A DNA stretch of 63,246 nt, counting the filler, from Craspedostauros australis (taxonomy: Eukaryota), in the NCBI GenBank assembly GCA_030167865.1. It is 5 parts of 5 records of this genome, joined end to end, with 100 filler letters (N's around TTAATTAATTAA, not from the genome) between each part and the next. Parts side by side here need not be neighbours in the genome. Positions count along the whole stretch, not along the records: positions 1 to 26,515 come from JALAGF010004929.1; 4 more parts are not named here. One strand, given 5' to 3'. How positions within the stretch are numbered: position 1 is the stretch's first letter; every line of letters starts with the position of its first letter. The translations under genes were made by a program, and so were the position numbers. This document shows, in pieces, positions 1-63,246 of this stretch. The notes below the pieces were generated by a model, which searched no databases, was not told the DNA's origin, and worked only from the letters and a program-made list of their open reading frames with translations.

Positions 1-1586
1 GCGGTCGTCACCATGCCAACAGATTTGCACACAGAGCAATCTACTCCAAGTCACACACTGCCAAGCCGATTCAAAGCTACAGTGCTGATGCCAGCCGATC
101 CAAGTTTCTGGAAGAGGCGATCTACGAAGAGCACATGGCGAACAAGGCAGAGGGAAATGGTGAGAAGCCGCGAGGACCATGGGTGCTGCGCGCTTCCATC
201 GACCGTCCCGTATCACGCTATCGTTCTCATCTCTTCATGAGTTGCACTCTCGCCATTGCGCCAAAGCTACAGTCGAGGCCCTCACCAAGTCCCAGGAGGA
301 GTGATCACTCACTGTTGGAGCAACAAATGCCAGGGTCACCATCCATGCCGATCTTCGAAGCGAGCAGTGCCAGCATGGCGGAAAGACAAGAACCGACGAG
401 CCAGCCCAGTCCAAGCATCCAGAGAGCTTGACGAGCAAAAGAAGAAACCAACCAGCAACACTGTGCAGAGTGCGAGTGCCGTATTGCGGATCATGGTTGA
501 CACAGAGTTCCAAAAGGCACAAGAAGCACACGGCCAGCAATCCATGGCCCATGAGCACCGTATACCCATATGTCCTCCTTTGTGGTGCTCCCAACTTCGT
601 TGATGAGGCGGAGGTTCCTGTCGATCACCTCTGTTGAGCATCGATGCTCTGGGAGTCACGAGCCAAGACGATGGCGCTCGTGCCTCTGGATAGAACACGC
701 ATGGAATTGTATGTTGGTGGTCCGTGTGGCAGGAACAGTGGAGGCGTCACGGTATCACTCCGCCTGTTGATTGCTGAACGTGTCAACTCATCCCAATACA
801 CAATGTGATGTTGGTTGGATGTTGAGGACTCTTGTTGTTCGCGCGGATGGTGATGGTTGCAATGTGGTGGGATGGCAACCAGCCAAGTCCCAATGAGATG
901 TGTCGCAACCAACAGAGGCAACCAACAAAGGCAACCAACAAAGGCAGTCACATTGGTGGTTTCATCGCTGTTCAAGGCATTGGTTCACATCTCAAATTGG
1001 TGCTTGCGATGGCAGGCGGACAAGGGTCAGCGGTCTTGCAGATGCCACGATAACACAAGCAAGCGTGGGCCATGGTGCACATGGTGGTGGCGGCGGTGGT
1101 GGCCACGATGACAGCTCTCTCTGTTTCCGAAGACTTTGACGTTGTTTGCTTCGGATTGGTGTTGCGTTGATTGTGGCCAAACGAGAACTCTGTTGTGGTG
1201 CTTCTTTCTTGTTGTTGGTCGCACGCATTTTCGTGATGGATGGGAACAGAAAGATCCAATCCGCGCGAACCAGACGCGTTTGATCAAAAGGAGACAAACA
1301 CAGGCAAACAGAAGGAGGAGACCATGCGAACAAGACAACAGCACACACACCACCCAACCCCACACTCAACCGCGTGAACAACAGACATCGAATTGCCACT
1401 CATATTCATCACACAGCGTATGGTACTCATACTCATACTAATACAAGCTGTTGCATACACAAACATCGATATCTCTTNCATAGGCAGCTCCGACCACAGA
1501 CATCCTCGACAGCCAATCCAACGTAAATCGTCCAACGTCCAACGTCCAACGTCTATCGTCCAGCAACCATCCACCACACTCTCAAA

Positions 1587-3494
1587 ATGCCGAGTGTTAC
1601 GAACCAACAACTCATTGATGCTGCCATAGCAGGTGACTTGTCAGTGTTGAAGGAGTGGAAGAAGCAGAACAAGACGCAGAATGAAGGAGATGGTGTCCAC
1701 TGCAAAACCAACACTGGTTTGACTCCCCTTCATTGGGCATGCTACAACGGCCACCTGGAGTGTGTCAAGTACCTCATCGAATCATGTGAGGCGGACATCA
1801 ACTGCAAAAACAACGGTGGTGACACTCCCCTTCATCTGGCATGCTACAACGGCCACCTGGAGTGTGTCAAGTACCTCATCGAATCATGTGAGGCGGACAT
1901 CAACTGCAAAAACAACAATGGCAACACTCCCCTTCATCGGGCATGCTGGAACGGCCACCTGGAGTGTGTCAAGTACCTCATCGAATCATGTGAGGCGGAC
2001 ATCAGCTGCAAAAACAACGATGGTTGCACTCCCCTTCATCTGGCATGCTGGAACGGCCACCTGGAGTGTGCCAAGTACCTCATCGAATCATGTGAGGCGG
2101 ACATCAGCTGCAAAACCCCCGATGGTTGGACTCCCCTTCATCTGGCATGCTCCAAAGGCCACCTGGAGTGTGTTGCGTACCTCGTTGCATCAGCCAATGC
2201 CGATGTCGACATCCAAAACAACGACAACAAAACCCCCCTCAATTTGATCGATGCAACACTTCAAATCAAGATGATAAAACGTCTCGATCATCTGAGTCAC
2301 CGCAACTCACAACTGCAGGAGGAGAACGAACACCTGGAACAGCAGCTGAAACGGGAGAAGGAAGCGAAGAGGCAGAATGAGCAGGAGAACGAACAACTGA
2401 AACAGCTGTTGGAACAGAAGGAGCAAGAGAAGACACAGAAGGAGCAAGAGAATGAACAACTGAAACAGCAGTTGGGACGAGAGGAGGAAGAGAAGAAGCA
2501 GAATGAGCAAGAGAACGAACAACTGAAACAGCAGTTGGAACAGAAGGAGCAAGAGAAGACACAGAAGGAGGAAGAGAATGAACAACTGAAACAGCAATTG
2601 GAACGGAAGGAGGAATCAATGCAGTGCTTGCTCTCGAAAAGTCAACAGGAGAATGAACAACTGAAGCGGAAGTTGAAACGACATCTCAAGATCAGCATCG
2701 ACCAAGATCGTTGCGCCGCTGTTCATGCTGAGGCCATCGCAGACGTTACGTTTCTGTGCGGACAAGGGGACGACCAACAATCAATCAAGGCAAACTCCGG
2801 AGTCCTCATGATCACTGTCCCATCCATTCAGACACTGATCAACTCTGGAATCCAACATCAATGCGCTCACGATGGTGCCCATGATGGCGCTCAAGATAGA
2901 ACTGAACCCATCCAAACAACCGTCCCTCTTCCCAACCTTCAACCAAAACACGTCCGATACGTCCTCCAATACATCTACAGAGGTGAGATATCCTTCAACA
3001 ACAACACTCATGACTTCGCTGGCGATGATGACGCAAACCAGCCAACTCCCACCCTCACGGGACAGGATGATCTGCAACAGCTGATCCTTGTGGCCAACGA
3101 GTTCGGCTTCTGGCGACTCAAGCTTGTTCTTGAAGCAGAGTTGGCCCGCAAGCATCTCACAGAAGACACCATGATAGATATGTTGATATTCGCCCATCAA
3201 CACAACTGTGTGGTGTTGAAGGATGCAGCAATGAGAATGGCAGCAGAGAGAGAGAAAGATATGTTCACTCATCCAGATTTCAGCAAGCTGATTCCACACC
3301 ATCAACTGATGGGAGGCATTCATGTCCTCCGCAGTGGGGGAGCGGAGAGTGATGGTATTGATGGTGAGTACAGTCACATGTCCATGGTGGAGTTGTACAA
3401 GGTTGTCGATGAGGATGAGGGTACAGCACAAATGGATTCATACATGGATCGGGCGACACTGGTGGACTTCGTCCGCTCTATGAGAACCAATTGA
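1587..3494 (+). CDS. Ankyrin-repeat / coiled-coil / BTB-POZ domain protein (635 aa, intronless)
   Basis: Five GxTPLHxACxxGHLECVKYL ankyrin repeats. E/Q/K-rich heptad region follows. C-terminal BTB-like motifs: ADVTFLCG...VLQYIY...LILVANEFGFWRLKLVLE...LIFAHQHNCVVLKDAAM. Confidence 0.9.
   Translation: MPSVTNQQLIDAAIAGDLSVLKEWKKQNKTQNEGDGVHCKTNTGLTPLHWACYNGHLECVKYLIESCEADINCKNNGGDTPLHLACYNGHLECVKYLIESCEADINCKNNNGNTPLHRACWNGHLECVKYLIESCEADISCKNNDGCTPLHLACWNGHLECAKYLIESCEADISCKTPDGWTPLHLACSKGHLECVAYLVASANADVDIQNNDNKTPLNLIDATLQIKMIKRLDHLSHRNSQLQEENEHLEQQLKREKEAKRQNEQENEQLKQLLEQKEQEKTQKEQENEQLKQQLGREEEEKKQNEQENEQLKQQLEQKEQEKTQKEEENEQLKQQLERKEESMQCLLSKSQQENEQLKRKLKRHLKISIDQDRCAAVHAEAIADVTFLCGQGDDQQSIKANSGVLMITVPSIQTLINSGIQHQCAHDGAHDGAQDRTEPIQTTVPLPNLQPKHVRYVLQYIYRGEISFNNNTHDFAGDDDANQPTPTLTGQDDLQQLILVANEFGFWRLKLVLEAELARKHLTEDTMIDMLIFAHQHNCVVLKDAAMRMAAEREKDMFTHPDFSKLIPHHQLMGGIHVLRSGGAESDGIDGEYSHMSMVELYKVVDEDEGTAQMDSYMDRATLVDFVRSMRTN
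1698..2207 (+). repeat. Five tandem 102-bp (34-aa) ankyrin units, near-identical at DNA level
   Basis: Units start at 1698, 1800, 1902, 2004 and 2106. The block ggccacctggagtgtgtcaagtacctcatcgaatcatgtgaggcggacatc is identical in units 1-3 and has one change in unit 4. Confidence 0.95.
2322..2675 (+). repeat. 63-bp (21-aa, three-heptad) coiled-coil tandem repeat with alternating A/B units
   Basis: ENE(H/Q)L units at 2322, 2385, 2448, 2511, 2574 and 2649. Units 2 and 4 (EQKEQEKTQKE) match each other, as do units 1 and 3 (...QNEQ). Confidence 0.9.
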
Positions 3495-5142
3495 TCCAAA
3501 GGGATTGAGGCGGACGGCACTGCTGAGGAAGAGGAGTGAAGTGCCATACCATACTATCACAGAAGTCTTCGAGAAGCGACCGCATGACGGATTTGAGTTG
3601 ATGGATAAACCTAGTCGTCAGAATAGTCATTAGGATAGAATCTGTGTGAAAGGAGCTGGAGCAACTTGAGATCCAATCATTCAATGGTGCGTCCGGCATG
3701 CCTTCACCGTCGCCTTTGGTGATGTGCACAGCATGCTGCTCCATGCACTCCCGTATCGTTCACAGCACGGTCTGGCTGGGCCGCGAGATACGCATAATCT
3801 TCTGTGAATGAATTGCAGATGATCCCGGTTGGCGTAAGGCACGTTGCTGTGCAGCATCATTGGCCAATGCGACATGAAGAAGATGGTTCAGCCACCACTG
3901 TCATCGCCGTGATCGTTGTTGCCGATCATATGGTTTCCGCATTTGTTTGTTTCGTTGGTGTGGAAGGAGTTGTGTGGGAAGCTATGGTGGACCCTGCGGG
4001 CGTCATGCATGGCTTGTTGGACTCGAATCCAACTTGACGAGGTGGAGCGTATTGCGACAGTTAGCTTGTTGTTGTTGTTGGTGCTGCTGCTGCTGCAGTT
4101 TGTGCATGATGTCGCGCAAGGCACGCATGTATGCCAGCAGCTGCATGGTTTTCGATAGGTATGGCCGACAAAGATGACGAGCAATGGGAGAAGTTGCCAA
4201 CGTCATTGCACACGATTTCTTTGATCTGTGGATGGGACGGCACAGTACCTCTGTCTCATCATGTGCGGTTTGTGGTGGCGACGTATCGCTTCGAGCATCG
4301 GTATGAACAGGCGTGGCTGGTTGTGGTGCGTGTAGTGGGGACTGAGGAACATCTCCAAACTGATGGCTCTGCAGGTCTCGGAAGAAGTTGCTGAGTCCGA
4401 TCTCACAGATGCACCCGTTCAACATGTGCTGGATCTCCGTTTCTGATGACGCATAGGACATCTGTGTGAGTGGATGCTGATACTGATGACTTGAATCCAG
4501 ACCGCACCATGGGCCATGACATGTCTTGCCATGGCTGTTGGTTCTGTTGTTGGCGCTGCGATTGCCCATGTCCCAAGATCTTCTCTACTCCGGAGCAGTC
4601 GGTTTGATATCTTCCTTTCTGGTGTTGTTGAGCGATGCGACAAGTTTGAGATGGCTGTTCATCACCGCTCGCCATTCATCATTGGCATCATCATTGGCAT
4701 CATCATCGGCATCATCATCGTCTCTCGCCATGGTCGCCTTCATCGATGCTGGTTGGCGTGCCATACTTTGCGCAGCCGCCGCTTGCTTGATTACTTCATT
4801 GCTGTGTTGCTTCGCTGATTGTTGCTTGACGGACAATGTCTAAGTGTTGGCTGATACCTCCATCAATGTAAACATAGTCATGCCATTTCGTCTCTCTCCC
4901 TCTCTCTTTCTCTCTTTCTCTCTTGTGTTGTGTTGATGTTGTTTGATGGATTGCCGCGCGGGGTCGGAGATTCGTTGTTTTGGGTGGTGTCAAGAATTGT
5001 TGGCTTGTTTGGTGAGCACTCGTCTGTCTGCCATCCGTAGTTCAATCTGTCAGCATCACCTCATAAATCCTCTCTCTCCTCACATCACACTGTCACAATC
5101 AACTTCATGCGCAACCTGCACAGAACGGAAAATGCAACAAGC

Positions 5143-5235
5143 TGTTAAAATAGCGCGCTGCGGAATCGAACCACGGAGCCAGTCCACGCCCTGCATGAAC
5201 ACAAGAAATTAACGCTTATAACCCATGTCGCGACA
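5143..5235 (-). repeat. 3' LTR of the TRIM (93 bp)
   Basis: tgttaaaatagcgc...catgtcgcgaca, identical to 5408-5500. Confidence 0.92.
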
Positions 5236-5249
5236 CCCTCCCTAATTCT
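5236..5249 (-). promoter_or_regulatory. Polypurine tract of the TRIM
   Basis: Minus strand AGAATTAGGGAGGG directly abutting the 3' LTR. Confidence 0.8.
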
Positions 5250-5393
5250 TGGATTCATGCCCTTGAGCCCCCCATTCATGAGGACCCCCCACACTCTATC
5301 TTTATACTGCCGCTGTAGGCAGTCGGCAAGTTTCGGGTGTTTCTGTGTGTTTTTTGTAGCAGGGGTGGGTACCAGCCGACGGAATCGAACCTT

Positions 5394-5407
5394 AGGCCAC
5401 GCTACCA
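5394..5407 (-). promoter_or_regulatory. Primer-binding site of the TRIM (probably initiator tRNA-Met)
   Basis: Minus strand TGGTAGCGTGGCCT immediately after the LTR-ending CA. It is complementary to a tRNA ending CCACGCT-A-CCA. U72 implies an A1:U72 pair as in eukaryotic initiator tRNAs (inference). Confidence 0.75.
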
Positions 5408-5500
5408 TGTTAAAATAGCGCGCTGCGGAATCGAACCACGGAGCCAGTCCACGCCCTGCATGAACACAAGAAATTAACGCTTATAACCCATGTCGCGACA
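5408..5500 (-). repeat. 5' LTR of the TRIM (93 bp)
   Basis: Identical to 5143-5235. Confidence 0.92.
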
Positions 5501-6587
5501 ACAAGCCACCAAGCGATGACATGCCGAACACAAGCCAACAGCGTCCGTGAATGATGAGGTGTTTGATGGATCGTATCAGTGCTCGCCGAGCAAGAGAGCA
5601 ACAGCCACTAAACTTTAGGATGGTGTATATAAACAATATGAAATGCCACAATGCCAAGATGAGTACAGGAAGATGTATACGAGCTTAGTCCGGAGAGCTT
5701 GACTTTGGTTGATGCTGTTGTTGTCCTGTTTTTGTTCGGGACTTAAGTAGAAAGTGTACTACGATCTACACAGCAGTTTATGTGATCCAAACATATCCAA
5801 AAATCGCCTGTTCGTTCGAGGTGCTGGGCCGTGGACCAGTTTTTGAAATCCAGTTGTAATCCAGATCTCGACCCCAGCTTGACTTTCACTCTGCCTTGTT
5901 CTCGGTTCTGCCGCCGTTCATGGTCGGAGAGGTTGTGCCTAGCCCATGTCCCAATCAACACATGCTTCCTTCCATCCATATGCCCAATCTATTCTGCAGC
6001 CTCGTCCTCGCTTCAGGTCTTTTCCCTGCCTGTGTGTTTGGGCCTCCTCTGCTTGTCGTCGCCAACAGCCACCGTTGGCTTCTAACTGTTGTTCGTCTGC
6101 TCTCCTCTCGGCCTTTTTATTTCGGTGCCAAGGCACCTGAAAGCGCTCGAATCACAACACGAGAAACAAGGGAAACAACGCTGTCGTCACCAGCCTCTTG
6201 CCGCGCCATGCCATCAGCTCAGCAGATGACCATGGCGTCCCATGTCCAAGGGGAGCAAAATAGGTTACGCAGGACTTTGTATCAGCGAACTTAAGGTTAG
6301 TGCAAGACTATTTTGCAATATAATGCGAGCTATGTGGACGGAGGAGATTGGCTGGTTGTACTGTATGTGCTTCTGTGAACGCGCTATAACATGTATTGCA
6401 TCATTTATGGAATAGACTGTTCATTCTTCAATCCTCAGACTTCGATGACATCCCTCATCCCATGGTCGAGGATGGTGCCAAAGCCTAGTAAGAGGCCAAC
6501 ATCTGACTCCATTGCTGCTCAGGAGCTGGATGCACGAGTATCCATACTCGTTGAGTGGTCTCATTTGGAGCTCTTCGACGACTTGGT

Positions 6588-9500
6588 TCAGTTGAATGAG
6601 TTGAATGTCTTGAGAAACTTCGTCTTGCTCTTCTTTGATGGCTCGGGCGAATTGGATGATTTCGTCCCCTTCATGCTGCGCATGTGAGATGGTTGGGAGG
6701 AAGGGAAGGACGACAGCATGGATGACGGCGTGGATGACGGTGCGGATGACGGCATCTTCGAGTTGCCGTTGCAGAATTCCAGTGAACCCATGAAGTACTC
6801 ATAGAAACCACCGTAGATACAAGGAGGATAATCACCGACAACATCGCTCGCCATTCCTGCAAAGATAGTGAATGGGCAATTGTCGCAATCAAGCCAGTCT
6901 GGAGGGATGGGAAAGATGTTGAACAGTTCGTCCTCCCCTGCGCTCGTTAGTGTATCGATACGGATGGAGATCACGTCGTCGCTTTGGGACAAAGCCAAAG
7001 GTTGGTCGAATGGAATCACGTCTGTGAATTCACCATTACCTCTGGCCTCGATCGTTCCCGATGCAATTTCTGTCCAATTCCCAGGTGCATCCCAAGTACT
7101 TGGACGGTAGAAGATTGCGAAATTTTGGTTCCCCGTCGATGGCAGGACAAGCCTCATGCCTGTGATGTCGACACTACCCTGAATCTGAATGTCGTGTCGC
7201 ACTGAAGCGACCGTGTCGTCAAAGAAGCCTCTTGGGAGACCTGCTGTTTTTGCGTCGCGGCAGGTGTCTGTTGGTGCCTGTGTGGGGCCTGTGGATGGTT
7301 GGGTTGTTGGCGATGTTGTCATAGTGGGGGAAGCAGATCCAGTTGGCATGGCGGTGCCCGAATCCTGACAGAATTCGAGGATGCCGAAGAAGTAGAGGAA
7401 CTCATCGCTGAAATTGGGCGGGTTGTTTCCAACCTCGAGGCTACCTTGTCCGGCGAATACCTCGAATGGGCAGTCTTGGCACTTGAAACTTTCTTCTGGG
7501 ATCACATCCGGCGATGGCCAGGAAGAAGTCTCCAACCTGTCGGCCATGTCAATGCGGAAGGATATAATGTCATCATCCGCGGACACCACCACAGGCTGAT
7601 CAAATATGAGGGAAGGGGTGAAGCCAGACGAGTCCGTTTCTCCGTTGTTTCCTGATGCAATCTGAGTCCAGGTGCCATCGGCATCCCAGGTGCTTGGACG
7701 GAAGAAGATCGTGTATGGCATGTTGGTGAATCCAGCAGCCACGGCGACCTTGATGGCGGTGAATTCGATGCTGTCCAGTATGCGAACATCGAATCTGAAT
7801 GACTCAGTGTCCTCAAATGAGCGACATTCGACGATCGGTTTGGCCTCCCATGTGTCGCAACTTCCGGTTGGGACAGACGAGGGGGTCACACTCGGAACAT
7901 TCGATGGGGCTGATGACATTGATGGTGCCACAGAAACGGATGGTGTCGCGGTTGGCGATTGACTGAAATCCAGTTTCACGCTCACCGTCGCACACATGGG
8001 TGTGGCAGAGCCATCATCGATGTTGGATACCGAAATAACGATCCCATCCAACAAAGACGACTGGGCATCAATTCTGTACGATGGTTCTGCCATGTTCAGG
8101 ATGGCCTCCAGATCAGAGGGTCGAATCTCGGTAGTGCTGTAGTCTTGTGCCCTTGTCACGAGGACCTGATCCCTGCCCAGTGGAGAATCGGCGTTGAAGC
8201 CGATGGCTCTGTTGAAGGCGATGTAGTAGTTCAATTCACTCTCAGGATCGTCAATTCGGATGATGACGTCGAAGCTGGTGTCAGCGGGGTCATAATCGAC
8301 CACTCCGCAGAGCCTTCCCTCAAAGTCGATGTCTTGACCTCCGGTGAGCGATGTGGTCTGATCGGAGTACCACCCCATCACCCAGCTCTTGGCGCCTATG
8401 TGTGGTGGAGGGGCAGGCACATGGGTAATGGTATTGAAGGGGTTGGTTTGCAGCATGGGCAGGAGGGTGTGAAATGATTTGGCGCGGACGCAAAGAACGA
8501 AACGATGGAGAAGGGAATGATTGGTGAGACAGCGTACGTAGAGTGTCGCATCGCATCGTATGTGATGAGGTGACACGACTCCTCCTGCAGCGGAGTCATT
8601 TGGGCCCTTGCTCTCCACAAGGCGATGGCGCCGTAGCACTTACCGTTGTACCCTCTCTTATTGATCAGAGTTTCATTACCGAATGGACCGAAAACTGTTC
8701 CGCCCATTGCGCCGCTGCGGAATAATAGTCGATGTTGGGGTCGGAATCCATTCACCGTAGGACGTCAACAACGAGGAAGAGGATACACGAAGACGGGTTA
8801 GATGGGCTTCGAACGATAAACAGGTTTCCTCTCATGCGATGACGACCAGAACATGGCAGACGCGTCCAATGTGCTCTCTCTGGAGCTTGATTGTGTTCGT
8901 TCTTGTGTCCGGTCGTCCATCCGTCCACAAAGATTGATACAGAATGTCACAGATCGCCTCCAACCTCTCTCTCTGTCTCTGCTGGCGCATTGACTGCGCT
9001 TACCTGGAATCTCCGTACGTCACCCCGTTCCGATTGGAAGGGTCAAGCCCGAAGTTGTGACTGAGTTCATGGACGATGAAGTGTAGGTTGGCCGCCCAGT
9101 GCATGACTGGATACTCTTCGATACCGTTGTACATGCTGATCTTATCGCTGAAATAAGAGTACGCTGTGAATCAGTGGTGTGTCAGTTACATCGGTGCGCA
9201 CGTTGATAATCGAGAGAGTTTGATTCGCACGGAAGAAAAATGGTATTGCACGATGGAGTGAGATGGGTAAGATAGGAGTATGAGCATGGGCCGAGCTCAT
9301 CGCGATATCAGTGCGTAATGTTGACACGGAAGATACAAGTTGTGTGGTCCTTGTCGGCACTCACAGATCCAATCAGGTCCACAGTCACTCAACCCGAACG
9401 GGACCAGGATCAAGAAGAAATCAAAGTCATCATAGATCTTGACCTCCTGCTTCAGATATTGTGAGATGAGATTATCAACTGTTGTTGCCTCGAGAGTGGT

Positions 9501-10455
9501 GGGATCAACATCAGGGGGAAACTCGATTGTCAAAATCCCATCATCTGTCCCATTCGTCGGCATGGGGGAGAGCCTCAGCTTGTCAAAAGACATGGCCGCG
9601 AACTGGTCGGTGAAGTTGGGCTGAGCGCCGAAGATCTTGTCTTTGATGAGGGACTTGGGAACTGCGTAGTTGGTTTGGAAGACGACCTGGATGAAGAGGA
9701 ACTTCTTGTCGCCAGAACCAAAGACATCAGGAGTGGTCAGAGAACGACCATGTCCATGCCCATCGCTTTGCTCGCTTGGTTGACGATTCTCGATCTTCAT
9801 GTCATTGACGGTCGTCAAGTCCGGCAGCTTCAAGGAGAAGTCGGTGACATCGATGATGACATTCTCCAGAAACAACGTGGACTTGGAAGAGGAAAATGGC
9901 CATGCATGGTTGACGGCGGCCCATTCCGGCGTCAGCCCTTTGATGGCCAAATGCACAGGCCCATGTTCTTCCTCATCAGAGCCTTGGAGCATGCAAGATA
10001 AGTCAGTTGCATCCGTTCCGTCGGCAGCGCCAATGATCCGTGCCGAGACGAGGCATGGCTCCTGTAGGATACTGTGTTCGCCCGAGGCAGCGTCATGCGT
10101 CTGAATTGAGTTCGATCCAGTTGTTGGTTGTGTGATGAAGGACGTGACACGACGTGATGTGATGTGACACGTCGTGATGTAGAATATGATATTGTATAAT
10201 GCAAGGTGCAGAATCATGGTTGAGTTGAGGATGAGGTCATTGAATTGAATGCACGTACGCGTATGTCTGTGGATGCGGATGCGGCAAGGCGAGAATGCCA
10301 GCAAAGAAGGAGCCCCCACGCGTCGAGACAACAGTGATAGGTGCCATCTTGCTCGTACTCACCGTCAACTTTGGCACCGGGGATGCCACTGCTGTAGCGG
10401 CAAGCGCCGCAAGCACCACAGCAGCAAGGATTGGTTGGTAGAAGTGAGAATGCAT
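6588..10455 (-). CDS. Secreted peptidase M11 (gametolysin-like metzincin) with two C-terminal repeated domains; exons 10455-10363, 10100-9365, 9163-9004, 8714-8644, 8395-6588 (955 aa)
   Basis: Signal peptide MHSHFYQPILAAVVLAALAATAVA. Four GT..AG introns with consistent phases. The spliced product reads WISYSYFSDKISMYNG, HELSHNFGLDPS, YGDSSGAMG (Met-turn), YNGAKSWVMGWY and YYIAFNRAIGFN. PS/PT-rich linkers follow. Confidence 0.85.
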
Positions 10456-23472: not shown

Positions 23473-24888
23473 ATGAACCACAACATGGATGTTGTCTCCA
23501 CCACCAACAGCGATAATGATCCAGACTTCAAGACTTTCTGGAAACAACTTCATCGAAAAAAGCGATCACCAAAGACCGAGTTCAATGTGCAGAGTCATCC
23601 AAGACGGAAGATCGACTGCTACAGTGTCAAACCCAAGCGGATGGAACACTGGGATATGGCCATCGAAGCAGGATTCACCTTCGCTGACTTGAAATCGATG
23701 AAGCGGCGGCACAAGAACGTTGCTTTATCATCTCGTGTTCTACTCAGCGATTCGTTTCGCAGGGGCTGCGGGTGGATGCGCATTCGATCCCTGAATCTGG
23801 AATTCGGCAGCAATGACCAATTCGGAGAAGCAGACAAGCAAGCGATTCGCTTCATACTTCGATTGGCTGCCAAACACCCACCCAAGTCTTCATCCAACCA
23901 ATTCATCGACTTGCCTCCATGCTTCGCGGAGATGAAGCAGCTCCACGATATCCCTCTTGTGACACACCGCGTGCATTTGTATTCATGTGATCTTGTTGAT
24001 TGCGACACGCTCATGTTCAACATCTCCCAAAACTCCAAATACGTTGAGTTTAACATTTGTAAGCTCGCCAGTGGGGGCGCTGATTTGTGCAGATGGCTTT
24101 CCCCAAACAATTGCAGCGTCACCGAAGTATCCTTTATGGACACCCGAGTCACTTGCGATAGCTTGGCAAAGCTATTCCAGTCAAACAAGCGCATCAACAA
24201 GCTCGAAATCATTTGCTATCGGACCAACGGCGTCCACCAAGACTACGCACAACAAGAAATCGACCAGATCATCAAACTCCTTTCAGATGCATCACACCTG
24301 AAGAAGCTCAGGGTTTTCGGTACTTGGATTGGGTCATCACAACAACAGCAGATGACAACGTTCGACCCATTGATATCGCTCCTGGGAAACAAGAGCTTGT
24401 CATCTCTCAGATACTCTGCCGTTAGTGCTCCTGCCATGTTTGAAGTTCCGCCTGAGATCTTCTCGGCACAAATGGAAGCACTTCAGCAAGCCTTGGAGCA
24501 GACCACCCAACTCACCTATCTCGACATTTGTCCACACCCGCCTGATGAACATGCCCATTGGTACAATGTGCTTGTTGAGCGTAGGTTGCGACAAAATCAT
24601 GGCAACAAGGTGAGAGCAGTGCTGGGTTCCCTTCCGACATGGTCGCGGCCACTGGCCCTGTTTGGGGAGATGCTGATGAGAACAAACAAACATGGGGGTA
24701 TGATGGGTTCCACCAATGAGACTTTCCATCTTCTGCTGCAGGGCAGTGAGATGTTGAAACAGGCGTGGGATGACAAGAGAGCGGATCGACTCGTCCGAGT
24801 TGATGATGCCTCTGCTTGCTGTGTGGAAAAGAAAGACACATCGGTGATTGATGCGATCCTGGATGGCCTTGGAGTACTCTGCTCGTAG
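23473..24888 (+). CDS. Hypothetical protein, probably degenerate RNI-like leucine-rich repeats (471 aa)
   Basis: Uninterrupted ORF with LxxLxL-like segments (IRSLNLE, INKLEII, LKKLRVF, LSSLRY, LTYLDI) and an LRQNH-type C-terminal cap. Confidence 0.65.
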   Translation: MNHNMDVVSTTNSDNDPDFKTFWKQLHRKKRSPKTEFNVQSHPRRKIDCYSVKPKRMEHWDMAIEAGFTFADLKSMKRRHKNVALSSRVLLSDSFRRGCGWMRIRSLNLEFGSNDQFGEADKQAIRFILRLAAKHPPKSSSNQFIDLPPCFAEMKQLHDIPLVTHRVHLYSCDLVDCDTLMFNISQNSKYVEFNICKLASGGADLCRWLSPNNCSVTEVSFMDTRVTCDSLAKLFQSNKRINKLEIICYRTNGVHQDYAQQEIDQIIKLLSDASHLKKLRVFGTWIGSSQQQQMTTFDPLISLLGNKSLSSLRYSAVSAPAMFEVPPEIFSAQMEALQQALEQTTQLTYLDICPHPPDEHAHWYNVLVERRLRQNHGNKVRAVLGSLPTWSRPLALFGEMLMRTNKHGGMMGSTNETFHLLLQGSEMLKQAWDDKRADRLVRVDDASACCVEKKDTSVIDAILDGLGVLCS

Positions 24889-25012
24889 AGTAATTAGAAC
24901 AGCTCATGAAGACAGTATTGATACTCTGGTGCATGTGAGTGTGTTGTTGTGCGAATAGGATGAAACAAGGGAGATGGTTGGGTGATTGGTTGATTGATTG
25001 ATTGGGAGGTGT

Positions 25013-26515
25013 TCACTTGTGATTATGATTATGTCTGCGTGTTGTGTTTGGTGAGAAGTGTGGAATGTCTGGATCGTACGAGCATGGCTGGTCCATCAAC
25101 ACCAAGCGAAAGCCGTCCACAGAACCTATCCGCATCACATCTGTACCACATCGCGATTTCACACCGCTCCACACATTCTCGTATCCTCGGAGCGGCAGCA
25201 TCCAGAAAGATCTTCTTCGCAACTCCCGTCTTGTCCATGATGTCGAAGACAAATCCCGGAACTTGGCCAACGACCCCGATGAGGCCTCCAGGTATCCCAG
25301 CAGACCAGCCTTGACCGTGATGTCCTTGGTGGACGTGATGGTGGACCATCGCTTGTCTTTGTATTCTATCTGCAGGATGTCTTCGAGTCTGTTCCTACCA
25401 TTGGCTTGTTCATCATACTGCACATTGTATTGCCGAATGACGTTGGCCAGACAGCAGACGCCTTGGATGGCCGGATTGGTGCCCTGTGCAAGGAACTGTG
25501 GAATGGCGTGCGCCGCATCACCACAGACAGTCAGGGTGGCGGCCTTGTCTGCGCAGGTGCTTCCATTGCGGTTACCGTTGCAGCTACCGTTGGTAGCCAC
25601 CATCACCTTCGTCCGCCGCGAAAAGGGCTGTGGAAGTAGATCCCCAACTCGAAGAAACGATCGGCCTTGTCGATGAGTCGATCGATGATTAGCCTTGTGG
25701 TGTGCGTGGGGATCTTGGCATCATCGATCTGCTGTCACATCTGTTGCTGGATGCGCTCGGCCTCGGATCATGCCTTCCAAGTGACGTTCTCATCATCCTT
25801 ACTGGCGGCGGGCTTGGAGAAGGGCAAGGCGTTGCGGAAGATGATGAAGCAACCTCTGGTGATGTCACGCTTGATACCAGTACCGTAGTTGTCAGTGAGG
25901 CTGTAGGCGCCGTTGCCACAGTGTTGCTGCAGGATGGAATCTTGTGCGGGTTTGTTCATTTGGTCGCCGCTACGGCTGCCACTGTTACTGTCGCTGTCCT
26001 CGTTGGCGACATCCCGGATGGCGTACCGGATGCGGATACCAGAGTACACAGCTGGAGAATTGCGTTGGCTGTCTGATGGGGACCGCGCATTGTTGTTGAT
26101 GTACTGCTTGACGACGCTGTTGACACCATCACAGCCCACCACCATATCGTACCAGCCCGGCCTTCCTTCGTTCCATCTCCAAACGCAAGATGAATGGCAT
26201 GTCACGCCTCCGTCTTTTCATGTTCCGCATTCGCCACCTGCTTGCGGAGATGCACGGGCGTCGTCTTCAGCTCCTCCAGCAACACCTCCTGCAACACTCC
26301 TCGCATGATGGAGCATGGTGAGCCATGGCTTCACCGTCCTCTTGGATCAGCGCCTTCGTCGTGTCGCCGCCCACATCCATGATCATTTGTCTGAGATTGA
26401 AGTGCAGCAGCTGGAACTCCTTGTTGGATGAGAACCAATTGGTGGTCTTGGATCGCACGGTCGTCAACGGCAGCGCGACATCGGCCACCGCACGCTGCAG
26501 GGACGGAGAGATCTG
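25013..26515 (-). pseudogene. FAD-dependent monooxygenase (UbiH/zeaxanthin-epoxidase-like fold), frameshifted; 5' end lost at the spacer
   Basis: YDMVVGCDGVNSVVK (DG motif, ORF 25768-26205) and TVCGDAAHAIPQFLAQGTNPAIQG (degenerate GD motif, ORF 25013-25606) lie in separate ORFs broken by stops or frameshifts. Confidence 0.75.
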
Positions 26516-26615
26516 NNNNNNNNNNNNNNNNNNNNNNNNNNNNNNNNNNNNNNNNNNNNTTAATTAATTAANNNNNNNNNNNNNNNNNNNNNNNNNNNNN
26601 NNNNNNNNNNNNNNN
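26516..26615. other. Artificial scaffold spacer (N44-TTAATTAATTAA-N44)
   Basis: Exactly 100 bp with a six-frame stop linker. Identical structure occurs four times. Confidence 0.97.
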
Positions 26616-27222
26616 CCCTGGTGGGCTTTTGATGAGTTCAATATAACAGTAGTACAAGCCAACAAACCAGAAGACAAGGACTTGTTCTGCCAACCAAGAA
26701 GACGGTGCTTTTTCCGGACCACCGCAGCAAAGTGTGACGAGAATGAGCAACACCAAAACAATGCCGCAGCGAGGAAATCCCATCTCCACACCCGCAACAA
26801 TGCGGGACTCAGAAATGATCGTTTGCTCTCGTGAACCAACTCGGCATTCTTGTAGTAGTCGTATGAGTCGAACATCTCGAATCGAGTGCGCTCCATCACG
26901 TGTGGCGAACTGGCAACTGGCAGTTTCTTGTCATTTGCGAACAGACTCCGACACAAAAAACGTGATTTTCTCTTTTTCCGACAACTCCCAGGTGTCAAAT
27001 CTGGTCCATCTCCGTCATCGGTGTCGCCAAACATCGTCATTGAGGTTGCCACCAACAGACCTTGACATCATCAACCACAAGTACGAGCATAGTTGATCGA
27101 GAAAGATTGAGAGGTGCATTGGTCGTACCATACTCGTACCATCGCCGTGCAACAAGACGATAATCGATCGAAACAGAATCGCTTATACCATCCCACTGAA
27201 GATTCTCTCAGCCAAGAGCACC

Positions 27223-28299
27223 ATGAAGATGAACGTTTCGAAGCTGAGCATCACTGCGGTGATGCTGATGTCTCTGGCGTCATTCCTCACATTGACAACA
27301 TTTGCGACTGCGAAGAAGGACAGACACGCGCCGCACCCGCATCAGGGGCTGCTGAAGCCGTACCAACCAGGCCCGTTCGATCTGAAGCTCGATTCGTCCG
27401 ACGAGAAGAATCTGCAGGCCGGCAAGGCCGTCATGAAGCAATCGATGCCAAAGCCGGGTGATTTGGGCGGAGGTGCGATCTGCGTGCAAGACGTCGATGC
27501 CCCACGTGAAGCAGTTTGGAGCCAGATTCTGGACTACGACAAGTACAAGGGCAAGGTCGCCAAGGTCAACGAGGCCAAGAACTACTTCGTCAAGCAGAAC
27601 AGGGACGGATCTGCCACCATCAAGACCAAGATGGTGCTGGGTGTCATCCCAGGATACTCTGTAAGTTTCTGATTGATGGCTCAAAGACAAAAGGGAAATG
27701 GCCTTCAAAGCATTGCGGCGTACTCTTCTGCTTTCTGTACGAAACACCCCTGTGATCCTCGTGCTAGGTTGGATCAGTCGAACTGCTGTGCTGCTGCGCC
27801 GGTGCTTCTCCGTCATCACATACATGATTGATGCACAAGCACATTCTATGTTTCCCGCGACGATCGCTTCTCACGTTAAAAACACTTGCACCTCTCTTGC
27901 ATATGCTTCCCCCTCATGCGGCATAAATATCTCCCAATGCAATGCATCCAACACAAACCCCCAACATGACGTTGACAGTACACCGCCTTCTATGACCACA
28001 CCCTGCACCCGTCCAAGAATTCAGTCGTGTGGACGTTGGACTACGATAAGACCAGCGACTTCGACGACGTCGCTGGACACTGGCACGTCGAGGACCACCC
28101 CTCCAAGCCAGGATGTACACGTCTCTTCTACGCCTGCGACATCAAGTTGGCCGGTGCCGTGCCCAAGCCCATTGTCAACATCTTGAGCAAGTCGGCTCTC
28201 AAGACAGCCACGAGCTGGGTCAAGAAGAACAGCGAGAAGATGCCCAGCCTCAAGGTGCCACGCGCCTTTCAAACACCAAAATTCGGTTTCTCTGGTTGA
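27223..28299 (+). CDS. Signal-peptide protein with START/SRPBCC (polyketide cyclase-like) domain; exons 27223-27660 and 27979-28299 (252 aa)
   Basis: Hydrophobic N-terminus and VDAPREAVWSQILDYDKY. The intron gtaagt(27661)...gacag(27978) joins in frame to YTAFYDH...WTLDYDKTSDFDDVAGHWHV...VPKPIVNIL. Confidence 0.85.
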
Positions 28300-28962
28300 A
28301 AAATCAAGCAGGGAAGATGTAACGTGAAAGGAGAGAAGGAAGCTATTGCTGGAAGCCGTTGCAGGTAGGAAGCAGAGCAGCATAACATCTGACAACGCCA
28401 TGAAACGCCACACGATGTGCAGTTGGTATTAAGCTGAGTCTGTTAGAATACTCTATTTGCTTCCATACAGTCAGGACTGTTCAATCCTCCTCTCCGTGTT
28501 CCTCGTATTGCATTGCCGACTTCATTTGATCTTATTATTTGACACATACGAGTGCTCATGGAAGCGTCCTCGTAGACGTGAGCCATGGCAACCAGCATGG
28601 CTGCAGTTGCGAGCAAGTTCCCCCGGAAGTCAATGCATCAACAACCAGAATGCAGGTCTATGATGCTTTATCCTATTGGTACTCCTGGTTGTCCTCCTTG
28701 ATTATGTCTGATTCGCTGTTGCTTTGCTTTTCCGTAGCTCCATCTTCAAGTCGAATCCCAACACGTGACATGATGCCCCTTTGATGTTTCATCTTTGGCA
28801 CACCGTTGTGCAAGTGTGCTGTTCGTCGTCGCACCCATGTGCGAGGAGCTGCATTCATGTCGGTTGCCTGGATTCACACTCCAATAGGTGCCCTCCATTC
28901 ATTCAGTCGCTGCCTTCGCTCTCAATCACATACTGCTCTCCTTCGCTCATTCAATAGCACGA

Positions 28963-30648
28963 TCACAATCCGATCATCTTCAATGGACTCTCGAAGAAGT
29001 ACGGATGCAGCAGAACTTGCGCCATACGTGGCCGCCGCTGCGGATTGCGGTCGAGACATTTGGAGATGAGGTCCTTGAGCTTGGCGTCGCAATCCAACTC
29101 ATCGACGGGCACGCCCACGTTGGAATCCCGCAGATACTTGGTGATCTGCGCCGGATTCTGCCCATCAAAGTAACCACGTCCCGCCGCGATCTCCCAGAAG
29201 AACATGCCCAACGACCACACGTCGTACGAGTAATCGAGCTTGAAGTAGGGCCCGTCGCCGGCCAGAAATGCCGTCGCGAATTCGGGCGGACACGCTTCGG
29301 GCGAGTAATCGACGGGACTGTCGCCTGCCGGCATGGCGGATTCGAGATCGATGCCCTTGACTTCGCCGTTGGACATGACGACGAAGTTCTCCGTCTTGAG
29401 GTCCGTCCACACCAACCCCGCACTGTGCAATGCCTGCACGCACTGCGCCGCGGCCAGCGTGGCACCGCGCAACTCCTCGCCGTAGACGCGGCCGCCCTTC
29501 TGATCGAGGTAGGATTTGAGATCACGTGCTCCCATTTCCAGGACGAGGGCGCATTGATTGCGAAATCGGTTGCCGTATCCCGCGACGGGGAAGAAGTCGT
29601 AGCACTGCACGAAGCGTCCCGTGGCGAAACCGAGGAATCCAATTCGCTTGTAATTTTCGAATTCGCGTGTGACGGCCTCGAGGTTGGAAGAGGTCTTGAT
29701 GCAGACTGCCGGTTCGGGGGCCGGCAGACCGCCGTTGTTGGGATCGGAGCGGAAGGCTTCCCAGATTTTGGATTTGCCGGATGTGCTGCGCACGGGCGAT
29801 CCGGCCAGCAGGTATTCGTCGTCGAGGCCGATGGTCTCCGTCGTGAGCTGGTACTGATCGATGGCCTGCTTCCACGGATCGTTGTCGCGTTCCTTTGGCT
29901 GCGCTTGGAACGGCAGCTGCGCATTGAACGGGAGGGAGTATCCGTTGCGCTGACCCGGCTCCTCCTGCTGCGACACGGTCATCGGCGTGAGGAGACGGTA
30001 CTTGGATCCGGACGCCGTCTCCACGACCACCTGCGATCGCGCTGTTTCGGGTGCCACGAGCGGTGACGTCGTGATGATATCGCCATCCGATATCTGCGGG
30101 TGGTTGGCCACCGTGCCCACGACGCTGCCGTTGGGCAGCAGCCTCCATCGATCCAGCTGCGGAACGGACAGGAAGAGCTGCGACAAGGTGGCTCGGATGG
30201 TCTCGGCGCGTAACCGCAGCGTCGATGGTCGGTGATGTCCGTGTCTGCCGGTCACAGAGATGCCCGATCCCGCAGCACCACTGCTGATGGGACTCGCTGG
30301 TGTGCACGGTGCCGTCGGTCGGACTGGTAATTGGTTCGTGAACGCGTGCGCAAAGAAGCTGCTGCTGCTGCTACTGCGACGTTGCAGATCTTGATGTTGC
30401 TGCTGATTGTACTGTTGGCGGTGCTCTGATGGCTGCTGTGGATGGTGTGCTGAATTGCTGCTTCTGATGCCTGCGAAAGTGGGAACAAACATGAGCGAGG
30501 ACCTCCCTGAGCTGGCAATCAAAGACACCAGCGCGATCATCCAAGTGCACGTAAACGCTCTCAGCTTCTTGGACATGAAGACTGTGGGCGTTCTGCGCGT
30601 CGTCGCAAGTGCCGACATCGATGGCCGTTGCCGCACCATCGTTGCCAT
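28963..30648 (-). CDS. Ser/Thr protein kinase with long N-terminal extension (start uncertain)
   Basis: AVCIK, REFENY, LVWTDLKTENFV, GIDLES, YSPEACPPE, YDVWSLGM and PQRRP...LLHPYF. Confidence 0.9.
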   Translation of the reverse strand: MATMVRQRPSMSALATTRRTPTVFMSKKLRAFTCTWMIALVSLIASSGRSSLMFVPTFAGIRSSNSAHHPQQPSEHRQQYNQQQHQDLQRRSSSSSSFFAHAFTNQLPVRPTAPCTPASPISSGAAGSGISVTGRHGHHRPSTLRLRAETIRATLSQLFLSVPQLDRWRLLPNGSVVGTVANHPQISDGDIITTSPLVAPETARSQVVVETASGSKYRLLTPMTVSQQEEPGQRNGYSLPFNAQLPFQAQPKERDNDPWKQAIDQYQLTTETIGLDDEYLLAGSPVRSTSGKSKIWEAFRSDPNNGGLPAPEPAVCIKTSSNLEAVTREFENYKRIGFLGFATGRFVQCYDFFPVAGYGNRFRNQCALVLEMGARDLKSYLDQKGGRVYGEELRGATLAAAQCVQALHSAGLVWTDLKTENFVVMSNGEVKGIDLESAMPAGDSPVDYSPEACPPEFATAFLAGDGPYFKLDYSYDVWSLGMFFWEIAAGRGYFDGQNPAQITKYLRDSNVGVPVDELDCDAKLKDLISKCLDRNPQRRPRMAQVLLHPYFFESPLKMIGL

Positions 30649-31446
30649 TCTCGTGAAGGAGGCGTTGCAGGTGTCCTCAGTCGTCGCAGTGGCTAATGCT
30701 CAATGGATTCTCAATGGATTCTCAATGAATGAGAAGTGATGGTTTTCGTGAGATTCAGCGGAGGCAGGAAGAATAGAATGGAATGTTGATTGGCGTTTGA
30801 TTGCTCTCTCTCTCTCTCTCTGTCGAGCGGAGTCCGCTACTCCACTCCACGCTATTGCACTTCGACGTCTCTCAAGGATTGATCGTCCTTGATCGGAGTC
30901 AACCACAATGCTGTCTGTCTCTCTTGAGCGATCGTTGTTGCTGATGTGCTCTCGTCTCGAGGATCGTCAGCCTTCCGATCGAAGTTGCTCTTTGCCTTCG
31001 GCTCTGTCTGAGTGGATACAGTGTTTCCGTTTGCAAAAGTCGCCAATTGTCACATCAGCAAATCACCACGACAGATTCATTCTTCGGCAGATGCTCGTGT
31101 CAACACGCTACTATACCAACGCCAACAGCAACGCGACAAAACACACATCAAGTCAACCGATGGAGATGGCGATCGTCAATCGTCGCTGATTTTTGTGCGT
31201 GGTGATGGCTTCCTGACGAGATCCGATCTGTGACGTCAGGGATTGCGAACTCTGTTGATTGACTTCATTCGTGCGAACGAAATAGCTTGATACTAGTCGT
31301 GTGTATTCGTGAATGAGAACGCTGCTATTTGGGAACTCCTCACACGAATGCTGTGAAGATAGCGGCAGAGACACCTAGAAAGCAGCTTACTTTAGTCAAC
31401 GTCTCCAAACCCATGTTGTACTACATCCCATTTGTATCTTCAGCTC

Positions 31447-32820
31447 TTAATCCTTCATTTCATCGCCATCCCCGTCACCATCGCCAGCCTTGCTTTCTTC
31501 GCTTCCTTCCGTTGCCTTCTCCTCCTTCACTGAAGCCAAGACCGCCGCAAGGAACGCTTCGATGGGATTGTTGCTCTCCACAAGCACGCGCTGGCCAGCC
31601 GATGCGTCGAGTTGGAAGTTGGCGAGGACCGAATGGTATCCATCCAGACTGCCGTTGTCATCGGGCATGAGCGCCGCCGTCAATGAACGCAGAGTCGATT
31701 GCATTTGGGGACTTCGCAGGTTCTCCTCCAAATGTGTCGCCGAGCGTTGGCCTTCTGGAAGCTGTTCCATCAAGCGATTTCGCACACTGTCCTGCGCCAG
31801 CAGGTCAGTGATGGCCTGCGGTGTCACAACTTCCTGCAGCCCGACTGGTCTTCGTTGCTGCTGGTGCTGTGCGGCTTGTTGTTGCAGACCGGCCATGGCT
31901 CCCTGGAGATCGGCGAGGGTCAGCACGCCAGCACCGCTTGGAGCTGATGCTGGCACAGCCACGGCTGTTGCGGTTGTCGTCGTTGTTGCTGCATCCGATG
32001 CAGTTGCAGTACCCGCTGCTGAACCTTCAGTCTCTCCTCCCTGAGGCATTCCCAGGTTCTCAAGGATGCTGGAAAGCGCATCCACCTGCTGCGTGGTCGC
32101 AGTTGCCGATGCCGACGCTGCTGTTGGTGCGGGGCTAGCACTGGTACCGGAAGAATCGGCGCCTGTTGTGGCGGTGTCTGCACCAGCACCTGCACTTCTA
32201 CTTGCATTCGCAGTGGCAGTCGCACCTGCGTTACTGCTACTGCTGCGAGTTGCAACTCCCTGCTCAGCCGATTCCGACTCGGCAGGCTTCGTTGGGTGCT
32301 TGAGGATGTCATTGATCTTCCCCACAAGCCCCTCTTCGATCTCCCGGTCTTGCAGCCACAACATCTTCCATTCGTTGTCCAACTTCCAGTAGTACACCTC
32401 GCGGCATGGGTTGTCGTCATCCTCGATGGTGCGGGTGTTGGTCCTATCATTCGCCATTGGGACTGCATCTACGTCTGCATCATCCATCGGGTCCGCCTCT
32501 GGTTCCTGCAGCGATGAAACGTTGGTCACCTTCTTGAGGGCGACAGGCGATGTGATGCGGATGGTGTCGGACACGGCCTTCTCGCGTCGATCGTACCACT
32601 CCCACAGCAGCGCATCCTCGCTGTTGTACCGTAGCTGCACCTTGGCACGGCGTGTGTCCGGAACGCACCAGTACTTTCCGTTCTCCTGCTGCGTCATCTC
32701 CATCTTTCCCGCCTTGAAGGAGATCAGAGGCTGGGGCTCCTGTCTCGCGGAGGCTCCTCTTGGGCCTCCCATGGCAGCGGCCCCTCCACCTCCCAACGCG
32801 TCAAACAGTTCCGAGTACAT
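31447..32820 (-). CDS. RPN13: Proteasomal ubiquitin receptor Rpn13/ADRM1
   Basis: N-terminal Pru domain (LISFKAGKM...PDTRRAKV...LWEWYDR...LWLQD). Ala/Ser/Thr linker. C-terminal UCH37-binding region (LMEQLPEG...LRSPQMQSTLRSLTAAL...IEAFL). Confidence 0.9.
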   Translation of the reverse strand: MYSELFDALGGGGAAAMGGPRGASARQEPQPLISFKAGKMEMTQQENGKYWCVPDTRRAKVQLRYNSEDALLWEWYDRREKAVSDTIRITSPVALKKVTNVSSLQEPEADPMDDADVDAVPMANDRTNTRTIEDDDNPCREVYYWKLDNEWKMLWLQDREIEEGLVGKINDILKHPTKPAESESAEQGVATRSSSSNAGATATANASRSAGAGADTATTGADSSGTSASPAPTAASASATATTQQVDALSSILENLGMPQGGETEGSAAGTATASDAATTTTTATAVAVPASAPSGAGVLTLADLQGAMAGLQQQAAQHQQQRRPVGLQEVVTPQAITDLLAQDSVRNRLMEQLPEGQRSATHLEENLRSPQMQSTLRSLTAALMPDDNGSLDGYHSVLANFQLDASAGQRVLVESNNPIEAFLAAVLASVKEEKATEGSEESKAGDGDGDGDEMKD

Positions 32821-33377
32821 CCTTGCGTGTATGGTTTGTTTGTATTTGTGTTTTGCGTGTGTTGGTACACTCTCTTGTATTGGAGTTGTGCGTGAGACAG
32901 AGATGGCACTCCTTCAGGTGAGATTTGTGTTGATGGGGTCTCCATCCAAGTGGCGTGTGGCGAATGTTGTGTCGGGGGCCTTCGGCTCCTCTTGTTGTTG
33001 CGAACTTTGGAGTGAAGGATTTCACGGGAAAGGATCTCTTCGAGTCATGAATCTTCCGAAGACATCCACGATGTTCGTGAGATCGTGAGATTCGTCTCTT
33101 CGGGCCATGGCGCTGGACAACGAAGAGAACTACTACTATACTTCCTCTGCCACTATGCTCGATGCTGGAACACTCCATGTTTCATCCAACTAATACGCAC
33201 TAATATGTAATTCCTATTGTATGATATGATGAAACTGCATGTTCCAGATTGGTTGTGATGGGAACGGGAGAACTGCGTTTGGAACTCGCCCAAAGATGGA
33301 ATGAACGCATTTGTTCCGCCACCTCACACGCCAAGAGAGAGAGAGAGAGAGGAGACCAGTCATCCTCATCTTCGCGT

Positions 33378-34871
33378 TTAATACTCAAAGTGGCGCGTTT
33401 CCCCGAACGTCCCGTCGACGGTGACTTGCGTGAAGAAGTCGGTGTTCATGCCATCGTACATGCGGTACGTATGATGCGGGTAGGTGTAATCCTCGTAGGT
33501 CTCACCCGGTTGCAGGATGGCGATGGGTACCTCGTGCTCGTCGTCTTGGTACCACGAGACGATGGTCTCCTTGGTCTTGGCGGTGAATGTGACCGTCACG
33601 AAGATGCCTTGGGGCAGATCGACGCCGGTGAGGATGGCCTCCATGCATTGGGCGATCATGTCGTACTCATCAGGCTCAAAGTCCGGAATCTGGAAGAGGG
33701 AGACGGGAGAATTCTCCTCCAACCGTTGCTGGGTGGACGCGCGCGGAATCACGGACATGTCGTGCTGCGTGAACCACTTGAGGATGAGCTGGGCCGGCGT
33801 GATTGTCACACCAGCGGCGCTGTCATCGTCGTTGCCACCATGGCGCTTGGAGATACCATGCGCGATGTGCAGCAGATGATGGTAGGCATGTGGCACGGAG
33901 TGCTCCATCCTGTCGGGATCGCCTACCGGCAGGGCCTGGAAGATGTTGTAGAGCTGGATGTGGACGTTGTGCTGTTCGCACATGGCCACCATGACGGGAT
34001 CGTGCAGCGTGGTGTGGATGTTCATCTGGAAGATGTGCGGCGGGATCCTGGCCATTTGGAGGAGCTCGATGAAGTCGTTGCGCAGGAAGTTGGAGATGCC
34101 GATGGATGCGATCTTCGGTGAGGTGCTGGCGGTGCGCCGCTCCTCCTCCTGCTCGAGGTACAGATCCTCGAGGGCCTGCCAGCTCTCCTTCCACGCCGTG
34201 TCCTTCCTGCGGTGCGGTGCGGCACCGGCCTGCTGGACGTGCTGTGGCAGGTCCTCCTCCTCCTGCTCGCAATCCATCCAGCCGATGCTCTCGTAGCACT
34301 TGGGCCAGTGCAGGAGGACGTGGACCTTGAGGTCGATGTGCGGGTCATCGTAGGCCGCCTGCAGGGCTTCGAGCGATTCCTTGACGGACACCTTGGTGCG
34401 GTCGTATCCGAGATGCGTGTACCACACCTTGGTGATGACATGGACCTCCACGCGGTCCTGCGCCGATGACGATGCCTCACCGATGACGATGCCATTGCCG
34501 ATGTGGATCTCGTTGTCGATGCTGTGATGGGACGTGTCGAACATGCGCACGCTGTGCTTGCCCTTGAGGCCTTCTCGCACGGTGCTCTCCATTTTGGAGG
34601 TGGCGAGGTTGCCGATGCCAGCGCCAATCAAGGGCAGACGCACGTCGTTGCTGAGCGTGACGGACGGGAAGTCATCGATGACGATGAGGCTGTCGAGACG
34701 TTCGAGATGCAGCCGGTGCGCCGTCGTGTTGTTGTTGTTGTTGCCGCGCTGCTTGGCGGCGTCGCCTTTCTTCCCGTCGCGACGCAGGATCGTGTTGAGG
34801 AAACCGCCATGGGCGGCGGCGCAGCAGAGGCACAAGACCACGATGAAGAGGGAGGTTTGGTTTGGCATCAT
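33378..34871 (-). CDS. Aldo/keto reductase family protein with signal peptide and C-terminal VHL-beta-like domain
   Basis: TLSNDVRLPLIGAG, FDTS, VITKVW, LLHWP, SWQALEDLY, SIGISNF, ITPAQLILKW and VIPRASTQQRLEEN. Confidence 0.88.
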   Translation of the reverse strand: MMPNQTSLFIVVLCLCCAAAHGGFLNTILRRDGKKGDAAKQRGNNNNNTTAHRLHLERLDSLIVIDDFPSVTLSNDVRLPLIGAGIGNLATSKMESTVREGLKGKHSVRMFDTSHHSIDNEIHIGNGIVIGEASSSAQDRVEVHVITKVWYTHLGYDRTKVSVKESLEALQAAYDDPHIDLKVHVLLHWPKCYESIGWMDCEQEEEDLPQHVQQAGAAPHRRKDTAWKESWQALEDLYLEQEEERRTASTSPKIASIGISNFLRNDFIELLQMARIPPHIFQMNIHTTLHDPVMVAMCEQHNVHIQLYNIFQALPVGDPDRMEHSVPHAYHHLLHIAHGISKRHGGNDDDSAAGVTITPAQLILKWFTQHDMSVIPRASTQQRLEENSPVSLFQIPDFEPDEYDMIAQCMEAILTGVDLPQGIFVTVTFTAKTKETIVSWYQDDEHEVPIAILQPGETYEDYTYPHHTYRMYDGMNTDFFTQVTVDGTFGETRHFEY

Positions 34872-35191
34872 TCCTGTTTTTTATGTGGGTGGAAGGAAAA
34901 GGACTGCGCAACAAGAGAGAGGTGCAAAAAGAACAAATGTCTTGTCCCTGGATAGGTTTTTCTCGTACGATCAATGCGAACATCCTCGCGTTGCATGTTC
35001 GCTTTTTCATCACTCACGCCCATCGATGACCGTTTGTTGCTTCATTTCCAACGCCAGACACGGGAGACAACGAGAATTGACAAATGGCTTTGCGGGCGCA
35101 CAGAATTAATTACACTCCTCAACCTTGCGCGAATCTATGATCATGGCGCTGGCGTGATACCTTGATTCATTTCTGGAGGGAGAGTGGAAAG

Positions 35192-37042
35192 TTAACTTGG
35201 AGGCGACGAGCCATCGGCGGAGACGTTGCTTCCAGTCTTGGTCCACAACGATGACAATCTGCCACGCTGCTTCATTTTGGATATGCTCTGGTCACCCGTC
35301 TGCTTCAGCTTGTCGAGCACCTGACGTCCGCCACCTCGCACCTTTTCCCATGGCAGAATCTGCTGCGGCGATTTGGGGTTGCCATTTTCTGCGATTGTTG
35401 CCGCTGCCGCACTCGCAACGCCGCTGGACGATGCCGCAGTGTCAGCTGAATCGGTCGTCGTGATGACGGTGGGCGATGGTGCCGCCGCACCATCCTCCGA
35501 TTCGGGACGATCTTCCTCCGACCCCACGGTGTTGCCATCGTGCGCGGAATCGTTGCTGGACGGCGGTTGCTGAGGAATGGAAGACGTGGACATGGCGCGG
35601 TTTCGCGTTTTGGTGACGGTGTGCGAGACCCATTGCGACACGACGGATCCAAACTCCTTGACCTGCTCCTTGGCCTTGGTCTTGACGACGTTGCCGTTGT
35701 CGCCCTTCTGGAAGGAGTCCAGCAGCTCCTCTTTTTGCTTGAGCATGCGCTGGGTCTTTTCCAGGTCCTTGGTGAGGTTGCGCAGCCGGCGATCCGTGAC
35801 TTCCTGGAGGTTGAGATGATCCTGCTCCAGCGTGGTGAGCTTCATTTTGGTCTCGACGAGCTGTTCGGACAGCTTCTCGGCGCTGATTTGCGATGCGGCC
35901 TTGTCTGCCAAGACCTTGAGGTATTGGCGCGTCGATTCGGATGCGTGCGGGTAGTCGACCAGAAGACGCGTGCGCGTCCATTTTCGCCGTCTGTGAATGA
36001 GGTTGGGCGTTCCCTTCGGCGGCATCTCCAATCGATCGCCGTATGCCTTGTGATTGGCGTCGCCGGAAATGGAGGGATCGTAGGAGTAGGACCATCCCTG
36101 GTCGTCCGTCTGGTTGACGCGCTTCTCGATGCGCCATCCGCCGATCCACTGCCAGCTGCCTCCGTTTTGCGGCAGCGGGTAACCCTTGTCGATGTTCAAA
36201 ATTTGGTCCACCGCCATCGTGGTGAGCACGCCCTGCTGCGGCGGACGATTCCACGTGCTCTTGTTGAGCAGGCCGTGTCCCTTTTCCTCGACGGTCTTGC
36301 CCGGCTGCGGCACGACGATGGGCAACGTCTTGAAGAAGGTGGGGAATTGGCGCAGCGTCTTGTTCCACGTCTTGTTGGAGGAGCGCACCTGCCACTCGTA
36401 GACGCATTCCTGCGCGAAGAGATGGGGTTCCGTCCTCGCATCCCACGGGATGATCTCGAGCAGACGGATGACGTGCATCGGAAGCGTTTTGGCGACCTGG
36501 TCTCCCTTTCGATTCTGGCGCTTGAACTTGGGCAGCGGGATCTGCCTGGCTGATGATTGCGAGGCGGCCTCATTCGCCAACTGTTTCTCGTACGCAACTG
36601 CGGCAGCGAACGCGGGTCGATCCGTCGTGAGCGCGTCGAGCAGCTCCAAATACCCCTCTGACGTCGCCTTGAGGGAGATGTACTCCGGTGCCTCCTGCGC
36701 GTTGGCGGCAACGATGTTTGCCGCGCGCTTGCTGGCCGCCTGCTCCTGCTCCAACCGATGCAGCTTCGCCTCCATCTCCGCTCGCTTCGAGCGTTCGCGG
36801 TCCAGCTCCTCCAGCACATCGCGCAGCAGTCCTTCGTCGCGCTCTTCCAGATATGACTGTCCCGTTTGATTCGGCAGTGGTGAATGGGCTCTCGCTGGCG
36901 TTGTGGTGGCAGTTGCCGATGCAGCCGGTGGGGGCGCCTGAGTCATCGCAGAGGGCGGCAGCGTCGTGGCTGTCATGGGAGTGGTGGGCATGGGCGGCAC
37001 CGCAGCCATCGTCGGCGAGACGGTCGGTGATGTCGTTGCCAT
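35192..37042 (-). CDS. DysF (dysferlin/Pex24-Pex30-like) domain protein flanked by coiled coils
   Basis: LPQNGGSWQWIGGWRIE...TDDQGWSYS...HRRRKWTR is the DysF signature. Heptad regions lie on both sides. Confidence 0.8.
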   Translation of the reverse strand: MATTSPTVSPTMAAVPPMPTTPMTATTLPPSAMTQAPPPAASATATTTPARAHSPLPNQTGQSYLEERDEGLLRDVLEELDRERSKRAEMEAKLHRLEQEQAASKRAANIVAANAQEAPEYISLKATSEGYLELLDALTTDRPAFAAAVAYEKQLANEAASQSSARQIPLPKFKRQNRKGDQVAKTLPMHVIRLLEIIPWDARTEPHLFAQECVYEWQVRSSNKTWNKTLRQFPTFFKTLPIVVPQPGKTVEEKGHGLLNKSTWNRPPQQGVLTTMAVDQILNIDKGYPLPQNGGSWQWIGGWRIEKRVNQTDDQGWSYSYDPSISGDANHKAYGDRLEMPPKGTPNLIHRRRKWTRTRLLVDYPHASESTRQYLKVLADKAASQISAEKLSEQLVETKMKLTTLEQDHLNLQEVTDRRLRNLTKDLEKTQRMLKQKEELLDSFQKGDNGNVVKTKAKEQVKEFGSVVSQWVSHTVTKTRNRAMSTSSIPQQPPSSNDSAHDGNTVGSEEDRPESEDGAAAPSPTVITTTDSADTAASSSGVASAAAATIAENGNPKSPQQILPWEKVRGGGRQVLDKLKQTGDQSISKMKQRGRLSSLWTKTGSNVSADGSSPPS

Positions 37043-37080
37043 GTTGGAATCCTTTGCGGTATAGTAGTATTAGTGCTATG

Positions 37081-37136
37081 GTTTGTTGCAGTGTGATATG
37101 GTGTGTTGCAGTGTGGTATGGTGTGTTGCAGTGTGG
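37081..37136. repeat. 20-bp unit x about 3, just upstream of the DysF gene start
   Basis: gtttgttgcagtgtgatatg / gtgtgttgcagtgtggtatg / gtgtgttgcagtgtgg. Confidence 0.7.
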
Positions 37137-38137
37137 CGAAGGAAGGAAGGAAGGAAGGGAGAAGCGATGGATGGATGGCCCTTCCGTCTGCGGTTCTTGC
37201 CGTTGGCGCTGCGGATTGCAGAAGCGAAGTAGTCGTAGTCACTTGCGGACTCAGGAGGTCGCGGAATTCGATTGGTTCGTTCCCACGGTTGCTTCTTCCG
37301 CTGGTCTTGTCTTGCCCGCTTGTCGTGAGAGGCACGATTATGGGGACGGTTCCTTCTGGAGCCGTGTTGCGTCTTTTTGCAGGAGAACGAGTATCTATGC
37401 GCGAGGACCAATACGTCCGTATCCTATTAGCAGCAGTATGTTTGTGGTTATGCTTGTGGTTATGCTTGTGTTTATGTCGTGGAACGCAGAACACGGCGAA
37501 TGAGAAGAGCAACGTCTGCTGGAGGCGTCGGAAAGGAAGCCAACCTCGTCTCCAGAGTTCTGTGCGACCGACTCCGTTTGAACACCTGCGGCTGTACCGT
37601 CGGAGAGATGTTGATGTTGATGGCTTCAGGTGTGGTGTGTGCTATCCAAACGAGCATGCATGCAAGAATACCGGAGAGACAGAGAGATCGACAATCACGG
37701 CAACGGTAATGTTGTTGATGGATGTCCCGCCAAACGGATGCGCAACAAACAACGCCAAGAAAAAAAGACTTCAAACGAAGACGTGTTGACGAACAGCGGC
37801 GATGGTGGACTCCTTTTCGCTTTTCCCCCTTGGTTGCGTGTTGTTCTCACAGGGAACTCGCGGACTTGTTCCTCCAACCTTGTGTGTGTGTTGTGTCATC
37901 GCTGATATTTTCTGTCACGTCTCTGCACAGTCGATTTGGTCGTGTGGAGTCACAAAGAACATTCGCCACACACCATCCAGGAATCAGGAAGCCTATGGAC
38001 AGGAGGCTAGATTGATTTGTCAACGAAAGTGTCACTCAACAAATGGAAGCGAGAACAGGATATCCCATCAAAGTTAAGCGGTGGTAGCGAGACTATCACA
38101 ATACCATGCCGCACTTGCACTCCAGCAATGCCTCCGC

Positions 38138-39619
38138 TCAAAGGGTCTCGTCCGATTGCGTCAAAATCTCCACGCCGGTATCCGTGATGAGAACGGTATG
38201 CTCAAACTGCGCCGCCATGCCACCATCATCCGTCACGACCGTCCAGGCGTCGCCCCACTCATGACACGCGCCGGCGCCTTCCACCAGCATGGGTTCGATC
38301 GTGAAGATCATGCCGGGCACCAGTTCCAGCTTGTCGTTGTTGCGGTAGTGCTTGACGAAGGGCGGCAGATGCAGCTGCGTGTGAATGCCGTGTCCGCGGT
38401 ACTTCTCCACCGTGCTGTACCCGTAGGCATCGGCGACGTCCTGGATGGCGCCGCCCACGTCGCTGAGACAGGCGCCGGGTCCGATGGCGTCGATGGCGGC
38501 GTACAGCGACTCGCGCGCGGCGTGCACGAGTCGGCGCGATGCGACGAATTGCAGTTCCTGCTGCGGCGAGTTGAACGTCGTTCGGAAGGCAACGCCTCTC
38601 CAATCGGCGGTGGGGTGGTGGTGGTACGGCGACTGCTGTTGCGATTGCGCCAGTCTGCTCTGCGCGGTGGCGATGTCGTCCCAACTGAGATCATTCGCGC
38701 CATCGTGATCCCCCACGATGACGGTGGCGCAGTTGTCGCCGTGCACGCCATCCACAAAGCAGCTGACATCGAATGACACGATGTCGCCCAGCTCCAACGC
38801 GCGCATGTCCGGGATGCCGTGGCAGATGACCTCGTTGACGCTGCTGCACAAGGATTTGGGGAAGTTGGAATAATTCAGCGGACTCGGATAGGCGTTGCCA
38901 TTGCGCAGCAGCGCGTCGTGCACAATGGAATCGATCTCATCCGTCGTGACGCCGGGCTTGGCCAACGCGCAGGCCAGGTTCAATCCCTTGCGCGCCACGC
39001 GGGCGGCGTGCCTCATCTTCTCGAGTTCGAAGGCATCGTTGTGCAGGACGATCTCGTTGGCGTGGAACGGAACCTGCCCCGTAGCGGCGTAGGGCGGTCG
39101 CGCGATGTGCGGTGGCGCGGACTTCCAATCGGACAACGGATACGGTTTCATGGTGGTGCGGTCCGACGAGGTGTCGTAGGATCTGTCGTACCGGGAGATC
39201 TCGTCATTCCACGATGCGGTCGGTGTGGCGGCAGCAGCTGCTGGGGGCGATTGTGGTGTGGTGGCCAGGCCGCGCAGAGGCTGTCCAGTTGGTGGTGAGA
39301 TGGGCGCCGCCTTGTGATTGGATTTGTAAGGCGAGTAGCTCGCAACAGTTGCCGATGCCGCCGATGCTGACAATGATGTGGACGACGTCAGGCGGGCTGC
39401 AGCGCTTCCGATCGAGCGAAGCCCGGATGGGTGATGGACATGGTGATGGTGCTGCAGCAGCGTGGAAGTGCCTCGGCCGATGAATGCAGCCGTGCTGGCA
39501 GATCGCGAGGCCGAGGACCGCAGCAGGATCATTGTGCTCCCGAGGAGTCTTTGTTTGGACATCATCATCTTCCCCGTGCTTGTGCTTGTTCGTGCGCTCG
39601 TCGATGCTGCTGCAATCAT
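38138..39619 (-). CDS. map: Methionine aminopeptidase type 1, organelle-targeted (MAP1D-like)
   Basis: AYPSPLNYSNFPKSLCSSVNEVICHGIPD. All five metal ligands present (SFDVS, HGDNC, GHGI, TIEPM, AQFEHT). Ser/Arg/Ala-rich presequence. Confidence 0.95.
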   Translation of the reverse strand: MIAAASTSARTSTSTGKMMMSKQRLLGSTMILLRSSASRSASTAAFIGRGTSTLLQHHHHVHHPSGLRSIGSAAARLTSSTSLSASAASATVASYSPYKSNHKAAPISPPTGQPLRGLATTPQSPPAAAAATPTASWNDEISRYDRSYDTSSDRTTMKPYPLSDWKSAPPHIARPPYAATGQVPFHANEIVLHNDAFELEKMRHAARVARKGLNLACALAKPGVTTDEIDSIVHDALLRNGNAYPSPLNYSNFPKSLCSSVNEVICHGIPDMRALELGDIVSFDVSCFVDGVHGDNCATVIVGDHDGANDLSWDDIATAQSRLAQSQQQSPYHHHPTADWRGVAFRTTFNSPQQELQFVASRRLVHAARESLYAAIDAIGPGACLSDVGGAIQDVADAYGYSTVEKYRGHGIHTQLHLPPFVKHYRNNDKLELVPGMIFTIEPMLVEGAGACHEWGDAWTVVTDDGGMAAQFEHTVLITDTGVEILTQSDETL

Positions 39620-40473
39620 GTGCTGCCAATGTCACATAAAATATAATATGGTAGTGCTCTAACTGCTCCACGCGTACTCTATGTCTCTATTAGGAGGTCG
39701 TATGCTTCGACCTTGTGTTGGCGGAGGAAGGTTGGTGAGAATGGAGTGTTGCTTCCAACGATGTGGTGATCTTCATCGTGGGTTGCGTTTGCTGGCGTCA
39801 GCGTTTTGTCAGGTTGGATTGTTGTTCCACGATCGTGGTTTGCCTTTCGCCAAATCCAAGCATTCCGTCTGTCCGGTACACGTCTCACTATCGAGTCTTG
39901 TTTACTTTGTCGGGAATCGTCATCCAGTTTTGATCACGTTTGCGCCGATTCACGAAGAAACAAGTCAACAACCAACGTTGCAACCGCAACACGAAACAAG
40001 GGTGTGCTTGATTCCGTTGGATTTGTACGCAACATTGTCATTCCCACCAATTGTCTTGCATGACAGTGCGTTCCACAGCAAGTGGAGACTCAACAGCCAT
40101 ACCACTACCTGCTCCGGAGCATACTTCCTCCAGTGCATACGACTACTCGAATTCTGGGACGCCGACGAGTCACTGTCTTGGTACGCAAGTGCACTCCTCA
40201 TCCAGTGGCATCACATCGCAAGTATTCTAGTATAGCAGACTGGACTATACAGTACTGCTCTATTACTCTGCCTGCAATCCATCAGCTACTGATCGTCGGT
40301 TGTCATCCAGGACTCCAAACAGTCTTCGACCAGTCTTCGATCAGTCTTCGATCAGTCGTCGCTCGACATTCCCAGGCCTGCACTCGATCATCAAAGAGTA
40401 GTGCGCTACAACCATTACAACTACCAACAGCATACTCGCACTCTGGCATTGTACCTGGCTGGGAGACATTGAG

Positions 40474-43400
40474 ATGACGTCGGCGAAAGGGGCCGCCGGA
40501 TCTCCGGCCGTGCTGTCGCAATCTTCGTACCCCTTCTCACGAGAGGAGGAGTGTGGTTGGCGACCGGAAGAAGCAGCGAGGAAGTTGAGGTCATTATCAG
40601 CACCTGCAGGATCAGCATCAAGCACAGCTGCAGACACCGCTCTCCACAGCAAGATCGGATGGACCTCATCGGAGGCCTCCCGACTGCGCCAGCGGTTTGG
40701 TAGCAACACGTTGAACTCGGATGATGATGGCAGCAACGGCAACACTACGCCTTTGTCTTCCATCACTGCGGCTCTCGTCGAGCAGCTGAAGGAACCGCTC
40801 ATCGGGATGCTCCTCTTTTCAGCTTTCATCTCCATCCTGCTGGGCAACGCGGCCGATGCCATCTCCATCGGCATCGCCCTGCTCATCGTGGCCATGGTGG
40901 CCGCAGTGCAGGAATATCGTTCCGAAATGGCATTGGAGAAGCTCACCAACCTGGTCCCGCACACCTGCACGGTCATTCGGGATCAGGGGGCTGTGCATCA
41001 CCAGCATCCTGCCAAGGAGCTGGTTGTTGGAGATTGTGTCATGCTGTCGACAGGGGATCGCGTCCCGGCGGATTGTCGCATCATCGATGCGGTGGAGCTC
41101 ATGATCGACGAAAGCTCCTTGACTGGCGAAACGCAGGCCGTCTCCAAGACGAGTCAGGCGGTTCGGCTGGATATGGATTCCACCATGACGCCGACAGATG
41201 CAACCGCAAGTGCCGACGCAAATACGAATGCAAATGCGACCACGCCAGAATCCACCTCGTCGACCACCGACATCACGCGGCAAACGAATATCGCGTTCGC
41301 GGGAACCCTCGTCAATTCGGGACGCGGACGAGCTCTCGTCATTGCCGTTGGCCCGCACACGGAGTTTGGCAAGGTCGCGTCGGAGCTGTCGCAAGTCACG
41401 GCGCGCAAATCGCCGCTGCAATTGAAGATAGACGAATTGGGTCAGCGGTTGGCTTATTTCAGTAGCGCCGCGATCGTCGCCATCGCCATCTTGGGCGTCG
41501 TCATGGGACGGCCATTCCTCGAAACGTTGACGGTCGCCGTCAGTTTGGCCGTGGCCGCCATCCCAGAAGGGCTGCCAATCTGCACCACCGTCACGCTCGC
41601 GCTGGGCGTCCTGCGCATGTCCAGACACAACGCCATCATCAAGAAGCTGCCCGTCGTGGAGAGCTTGGGCTGCACCACGGCCGTGGCGTCCGACAAGACG
41701 GGAACGCTGACGCAGAATGAAATGACTGTGCGTGCTGTCTTCGTGCCGGCCTTTCCACGACACCAATTCACCTTCACGGGTGTGGGATATGATGTATCGG
41801 ACGGCAATCTCCTCATGGCGGGGAATGTCGTGGAGAATCCAAAGTCTTTGGATCTTTCCGATCCATATCGTCAGCAGCAGCACAGCAACAACGAGGAGAT
41901 GGTCGCCATATCCGCGCTGCTGCAGACGTCTTGCCTTTGCAACGATGCCACGATATCCTGTCCCATCACGGGCGTCGCAAGCACAAAAGATGATATGTCC
42001 GGACAACCAACGGAGTTGGCGTTGCTCATTGCTGCCACGAAGGCAAATGTCGACGACCCCCGTGCTCAGTATCAACGCGTTCGAGAGATTCCATTCACCA
42101 GCGAACGCAAACGAATGGAAGTGCATGTGCGGCCCGTGAATGGACAGCACACATGCAAGGCATTTGAACGGCTCAAGACGACGCAAACGAAATTGACGCC
42201 ATCCGAATTTGAAACCATCTACAGCAACGGCTATCAGAACGGTCTCTCCACAAATGAAGGCGCAACATCGAATTCGAATGAGCCCATCCTGTGCTTCGTC
42301 AAGGGCATGCCCGAAAAGGTGCTAGACGAATGCAACTCGTACACGGGCACAAATGGTTGTATCACACCCATCAACGAAGAAATTCGCAGAGCAATTCTCA
42401 TCCAATCGCGCCGCATGGCCGGAACTGGATTACGCGTCCTCGCCATGGCCTACGGTGAAGCAGTTTCTGATGATTGCGACAATGACACAAGCAACGGTAA
42501 TGGCAACACCGCTGGCAATTGCAATGATGGTAAGGCTTCTGCTGCAATGATATTCGCCGGACTTGTAGGAATGGAAGACCCACCCCGCGATGGCGTCGCT
42601 GATTCGGTGTGGCAACTGCGTCGTGGTGGCGTCAAGGTCATGATGGTGACGGGTGATTCCAAAGAGACTGCGATGGCAATCGCGAGCCGGTGTGGGATCA
42701 TCGGAGATGAATTGACATCCAACCGCCAACTCGACACAAACAGCGAAACATACGACGCCGCACCAGTGTCGTTGTCAGATGTGGAAGCGGGCGATGCGTC
42801 ACCTTCCAACATCGTCATGAGCGGCGCGGAGTTGGAATCGATACCCGCGCGGATACTGCCCGAGGCTGTTGCCAATGTCCGCATCTTCTACCGCGTCGCG
42901 CCGCGTCACAAATTGGCGATCGTTCGGGCGTTGCAGCAACACGGTGACATCGTGGCCATGACGGGGGATGGCGTAAATGACGCCACCGCACTGAAGGGAG
43001 CCGACATTGGCATCGCCATGGGATGCAAAGGAACGGACGTGGCCAAGGAGGCCGCCGACGTGGTTCTGGCCGACGACAACTTCCGCACCATCACGTACGC
43101 AATTGCTGAAGGCAAAGGAATCTTCTTCAACATACGTTGCTTCCTCGCCTTCCAACTCAGCACCTCCTTCGCCGCATTGACCATGGCCAGCATCGCCACC
43201 ATGCTTGGTCTGCCAACCCCACTGAATGCCATGCAGATTCTTTGGATCAACATTATCATGGACGGACCGCCGGCCCAAAGTCTGGGCGTGGAACCTGTCG
43301 ACGACAAGATTCTGAACGCGAAACCTCGCAAGGCCGACGACGCCATCGTGACGCGGGCGCTGCTGCTGCGCGCCATCACGAGCGCCGCGCTGATCGTCTT

Positions 43401-43902
43401 CTTGACGCTCAAGGTCTTCGCCAACGAACTCGATGACGACAACGTGGTATCGCGTCGTGACACCACCATGACCTTCATGATGTTCGTGAACTGCGATCTG
43501 TTCAATGCCTACGTGTGCCGGTCGGCGGAACGATGCTTCTACGAACTGAATCCCTTCAGCAACCCGGCCTTCGTGTGGGCCGTGGGCGGATCCGTGCTGG
43601 GGCAACTCATGGTGATTTACTTCGCGCCACTGCAAGAAATCTTCCAAACGGAAGCGCTATCGTTGCAGGATCTGATGTACATCATCCTGCTGAGCTCCAG
43701 CATCCTCTGGCTGGACGTGGTGCGCAAGAAGTTCTTCGAGGCGACCTTCGTGGATGGATATCCGGCGAAATCGCAGGGTGCTGACGATCGTCGGCGCACG
43801 GCCGCCAAGCATCGCATGCGACGCAATCGATCATGGTTCCATTTTGGCAGGCAAAGTCGGAGACGTCGTGATCTCAAATCGAATTCCGTGCTGGCATTAT
43901 GA
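40474..43902 (+). CDS. PMR1: P2A-type Ca2+/Mn2+ ATPase of the secretory pathway (PMR1/SPCA)
   Basis: DESSLTGE, AAIPEGLP, SDKTGTLTQN, KGMPE, DPPR, MTGDGVNDA and the SPCA-type FQLSTS and MQILWINIIMDGPPAQSLGVEP. Confidence 0.95.
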   Translation: MTSAKGAAGSPAVLSQSSYPFSREEECGWRPEEAARKLRSLSAPAGSASSTAADTALHSKIGWTSSEASRLRQRFGSNTLNSDDDGSNGNTTPLSSITAALVEQLKEPLIGMLLFSAFISILLGNAADAISIGIALLIVAMVAAVQEYRSEMALEKLTNLVPHTCTVIRDQGAVHHQHPAKELVVGDCVMLSTGDRVPADCRIIDAVELMIDESSLTGETQAVSKTSQAVRLDMDSTMTPTDATASADANTNANATTPESTSSTTDITRQTNIAFAGTLVNSGRGRALVIAVGPHTEFGKVASELSQVTARKSPLQLKIDELGQRLAYFSSAAIVAIAILGVVMGRPFLETLTVAVSLAVAAIPEGLPICTTVTLALGVLRMSRHNAIIKKLPVVESLGCTTAVASDKTGTLTQNEMTVRAVFVPAFPRHQFTFTGVGYDVSDGNLLMAGNVVENPKSLDLSDPYRQQQHSNNEEMVAISALLQTSCLCNDATISCPITGVASTKDDMSGQPTELALLIAATKANVDDPRAQYQRVREIPFTSERKRMEVHVRPVNGQHTCKAFERLKTTQTKLTPSEFETIYSNGYQNGLSTNEGATSNSNEPILCFVKGMPEKVLDECNSYTGTNGCITPINEEIRRAILIQSRRMAGTGLRVLAMAYGEAVSDDCDNDTSNGNGNTAGNCNDGKASAAMIFAGLVGMEDPPRDGVADSVWQLRRGGVKVMMVTGDSKETAMAIASRCGIIGDELTSNRQLDTNSETYDAAPVSLSDVEAGDASPSNIVMSGAELESIPARILPEAVANVRIFYRVAPRHKLAIVRALQQHGDIVAMTGDGVNDATALKGADIGIAMGCKGTDVAKEAADVVLADDNFRTITYAIAEGKGIFFNIRCFLAFQLSTSFAALTMASIATMLGLPTPLNAMQILWINIIMDGPPAQSLGVEPVDDKILNAKPRKADDAIVTRALLLRAITSAALIVFLTLKVFANELDDDNVVSRRDTTMTFMMFVNCDLFNAYVCRSAERCFYELNPFSNPAFVWAVGGSVLGQLMVIYFAPLQEIFQTEALSLQDLMYIILLSSSILWLDVVRKKFFEATFVDGYPAKSQGADDRRRTAAKHRMRRNRSWFHFGRQSRRRRDLKSNSVLAL

Positions 43903-44027
43903 TGTGAGGTCGTGGGGCGTGGCAAAGCGAAGATATAAAATTCCTTTCTCTCTAGTCGAGCGCGCATGAAGTAACAATTGTGCTATGATTCGAAGAATGA
44001 TGAGGTAGCATCCGCAAATGACGTGAA

Positions 44028-44996
44028 TTAGTGGCCGGGGTTGAGCTTGGAGATTTCCATCCCAGCAAACAGCTCACCGTCGGGCTGAAGCTTGGATCAG
44101 CCTTGTAGTTGCATGATGACGCGTCGGCTCTTTTTGGGAAAGATGCGCTGATTCCAGTAGAGATAATTCTTTTCTTGATTGCTGGGCCGCAAGATCAATA
44201 GGAGCTTGCCGACGAAGAGATCCGTTTCGATGGGGACAGCTTGGGTGAAGTTGGGTGGGAACGGTATCTGGCTGCTGACATCCAATGTTAGGGTTGGGAA
44301 GAGTTGTCGCAGCAGGGTCGAGTTGCGTTTGCGCAGCGTCATGATCGTCGAGGCTGCCGCTGACGGTGTCGTTGTGGTCGCAGATGTCGTTGCGGAGAAT
44401 GATTGATCGATCGATCATTATTGTTGTTGTTGTTGCGCCCAAACTCTGCGACAAGAGAGAAGCGCGTGTCGTCATGTAGACACTGTCATTGTCACTGGTC
44501 GCCAACGATGGCCTGGTCTGTCGTGTGTCCAACATACGAGGATTAATGGCGCCTGCATTAGTGTCCTTGGAGGGCAGCGATTGAGTGGCAAACATCATGA
44601 TGAAGTCGGAGCGCACGTCCGACGATGAGGTCCACAATGCGGGAGATGCGATTGTGACATGCGAACCACTCGGCAACATGATGTTGAAGAAACGGATGGC
44701 GTCTTTCTTCGCAGATGTGGGAGTTGACATCGATGCGCTGGTAGATGGTGTCTCTTGGGTTGTTTGTGGCGCGATGATGGACGGCACTTGATCGATGTTC
44801 TCCTTGAGGCAATTTGTCCCAAGTCCACCGCGAGAAACTGTGTGCAATCAATCAGGGCCAAAAACAGTCGAGATGTGGGCCCGTTCGCACGACTGTAGGC
44901 ACGTTTGAGGGCGGCTTCGAGAGCCTTGCTGTGGGTCCGTTCAAGAGCGGAAAAAAGAACATTTTCGCCGCTCGCCGGCGTCCAAGTCGAAGACAA
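44028..44996 (-). pseudogene. Truncated, disrupted DUF1769-like gene
   Basis: PFPPNFTQAVPIETDLFVGKLLLILRP...IFPKKSRRVIMQLQG*SKLQPDGELFAGMEI, with an in-frame TGA at 44097-44099. Upstream segments are in other frames and the 5' limit is uncertain. Confidence 0.6.
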
Positions 44997-45257
44997 TTAT
45001 GAGTCGCACCCCCAAAAACCGAATCTAAAGCACGATACAAGATGACAGAATAGGTACCTTCATGGCCTCCTAACCCATCCAAAATAAGTCTCAAGAATGT
45101 ATTTCTTCTACATATATCTACATGAATTATATGGTAAGGCTTCATACAGATAACAGCAGGATCTCAGATGCGACGCCGACCTGGGTTTACTATCTTGGCT
45201 CAGGCTGGTCTTAATAATCGGCAGAATCGTACTCGCGAACCCTGAATGGGCTCTTCC

Positions 45258-45355
45258 GAATCCGATCGGTGATTATGACTCTGATCAGTGGTTATAAATC
45301 CGATCAGTGATTATGAATCCGATCAGTGATTATGAATCCGATCGTGGTTATGAAT
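45258..45355. repeat. 19-bp minisatellite, 5 copies (consensus GAATCCGATCAGTGATTAT)
   Basis: Units at 45258, 45277, 45296, 45315 and 45334, head to tail with no spacers. Confidence 0.9.
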
Positions 45356-46505
45356 ACGAACACTGTGGAGTTATGGGTGTGGCTGGAGTCTCACACAAAG
45401 AACAACATGCAACAGTGGTATTGGTGGTGGTGTTGGCAGCCGCAGCCGCACTTGACACCACTGGGCTCATTGCATCTCGCACATTCATGGCACATCGAAC
45501 ACACCAAACATTCGTGATATTCACAGGAATCACTTCTTTGCCTCTGAAATCGACACAAAGTCTCATAAAACAAATCAATCATCAGATTGAAAACGCCAGC
45601 AATCAACTAACAACTAACAACTAGCAGGCGTTGGAAGGAGACGACAAGCCACTAGCGGCCGCAACGAAAAGAAACAGTTCGAAAGGTACGCACACATCAC
45701 GAAGAAGGGGGATGGAAGACTGGCTGATGCATGAGGAAGAATCGACAACACACACACACGCACACCTACACAACGGAGAATGCAGTCATTTGCAAAACCG
45801 ACGTCAAGACGCACGTGAACCGCGGATAGCGTCGCAGATGATGAAGCAGCACTGATGAAACGGCAGCACACACCAACGCTCGAGATGCAAGATGCCTGCG
45901 AGTATGAGCACCATACCTACATTCCAGTCAGTCTTCGCGCGTCGTTATGCAGCGGTGCTGCAGCCCTTGTCGGTGGCGATCATCTCGTTCAGGATGTCTC
46001 ATGCCATGCCGATGCCAGACGCGCCCCGCTTCACATTCCGGTGTTCAAATCCCGCACCGCCCCCAAGCCGAATTAACTCATGCTGCTCTTTGCCATAACC
46101 ATCGTTCCTTCTCTCCCCTTCCCTTCGCATGCGCAACTGATGCCTCCTGTGTGCGCAATCTTGACGTGATCGAATCATCACGATGTTGTGTCGATTCATG
46201 GATATCGTTGATCTTCATTGATTGCTGTCGTTGTCGTTGCTCGCCACCACGTCTCGCGTCATTTCACACACCAACACTTCTGCGCACACAAATGAACACA
46301 TCGCTGCAACACTCGCAAACGTTGCCGTTCTTCGTGGGACGAAACTCGCCGCCAAACTTCCACATGGTGCTCGCATTGCCAATCTTAACCCATACGTGAT
46401 CCGTACCAACCCATTCTCGTGGCACGTACACATACATGCACACATACAAATGCGCCCCCTTGCAGAATCAATAGTCTCACGACGGCGGCGAAGACAACAG
46501 CAAAG

Positions 46506-47545
46506 ATGCTCTACACCAAGGTAGCCTTCGTGGCTTTTATCGCTCTCGCCAACACGGCAATGGTCCACGCCGTCCTCCGCGGCAACAGAACTCCCGTGGA
46601 TCCATCCGAAGAACTCCGCATGATGATGATGAAGACCCGCGTCCTCAAGGACGCCGTCGGCGACGTGAAAACTATCAAGGGCAACAAGAACAACCGAGTG
46701 CCACCTACAAAAAACCCGGCTGATCCAGAAACGACCGTGCTAACCGCATTGCCCACTGGCTTGCCGACAGGGTTGATTTCGGAGATGCCCTCGATGGCAC
46801 CTGTCGCCCAGCCAACTGCTTTGCCAAAATCTCAACCGACTCTCCTGCCAACATCCAAGCCAAGAGTGCCTCCATCCGGCTTTGATTCCACCATCAAGGT
46901 CATTTGCAAGCCAGATAGTATGACCACCCTCACACAGCAAGAGGCAAGCGCCAAGACCATCATCTGCAATGCAAACAAGCCATCCTGCCGCGAAGCCATC
47001 AGCGCCGTCAAGAAATCCGAGCAACTCCAGAACTTCTTCGCGTGCGCTGGAGACCTCAGCGAAGGAGCCGCACGCAAGCTCTTCAACAAGTACGCGTCAA
47101 ATGACGTGCTCGCTGGCCAGTTGGCATTGGTCGCTGCCACCAACCCGCTCCTCGTCACCAAGCGAGCGGATGCCATGAACGCAGCATGCGCGGCTATCGC
47201 GGCGATGCAATCGCCTGCCGTCACAGACCCATGCTGCCAAGGACCCTTGGGATGCACCTCAGTCACCGGTTCCGCCACCAACTCTCCTCCATTCATAACT
47301 GTCGCTATCACGGCATGCACTGGTGACAGCGCCTGCAAGGATCTGGGTCCCAATCCCCTCATCCTCGATTCTTCCTGCACTGGGGACAGCGCATGTGAGT
47401 TGATGAATGAGAATCAGATCAATCCCTTCATCACAGGCGTCACCTTCGTCGGTGAGATGGCATGTCGAGATGTACATGTGAGTATATGTCGAGATGTACG
47501 TGTATATGTGCATCGTTCACCCGCTATTCTCTCATACGCACTTGG
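46506..47545 (+). CDS. Secreted Pro/Thr-rich and Cys-rich protein (cell-surface/adhesion-like); 3' end missing
   Basis: Signal peptide MLYTKVAFVAFIALANTAMVHA followed by LRG. PT-rich linker. Repeated (A/S)CTGDSAC motifs. The frame runs into the spacer. Confidence 0.75.
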
Positions 47546-47645
47546 NNNNNNNNNNNNNNNNNNNNNNNNNNNNNNNNNNNNNNNNNNNNTTAATTAATTA
47601 ANNNNNNNNNNNNNNNNNNNNNNNNNNNNNNNNNNNNNNNNNNNN
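47546..47645. other. Artificial scaffold spacer
   Basis: N44-TTAATTAATTAA-N44. Confidence 0.97.
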
Positions 47646-47646
47646 C

Positions 47647-50355
47647 ATCCCAATCATCGACGACCTCAAGAAACGGTACACCATGAAGCAATGCGGTGAC
47701 CCAGAGTACTACCTTGGCGGAAACATCGTTGACCTTCCCAAGAACTGGAAGGACAGGGGAGTCAACATCAGACTCTCGGCCCAGACATACATCGGAAACG
47801 TCATCAAACGAGTGGAGCAACTAGTAGGGAAGACAATCCTGAAGGCATCCACTCCCATGGTAGAGGCCTGCCACCCAGAAAGCGACACCTCGGACTTCAC
47901 AAGCACTGAAGACGCCAGGACCTACCAATCGATACTGGGTTGCCTCAACTGGGTCGTGACCCTCGGGAGACTGGACATCCAATACGCCACGACGACGATG
48001 GCACGATTCGCTATGGCACCAAGGGAAGGACACCTCCTGACCATCCAACGCATCATTGGGTACCTCAAAGGCCGAGAAAGGGGAGCCATCCTCTGCGACC
48101 CCAACCCAGTGGACCACACGAACATCGACACTACCCTCTCAAGCCATTGGAGAGAATTCTACCCTACCGCATCAGAGGTCACCCCCGTATCAATACCAAC
48201 ACCAAAAGGGAAACCGGTCCAAATCACGTGTTACGTGGACGCCGACCATGGCCATGACCAGGTCACACGGAAATCCATGACAGGTGTGGTACTATTGATC
48301 AACAACACCATCGTCAAGACCATCTGCAAGCGACAGAACACAGTGGAGACATCCACCTACGGATCCGAATTGGTAGCCGCCAGAATAGCTACCGAGGCGG
48401 TCACAGGTCTGCGCTACATGCTGAGAGACCTCGGAGTCCCCATCGACGGACCCGCAATCATGCTCGGAGACAACAAGGCGGTGGTACTCAACACTACGGT
48501 ACCATCCTCAACATTGAAGAAGAAACACTGCTCATTGGCTTTCCACCAAATCCGGGAATGCATTGCTGCTGGAATCATCGTATTCGCCCACATTGTGTCA
48601 GTTGACAACATCGCCGACATACTAACCAAGCCTCTTTCCAAAACACCATTCCACCACATCACATCGAGAACGATATTCCGGAACTCAATCCATGAGTCCG
48701 GATACCACAGCGAAGCCATTTCACAAGCTATAACGCAGAGCAGGACGATCAGAGCAGAAGATGATCCCGAGCTAATGACCACGGAAACGCAAGAACCACC
48801 ACCACCAAAGGAAGAACACACTATGAGCGTAAACATGGCGAGGTATCAACAGACCTCCATGAAATACAGCCCGACATCGAAAACCCTTCGGCTAACCAGA
48901 ACCCAACGAGAACCGAACCCCCTCGAAACGGCACAAAGGAAACCACCCAGATCCATCAAACGCACCAAGAGCACACCGGCCCCGCCCAACCGCCAACAGA
49001 CGCGAAATTCCAATGTCGTATACGACATGACCGACAACCGTACCACGAATCAGAACCACGAGCCAGCTGGCGCGCCAACCGACAAATTCTTGATCCGGCG
49101 TGGTGACACACCACCATCAGCCCTCACCGACGAATTCAGTACACTCTCGAGTATCAACCCCTCATGTGGAAGCGACGTCCTCTACTACCCAAGAGACATG
49201 CTGGAGACAGGACCCATCATGCCAAGGAACCAATCACACGTCGCCACAGCGACCAAGTTCCGGAAACCGACACCTGGAGCCACCATGCCAGCCATCGAAG
49301 AAGGTAAATGTGAAACTTCCTTCCACACGGGTCTGACACCTCGGGCTTTCGTCACACCTGAGCACGAAACATACAGGTGTGACATGCTGATTGCTGATCT
49401 CCAGGAAGACTTGACACGGAACGCGACCGCATCCGCTCTTGCATTTCGCAGCATGAACATGCCTTCCCCTCAAAAACGGAACCGCCACAATCAGGATCCC
49501 GGACACAACTTCTCCCCGCAACAGACAAGAACACCCACCATGACGTTCCCAAAGTACACCCCGTTCTACCAGGGCATTCATTGTCCCGTCCCCGGATCCA
49601 GGGTGCTATACCCTGCAGGAAAGAAGGGAACCTTCCAAGGAATCGTTGTCGGATACAGTGGGCGCAGAGTCCGAATCTTCTGCACGAAGGGAAACAAGAG
49701 CGCACCACCCGGCCAAATTACCCACGTGGAGAAACAATCCATCTACCCTCTCACCCTCTCCGAATATCTGGATAACAACCTCCAAACCACCGAGGTCCTC
49801 AGCATCGCCATAGCCGATGGCCAGTGCTTCTACCCCGCTCAAGACGGCGCATGGGCCGAACCACCCGACGAGTTCCGCGTGACCATGCGGAAACCATCCA
49901 TATGCCACTTCTTCAAGGTGAGGATGAACCGGATCCCAATCATCCTCGCACGCGCAAGGAAAGCACGAGGGGTCCGAAAACAAAGCGACACCCTTGCCGC
50001 CAACCTCGCACGAGAGAAGAGAGCGCTCGCGGACGAGCCCATTCCCCCCACCGACGACGATGAGATGATCAACGGAATACCATCCCTCGAAGACACCCGT
50101 CCCAGTCTCGAAGAGGGAGAGACACCAGAGAGCAGGTTCCTGGATGAGATCCCTGATGGATACTTCGACAAAAAGATGACCGCAGAAGAAGCCAGCCATC
50201 ATGAATTCGAGGAGTCTCACGATGGAGATCAAGAATCGCAGGACCCAGGAAGCGTGATCGACGTGGAAGCAGAGATCGCAAGTGGAGCGGTAATCAGCCA
50301 CCCCAGACCCCCCTCAGGCGATCATCACGACCATCACCAGCGTCCAAAATCTTGA
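47647..50355 (+). CDS. pol: Copia pol (5'-partial): RT/RNase H to about 48690, plus about 550 extra in-frame codons
   Basis: Single open frame from the gap edge to TGA at 50353-50355. Confidence 0.85.
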   Translation: MPIIDDLKKRYTMKQCGDPEYYLGGNIVDLPKNWKDRGVNIRLSAQTYIGNVIKRVEQLVGKTILKASTPMVEACHPESDTSDFTSTEDARTYQSILGCLNWVVTLGRLDIQYATTTMARFAMAPREGHLLTIQRIIGYLKGRERGAILCDPNPVDHTNIDTTLSSHWREFYPTASEVTPVSIPTPKGKPVQITCYVDADHGHDQVTRKSMTGVVLLINNTIVKTICKRQNTVETSTYGSELVAARIATEAVTGLRYMLRDLGVPIDGPAIMLGDNKAVVLNTTVPSSTLKKKHCSLAFHQIRECIAAGIIVFAHIVSVDNIADILTKPLSKTPFHHITSRTIFRNSIHESGYHSEAISQAITQSRTIRAEDDPELMTTETQEPPPPKEEHTMSVNMARYQQTSMKYSPTSKTLRLTRTQREPNPLETAQRKPPRSIKRTKSTPAPPNRQQTRNSNVVYDMTDNRTTNQNHEPAGAPTDKFLIRRGDTPPSALTDEFSTLSSINPSCGSDVLYYPRDMLETGPIMPRNQSHVATATKFRKPTPGATMPAIEEGKCETSFHTGLTPRAFVTPEHETYRCDMLIADLQEDLTRNATASALAFRSMNMPSPQKRNRHNQDPGHNFSPQQTRTPTMTFPKYTPFYQGIHCPVPGSRVLYPAGKKGTFQGIVVGYSGRRVRIFCTKGNKSAPPGQITHVEKQSIYPLTLSEYLDNNLQTTEVLSIAIADGQCFYPAQDGAWAEPPDEFRVTMRKPSICHFFKVRMNRIPIILARARKARGVRKQSDTLAANLAREKRALADEPIPPTDDDEMINGIPSLEDTRPSLEEGETPESRFLDEIPDGYFDKKMTAEEASHHEFEESHDGDQESQDPGSVIDVEAEIASGAVISHPRPPSGDHHDHHQRPKS

Positions 50356-51242
50356 CAGCCACGCGAGATGGACATGGGTATATCGACAAGGTACGGCCAA
50401 AGCCCGTGATCCCAACCGACCATTCCGTGGACAGCGCGTCCGCCCCAGAGCTCGGTGACAGTGACGATTCTGAGTCCGTCTATCGACCAGAAGGCAAGCC
50501 GACCAAGCAGAGCAACCGCCCCAAGAGAAAGGGGCTCTTCGATGAATCCGAGGACTCAACCATTTCCTTGGGAATGTCGGGAATCGAGATGATCAAACAG
50601 GCCAGATCCGCCAAGAAATCCACAGGTGGAACCATCAACACGAAAATGGCTCCCATCGCGGCCGCGGAGAAACCCACCGAGGCAACAGAACCGGTGCCCC
50701 CCATAACCCAGGATGAACAACCAGAGGTCCCTACACTACCGGAGGAACCAACCGATGATGACGTGCCGGTGGCAACCGCGTACCCGGCACCTATAAACCA
50801 CAACGAGTATGTGGACATCAACACTCGCGAGCCCCACGTCCTGAGTCCCCCCTTACCATCGACACCGGATACGCAAGGGACCAGCAACATGAGAAAGAAG
50901 GCTCGGACGGAGCCTCGACCAGCGATCGCATACCCGTCGCCCCGACGTCTTCGGTCCGGATATGTCATGTCCAGCAACCGAGGACCAACAATGACGCAAC
51001 CATCCTTCTTTCAAATGTCACCCAACCCCACGGCCCAGATCAAGGCCGTCCTCCAAAACGACGAAAGGACACCCCTGGTCATCCAAGCCCTCGCCGATAT
51101 CCTTTTTCGAGGAGGGCTTGACCACATCAACCACGTCCAACAGGTCAGCATCACCTCCTTGTTGAACGAGGCATTGGAACTCATGCGTACCATCCGTCAC
51201 CAAGGCCGTGGCGACAACGTCAACAACGAACGGCCCGAATGA
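50205..51242 (+). CDS. Overlapping -1 frame ORF, probable continuation of the pol extension
   Basis: This frame is stop-free from 50205 to 51242 and overlaps the pol frame by about 150 bp. Same P/T/E-rich composition, with a helical C-terminus. Confidence 0.6.
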   Translation: MRGVSRWRSRIAGPRKRDRRGSRDRKWSGNQPPQTPLRRSSRPSPASKILTATRDGHGYIDKVRPKPVIPTDHSVDSASAPELGDSDDSESVYRPEGKPTKQSNRPKRKGLFDESEDSTISLGMSGIEMIKQARSAKKSTGGTINTKMAPIAAAEKPTEATEPVPPITQDEQPEVPTLPEEPTDDDVPVATAYPAPINHNEYVDINTREPHVLSPPLPSTPDTQGTSNMRKKARTEPRPAIAYPSPRRLRSGYVMSSNRGPTMTQPSFFQMSPNPTAQIKAVLQNDERTPLVIQALADILFRGGLDHINHVQQVSITSLLNEALELMRTIRHQGRGDNVNNERPE

Positions 51243-51279
51243 AGCCCGCTCGCCGCCATCTTGGGCGGCGGAACAAACA

Positions 51280-51379
51280 NNNNNNNNNNNNNNNNNNNNN
51301 NNNNNNNNNNNNNNNNNNNNNNNTTAATTAATTAANNNNNNNNNNNNNNNNNNNNNNNNNNNNNNNNNNNNNNNNNNNN
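51280..51379. other. Artificial scaffold spacer
   Basis: N44-TTAATTAATTAA-N44. Confidence 0.97.
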
Positions 51380-51499
51380 TCGGAACGGAAAAGGTAAGAA
51401 AAGTGAATATTTCTGATTGGTCGACGGGTGTCGCTATTGTTAGAGATTTAGCGTGCGCTAATATATGGCGTCGCTTCATCGACATCACCCGAGAATGCT

Positions 51500-53011
51500 T
51501 GGTGCCCACGACTCATGATCATGACCTGATCGAATCCGTTGGAAGTCTTGGTGGATGGCTGATGGATGGTGCACACGATGATGAGGTTCTTTTCCTTGGC
51601 AACATGCGAGCTTTCTTGCATGATGTTGGCTCGTCAAGGAAGAGCACGGTTGGCTGTTTGACGAGTGCCAAAGCGATGCTAAGACGTCTCTGCTGCCCGC
51701 AGCTGGGACTCACACAACGGGTGTCAGCACAAATGGCGAGGCCTATCTTTTGGATGATTCGATCAACTGTTCTGGGGATGGTATCTGTAAAGAAATCTGC
51801 CTGGTATTAATTCAGAGTCCTTGTTTCACATCGATTGTGCTTATTTTTATTTTGTGTTGTTATCGTTTGTTGTTATCGTTTGTTGTTATCGATGGCTGAT
51901 GATGAGACCAAGATTTCCATCTAGTCGCACAATTTCTCATCTCCCTTTTTGTATTCAAACTTCGCATCCGACGTTCTGCTTGTACACTTCTCTTCATGTG
52001 GTGTGCGACTGGCATGCTGCTGATGTTCATGTCGTGTGCTACTGCCACGGTGCTGATGTTCACGGTTTCATAGTACGTGTCTGTGATTCCCAACACCCTT
52101 CCAGACAGGTGGAGAAGGGCAATGAGTCGATCGTCAATCTCTCTCCCACATGTATTCAGCGATTAGCGCAACGCTATATTTTTGAAACAAGTGGCTCCTG
52201 TCGACCAATCAGAAAAGAGTCCATTTCCCGTTTCTCCGCTGCTGGATGAGAATCTTGATGCGACATGACGCCATGTCCATTTTATGTCGCCCTTCGTGTC
52301 ACATGAATCGTTTTCCCTCAGTTTTCGGACAGCATGGAACCAATTTTCTTACCCATCCTGAATTCAGAGAAGGAGCTTCCATCCAGTTAGGATAGACTCC
52401 GGTCTTGGCCCAATAAATGTGAATGGATCCAGACCTTCTCAACATGGAAGACGACCAATCGTGTGATCGTTCTACTAGCAACATCGTGAGGAGCCACGCC
52501 ACATTCTACAACATGCCATATCGCGGTGTTTGTTTCCTGACTATTGCAAATTTGAAAACTTGCAGTAGCACTTACATTTGTTGTGTTACCTCCGTGTTGG
52601 ATTCCATCTGAATATGCATGAGGCCCGCACGCCCTCCCCCATGCTCACAGTTCCAAGAGCTCAATCTTTGGAGCTCACCCGTTTACTACTCATACGAATA
52701 ACTACATCAGCAAACAATTTCCTCACCAACAACTACCAATTGATCACTCTGCATTTTCGGTGCGGTATCCTACCCGTACTCGATTACGTTCTATCAATGG
52801 TCTTTCCCATGCCAGAAGGCCCCATGATGGCCAAGCCTCGGCTGTGTTTGACTTTGTCACTGGCATTCTTGAGGATGTGCTTCTTCTTGTTGCCAGTTCC
52901 GATGACGAAGTCGATATCGTGGAACTTGAACACAGACGATCCCTTGAGATTGGATGAGGTCTTCGATGCTTTGGTGTCAACCACCCTCTTGCTTCCATCA
53001 GAGGAGGCCAT
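51500..53011 (-). pseudogene. ABCG-family transporter relic in two fragments
   Basis: 52784-53011: FKFHDIDFVIG...KHILKN...LAIMGPSGMGKT (Walker A) then a stop. About 51500-51790: GQQRRLSIALALVKQPTVLFLDEP then a frameshift to NLIIVCTIHQPST. Confidence 0.8.
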
Positions 53012-53221
53012 GTATTAGCACAACGCTTTATTCACCTGATTCGTTTTCTGATTAGTCTGTCCTTGTATGTGCTGAAACGATGCTTTCCTCAGACACATGA
53101 ATTTCGGTATAAGGGACACACTAGGGAACATCAGAGATTCGGTCTGGCCACCACCCGGCAAACATGTGATGTCCAATTCGACCTGATATACTTCCCAACT
53201 AAACCTGAAATGACAACACAC

Positions 53222-53261
53222 NNNNNNNNNNNNNNNNNNNNNNNNNNNNNNNNNNNNNNNN
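53222..53261. other. 40-N assembly gap (no linker)
   Basis: Run of N. Confidence 0.95.
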
Positions 53262-55031
53262 AGAGCCATGGAACGGTGATGAGTGACGTCGACACAGAAG
53301 ACATCATCGCCACATCATGGGTCATCTCCACATCAGAACAAGATCGTAGAGGTGCAATGACTGAGAGCTGACCTTGAAGACAGCAACATGAGATACAACT
53401 CCTTGAAGATAACATAGAATCAGAAGTCACTCAACCCAAACAGTGTCTTCACTCAACAGCTTGTCACCCTCGTCCTGAAAGACTTGATCTCTCTTGAAGG
53501 ACTCGTGTGATTTCGCTGTGTACAATACCGAGATAACACCATGGGAACCTCAACGTCGGCGACTGTCTCTTCATAACTTTCGTTGCTGGGTGTCATGTTT
53601 GTCGGTTGGTACTACGAGCAGTCTGCCTATTGAGAATAGATGTGCACTGTTGTGAATTGTTGTGAATTGAGAATTGATGGTTGGTTTGGTTTGCTTGAGC
53701 TTTGGATTGCATTGTTATGAGCTTATTCGAATGTGGAGTGTTGGCTTCGAACGCCTGGTGCAAAGTCGCTGAAGTTTGCAACGTGCCAATGGTGAGACAT
53801 CCTTGGATCATCCCAGACCAGAGTAAGTACCAATACTTGCAATGCGTGCTGTGACATTGCCATTGGATGACGAGGAGATGGAGAAGACGATGATGAGATG
53901 GGGAAGACAAGTGGAGATGCCTTCTTTCATCCGAGAAACATGAAGACGGTTGATCTCGCGGTCATTCTTGAACAACCAAGAAGGTTGTTCAGCATGGCAG
54001 AACACCACTCTGATTCCGATGCCTACTTGGTGTAGAAGAGGATAGTAGAGTACGATTTATGTGTGTATGGTGGTATGTCACACAAGCAAAACGCGAAGAG
54101 AAGCGCAATCATCCAGGTCGTGGCAATGATGATGGAAGAACTGTTGCCGCCACCACCGCCAAGAACTTGGCATCCAGATATCGCTACTGTTGTCTTGTTT
54201 CCCTCCGACATGTTCGTGGAGGCGAACGGGATTGGAACACGAATCGACGTCACATATTATGTCAATTAATCATCCAATATACCTTTCCGATACCATCAAC
54301 GATACTTCCGAAACTATACGTGGTCGTTTGATGTTTGCATACGGACAACATGTGGACGTTCGTTTAACAACTCATGTCTGTCCGCTTGATCCAGTGTCCG
54401 TATGCGCCTGTCTGTTTATCGTTTGGAATGAACATGTCTGTGTGAAGAGGCATGTTTGTTCAGGTGCATGCGGCTGTTTGCCAGTGGGTTGAGTGTGATG
54501 CAGTCGTGGATAATAGGTCTTGTATGAGGAACATCTTGTCAGATGGTCTGGGTGTGCGGCCGCTGTGGTATCTTGTGATTCGAACTGGGACGCTTCTCTT
54601 GTTGTTGGTTGGGGGCGCATCCGGTTGAGCGTCGTCAACTTCGGTATCAGAGGACCGCCATCACGAATCATTCCAAGATGTTGGGATGCTGAGAGAGCAC
54701 CGCCAGGAGGCACAGTTCCTGCGTGGAAAGCATGAAACATCTACACACAAGATGTGATCTGGCATCTCACATGGGCACTACTACATAGAATAGTACTCGC
54801 AGATGGCGGAGGAGGGTCGAGCAGTACATGGATGTCATCCCGTTGGTGTAGTCACATTGGAATGCAACCAGATGCATTCCTTGTTGATGTGATCACAAAA
54901 TGTGAAGCCAACGAATTGGAAACGAAGAAACAACATCGACACCGAGTGCGTAGGTACAGGATCGCGTATATTTGTACATTCCGTATTCACGCTCTGTGTT
55001 CACACTCCGTGTTTGCGCTCAGCGTTGGCCG

Positions 55032-55994
55032 ATGACTTCTCAAGCCACCACCATTGCGAGGACATGGCACCGATGCGATATCCCTTCCATTTCTTGCCGA
55101 AGGATATCGTTCGTGCTTGCGTTGCTTCTCACATTCACACCAATGGCATTGTCCTTTGCACAGTTGCAACACTCTCTGTTCCTCAAACCGTCCTTGCCCC
55201 CGACATCTTCTGTGGCTCCGTCATACCACTGCCACCATCGTCGCCGCCATGACCATCATCAACAGCAGAAACAGGAGCAGACGCACAAGCAGACGCAGCA
55301 ACAACGCTGGAAGAGTTCCACCACCATACGTGCCAAACAGGATCCAACCATGAAAGATTCGTACCAAACCAGCGTTCAGCAGCACCCCGCGACGCGTTCG
55401 CCATCAAAGGCATCCCCCCGACCCCCGTTCATGGTCGGAGCCACCGTGGCCGATCTCTTCTCGTCGCCACCATCCTTGGCAGTTGTGTACCAAACAATCG
55501 GGACAGCCTACGATGTCTCCAGCGCTGCCGGACTTGTCGCCGGCTCGCTGATGCACATGGGTGGCTTCCGACCGTACCCATCTTTTGCTGCAACGGTGGG
55601 AACCGTCACGCTTGCAACTGGGTTCACCTGCATGATGTTGGCAGAAGCGAAGCTGATCTGGATGATCCAACAGAATCCCGATCCCAACGAAGAACAACGC
55701 GCCAATTCGAGCGGCATTCTCAGCGGGCATTCAGGCAACATTCCATGGACCACCCATGCGCTTCAACAGCGAGCGGAGGAGATCCGGAATGACTTTGACA
55801 TCCGGCTGCTTGATTTGAGTGTTTGGAGCGGGTTGGGTGTGTCAGCACTCACGATGGCCGCGACCAAAGGAGGCCCAACGGCGATGGCATTGTCCCCTGG
55901 TAAATTGGGAGTGTTGCAAGGATTGAGCCTGGGGTCGGGCATTGGTGGCCTTGCAGCGCTCAGTGTGATCGCGGCTTACAAGTTGAAGGCGTAG
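55032..55994 (+). CDS. Hypothetical membrane protein, possibly plastid-targeted
   Basis: Hydrophobic stretch ending ALS-FA, then a Ser/Pro/Arg-rich transit-like segment. About four Gly/Ala-rich hydrophobic helices. Start uncertain. Confidence 0.6.
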   Translation: MTSQATTIARTWHRCDIPSISCRRISFVLALLLTFTPMALSFAQLQHSLFLKPSLPPTSSVAPSYHCHHRRRHDHHQQQKQEQTHKQTQQQRWKSSTTIRAKQDPTMKDSYQTSVQQHPATRSPSKASPRPPFMVGATVADLFSSPPSLAVVYQTIGTAYDVSSAAGLVAGSLMHMGGFRPYPSFAATVGTVTLATGFTCMMLAEAKLIWMIQQNPDPNEEQRANSSGILSGHSGNIPWTTHALQQRAEEIRNDFDIRLLDLSVWSGLGVSALTMAATKGGPTAMALSPGKLGVLQGLSLGSGIGGLAALSVIAAYKLKA

Positions 55995-56051
55995 CAAGTG
56001 GTGGGAGAAGAGCACATGGTGCATGGTGCGAGCACGATCTACCAATAGTCT

Positions 56052-56151
56052 NNNNNNNNNNNNNNNNNNNNNNNNNNNNNNNNNNNNNNNNNNNNTTAAT
56101 TAATTAANNNNNNNNNNNNNNNNNNNNNNNNNNNNNNNNNNNNNNNNNNNN
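56052..56151. other. Artificial scaffold spacer
   Basis: N44-TTAATTAATTAA-N44. Confidence 0.97.
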
Positions 56152-56251
56152 TTCTTCACATCATCTCATAAATCGAACATCGAGAAGAAATAAGAACAAG
56201 ATCATCCACACAATCTCGACCACGACTACTACCACGATAACAACGACCACG

Positions 56252-57703
56252 ATGGACTTTGATATTGCAACGGCATTGCGAGACAACATCACATCGGTGC
56301 TTCTCCTCCTGCTCGCACTTGCCATCGGATGGTTGGTTGTCGCCTTCAACAAACCACCCGCCAAGGATGCTCCCGTCAAGACTACTGTTGGGATCATGGA
56401 GTCTATCAAGATGTTTGTGTCATCCGAATCGCCATGGTGGCATCTCCAACTTCGAGAATCTTTGGGGTCCTCCATCTTTCAGCACAACATCCCCATCCCC
56501 GGTGGTATGTATGTCCTCTGCTCCGCGAAGGATCAGCGTGAAGTTCTGCTCGACAAGACGGCTGACAAGCCGTTGCAACTGCTTGCAAGTGTCGATACCT
56601 TGATTGGACACAAGCAGATGTCCATGCGCTCAACACTTGACCCACGTACGAAGCAAATGAGGAAAGCTATCTTGCACTCGCTTTCTTCTTCGGAAGTCAA
56701 TCGAATGAATTCCATCTGCACGAAGTACGTCAAGCAGTGGGAAACAGAGTTCCTCGAGAAGCTGGCAGACACCGACGCCACGTTCGATCCATCCATCGAG
56801 TTGCCAAAGACCGTGTTCAAGTCCATCATGGAAGCGGCCTTCGAATACGAATCGACTCCGGAAGACTTCCATTTCTTCACATCCAACTTCGAAGTGGGCG
56901 CACGTGAGTTCATCTTCCGCCAAGCCGTCAATCCCTTGCGGAAGGCATTCAGCTTCGTGATCCCAGAGGTCTGGGCGGCGCGCAAATGCTGCTCCGCTAT
57001 GCAGGACTTTGCGAAGAAGATCTTGATGGCCTATCGCGAGAATCCCAACAAATCGGAACACAACACGTTGATTAAGATGATCGAGTCCAATCCGTACAGT
57101 ATGTGCGAGAAAGAGAAGGTTGCGGAGCTCCTTTCATTGATTATCGGCGGTTTCGATTCGACGGGATACACCCTTTCCAACACTCTCGTGTTACTTGCAA
57201 AGCACCCCAAGGAGATGAAGAAGCTGCAGCAATCGTTGTTGCAGGGCGATCCCGCACAATCCAAGGATCATCTCAAACGCGTGATCACCGAATCCCAGCG
57301 AGTGCTCCCTGTTGCTGCGATGAATCCCATCCGTCTTGTCAATCACGACTTCATCTTGATTGATGAACCTTCCAATCGCAAGGTCAAGGTGCCGAAGGGT
57401 GCCACTGTTTTGCTTCCGCTGATTTTGTCTCACCGAGACAAGATGGTGTTCAAAGATGCTACTCAGTTCAAACCTGCTCGATGGGAGAATCCGACCAAGG
57501 AAATGATTCAGAGCAATCTCTCATTCGCCTTGGGCAATCGTAACTGTCCTGGCCAATCGTTGGCCACTGCTGAGCTCTACGCGGTGTTGCCAAGCATCTT
57601 GTCCAAGTACGAGTTCGAATTGGTGGCGGAGGGCAAACTGGATTATTTCATGACATTGAAATACACCAACACCAAGCTCCGTGTGAAGAGGGTGCAAACT
57701 TGA
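56252..57703 (+). CDS. Cytochrome P450, copy 1 (483 aa)
   Basis: N-terminal anchor, I-helix GGFDST, K-helix ESQR, FKPARW and heme motif FALGNRNCPG. Confidence 0.95.
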   Translation: MDFDIATALRDNITSVLLLLLALAIGWLVVAFNKPPAKDAPVKTTVGIMESIKMFVSSESPWWHLQLRESLGSSIFQHNIPIPGGMYVLCSAKDQREVLLDKTADKPLQLLASVDTLIGHKQMSMRSTLDPRTKQMRKAILHSLSSSEVNRMNSICTKYVKQWETEFLEKLADTDATFDPSIELPKTVFKSIMEAAFEYESTPEDFHFFTSNFEVGAREFIFRQAVNPLRKAFSFVIPEVWAARKCCSAMQDFAKKILMAYRENPNKSEHNTLIKMIESNPYSMCEKEKVAELLSLIIGGFDSTGYTLSNTLVLLAKHPKEMKKLQQSLLQGDPAQSKDHLKRVITESQRVLPVAAMNPIRLVNHDFILIDEPSNRKVKVPKGATVLLPLILSHRDKMVFKDATQFKPARWENPTKEMIQSNLSFALGNRNCPGQSLATAELYAVLPSILSKYEFELVAEGKLDYFMTLKYTNTKLRVKRVQT

Positions 57704-58312
57704 GGAGGAGCACGAAATGAATGTCCCAAAGTTTCGGCAAACGCCGTATTTATTGATAATACATTCCAGAATCACTCACTACTGATAATACTTGAAGTCC
57801 CAAGTCCCGGATACCTCCAACACAACACCTTTTTTCATTGTTGTTCGTCAGTGCCGCCACCGAGAGGAAGAACCATAAATCTCACCCCAGACCCTGACAA
57901 GGTACAGTTGCGTTCGACAAGGTTGTCCCCGCATTCTCTCCTGTCCGCGCCACCCTCAAATCACTTCAACGAGCTGTGGGTGATGACGGTTGTCTTCTGT
58001 CTCGCATCATTCTCAGTACGCACGCTTTTGTCTCCTCTCCCAACCAGAGAACGAACGAAGCAGGACAACGCAAGATCCGAGGTTCTCGCAGGAGTCGACG
58101 TGTGCAGTTCTGAGGGTCGCTATTGTGGCAACGAGAAGGAGTGGTGATGCGCGGAAGCAAACCACGGCAACACGTGTTCTTCTCGCTTTCATGATCTGCG
58201 CACTGCTGATACTGCGTTGCTTCTTCTGGACAACTGTCGTTGCCCACACAAATCGAGGAACAGGAGCAAGAACATCCCCACAATTACCATCACGATCACG
58301 ACAACAACGATC

Positions 58313-59767
58313 ATGATAGACTTGGACTTGGCAACGGCATTGCGAGATAACATCGCATCGGTGCTCCTTCTCCCGCTCGCACTTGTCATCGGATGGTTGG
58401 TTGTCGCTTTCAACAAACCACCCGCCAAGGATGCTCCGGTCAAGACTACTGCTGGGATCTTCGAAACCATCAAGATGTTTGCATCGCCAGAAGCACCGTG
58501 GCGGCATCTCCAACTTCGAGAATCCTTGGGATCGTCCATCTTCCAGCACAACATCCCCATCCCTGGTGGTATGTACGTCCTCTGCTCCGCAAAGGATCAA
58601 CGTGAAGTTCTGCTTGACAAGACAACTGACAAGTCAAAACAACTATATGCAAGTTTCAACAGTATCATGGGACATACACACATATTCACCCGCTCAACTT
58701 TCGACCCAAATTTGAAGAAAATGAGGAAAGCTATCTTGCACTCGTTTTCCTCTGCGGAAGTCAATCGAATGAATTCCATCTGCACGAAGTACTCCAAGCA
58801 GTGGGAAACAGAGTTCCTCGAGAAGCTGGCAGACACCGACGCCACGTTCGACCCATCCATCGAATTGCCAAAGGTCGTATTCAAGTCCATCATGGAAGCG
58901 GCCTTCGAATACGAATCGACTCCCGAAGACTTCCACTTGTTCACATCCAATTTCGAAGTGGCTGCGCGTGAATTCACTATCCGCCAAGCCACCAATCCTT
59001 TGCGGAAAGCATTCGGCTTCATGATCCCAGAGGTCTGGGTGGCGCGCAAATCCTGCTGCGCGTTGCAGGACTTTGCGAAAAAGATGTTGATGGCCTATCG
59101 CAACAACCCCAACAAATCGGAACACAACACGTTGATCAAGGTGGTCGAATCAAATCCGTACGGTATGTCCGAGAAAGCGAAGGTTGCGGAGCTCCTTTCA
59201 TTGGTCATTGCCGGTTTTGATACGACAGGATACACTCTTGCCAACACCCTCGTGTTGCTCGCAAAGAACCCCAAGGAGATGAAGGAGCTGCAGCAATCGT
59301 TTTTGCAGGATGATCCGGCACAATCCGACGATCATCTCAAACGCGTGATCACTGAGTCCCAACGATTGCTTCCTGTTGCTGCAATGGGTGCCGCTCGTGT
59401 CGCCAACCGCGACTTCAGCTTGGTTGATGAACCTTCCGACCGCAAGGTCAAGATCCCGAAAGGCGCTGCCATCATTTTCCCGCAGATCACCTCCCACCGA
59501 GACGAGATGGTGTTCGAAGATGCTCAACAGTTCAAACCTGATCGATGGGAGAATCCGACCAAGGAAATGGTGCAGAGTTTCATTCCATTTGCCGCGGGTA
59601 GCCGCAACTGTCCTGGCCAATCGTTGGCCATAGCTGAACTTTACTCAGTGTTGCCAAGCATCTTGTCGAAGTACGAGTTCGAATTGGTGGCAGAGGGCAA
59701 CCTGGATTTCTTCATGACACTGAAATACACCGATACCAAGCTCCATGTGAAGAGGGTGAAGGCTTGA
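58313..59767 (+). CDS. Cytochrome P450, copy 2 (484 aa)
   Basis: Start MIDLDLATAL by homology to copy 1. AGFDTT, ESQR, FKPDRW and FAAGSRNCPG. Confidence 0.95.
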   Translation: MIDLDLATALRDNIASVLLLPLALVIGWLVVAFNKPPAKDAPVKTTAGIFETIKMFASPEAPWRHLQLRESLGSSIFQHNIPIPGGMYVLCSAKDQREVLLDKTTDKSKQLYASFNSIMGHTHIFTRSTFDPNLKKMRKAILHSFSSAEVNRMNSICTKYSKQWETEFLEKLADTDATFDPSIELPKVVFKSIMEAAFEYESTPEDFHLFTSNFEVAAREFTIRQATNPLRKAFGFMIPEVWVARKSCCALQDFAKKMLMAYRNNPNKSEHNTLIKVVESNPYGMSEKAKVAELLSLVIAGFDTTGYTLANTLVLLAKNPKEMKELQQSFLQDDPAQSDDHLKRVITESQRLLPVAAMGAARVANRDFSLVDEPSDRKVKIPKGAAIIFPQITSHRDEMVFEDAQQFKPDRWENPTKEMVQSFIPFAAGSRNCPGQSLAIAELYSVLPSILSKYEFELVAEGNLDFFMTLKYTDTKLHVKRVKA

Positions 59768-61019
59768 GCATCGACCTGTGCATTAGAAATCACTTCCACG
59801 TCATAATGAATTCGTGAACTTATGGTTGTATGACAAATGTACTCTGTGATCATGTCAACAATGGATCCGTATCTGGTGAGGGAAAAGGCTGGATACACGT
59901 CGAACAAATTATACAGGCTCGAATCAACAATTTGAGTGGTGTTCGACCAAAGCCAAGTTCTGAATGGGCTTGCCTTGACCCTCACAGCGACGGGTGCAGC
60001 TAGATGCTAAGGACCAGGAACAACTCCTACGGACAACCACATCGGGAGCAGACCTTCTGAATGGTGCCCACGCCTATCCTTTCTAGCCGAGTAACTATCC
60101 GCGCATTGCCGATCCCGAAACCAGTTAGATCGAGAAGTTCTTCAATGCAATATGGCCGCCGAGACGGAACATCAGCTACAAGATATTATTCCCATGAAAT
60201 GGAGGAATTTGTGTTTTGCTCACGATCTCGCGCCGCATGAATTTGAAGACAAGGTCGTACATGTTTAAATCTCGGAGCACGGTCTCTTCAAGTGTCATGA
60301 AGTCATCATCAACGCATGTTATGGCAACAAACCACATTCACTCTCTCTAGATTCAAGATCTGCGTTTGTGTATGAGTGTCCCTCAGTTCTATTCAACTGG
60401 GGCACTTGGCCATGGCTCCATTGTTGGAATCTGCGGTGGAACGTCAAACTATCTATTTCTTGTAGATCGATCGAATCACCTCCAGACAAGTCCTGGATAC
60501 CTTGGATACAAAATCGCGTTTCGGTCATCTCACCTTTCGCGCCACCGCCGAGACGAAGAACCATAACTCTCACTCCAACTCAGAGAGGATACAGCTGCGT
60601 TCGACGAGATTGTCCTTTGTCTTGTGCTTTCCTCACCCGAGTCGCTCACGTCCGGCGGAGCTGTTTTATTCACCCCAGTACTTCTCAGGACGCGCGCTTC
60701 TGTCCCCCCTCTCTCTGTCGCTCTGACCAACGAAGGATCCGAGTTCTTGCAGACTGACGACGTGTATGAGTTCCGAGTTGGCATTGCTGGTCACAAGAGG
60801 GAGGATCAGAGGGTCGACAAAGAGAGAGAGAGAGAGAGAGAACAATCATGGCTTGCGTTATCCCGACTTTCGTGGTGTGCTCGCTGCCACCAGCGTGCTG
60901 CTTCCTCCAGCCACCACTCTTTCGCCCACACATCTCAGAAATCGAACACCAGGAGAAAGAAGAGCAAGATCATCTCCACAATCTCGACCACGACTACTAC
61001 CACGATGACTACGACCACG

Positions 61020-62471
61020 ATGGACTTCGACATTGCGACGGAATTGCGAGACAACATCGCATCGGCGCTTCTTCTCCCGCTCGCGCTTGCCATCGGATGG
61101 TTGGTCGTCGCCTTGAGTAGACCACCCGCCAAGGATGCTCCCGTGAAGAGTCCTGTTGGGATCATGGAGTCTATCAACATGCTAACGTCATCCGAATCGC
61201 CATGGTGGCATCTCCAGCTTCGAGAATCTTTGGGATCGTCCATCTTCCAGCACAACATCCCCCTCCCTGGTGGCACATACGTCCTCTGCTCCGCGAAGGA
61301 TCAACGTGAAGTTCTGCTCGACAAGACGACTGACAAGCCGATGGCCATATACACAGGCTTCGATGGTATGGTTGGACACAAACAAATGGCGACACGTCCA
61401 ACACTCGACCTGCGTTTCAAGCAAATGAAGAGGGCAGTCGCGCACTCGTTTTCCTCTCACGAAGTCAGCCGGATGAATTCCATCTGCACAAAACACACCA
61501 AGCAATGGGAAACAGAGTTCCTCGAGAAGCTGGCAGACACCGACATGACGTTCAATCCTTCCGTCGAATTGCTGAAGGTCGCATTCAAATCCATCATGGA
61601 GGCAGCCTTCGAATACGAATCGACTCCCGAAGACTTCGATCTGTTCACATCCAATTTCGAGGTGGCTGCACGTGAGTTCGCCATCAGTCAAGCCGTCAAT
61701 CCTTTGCGGAAAGTATTCGGCTTGATGATCCCAGAGGTCTGGGTGGCGCGCAAATCCTGCTCCGCTTTGCACGACTTTGCGAAGAAGGTCTTGATGGCCT
61801 ATCGCGAGAATCCCAACAAATCGGAGCAGAACACGTTGATCAAGGTGGTTGAATCAAACCCGTACAGTATGTCCGAGAAAGATAAGGTTGCGGAGCTGCT
61901 TCTCTTGCTCATTGCCGGTTTTGATACAACAGGATACACTCTTGCCAACACCCTCGTGCTGCTGGCCAAACATCCCAAGGAGATGAGAGAACTGCAACAG
62001 TCGTTGTTGCAGGATGATCCGGCACAATCCAAGGATCATCTCAAGCGCGTGATCACCGAATCTCAACGAGTGATCCCTGTTGGTGCATCGATCTCCGCTC
62101 GTCTCGCCAACCGCGACTTCATCTTGGTTGATGAGCCTTCCAACCGCAAGGTCAAGATCCCGAAAGGTGCCACCGTCTTCCTTCCACAGATCACGGCCCA
62201 TCGAGACGAGATGGTGTTCGAAGATGCTACTCAGTTCAAACCTGGTCGATGGGAGAATCCGACAAAGGAAATGGTGCAGAGTGTTATTCCATTCGCTGTG
62301 GGCAATCGCAGCTGCCCTGGCCAATCGTTGGCGATTGCTGAAGTCTACTCGGTCTTGCCCAGTGTCTTGTTGAAGTACGAGTTCGAATTGGTGGCGGAAG
62401 GCAAGTTGGATTACTTCCTGACGATGAAATACGCCAATGCCAAGCTTCGTGTGAAGAGGGTGAAGGTTTGA
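61020..62471 (+). CDS. Cytochrome P450, copy 3 (483 aa)
   Basis: Start MDFDIATEL by homology to copy 1. AGFDTT, ESQR, FKPGRW and FAVGNRSCPG. Confidence 0.95.
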   Translation: MDFDIATELRDNIASALLLPLALAIGWLVVALSRPPAKDAPVKSPVGIMESINMLTSSESPWWHLQLRESLGSSIFQHNIPLPGGTYVLCSAKDQREVLLDKTTDKPMAIYTGFDGMVGHKQMATRPTLDLRFKQMKRAVAHSFSSHEVSRMNSICTKHTKQWETEFLEKLADTDMTFNPSVELLKVAFKSIMEAAFEYESTPEDFDLFTSNFEVAAREFAISQAVNPLRKVFGLMIPEVWVARKSCSALHDFAKKVLMAYRENPNKSEQNTLIKVVESNPYSMSEKDKVAELLLLLIAGFDTTGYTLANTLVLLAKHPKEMRELQQSLLQDDPAQSKDHLKRVITESQRVIPVGASISARLANRDFILVDEPSNRKVKIPKGATVFLPQITAHRDEMVFEDATQFKPGRWENPTKEMVQSVIPFAVGNRSCPGQSLAIAEVYSVLPSVLLKYEFELVAEGKLDYFLTMKYANAKLRVKRVKV

Positions 62472-62765
62472 GCATCCACTTTGGCAGTGGAAGTCTACAT
62501 GCTGGGGCCTTCGATGTTTGCGTCCGAGCAAAGCCAGAATTCCCAAACAGAGCGATTGGCAACATTGAGGATACGCCAACAGCGCCTCGGATTTAAATTG
62601 GAGGAAAGACCATGAATTGGAGACGGTAAATGATATACTCTAACAATACCGATTATGCATCGTACATTCTCGAGAGCATTGTTCCTCTCTCTACAACGTA
62701 ATCGGGGCGCCCCATCTGTAAGCACGCAACAGAGCTGATGGCGACAACCCCTTTGCGCACACAAT

Positions 62766-63246
62766 TCATGGAAGCCAGCTGGATTCCTTGAGCTTCTGCG
62801 CAGCGTATGCCCCAACGATGTAGGCAGGTACCCAGAAATATGCCATCGACGTGTCTCCGGTCGCTGCAAGGAATAGCGCGGGTCCAGGACAGTACAGGCT
62901 GATGCCCCACCCCATTCCGAACATCGCAGCGCCAGCGATGAGCTTGCCGTCGATGGTCTTGTTAGAGGGAACATTGAATTTCGCAGCGGGTGCATCTTTG
63001 GAAGCATCGGCGGCGTTCGCCTTGGGTCGTGTTGGTGCAAGAGTGCCGCAGGGGCGCCCCTGCGCGACGCTCAGGTTGCACATCCCGTGCCCTTTCACGA
63101 ATTCGTATGACACCGTGCTCACGAGTAGCGCGCCGGTCAGGACAGTGGCAAGGGTGGGGTCCCAATCTCCCTTCTCGATCCCAACGACAACATCCAGGAA
63201 TCCGTAGAGCTTGGTCTTGAGCACCATCTGGCTGATGGCCAAACCG
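62766..63246 (-). CDS. YeeE/YedE (sulfur/thiosulfate transport) family membrane protein, 3' part
   Basis: GLAISQM...LYGFLD...WDPTLATVL...IDGKLIAGAAMFGMGWGISLYCPGPAL. Runs off the window end. Confidence 0.88.
   Translation of the reverse strand, partial: GLAISQMVLKTKLYGFLDVVVGIEKGDWDPTLATVLTGALLVSTVSYEFVKGHGMCNLSVAQGRPCGTLAPTRPKANAADASKDAPAAKFNVPSNKTIDGKLIAGAAMFGMGWGISLYCPGPALFLAATGDTSMAYFWVPAYIVGAYAAQKLKESSWLP

Follow-up and report, generated by a model that had tools for sequence, protein, structure and literature searches.

The window (the whole stretch of 63,246 nucleotides that was analyzed) carries on its plus strand a gene in which tandem ankyrin units, nearly identical except at a few codons, are joined to a BTB domain. 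On balance, we take its product to be probably a substrate-receptor-like protein built on the plan of SPOP, in which ankyrin repeats replace the MATH domain. On this reading, the array expanded recently with diversifying pressure at groove positions, and docking on cullin-3 is predicted.

Gene and domain architecture

The gene is an intronless ORF of 635 aa with the domain order N-cap, five 34-aa ankyrin units, degenerate C-cap, coiled coil, BTB, and 3-box-like helices. Paralogue transcripts match both of its ends: the start (MPSV...) agrees with the N-termini of P0034 and P0127, and the end (...VRSMRTN) agrees with that of fragment P0252. This is a genuine protein-coding locus in a nuclear genome of the raphid-diatom type. 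Pfam matches to both domains within one ORF bear out the fusion of an ankyrin array to a BTB domain that the sequence-only reading had proposed. The features are as follows.

1517..1562, plus strand: microsatellite TCCAACG x 6.6 (7/14-bp), detected with TRF in the gene's 5' region, 25 bp upstream of the start codon
1587..3494, plus strand: whole gene, an ORF that runs without interruption through 635 codons to the stop, from the ORF list
1587..1697, plus strand: N-terminal capping half-repeat, residues 1–37, with two helices (6–15 and 18–28) in the model
1698..2105, plus strand: ankyrin units 1–4, 102 bp / 34 aa each, starting at 1698, 1800, 1902, and 2004; 88–93% DNA identity; Pfam Ank E 1e-40 to 1e-66
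2106..2207, plus strand: ankyrin unit 5, like units 1–4 to codon 22, then diverged; 73.5–78.4% identity to units 1–4
2208..2306, plus strand: degenerate last ankyrin unit or C-cap (DIQNNDNKTPLNLIDATLQIKMIKRL...); the cap NxxxxTPL..A also occurs in P0121–P0124 (family alignment)
2322..2687, plus strand: Q/E/K-rich predicted coiled coil with its own tandem repeat at 2322–2615 (TRF; 63 bp x 4.6, 126-bp higher order)
2733..3017, plus strand: BTB/POZ core, residues 383–477 (Pfam PF00651, model, SPOP fold match), with two low-confidence insert loops
3066..3332, plus strand: last BTB helices and 3-box/BACK-like helices (DDLQQLILVANEFGFWRLKLVLEAELARKHLTEDTMIDMLIFAHQHNCVVLKDAAMRMAA...), the family's most conserved stretch (sub-cut-off PF24570; BLASTP to P0266)
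3381..3491, plus strand: family-specific C-terminal motif SMxELYxV...YMDRxxLxxFVRS (family alignment), in a low-confidence region of the model

The family alignment showed that the N-cap motif QLxxAAxxGDLxxxKxW is common to the family and that the coiled coil of paralogue P0034 is much shorter. The C-terminal motif is kept in seven of the nine aligned members, the remaining two being fragments that stop short of it. The model of the C-terminal part had a mean pLDDT of 64.7, with 112 of 287 residues below 50. The C-termini of paralogues P0122 and P0123 consist of a hydrophobic tail and, after it, RRHARKV. According to a Pfam scan of the 21 long ORFs, the window otherwise contains ordinary nuclear genes (a kinase, Rpn13, a peptidase M24, a P-type ATPase, and P450s).

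The ankyrin array and its variable codons

TRF returned a repeat of period 102 with 4.7 copies and 91% matches at 1699–2173, in frame with the ORF 1587–3494. The Ank profiles scored 218 (PF13637), 195 (PF00023), and 185 bits (PF12796), all well over their cut-offs. Together with the paired helices of each unit in the model, these scores place the array in the Ank clan, with a unit of 34 rather than 33 residues. The five nearly invariant units described earlier are really four and two thirds: units 1–4 answer the description, whereas in unit 5 the framework is kept no further than codon 22, and 17 further variable sites beyond it mark the edge of the duplicated tract. Protein identity, counted by hand from the codon table, was 85.3–88.2% among units 2–4 (102 aa) and 79.4–85.3% between unit 1 and these. 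Units 2–4 lie narrowly above the threshold for high-internal-conservation repeats given by Dyrka et al. (2014, PMC4986451), namely an identity of >85% across 100 aa or more. Exact internal repeats are at most 79 bp long, and the 63-kb window contains no second copy of the 102-bp unit or of the protein.

Units 1–4 differ at 14 of 102 sites. Thirteen of these are in codons 1–16, and nine are in codons 6, 8, 13, and 16. The codons listed in the sequence-only reading for units 1–5 were reproduced exactly: ACT/GGT/AAT/GAT/GAT at codon 6, TTG/GAC/AAC/TGC/TGG at codon 8, TGG/CTG/CGG/CTG/CTG at codon 13, and TAC/TAC/TGG/TGG/TCC at codon 16. The codon table also agreed with its statement that GGT/GGC at codon 7 is the sole purely silent difference in units 1–4, where further variation was found at codons 1 (H/N/N/S), 4 (T/N/N/N), and 23 (V/V/V/A). 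Amino-acid changes occur in seven of the eight variable codons, and four of these seven differ at two or three bases. Packing of 14 variable sites into eight codons had P = 0.00035 in 100,000 random placements, a test in which the codons were not chosen post hoc. The 5' part of the unit held 13 variable sites out of 48 versus 1 out of 54 in the 3' part (Fisher P = 0.00024, units 1–4).

All six pairs of units 1–4 had whole-unit pN values of 0.073–0.141 and pS values of 0–0.049; like the other unit statistics, these come from a single assembly and from the four to five units of a single gene, and sequence exchange between repeats breaks the assumptions of a dN/dS test. At codons 6, 8, 13, and 16, pN was 0.40–0.75 versus a whole-unit pS of 0–0.05 (Fisher P from 0.031 to 2e-5 per pair), where the codons were picked after inspection of the data and the P values are not free of that choice. 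The remaining 30 codons gave pN values of 0–0.056. The coiled-coil 63-bp repeat of the same ORF, used as an internal control, shows the opposite, ordinary substitution pattern. There, pS (0.29–0.57) was equal to or higher than pN (0.13–0.36) in nine of ten unit pairs, and the tenth pair (units 2 and 4) had only two differing sites; over all pairs, pS spanned 0–0.57 and pN 0.04–0.36. The codon table, the clustering tests, and the pN/pS values thus sustain the claim of a framework nearly invariant even at silent sites, with changes heaped in a few codons. The tandem array as such is confirmed by TRF, the in-frame ORF, and the codon table.

Other proteins provide independent replicates at the amino-acid level. 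Positions 4, 5, 6, 13, 16, 17, and 21 distinguish the two near-identical units of P0127, and in P0057 and P0021, unrelated ANK-Roc proteins with the same 34-aa unit type, the most variable unit positions are 4, 6, 8, 13, and 16. This recurrence bears on a neutral explanation, in which the gene encodes a housekeeping ANK–BTB adaptor or scaffold for a single, unchanging endogenous partner. On that view, the array expanded recently by slippage, and unconstrained surface residues drifted with no diversifying selection. Such an origin would agree with the second slippage-type expansion in the coiled coil of the same gene, with the ordinary nuclear genes elsewhere in the window, and with what is described for ankyrin repeats generally, in which surface groove positions are the most variable (PMC1261162). 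However, drift predicts no faster change than at silent sites, contrary to the pN and pS ranges found at the four codons. The predominance of amino-acid-changing codons, four of them altered at two or three bases, also speaks against it, as does the variation of the same positions in P0127 and the ANK-Roc arrays. We therefore regard neutral drift as rather unlikely. If the pattern did reflect recent neutral expansion, the gene would simply be one more lineage-specific BTB adaptor.

Targeted mutagenesis of the DGR type was considered separately and set aside: a template copy of the unit is absent from the window, and more than one base type occurs among the variable bases. The search for a reverse transcriptase covered the 21 long window ORFs in the Pfam scan.

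Structural placement and comparison with DARPins

In the model, helix 1 spans unit codons 10–16/17, codons 6 and 8 are in the loop before it, and codons 13 and 16 are inside it; this placement was taken from the secondary structure of the predicted model rather than from coordinates. It agrees with the assignment of the variable codons to beta-turn and helix-1 positions in the sequence-only reading.

The positions randomized in DARPins are 2, 3, 5, 13, 14, and 33 (PMC1261162). With the offset set by the TPLH motif, these correspond to codons 5, 6, 8, 16, 17, and 3, respectively. The variable codons had been described as largely those randomized in DARPin libraries, and this stands for three of the seven amino-acid-changing codons: codons 6, 8, and 16 (DARPin positions 3, 5, and 13) are variable in both. 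Codons 1, 4, and 13 only adjoin randomized positions, and codon 23 is in helix 2. Seen from the DARPin side, only three of the six positions vary in units 1–4, since codons 3, 5, and 17 (DARPin positions 33, 2, and 14) are invariant there, and positions 31, 1, and 10, which are constant in DARPins, are variable in the window units. The overall layout is shared: an N-cap, identical internal repeats, a C-cap, and variation at beta-turn and helix-1 positions. Unlike DARPins, the window protein is natural, and its Cys-rich unit of 34 residues has an extra residue in the helix-2-to-loop segment.

The BTB and 3-box-like part

PF00651 scored 26.5 bits against a cut-off of 20.5 over profile positions 9–80 of 110, which assigns the domain to the BTB family. 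Foldseek with the BTB model yielded 56 PDB matches at E ≤ 0.001. The top ten were without exception chains of SPOP (E 4e-7 to 7e-6), with 4j8z, a SPOP BTB, in first place (E 4e-7, TM 0.75 on the target), and KEAP1, KBTBD2/4, and KLHL11 came next. A phmmer search of the BTB part against the PDB gave no match at E ≤ 1. A PDB profile search with the family alignment A2 was uninformative for the BTB, since the rows are full-length and ankyrin matches dominate. After the BTB core, the model has helices at 145–234. PF24570 (BACK_BPM_SPOP) scored 19.3 bits, under its cut-off of 27.4. The 3-box-like stretch aligned by BLASTP to the MATH–BTB–BACK protein P0266 with 37% identity over 73 residues (E 3e-8).

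Among 24 more distant relatives that were scanned, 12 carried MATH and BTB, one carried MATH and BACK, and several matched BACK_BPM_SPOP. On the BTB tree, the ten ANK–BTB rows formed one group (SH-aLRT 100) beside P0125, P0253, and P0254. As judged from these sequences, the group is well supported and lies next to MATH–BTB proteins. The link to CUL3 adaptors made in the sequence-only reading is supported as to type: by its fold matches and its MATH–BTB–BACK distant relatives, the BTB is of the SPOP (CUL3-adaptor) kind, with cullin-3 binding as a prediction. No MATH domain was matched by Pfam and ankyrin repeats stand in its place, so the protein is not a strict MATH–BTB member, though its BTB is nearest to theirs. 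Likewise, Pfam gave no NACHT or NB-ARC NTPase match at E ≤ 0.01, which sets the protein apart from NLR/STAND proteins. Sequence and model together suggest a SPOP-like plan, in which the recognition domain, linker, BTB, and 3-box would follow one another as in SPOP, with ankyrin for MATH.

The same data can be read in another way, with the BTB serving only for oligomerization or scaffolding and not as a cullin-3 adaptor. The protein would then take no part in ubiquitination but act as a multivalent ankyrin scaffold, which in some paralogues may be associated with a membrane. However, CUL3 adaptors account for all of the best fold matches, and the nearest relatives by sequence outside the ANK–BTB group are MATH–BTB–BACK proteins. 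Moreover, the family's most conserved stretch comprises the last BTB and 3-box-like helices, which align to such a protein as given above. These points count against a pure scaffold. In its favor are the low BTB Pfam score with two disordered inserts in the domain, the sub-cut-off BACK_BPM_SPOP match, the tails of P0122 and P0123, the conserved C-terminal motif with no known counterpart, and the existence of BTB–ankyrin scaffolds such as Btbd11. We consider this explanation improbable. The homodimer prediction for the BTB scored 0.01 (mark 0.32), which is evidence neither for nor against a dimer.

Relatives and variants in public data

A search of 1.84 billion protein representatives returned 90 relatives at E ≤ 1e-3, 21 at ≤ 1e-10, and 10 at ≤ 1e-30. 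The close family is small, and every close member with a named organism comes from one same raphid diatom. The number of ankyrin units is one in P0034, at least three in P0127, and five in the window gene; these protein relatives substantiate the suggested family of several paralogues with differing unit numbers. Pattern scans of metagenome contigs with A2 gave 233 matches at the protein level, none encoding a relative, and the DNA pattern of the unit framework gave none. The retrieved portions of the literature on diatom or Craspedostauros ankyrin–BTB proteins and expanded ankyrin families held no description of such a family.

One of the three public runs listed for the stretch contains it (X1, 0.51 of words; none in X2 and X3), and no RNA runs were among those listed. 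In X1, 1124 of 30,610 contigs fell on 1300–3800 at ≥90% identity: 285 at ≥99%, 352 at 95–99%, and 487 at 90–95%. At positions 2680, 2750, 2753, and 3016, all X1 depth carries another letter, so X1 represents close relatives rather than the exact window gene there. One X1 contig links 1697 to 2020 through 19 other letters, which is a different array form. Logan contigs (X1) cannot bridge the units, and unit order and number rest on one assembly.

This wealth of close variants raises the question of an assembly artefact, that is, a chimeric array merged from reads of several paralogues, with the pattern reflecting paralogue mixing. The different array form in X1, the exact internal repeats of up to 79 bp, the N runs of the assembly, and a single N at 1478 would be in keeping with it. 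Against this, the frame is intact across all units, which join one another in register throughout. Codons specific to one unit flank each of them within 79 bp, a distance that ordinary reads of 100–150 bases would bridge. Even a chimera would imply family units with such a pattern, which P0127 shows independently. A merged array is thus highly improbable.

Comparison with known systems

Ankyrin solenoids act as the substrate-binding part of cullin-RING receptors in ASB (ANK–SOCS box), FEM1, and poxvirus ANK/PRANC proteins, which dock through a SOCS box, VHL box, or F-box-like module on another cullin. FEM1C was among the PDB ankyrin matches. We know of no high-internal-conservation pattern in these proteins. 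BTB and ankyrin also share one chain in another order in plant NPR1/BOP (the BTB of NPR1 precedes its ankyrin repeats) and in animal ABTB/BTBD11. As far as the relatives of the BTB part were scanned, none of these was among them, and there is no close sequence relation.

The ANK-Roc proteins P0001, P0021, P0057, and P0006 (ENA) share this 34-aa unit type (xCKxNxGxTPLHxACxxGHLxxVxYLIxEC...); their arrays are long and near-identical, with variable positions 4, 6, 8, 13, and 16. Their arrays are fused to a Roc-like GTPase (below the Pfam cut-off) rather than to a BTB, and convergence on the ankyrin consensus may explain why the units are alike. The NB-ARC–ANK proteins P0040 and P0068 also lack a BTB, their arrays being fused to an NB-ARC NTPase.

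In fungal NLRs, rapidly evolving recognition modules are characteristically near-identical arrays that differ at binding-face residues. Dyrka et al. (2014, PMC4986451) describe the high-internal-conservation ANK, TPR, and WD repeats of these NLRs as near-identical and varying in number, with concerted evolution suspected. The window gene resembles them in its near-identical repeats and in a unit number that varies, here between paralogues. It differs in the partner domain, a BTB with neither NACHT nor NB-ARC, in its diatom-type algal rather than fungal host, and in having only four to five units, known from one assembly. MATH–BTB(–BACK) adaptors (SPOP, plant BPM) are the nearest BTB relatives by sequence and fold. 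They share a recognition domain N-terminal to a SPOP-type BTB and 3-box, as well as lineage-specific family expansion. Unlike them, the window gene has MATH replaced by an ankyrin solenoid together with a long coiled coil, and its family diversifies between repeats within a gene as well as between paralogues. The idea that the expanded MATH–BTB families of nematodes and grasses target foreign proteins is found in PMC4063957. The gene looks like a rapidly evolving substrate receptor for protein tagging, a known evolutionary pattern in a new setting, akin both to the high-internal-conservation repeats of fungal NLRs and to expanded MATH–BTB adaptors.

Proposed function and significance

In the SPOP-like receptor that we favor, the four to five internal units would stem from recent tandem duplication or be held alike by gene conversion. 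Selection would keep or drive different residues at the groove-facing codons 6, 8, 13, and 16, and less so at codons 1 and 4. With different groove residues, each repeat would offer a different contact surface, by analogy with the fungal NLR repeats and DARPin libraries. The BTB/3-box part would dock on the cullin-3 ligase, the coiled coil and BTB would pair the protein up, and whatever the ankyrin groove binds would be ubiquitinated. The original interpretation is thereby supported in part: in the fusion, the framework and codon pattern, the loop/helix-1 siting, the SPOP-type BTB, and the paralogue family, and to a lesser degree in the DARPin positions. Repeat shuffling, coupling to a CUL3 ligase, and a non-self or antiviral role would be further, putative features.

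A bolder version, which we hold to be doubtful, is that the raphid-diatom lineage turned a SPOP-type CUL3 adaptor into a self-diversifying intracellular receptor. In it, MATH would have given way to a "natural DARPin" made of near-identical 34-aa units that undergo gain, loss, and exchange while their groove residues are driven apart. A family of a dozen or more paralogues would recognize changing foreign proteins (viral, oomycete, chytrid, or bacterial effectors) and deliver them to the proteasome. If true, this would be an algal ubiquitin-based counterpart of the fungal high-internal-conservation NLRs and of the nematode MATH–BTB/F-box hypothesis.

To our knowledge, very little is known about the intracellular recognition of viruses and parasites in diatoms. 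Expanded CUL3 and SCF adaptors are proposed ubiquitin-based pathogen sensors in nematodes and grasses. A diatom family joining this idea with that of rapidly evolving repeat arrays would be a concrete candidate, open to testing, for recognition inside algal cells, and it would show the DARPin design principle at work in nature.

Gene architecture and surroundings

The ankyrin array and the BTB domain are encoded by one uninterrupted reading frame. The features of the gene, and a tandem gene cluster further along the window, are as follows.

1587-3494, + strand: whole gene, single ORF without interruption, 635 codons
Residues 1-37, + strand: N-terminal capping half-repeat (in-frame reading)
Starts 1698, 1800, 1902, 2004 and 2106, + strand: five 34-residue ankyrin units (in-frame reading)
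2208-2306, + strand: degenerate closing ankyrin unit (in-frame reading)
2322-2615, + strand: Q/E/K-rich stretch containing a separate tandem repeat (63 bp x 4.6)
Residues 383-477, + strand: BTB domain (Pfam, 26.5 bits vs a gathering score of 20.5)
Residues 528-555, + strand: sub-threshold BACK_BPM_SPOP match (Pfam)
56252-57703, 58313-59767 and 61005-62471, + strand: three tandem cytochrome P450 genes (ORFs of ~485 aa, Pfam p450 E 1e-41 to 1e-47)

The ankyrin repeats received very high Pfam scores, and the Q/E/K-rich stretch is followed by the BTB domain, successive helices and a C-terminal motif. Paralogue transcripts support the gene model at either end: P0034 and P0127, proteins from a large protein-collection search, begin MPN..., and P0252 terminates ...VRSMRTN. 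Ordinary nuclear genes lie elsewhere in the window (protein kinase, Rpn13, aldo/keto reductase, M24 peptidase, P-type ATPase). Two microsatellites were seen upstream, TCCAACG x 6.6 at 1517-1562, which stops 25 bp short of the ATG, and GCAACCAACAAAG x 3.2 at 905-946. The N runs at 26516-26615, 47546-47645, 51280-51379 and 56052-56151 form four pairs of 44-base runs with a 12-base gap within each pair; a lone 40-base run lies at 53222-53261 and a single N at 1478. These look like masked or gap-filled sequence rather than biology.

Differences between the ankyrin units

TRF detected a period of 102 at 1699-2173 (4.7 copies, 91% matches), and every codon list given in the sequence-only reading agreed with the sequence. 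That reading had described five nearly invariant units. The near-identical tract is real, but unit 5 tracks the others only through codon 22 and is diverged thereafter; it is the edge of the duplicated tract, and the array therefore comprises four and two thirds units.

In units 1-4, 14 of the 102 sites were variable, spread over 8 codons. Codon 7 carried the sole purely silent difference, while codons 1, 4, 6, 8, 13, 16 and 23 changed the residue. Two- or three-base differences at codons 6, 8, 13 and 16 accounted for 9 of the 14 sites. Fourteen randomly placed sites would be confined to at most 8 codons with P = 0.00035, a test free of any codon choice, and the variable sites were concentrated in the 5' part of the unit (13/48 vs 1/54 in the 3' part, P = 0.00024). 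Whole-unit pN (non-silent differences per site) was 0.073-0.141 vs a pS (silent differences per site) of 0-0.049 in all six pairs. For codons 6, 8, 13 and 16, pN was 0.40-0.75, as compared with 0-0.056 for the other thirty codons; pS was 0-0.05. The per-pair Fisher values for these four codons (0.031 to 2e-5) are too optimistic, because the codons were picked after the data had been seen. The signal is clean, but it comes from a single array with four to five units.

The ORF holds a second recent tandem expansion at 2322-2615, with 63-bp (21-aa) units of ENEQLKQQLEQKEQEKTQKEQ x 4.6 and a 126-bp higher order. It encodes a long predicted coiled coil, which is much shorter in the paralogue P0034. 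Here pS (0.29-0.57) exceeded pN (0.13-0.36) in nine of the ten unit pairs, the tenth having two differing sites. The coiled-coil repeat shows the ordinary pattern, with pS at or above pN.

Relaxed constraint alone cannot account for the ankyrin codons, whose rate of change is ten times that of silent sites. What is left are explanations by selection or bias: positive selection, gene conversion homogenising the framework while selection shields these codons, or a mutational bias.

Other ankyrin arrays of the same unit type

The paralogue fragment P0127 is built of the same unit type and is 72% identical to the window protein across the part that aligns; between its two near-identical units, positions 4, 5, 6, 13, 16, 17 and 21 differ. 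The top-scoring ankyrin matches of the large protein search also had this 34-aa unit, joined to Roc-like GTPases with Roc scores below the Pfam cut-off. In P0057 (9 units) and P0021 (10 units), residue variety was highest at positions 4, 6, 8, 13 and 16. Position 13 is a recurrent variable site of this unit type, though not among the DARPin positions.

Long near-identical arrays of the unit xCKxNxGxTPLHxACxxGHLDVVQYLITECKCDP, with a Roc-like GTPase, were seen in the ENA records P0001, P0021, P0057 and P0006. Their variable positions match those of the window's units. These ankyrin-Roc proteins may be a separate, eukaryotic family of diversifying receptors.

Position of the variable residues

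When residues 1-240 were modelled from the single sequence (mean pLDDT 71.7), unit codons 10-16/17 formed helix 1 and codons 20-29 helix 2. This puts codons 6 and 8 in the loop preceding helix 1, and codons 13 and 16 inside helix 1, one turn apart, in line with the beta-turn and helix-1 placement proposed from sequence. Judged from the ankyrin fold, the variable residues would be exposed on the concave face.

The offset to DARPin numbering was set by the TPLH anchor and the DARPin consensus. With this offset, unit codons 3, 5, 6, 8, 16 and 17 are the counterparts of DARPin positions 33, 2, 3, 5, 13 and 14, the positions given as randomised in PMC1261162. The proposal that the changing codons are largely the DARPin positions was half right, since three of the seven (6, 8 and 16) are randomised in DARPins and the other four are not. 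Codons 1, 4 and 13 (DARPin positions 31, 1 and 10) adjoin randomised positions, and codon 23 is in helix 2; the DARPin-randomised codons 3, 5 and 17 are invariant in units 1-4.

Fold and relatives of the BTB half

The model of the BTB half was built from six family sequences (mean pLDDT 64.7, with 112 of 287 residues below 50); the BTB core and the subsequent helices mostly reached 75-93. Its ten best PDB fold matches were all SPOP (E 4e-7 to 7e-6, TM on target ≤0.75), followed by KEAP1, KBTBD2/4, gigaxonin and KLHL11, all of which are CUL3 adaptors. A sequence-only search of the PDB with the BTB part returned no chain at E ≤ 1.

Searching residues 349-635 against 1.84 billion representatives gave 90 relatives at E ≤ 1e-3, 21 at ≤ 1e-10 and 10 at ≤ 1e-30. 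Among the 24 of the 90 scanned with Pfam, the close ones were ANK-BTB; the more distant ones had MATH + BTB in 12 cases and MATH + BACK in one, and several matched BACK_BPM_SPOP. Conservation in the family is strongest in the last BTB helices and the helices after them, which we take to be the region forming the 3-box in SPOP, and which align to the MATH-BTB-BACK protein P0266 (E 3e-8).

A tree was calculated from 26 BTB parts, the window protein and 25 of the 90 relatives from the top of the list, omitting fragments shorter than 110 aa and weaker matches. The 10 ANK-BTB rows formed a single group (SH-aLRT 100) adjoining P0125, P0253 and P0254, and the window protein clustered with P0034 and P0126 (SH-aLRT 99). 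As the tree is unrooted, the substitution of ANK for MATH in a BTB protein is only the simplest reading. P0125 and P0247 belong to the BTB family but have no match to ankyrin; on the tree, P0125 lies immediately outside the ANK-BTB group, adjoining MATH-BTB proteins.

Family members and sequence variants

The protein search with the BTB part gave six proteins of similar length, and the fragments P0126 and P0127 were the two top matches in a search of shorter proteins. All close members with an organism given by the source come from one raphid diatom; other labelled members bear one transcriptome label or an unspecified transcript label. That diatom lineage is therefore the most likely origin of the window, although the window's exact protein was absent from the collection searched. 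Family members carry 1 to about 10 ankyrin repeats, mutually diverged in most, and among those compared only the window protein and P0127 have near-identical units. Framework residues are gene-specific (ESCEADI in four window units, ESCEANI in P0127), which points to expansion or homogenisation of the units inside each gene. At their C-termini, P0122 and P0123 have a hydrophobic stretch and then RRHARKV, which resembles a tail anchor; some paralogues may thus be tethered to membranes.

X1, the one of three listed public sequencing runs that contains the stretch, placed 1124 of its 30,610 contigs on 1300-3800 at ≥90% identity (285 at ≥99%, 352 at 95-99% and 487 at 90-95%). Codon 6 of unit 2 (position 1816) was GAT, not GGT, in most of the depth, and at 2680, 2750, 2753 and 3016 none of the depth had the window's letter. 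X1 therefore represents many close variants, not the exact gene throughout. In one contig, 1697 is linked to 2020 with the 322 bases between them replaced by 19 other letters; this contig is a relative with another form of the array.

Comparison with known systems and proposed mechanism

Ankyrin solenoids serve as cullin-ligase receptors in ASB, FEM1 and poxvirus ANK/PRANC proteins. In its evolutionary pattern, the array resembles the high-internal-conservation (HIC) repeats of fungal NLRs, described in PMC4986451 as near-identical ANK, TPR or WD repeats with few selected concave-face positions and length polymorphism. The HIC threshold stated there, identity above 85% across 100 aa or more, is narrowly reached by units 2-4 only. 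Unlike fungal NLRs, the window protein has no NOD domain and is therefore not an NLR. Its ligase side resembles the MATH-BTB adaptors, which are expanded in nematodes and plants and have on that account been proposed to target foreign proteins (PMC4063957). The window protein lacks the defining MATH domain and is therefore not a member of that family. A literature search on ankyrin, BTB and diatoms, limited to the text it returned, found no description of an HIC ankyrin array with an SPOP-type BTB. This combination and the host group are new here.

The interpretation of the gene as a diversifying recognition and ubiquitination receptor stands in part: our results establish the domain architecture, an SPOP-like fold of the BTB part, the existence of the family, and a clustering of mostly non-silent differences between units that are otherwise identical. 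An immune or non-self role seems unlikely. In the mechanism that we propose, the ankyrin units would have arisen or been homogenised by unequal exchange, with selection diversifying a few contact residues. The ankyrin groove would be the substrate-binding face, the coiled coil and BTB would pair the protein, and the BTB/3-box part would dock on CUL3, so that proteins bound by the groove would be ubiquitinated. We regard this reading as a whole, a diversifying substrate groove coupled to a CUL3-docking BTB/3-box and ubiquitination, as somewhat probable.
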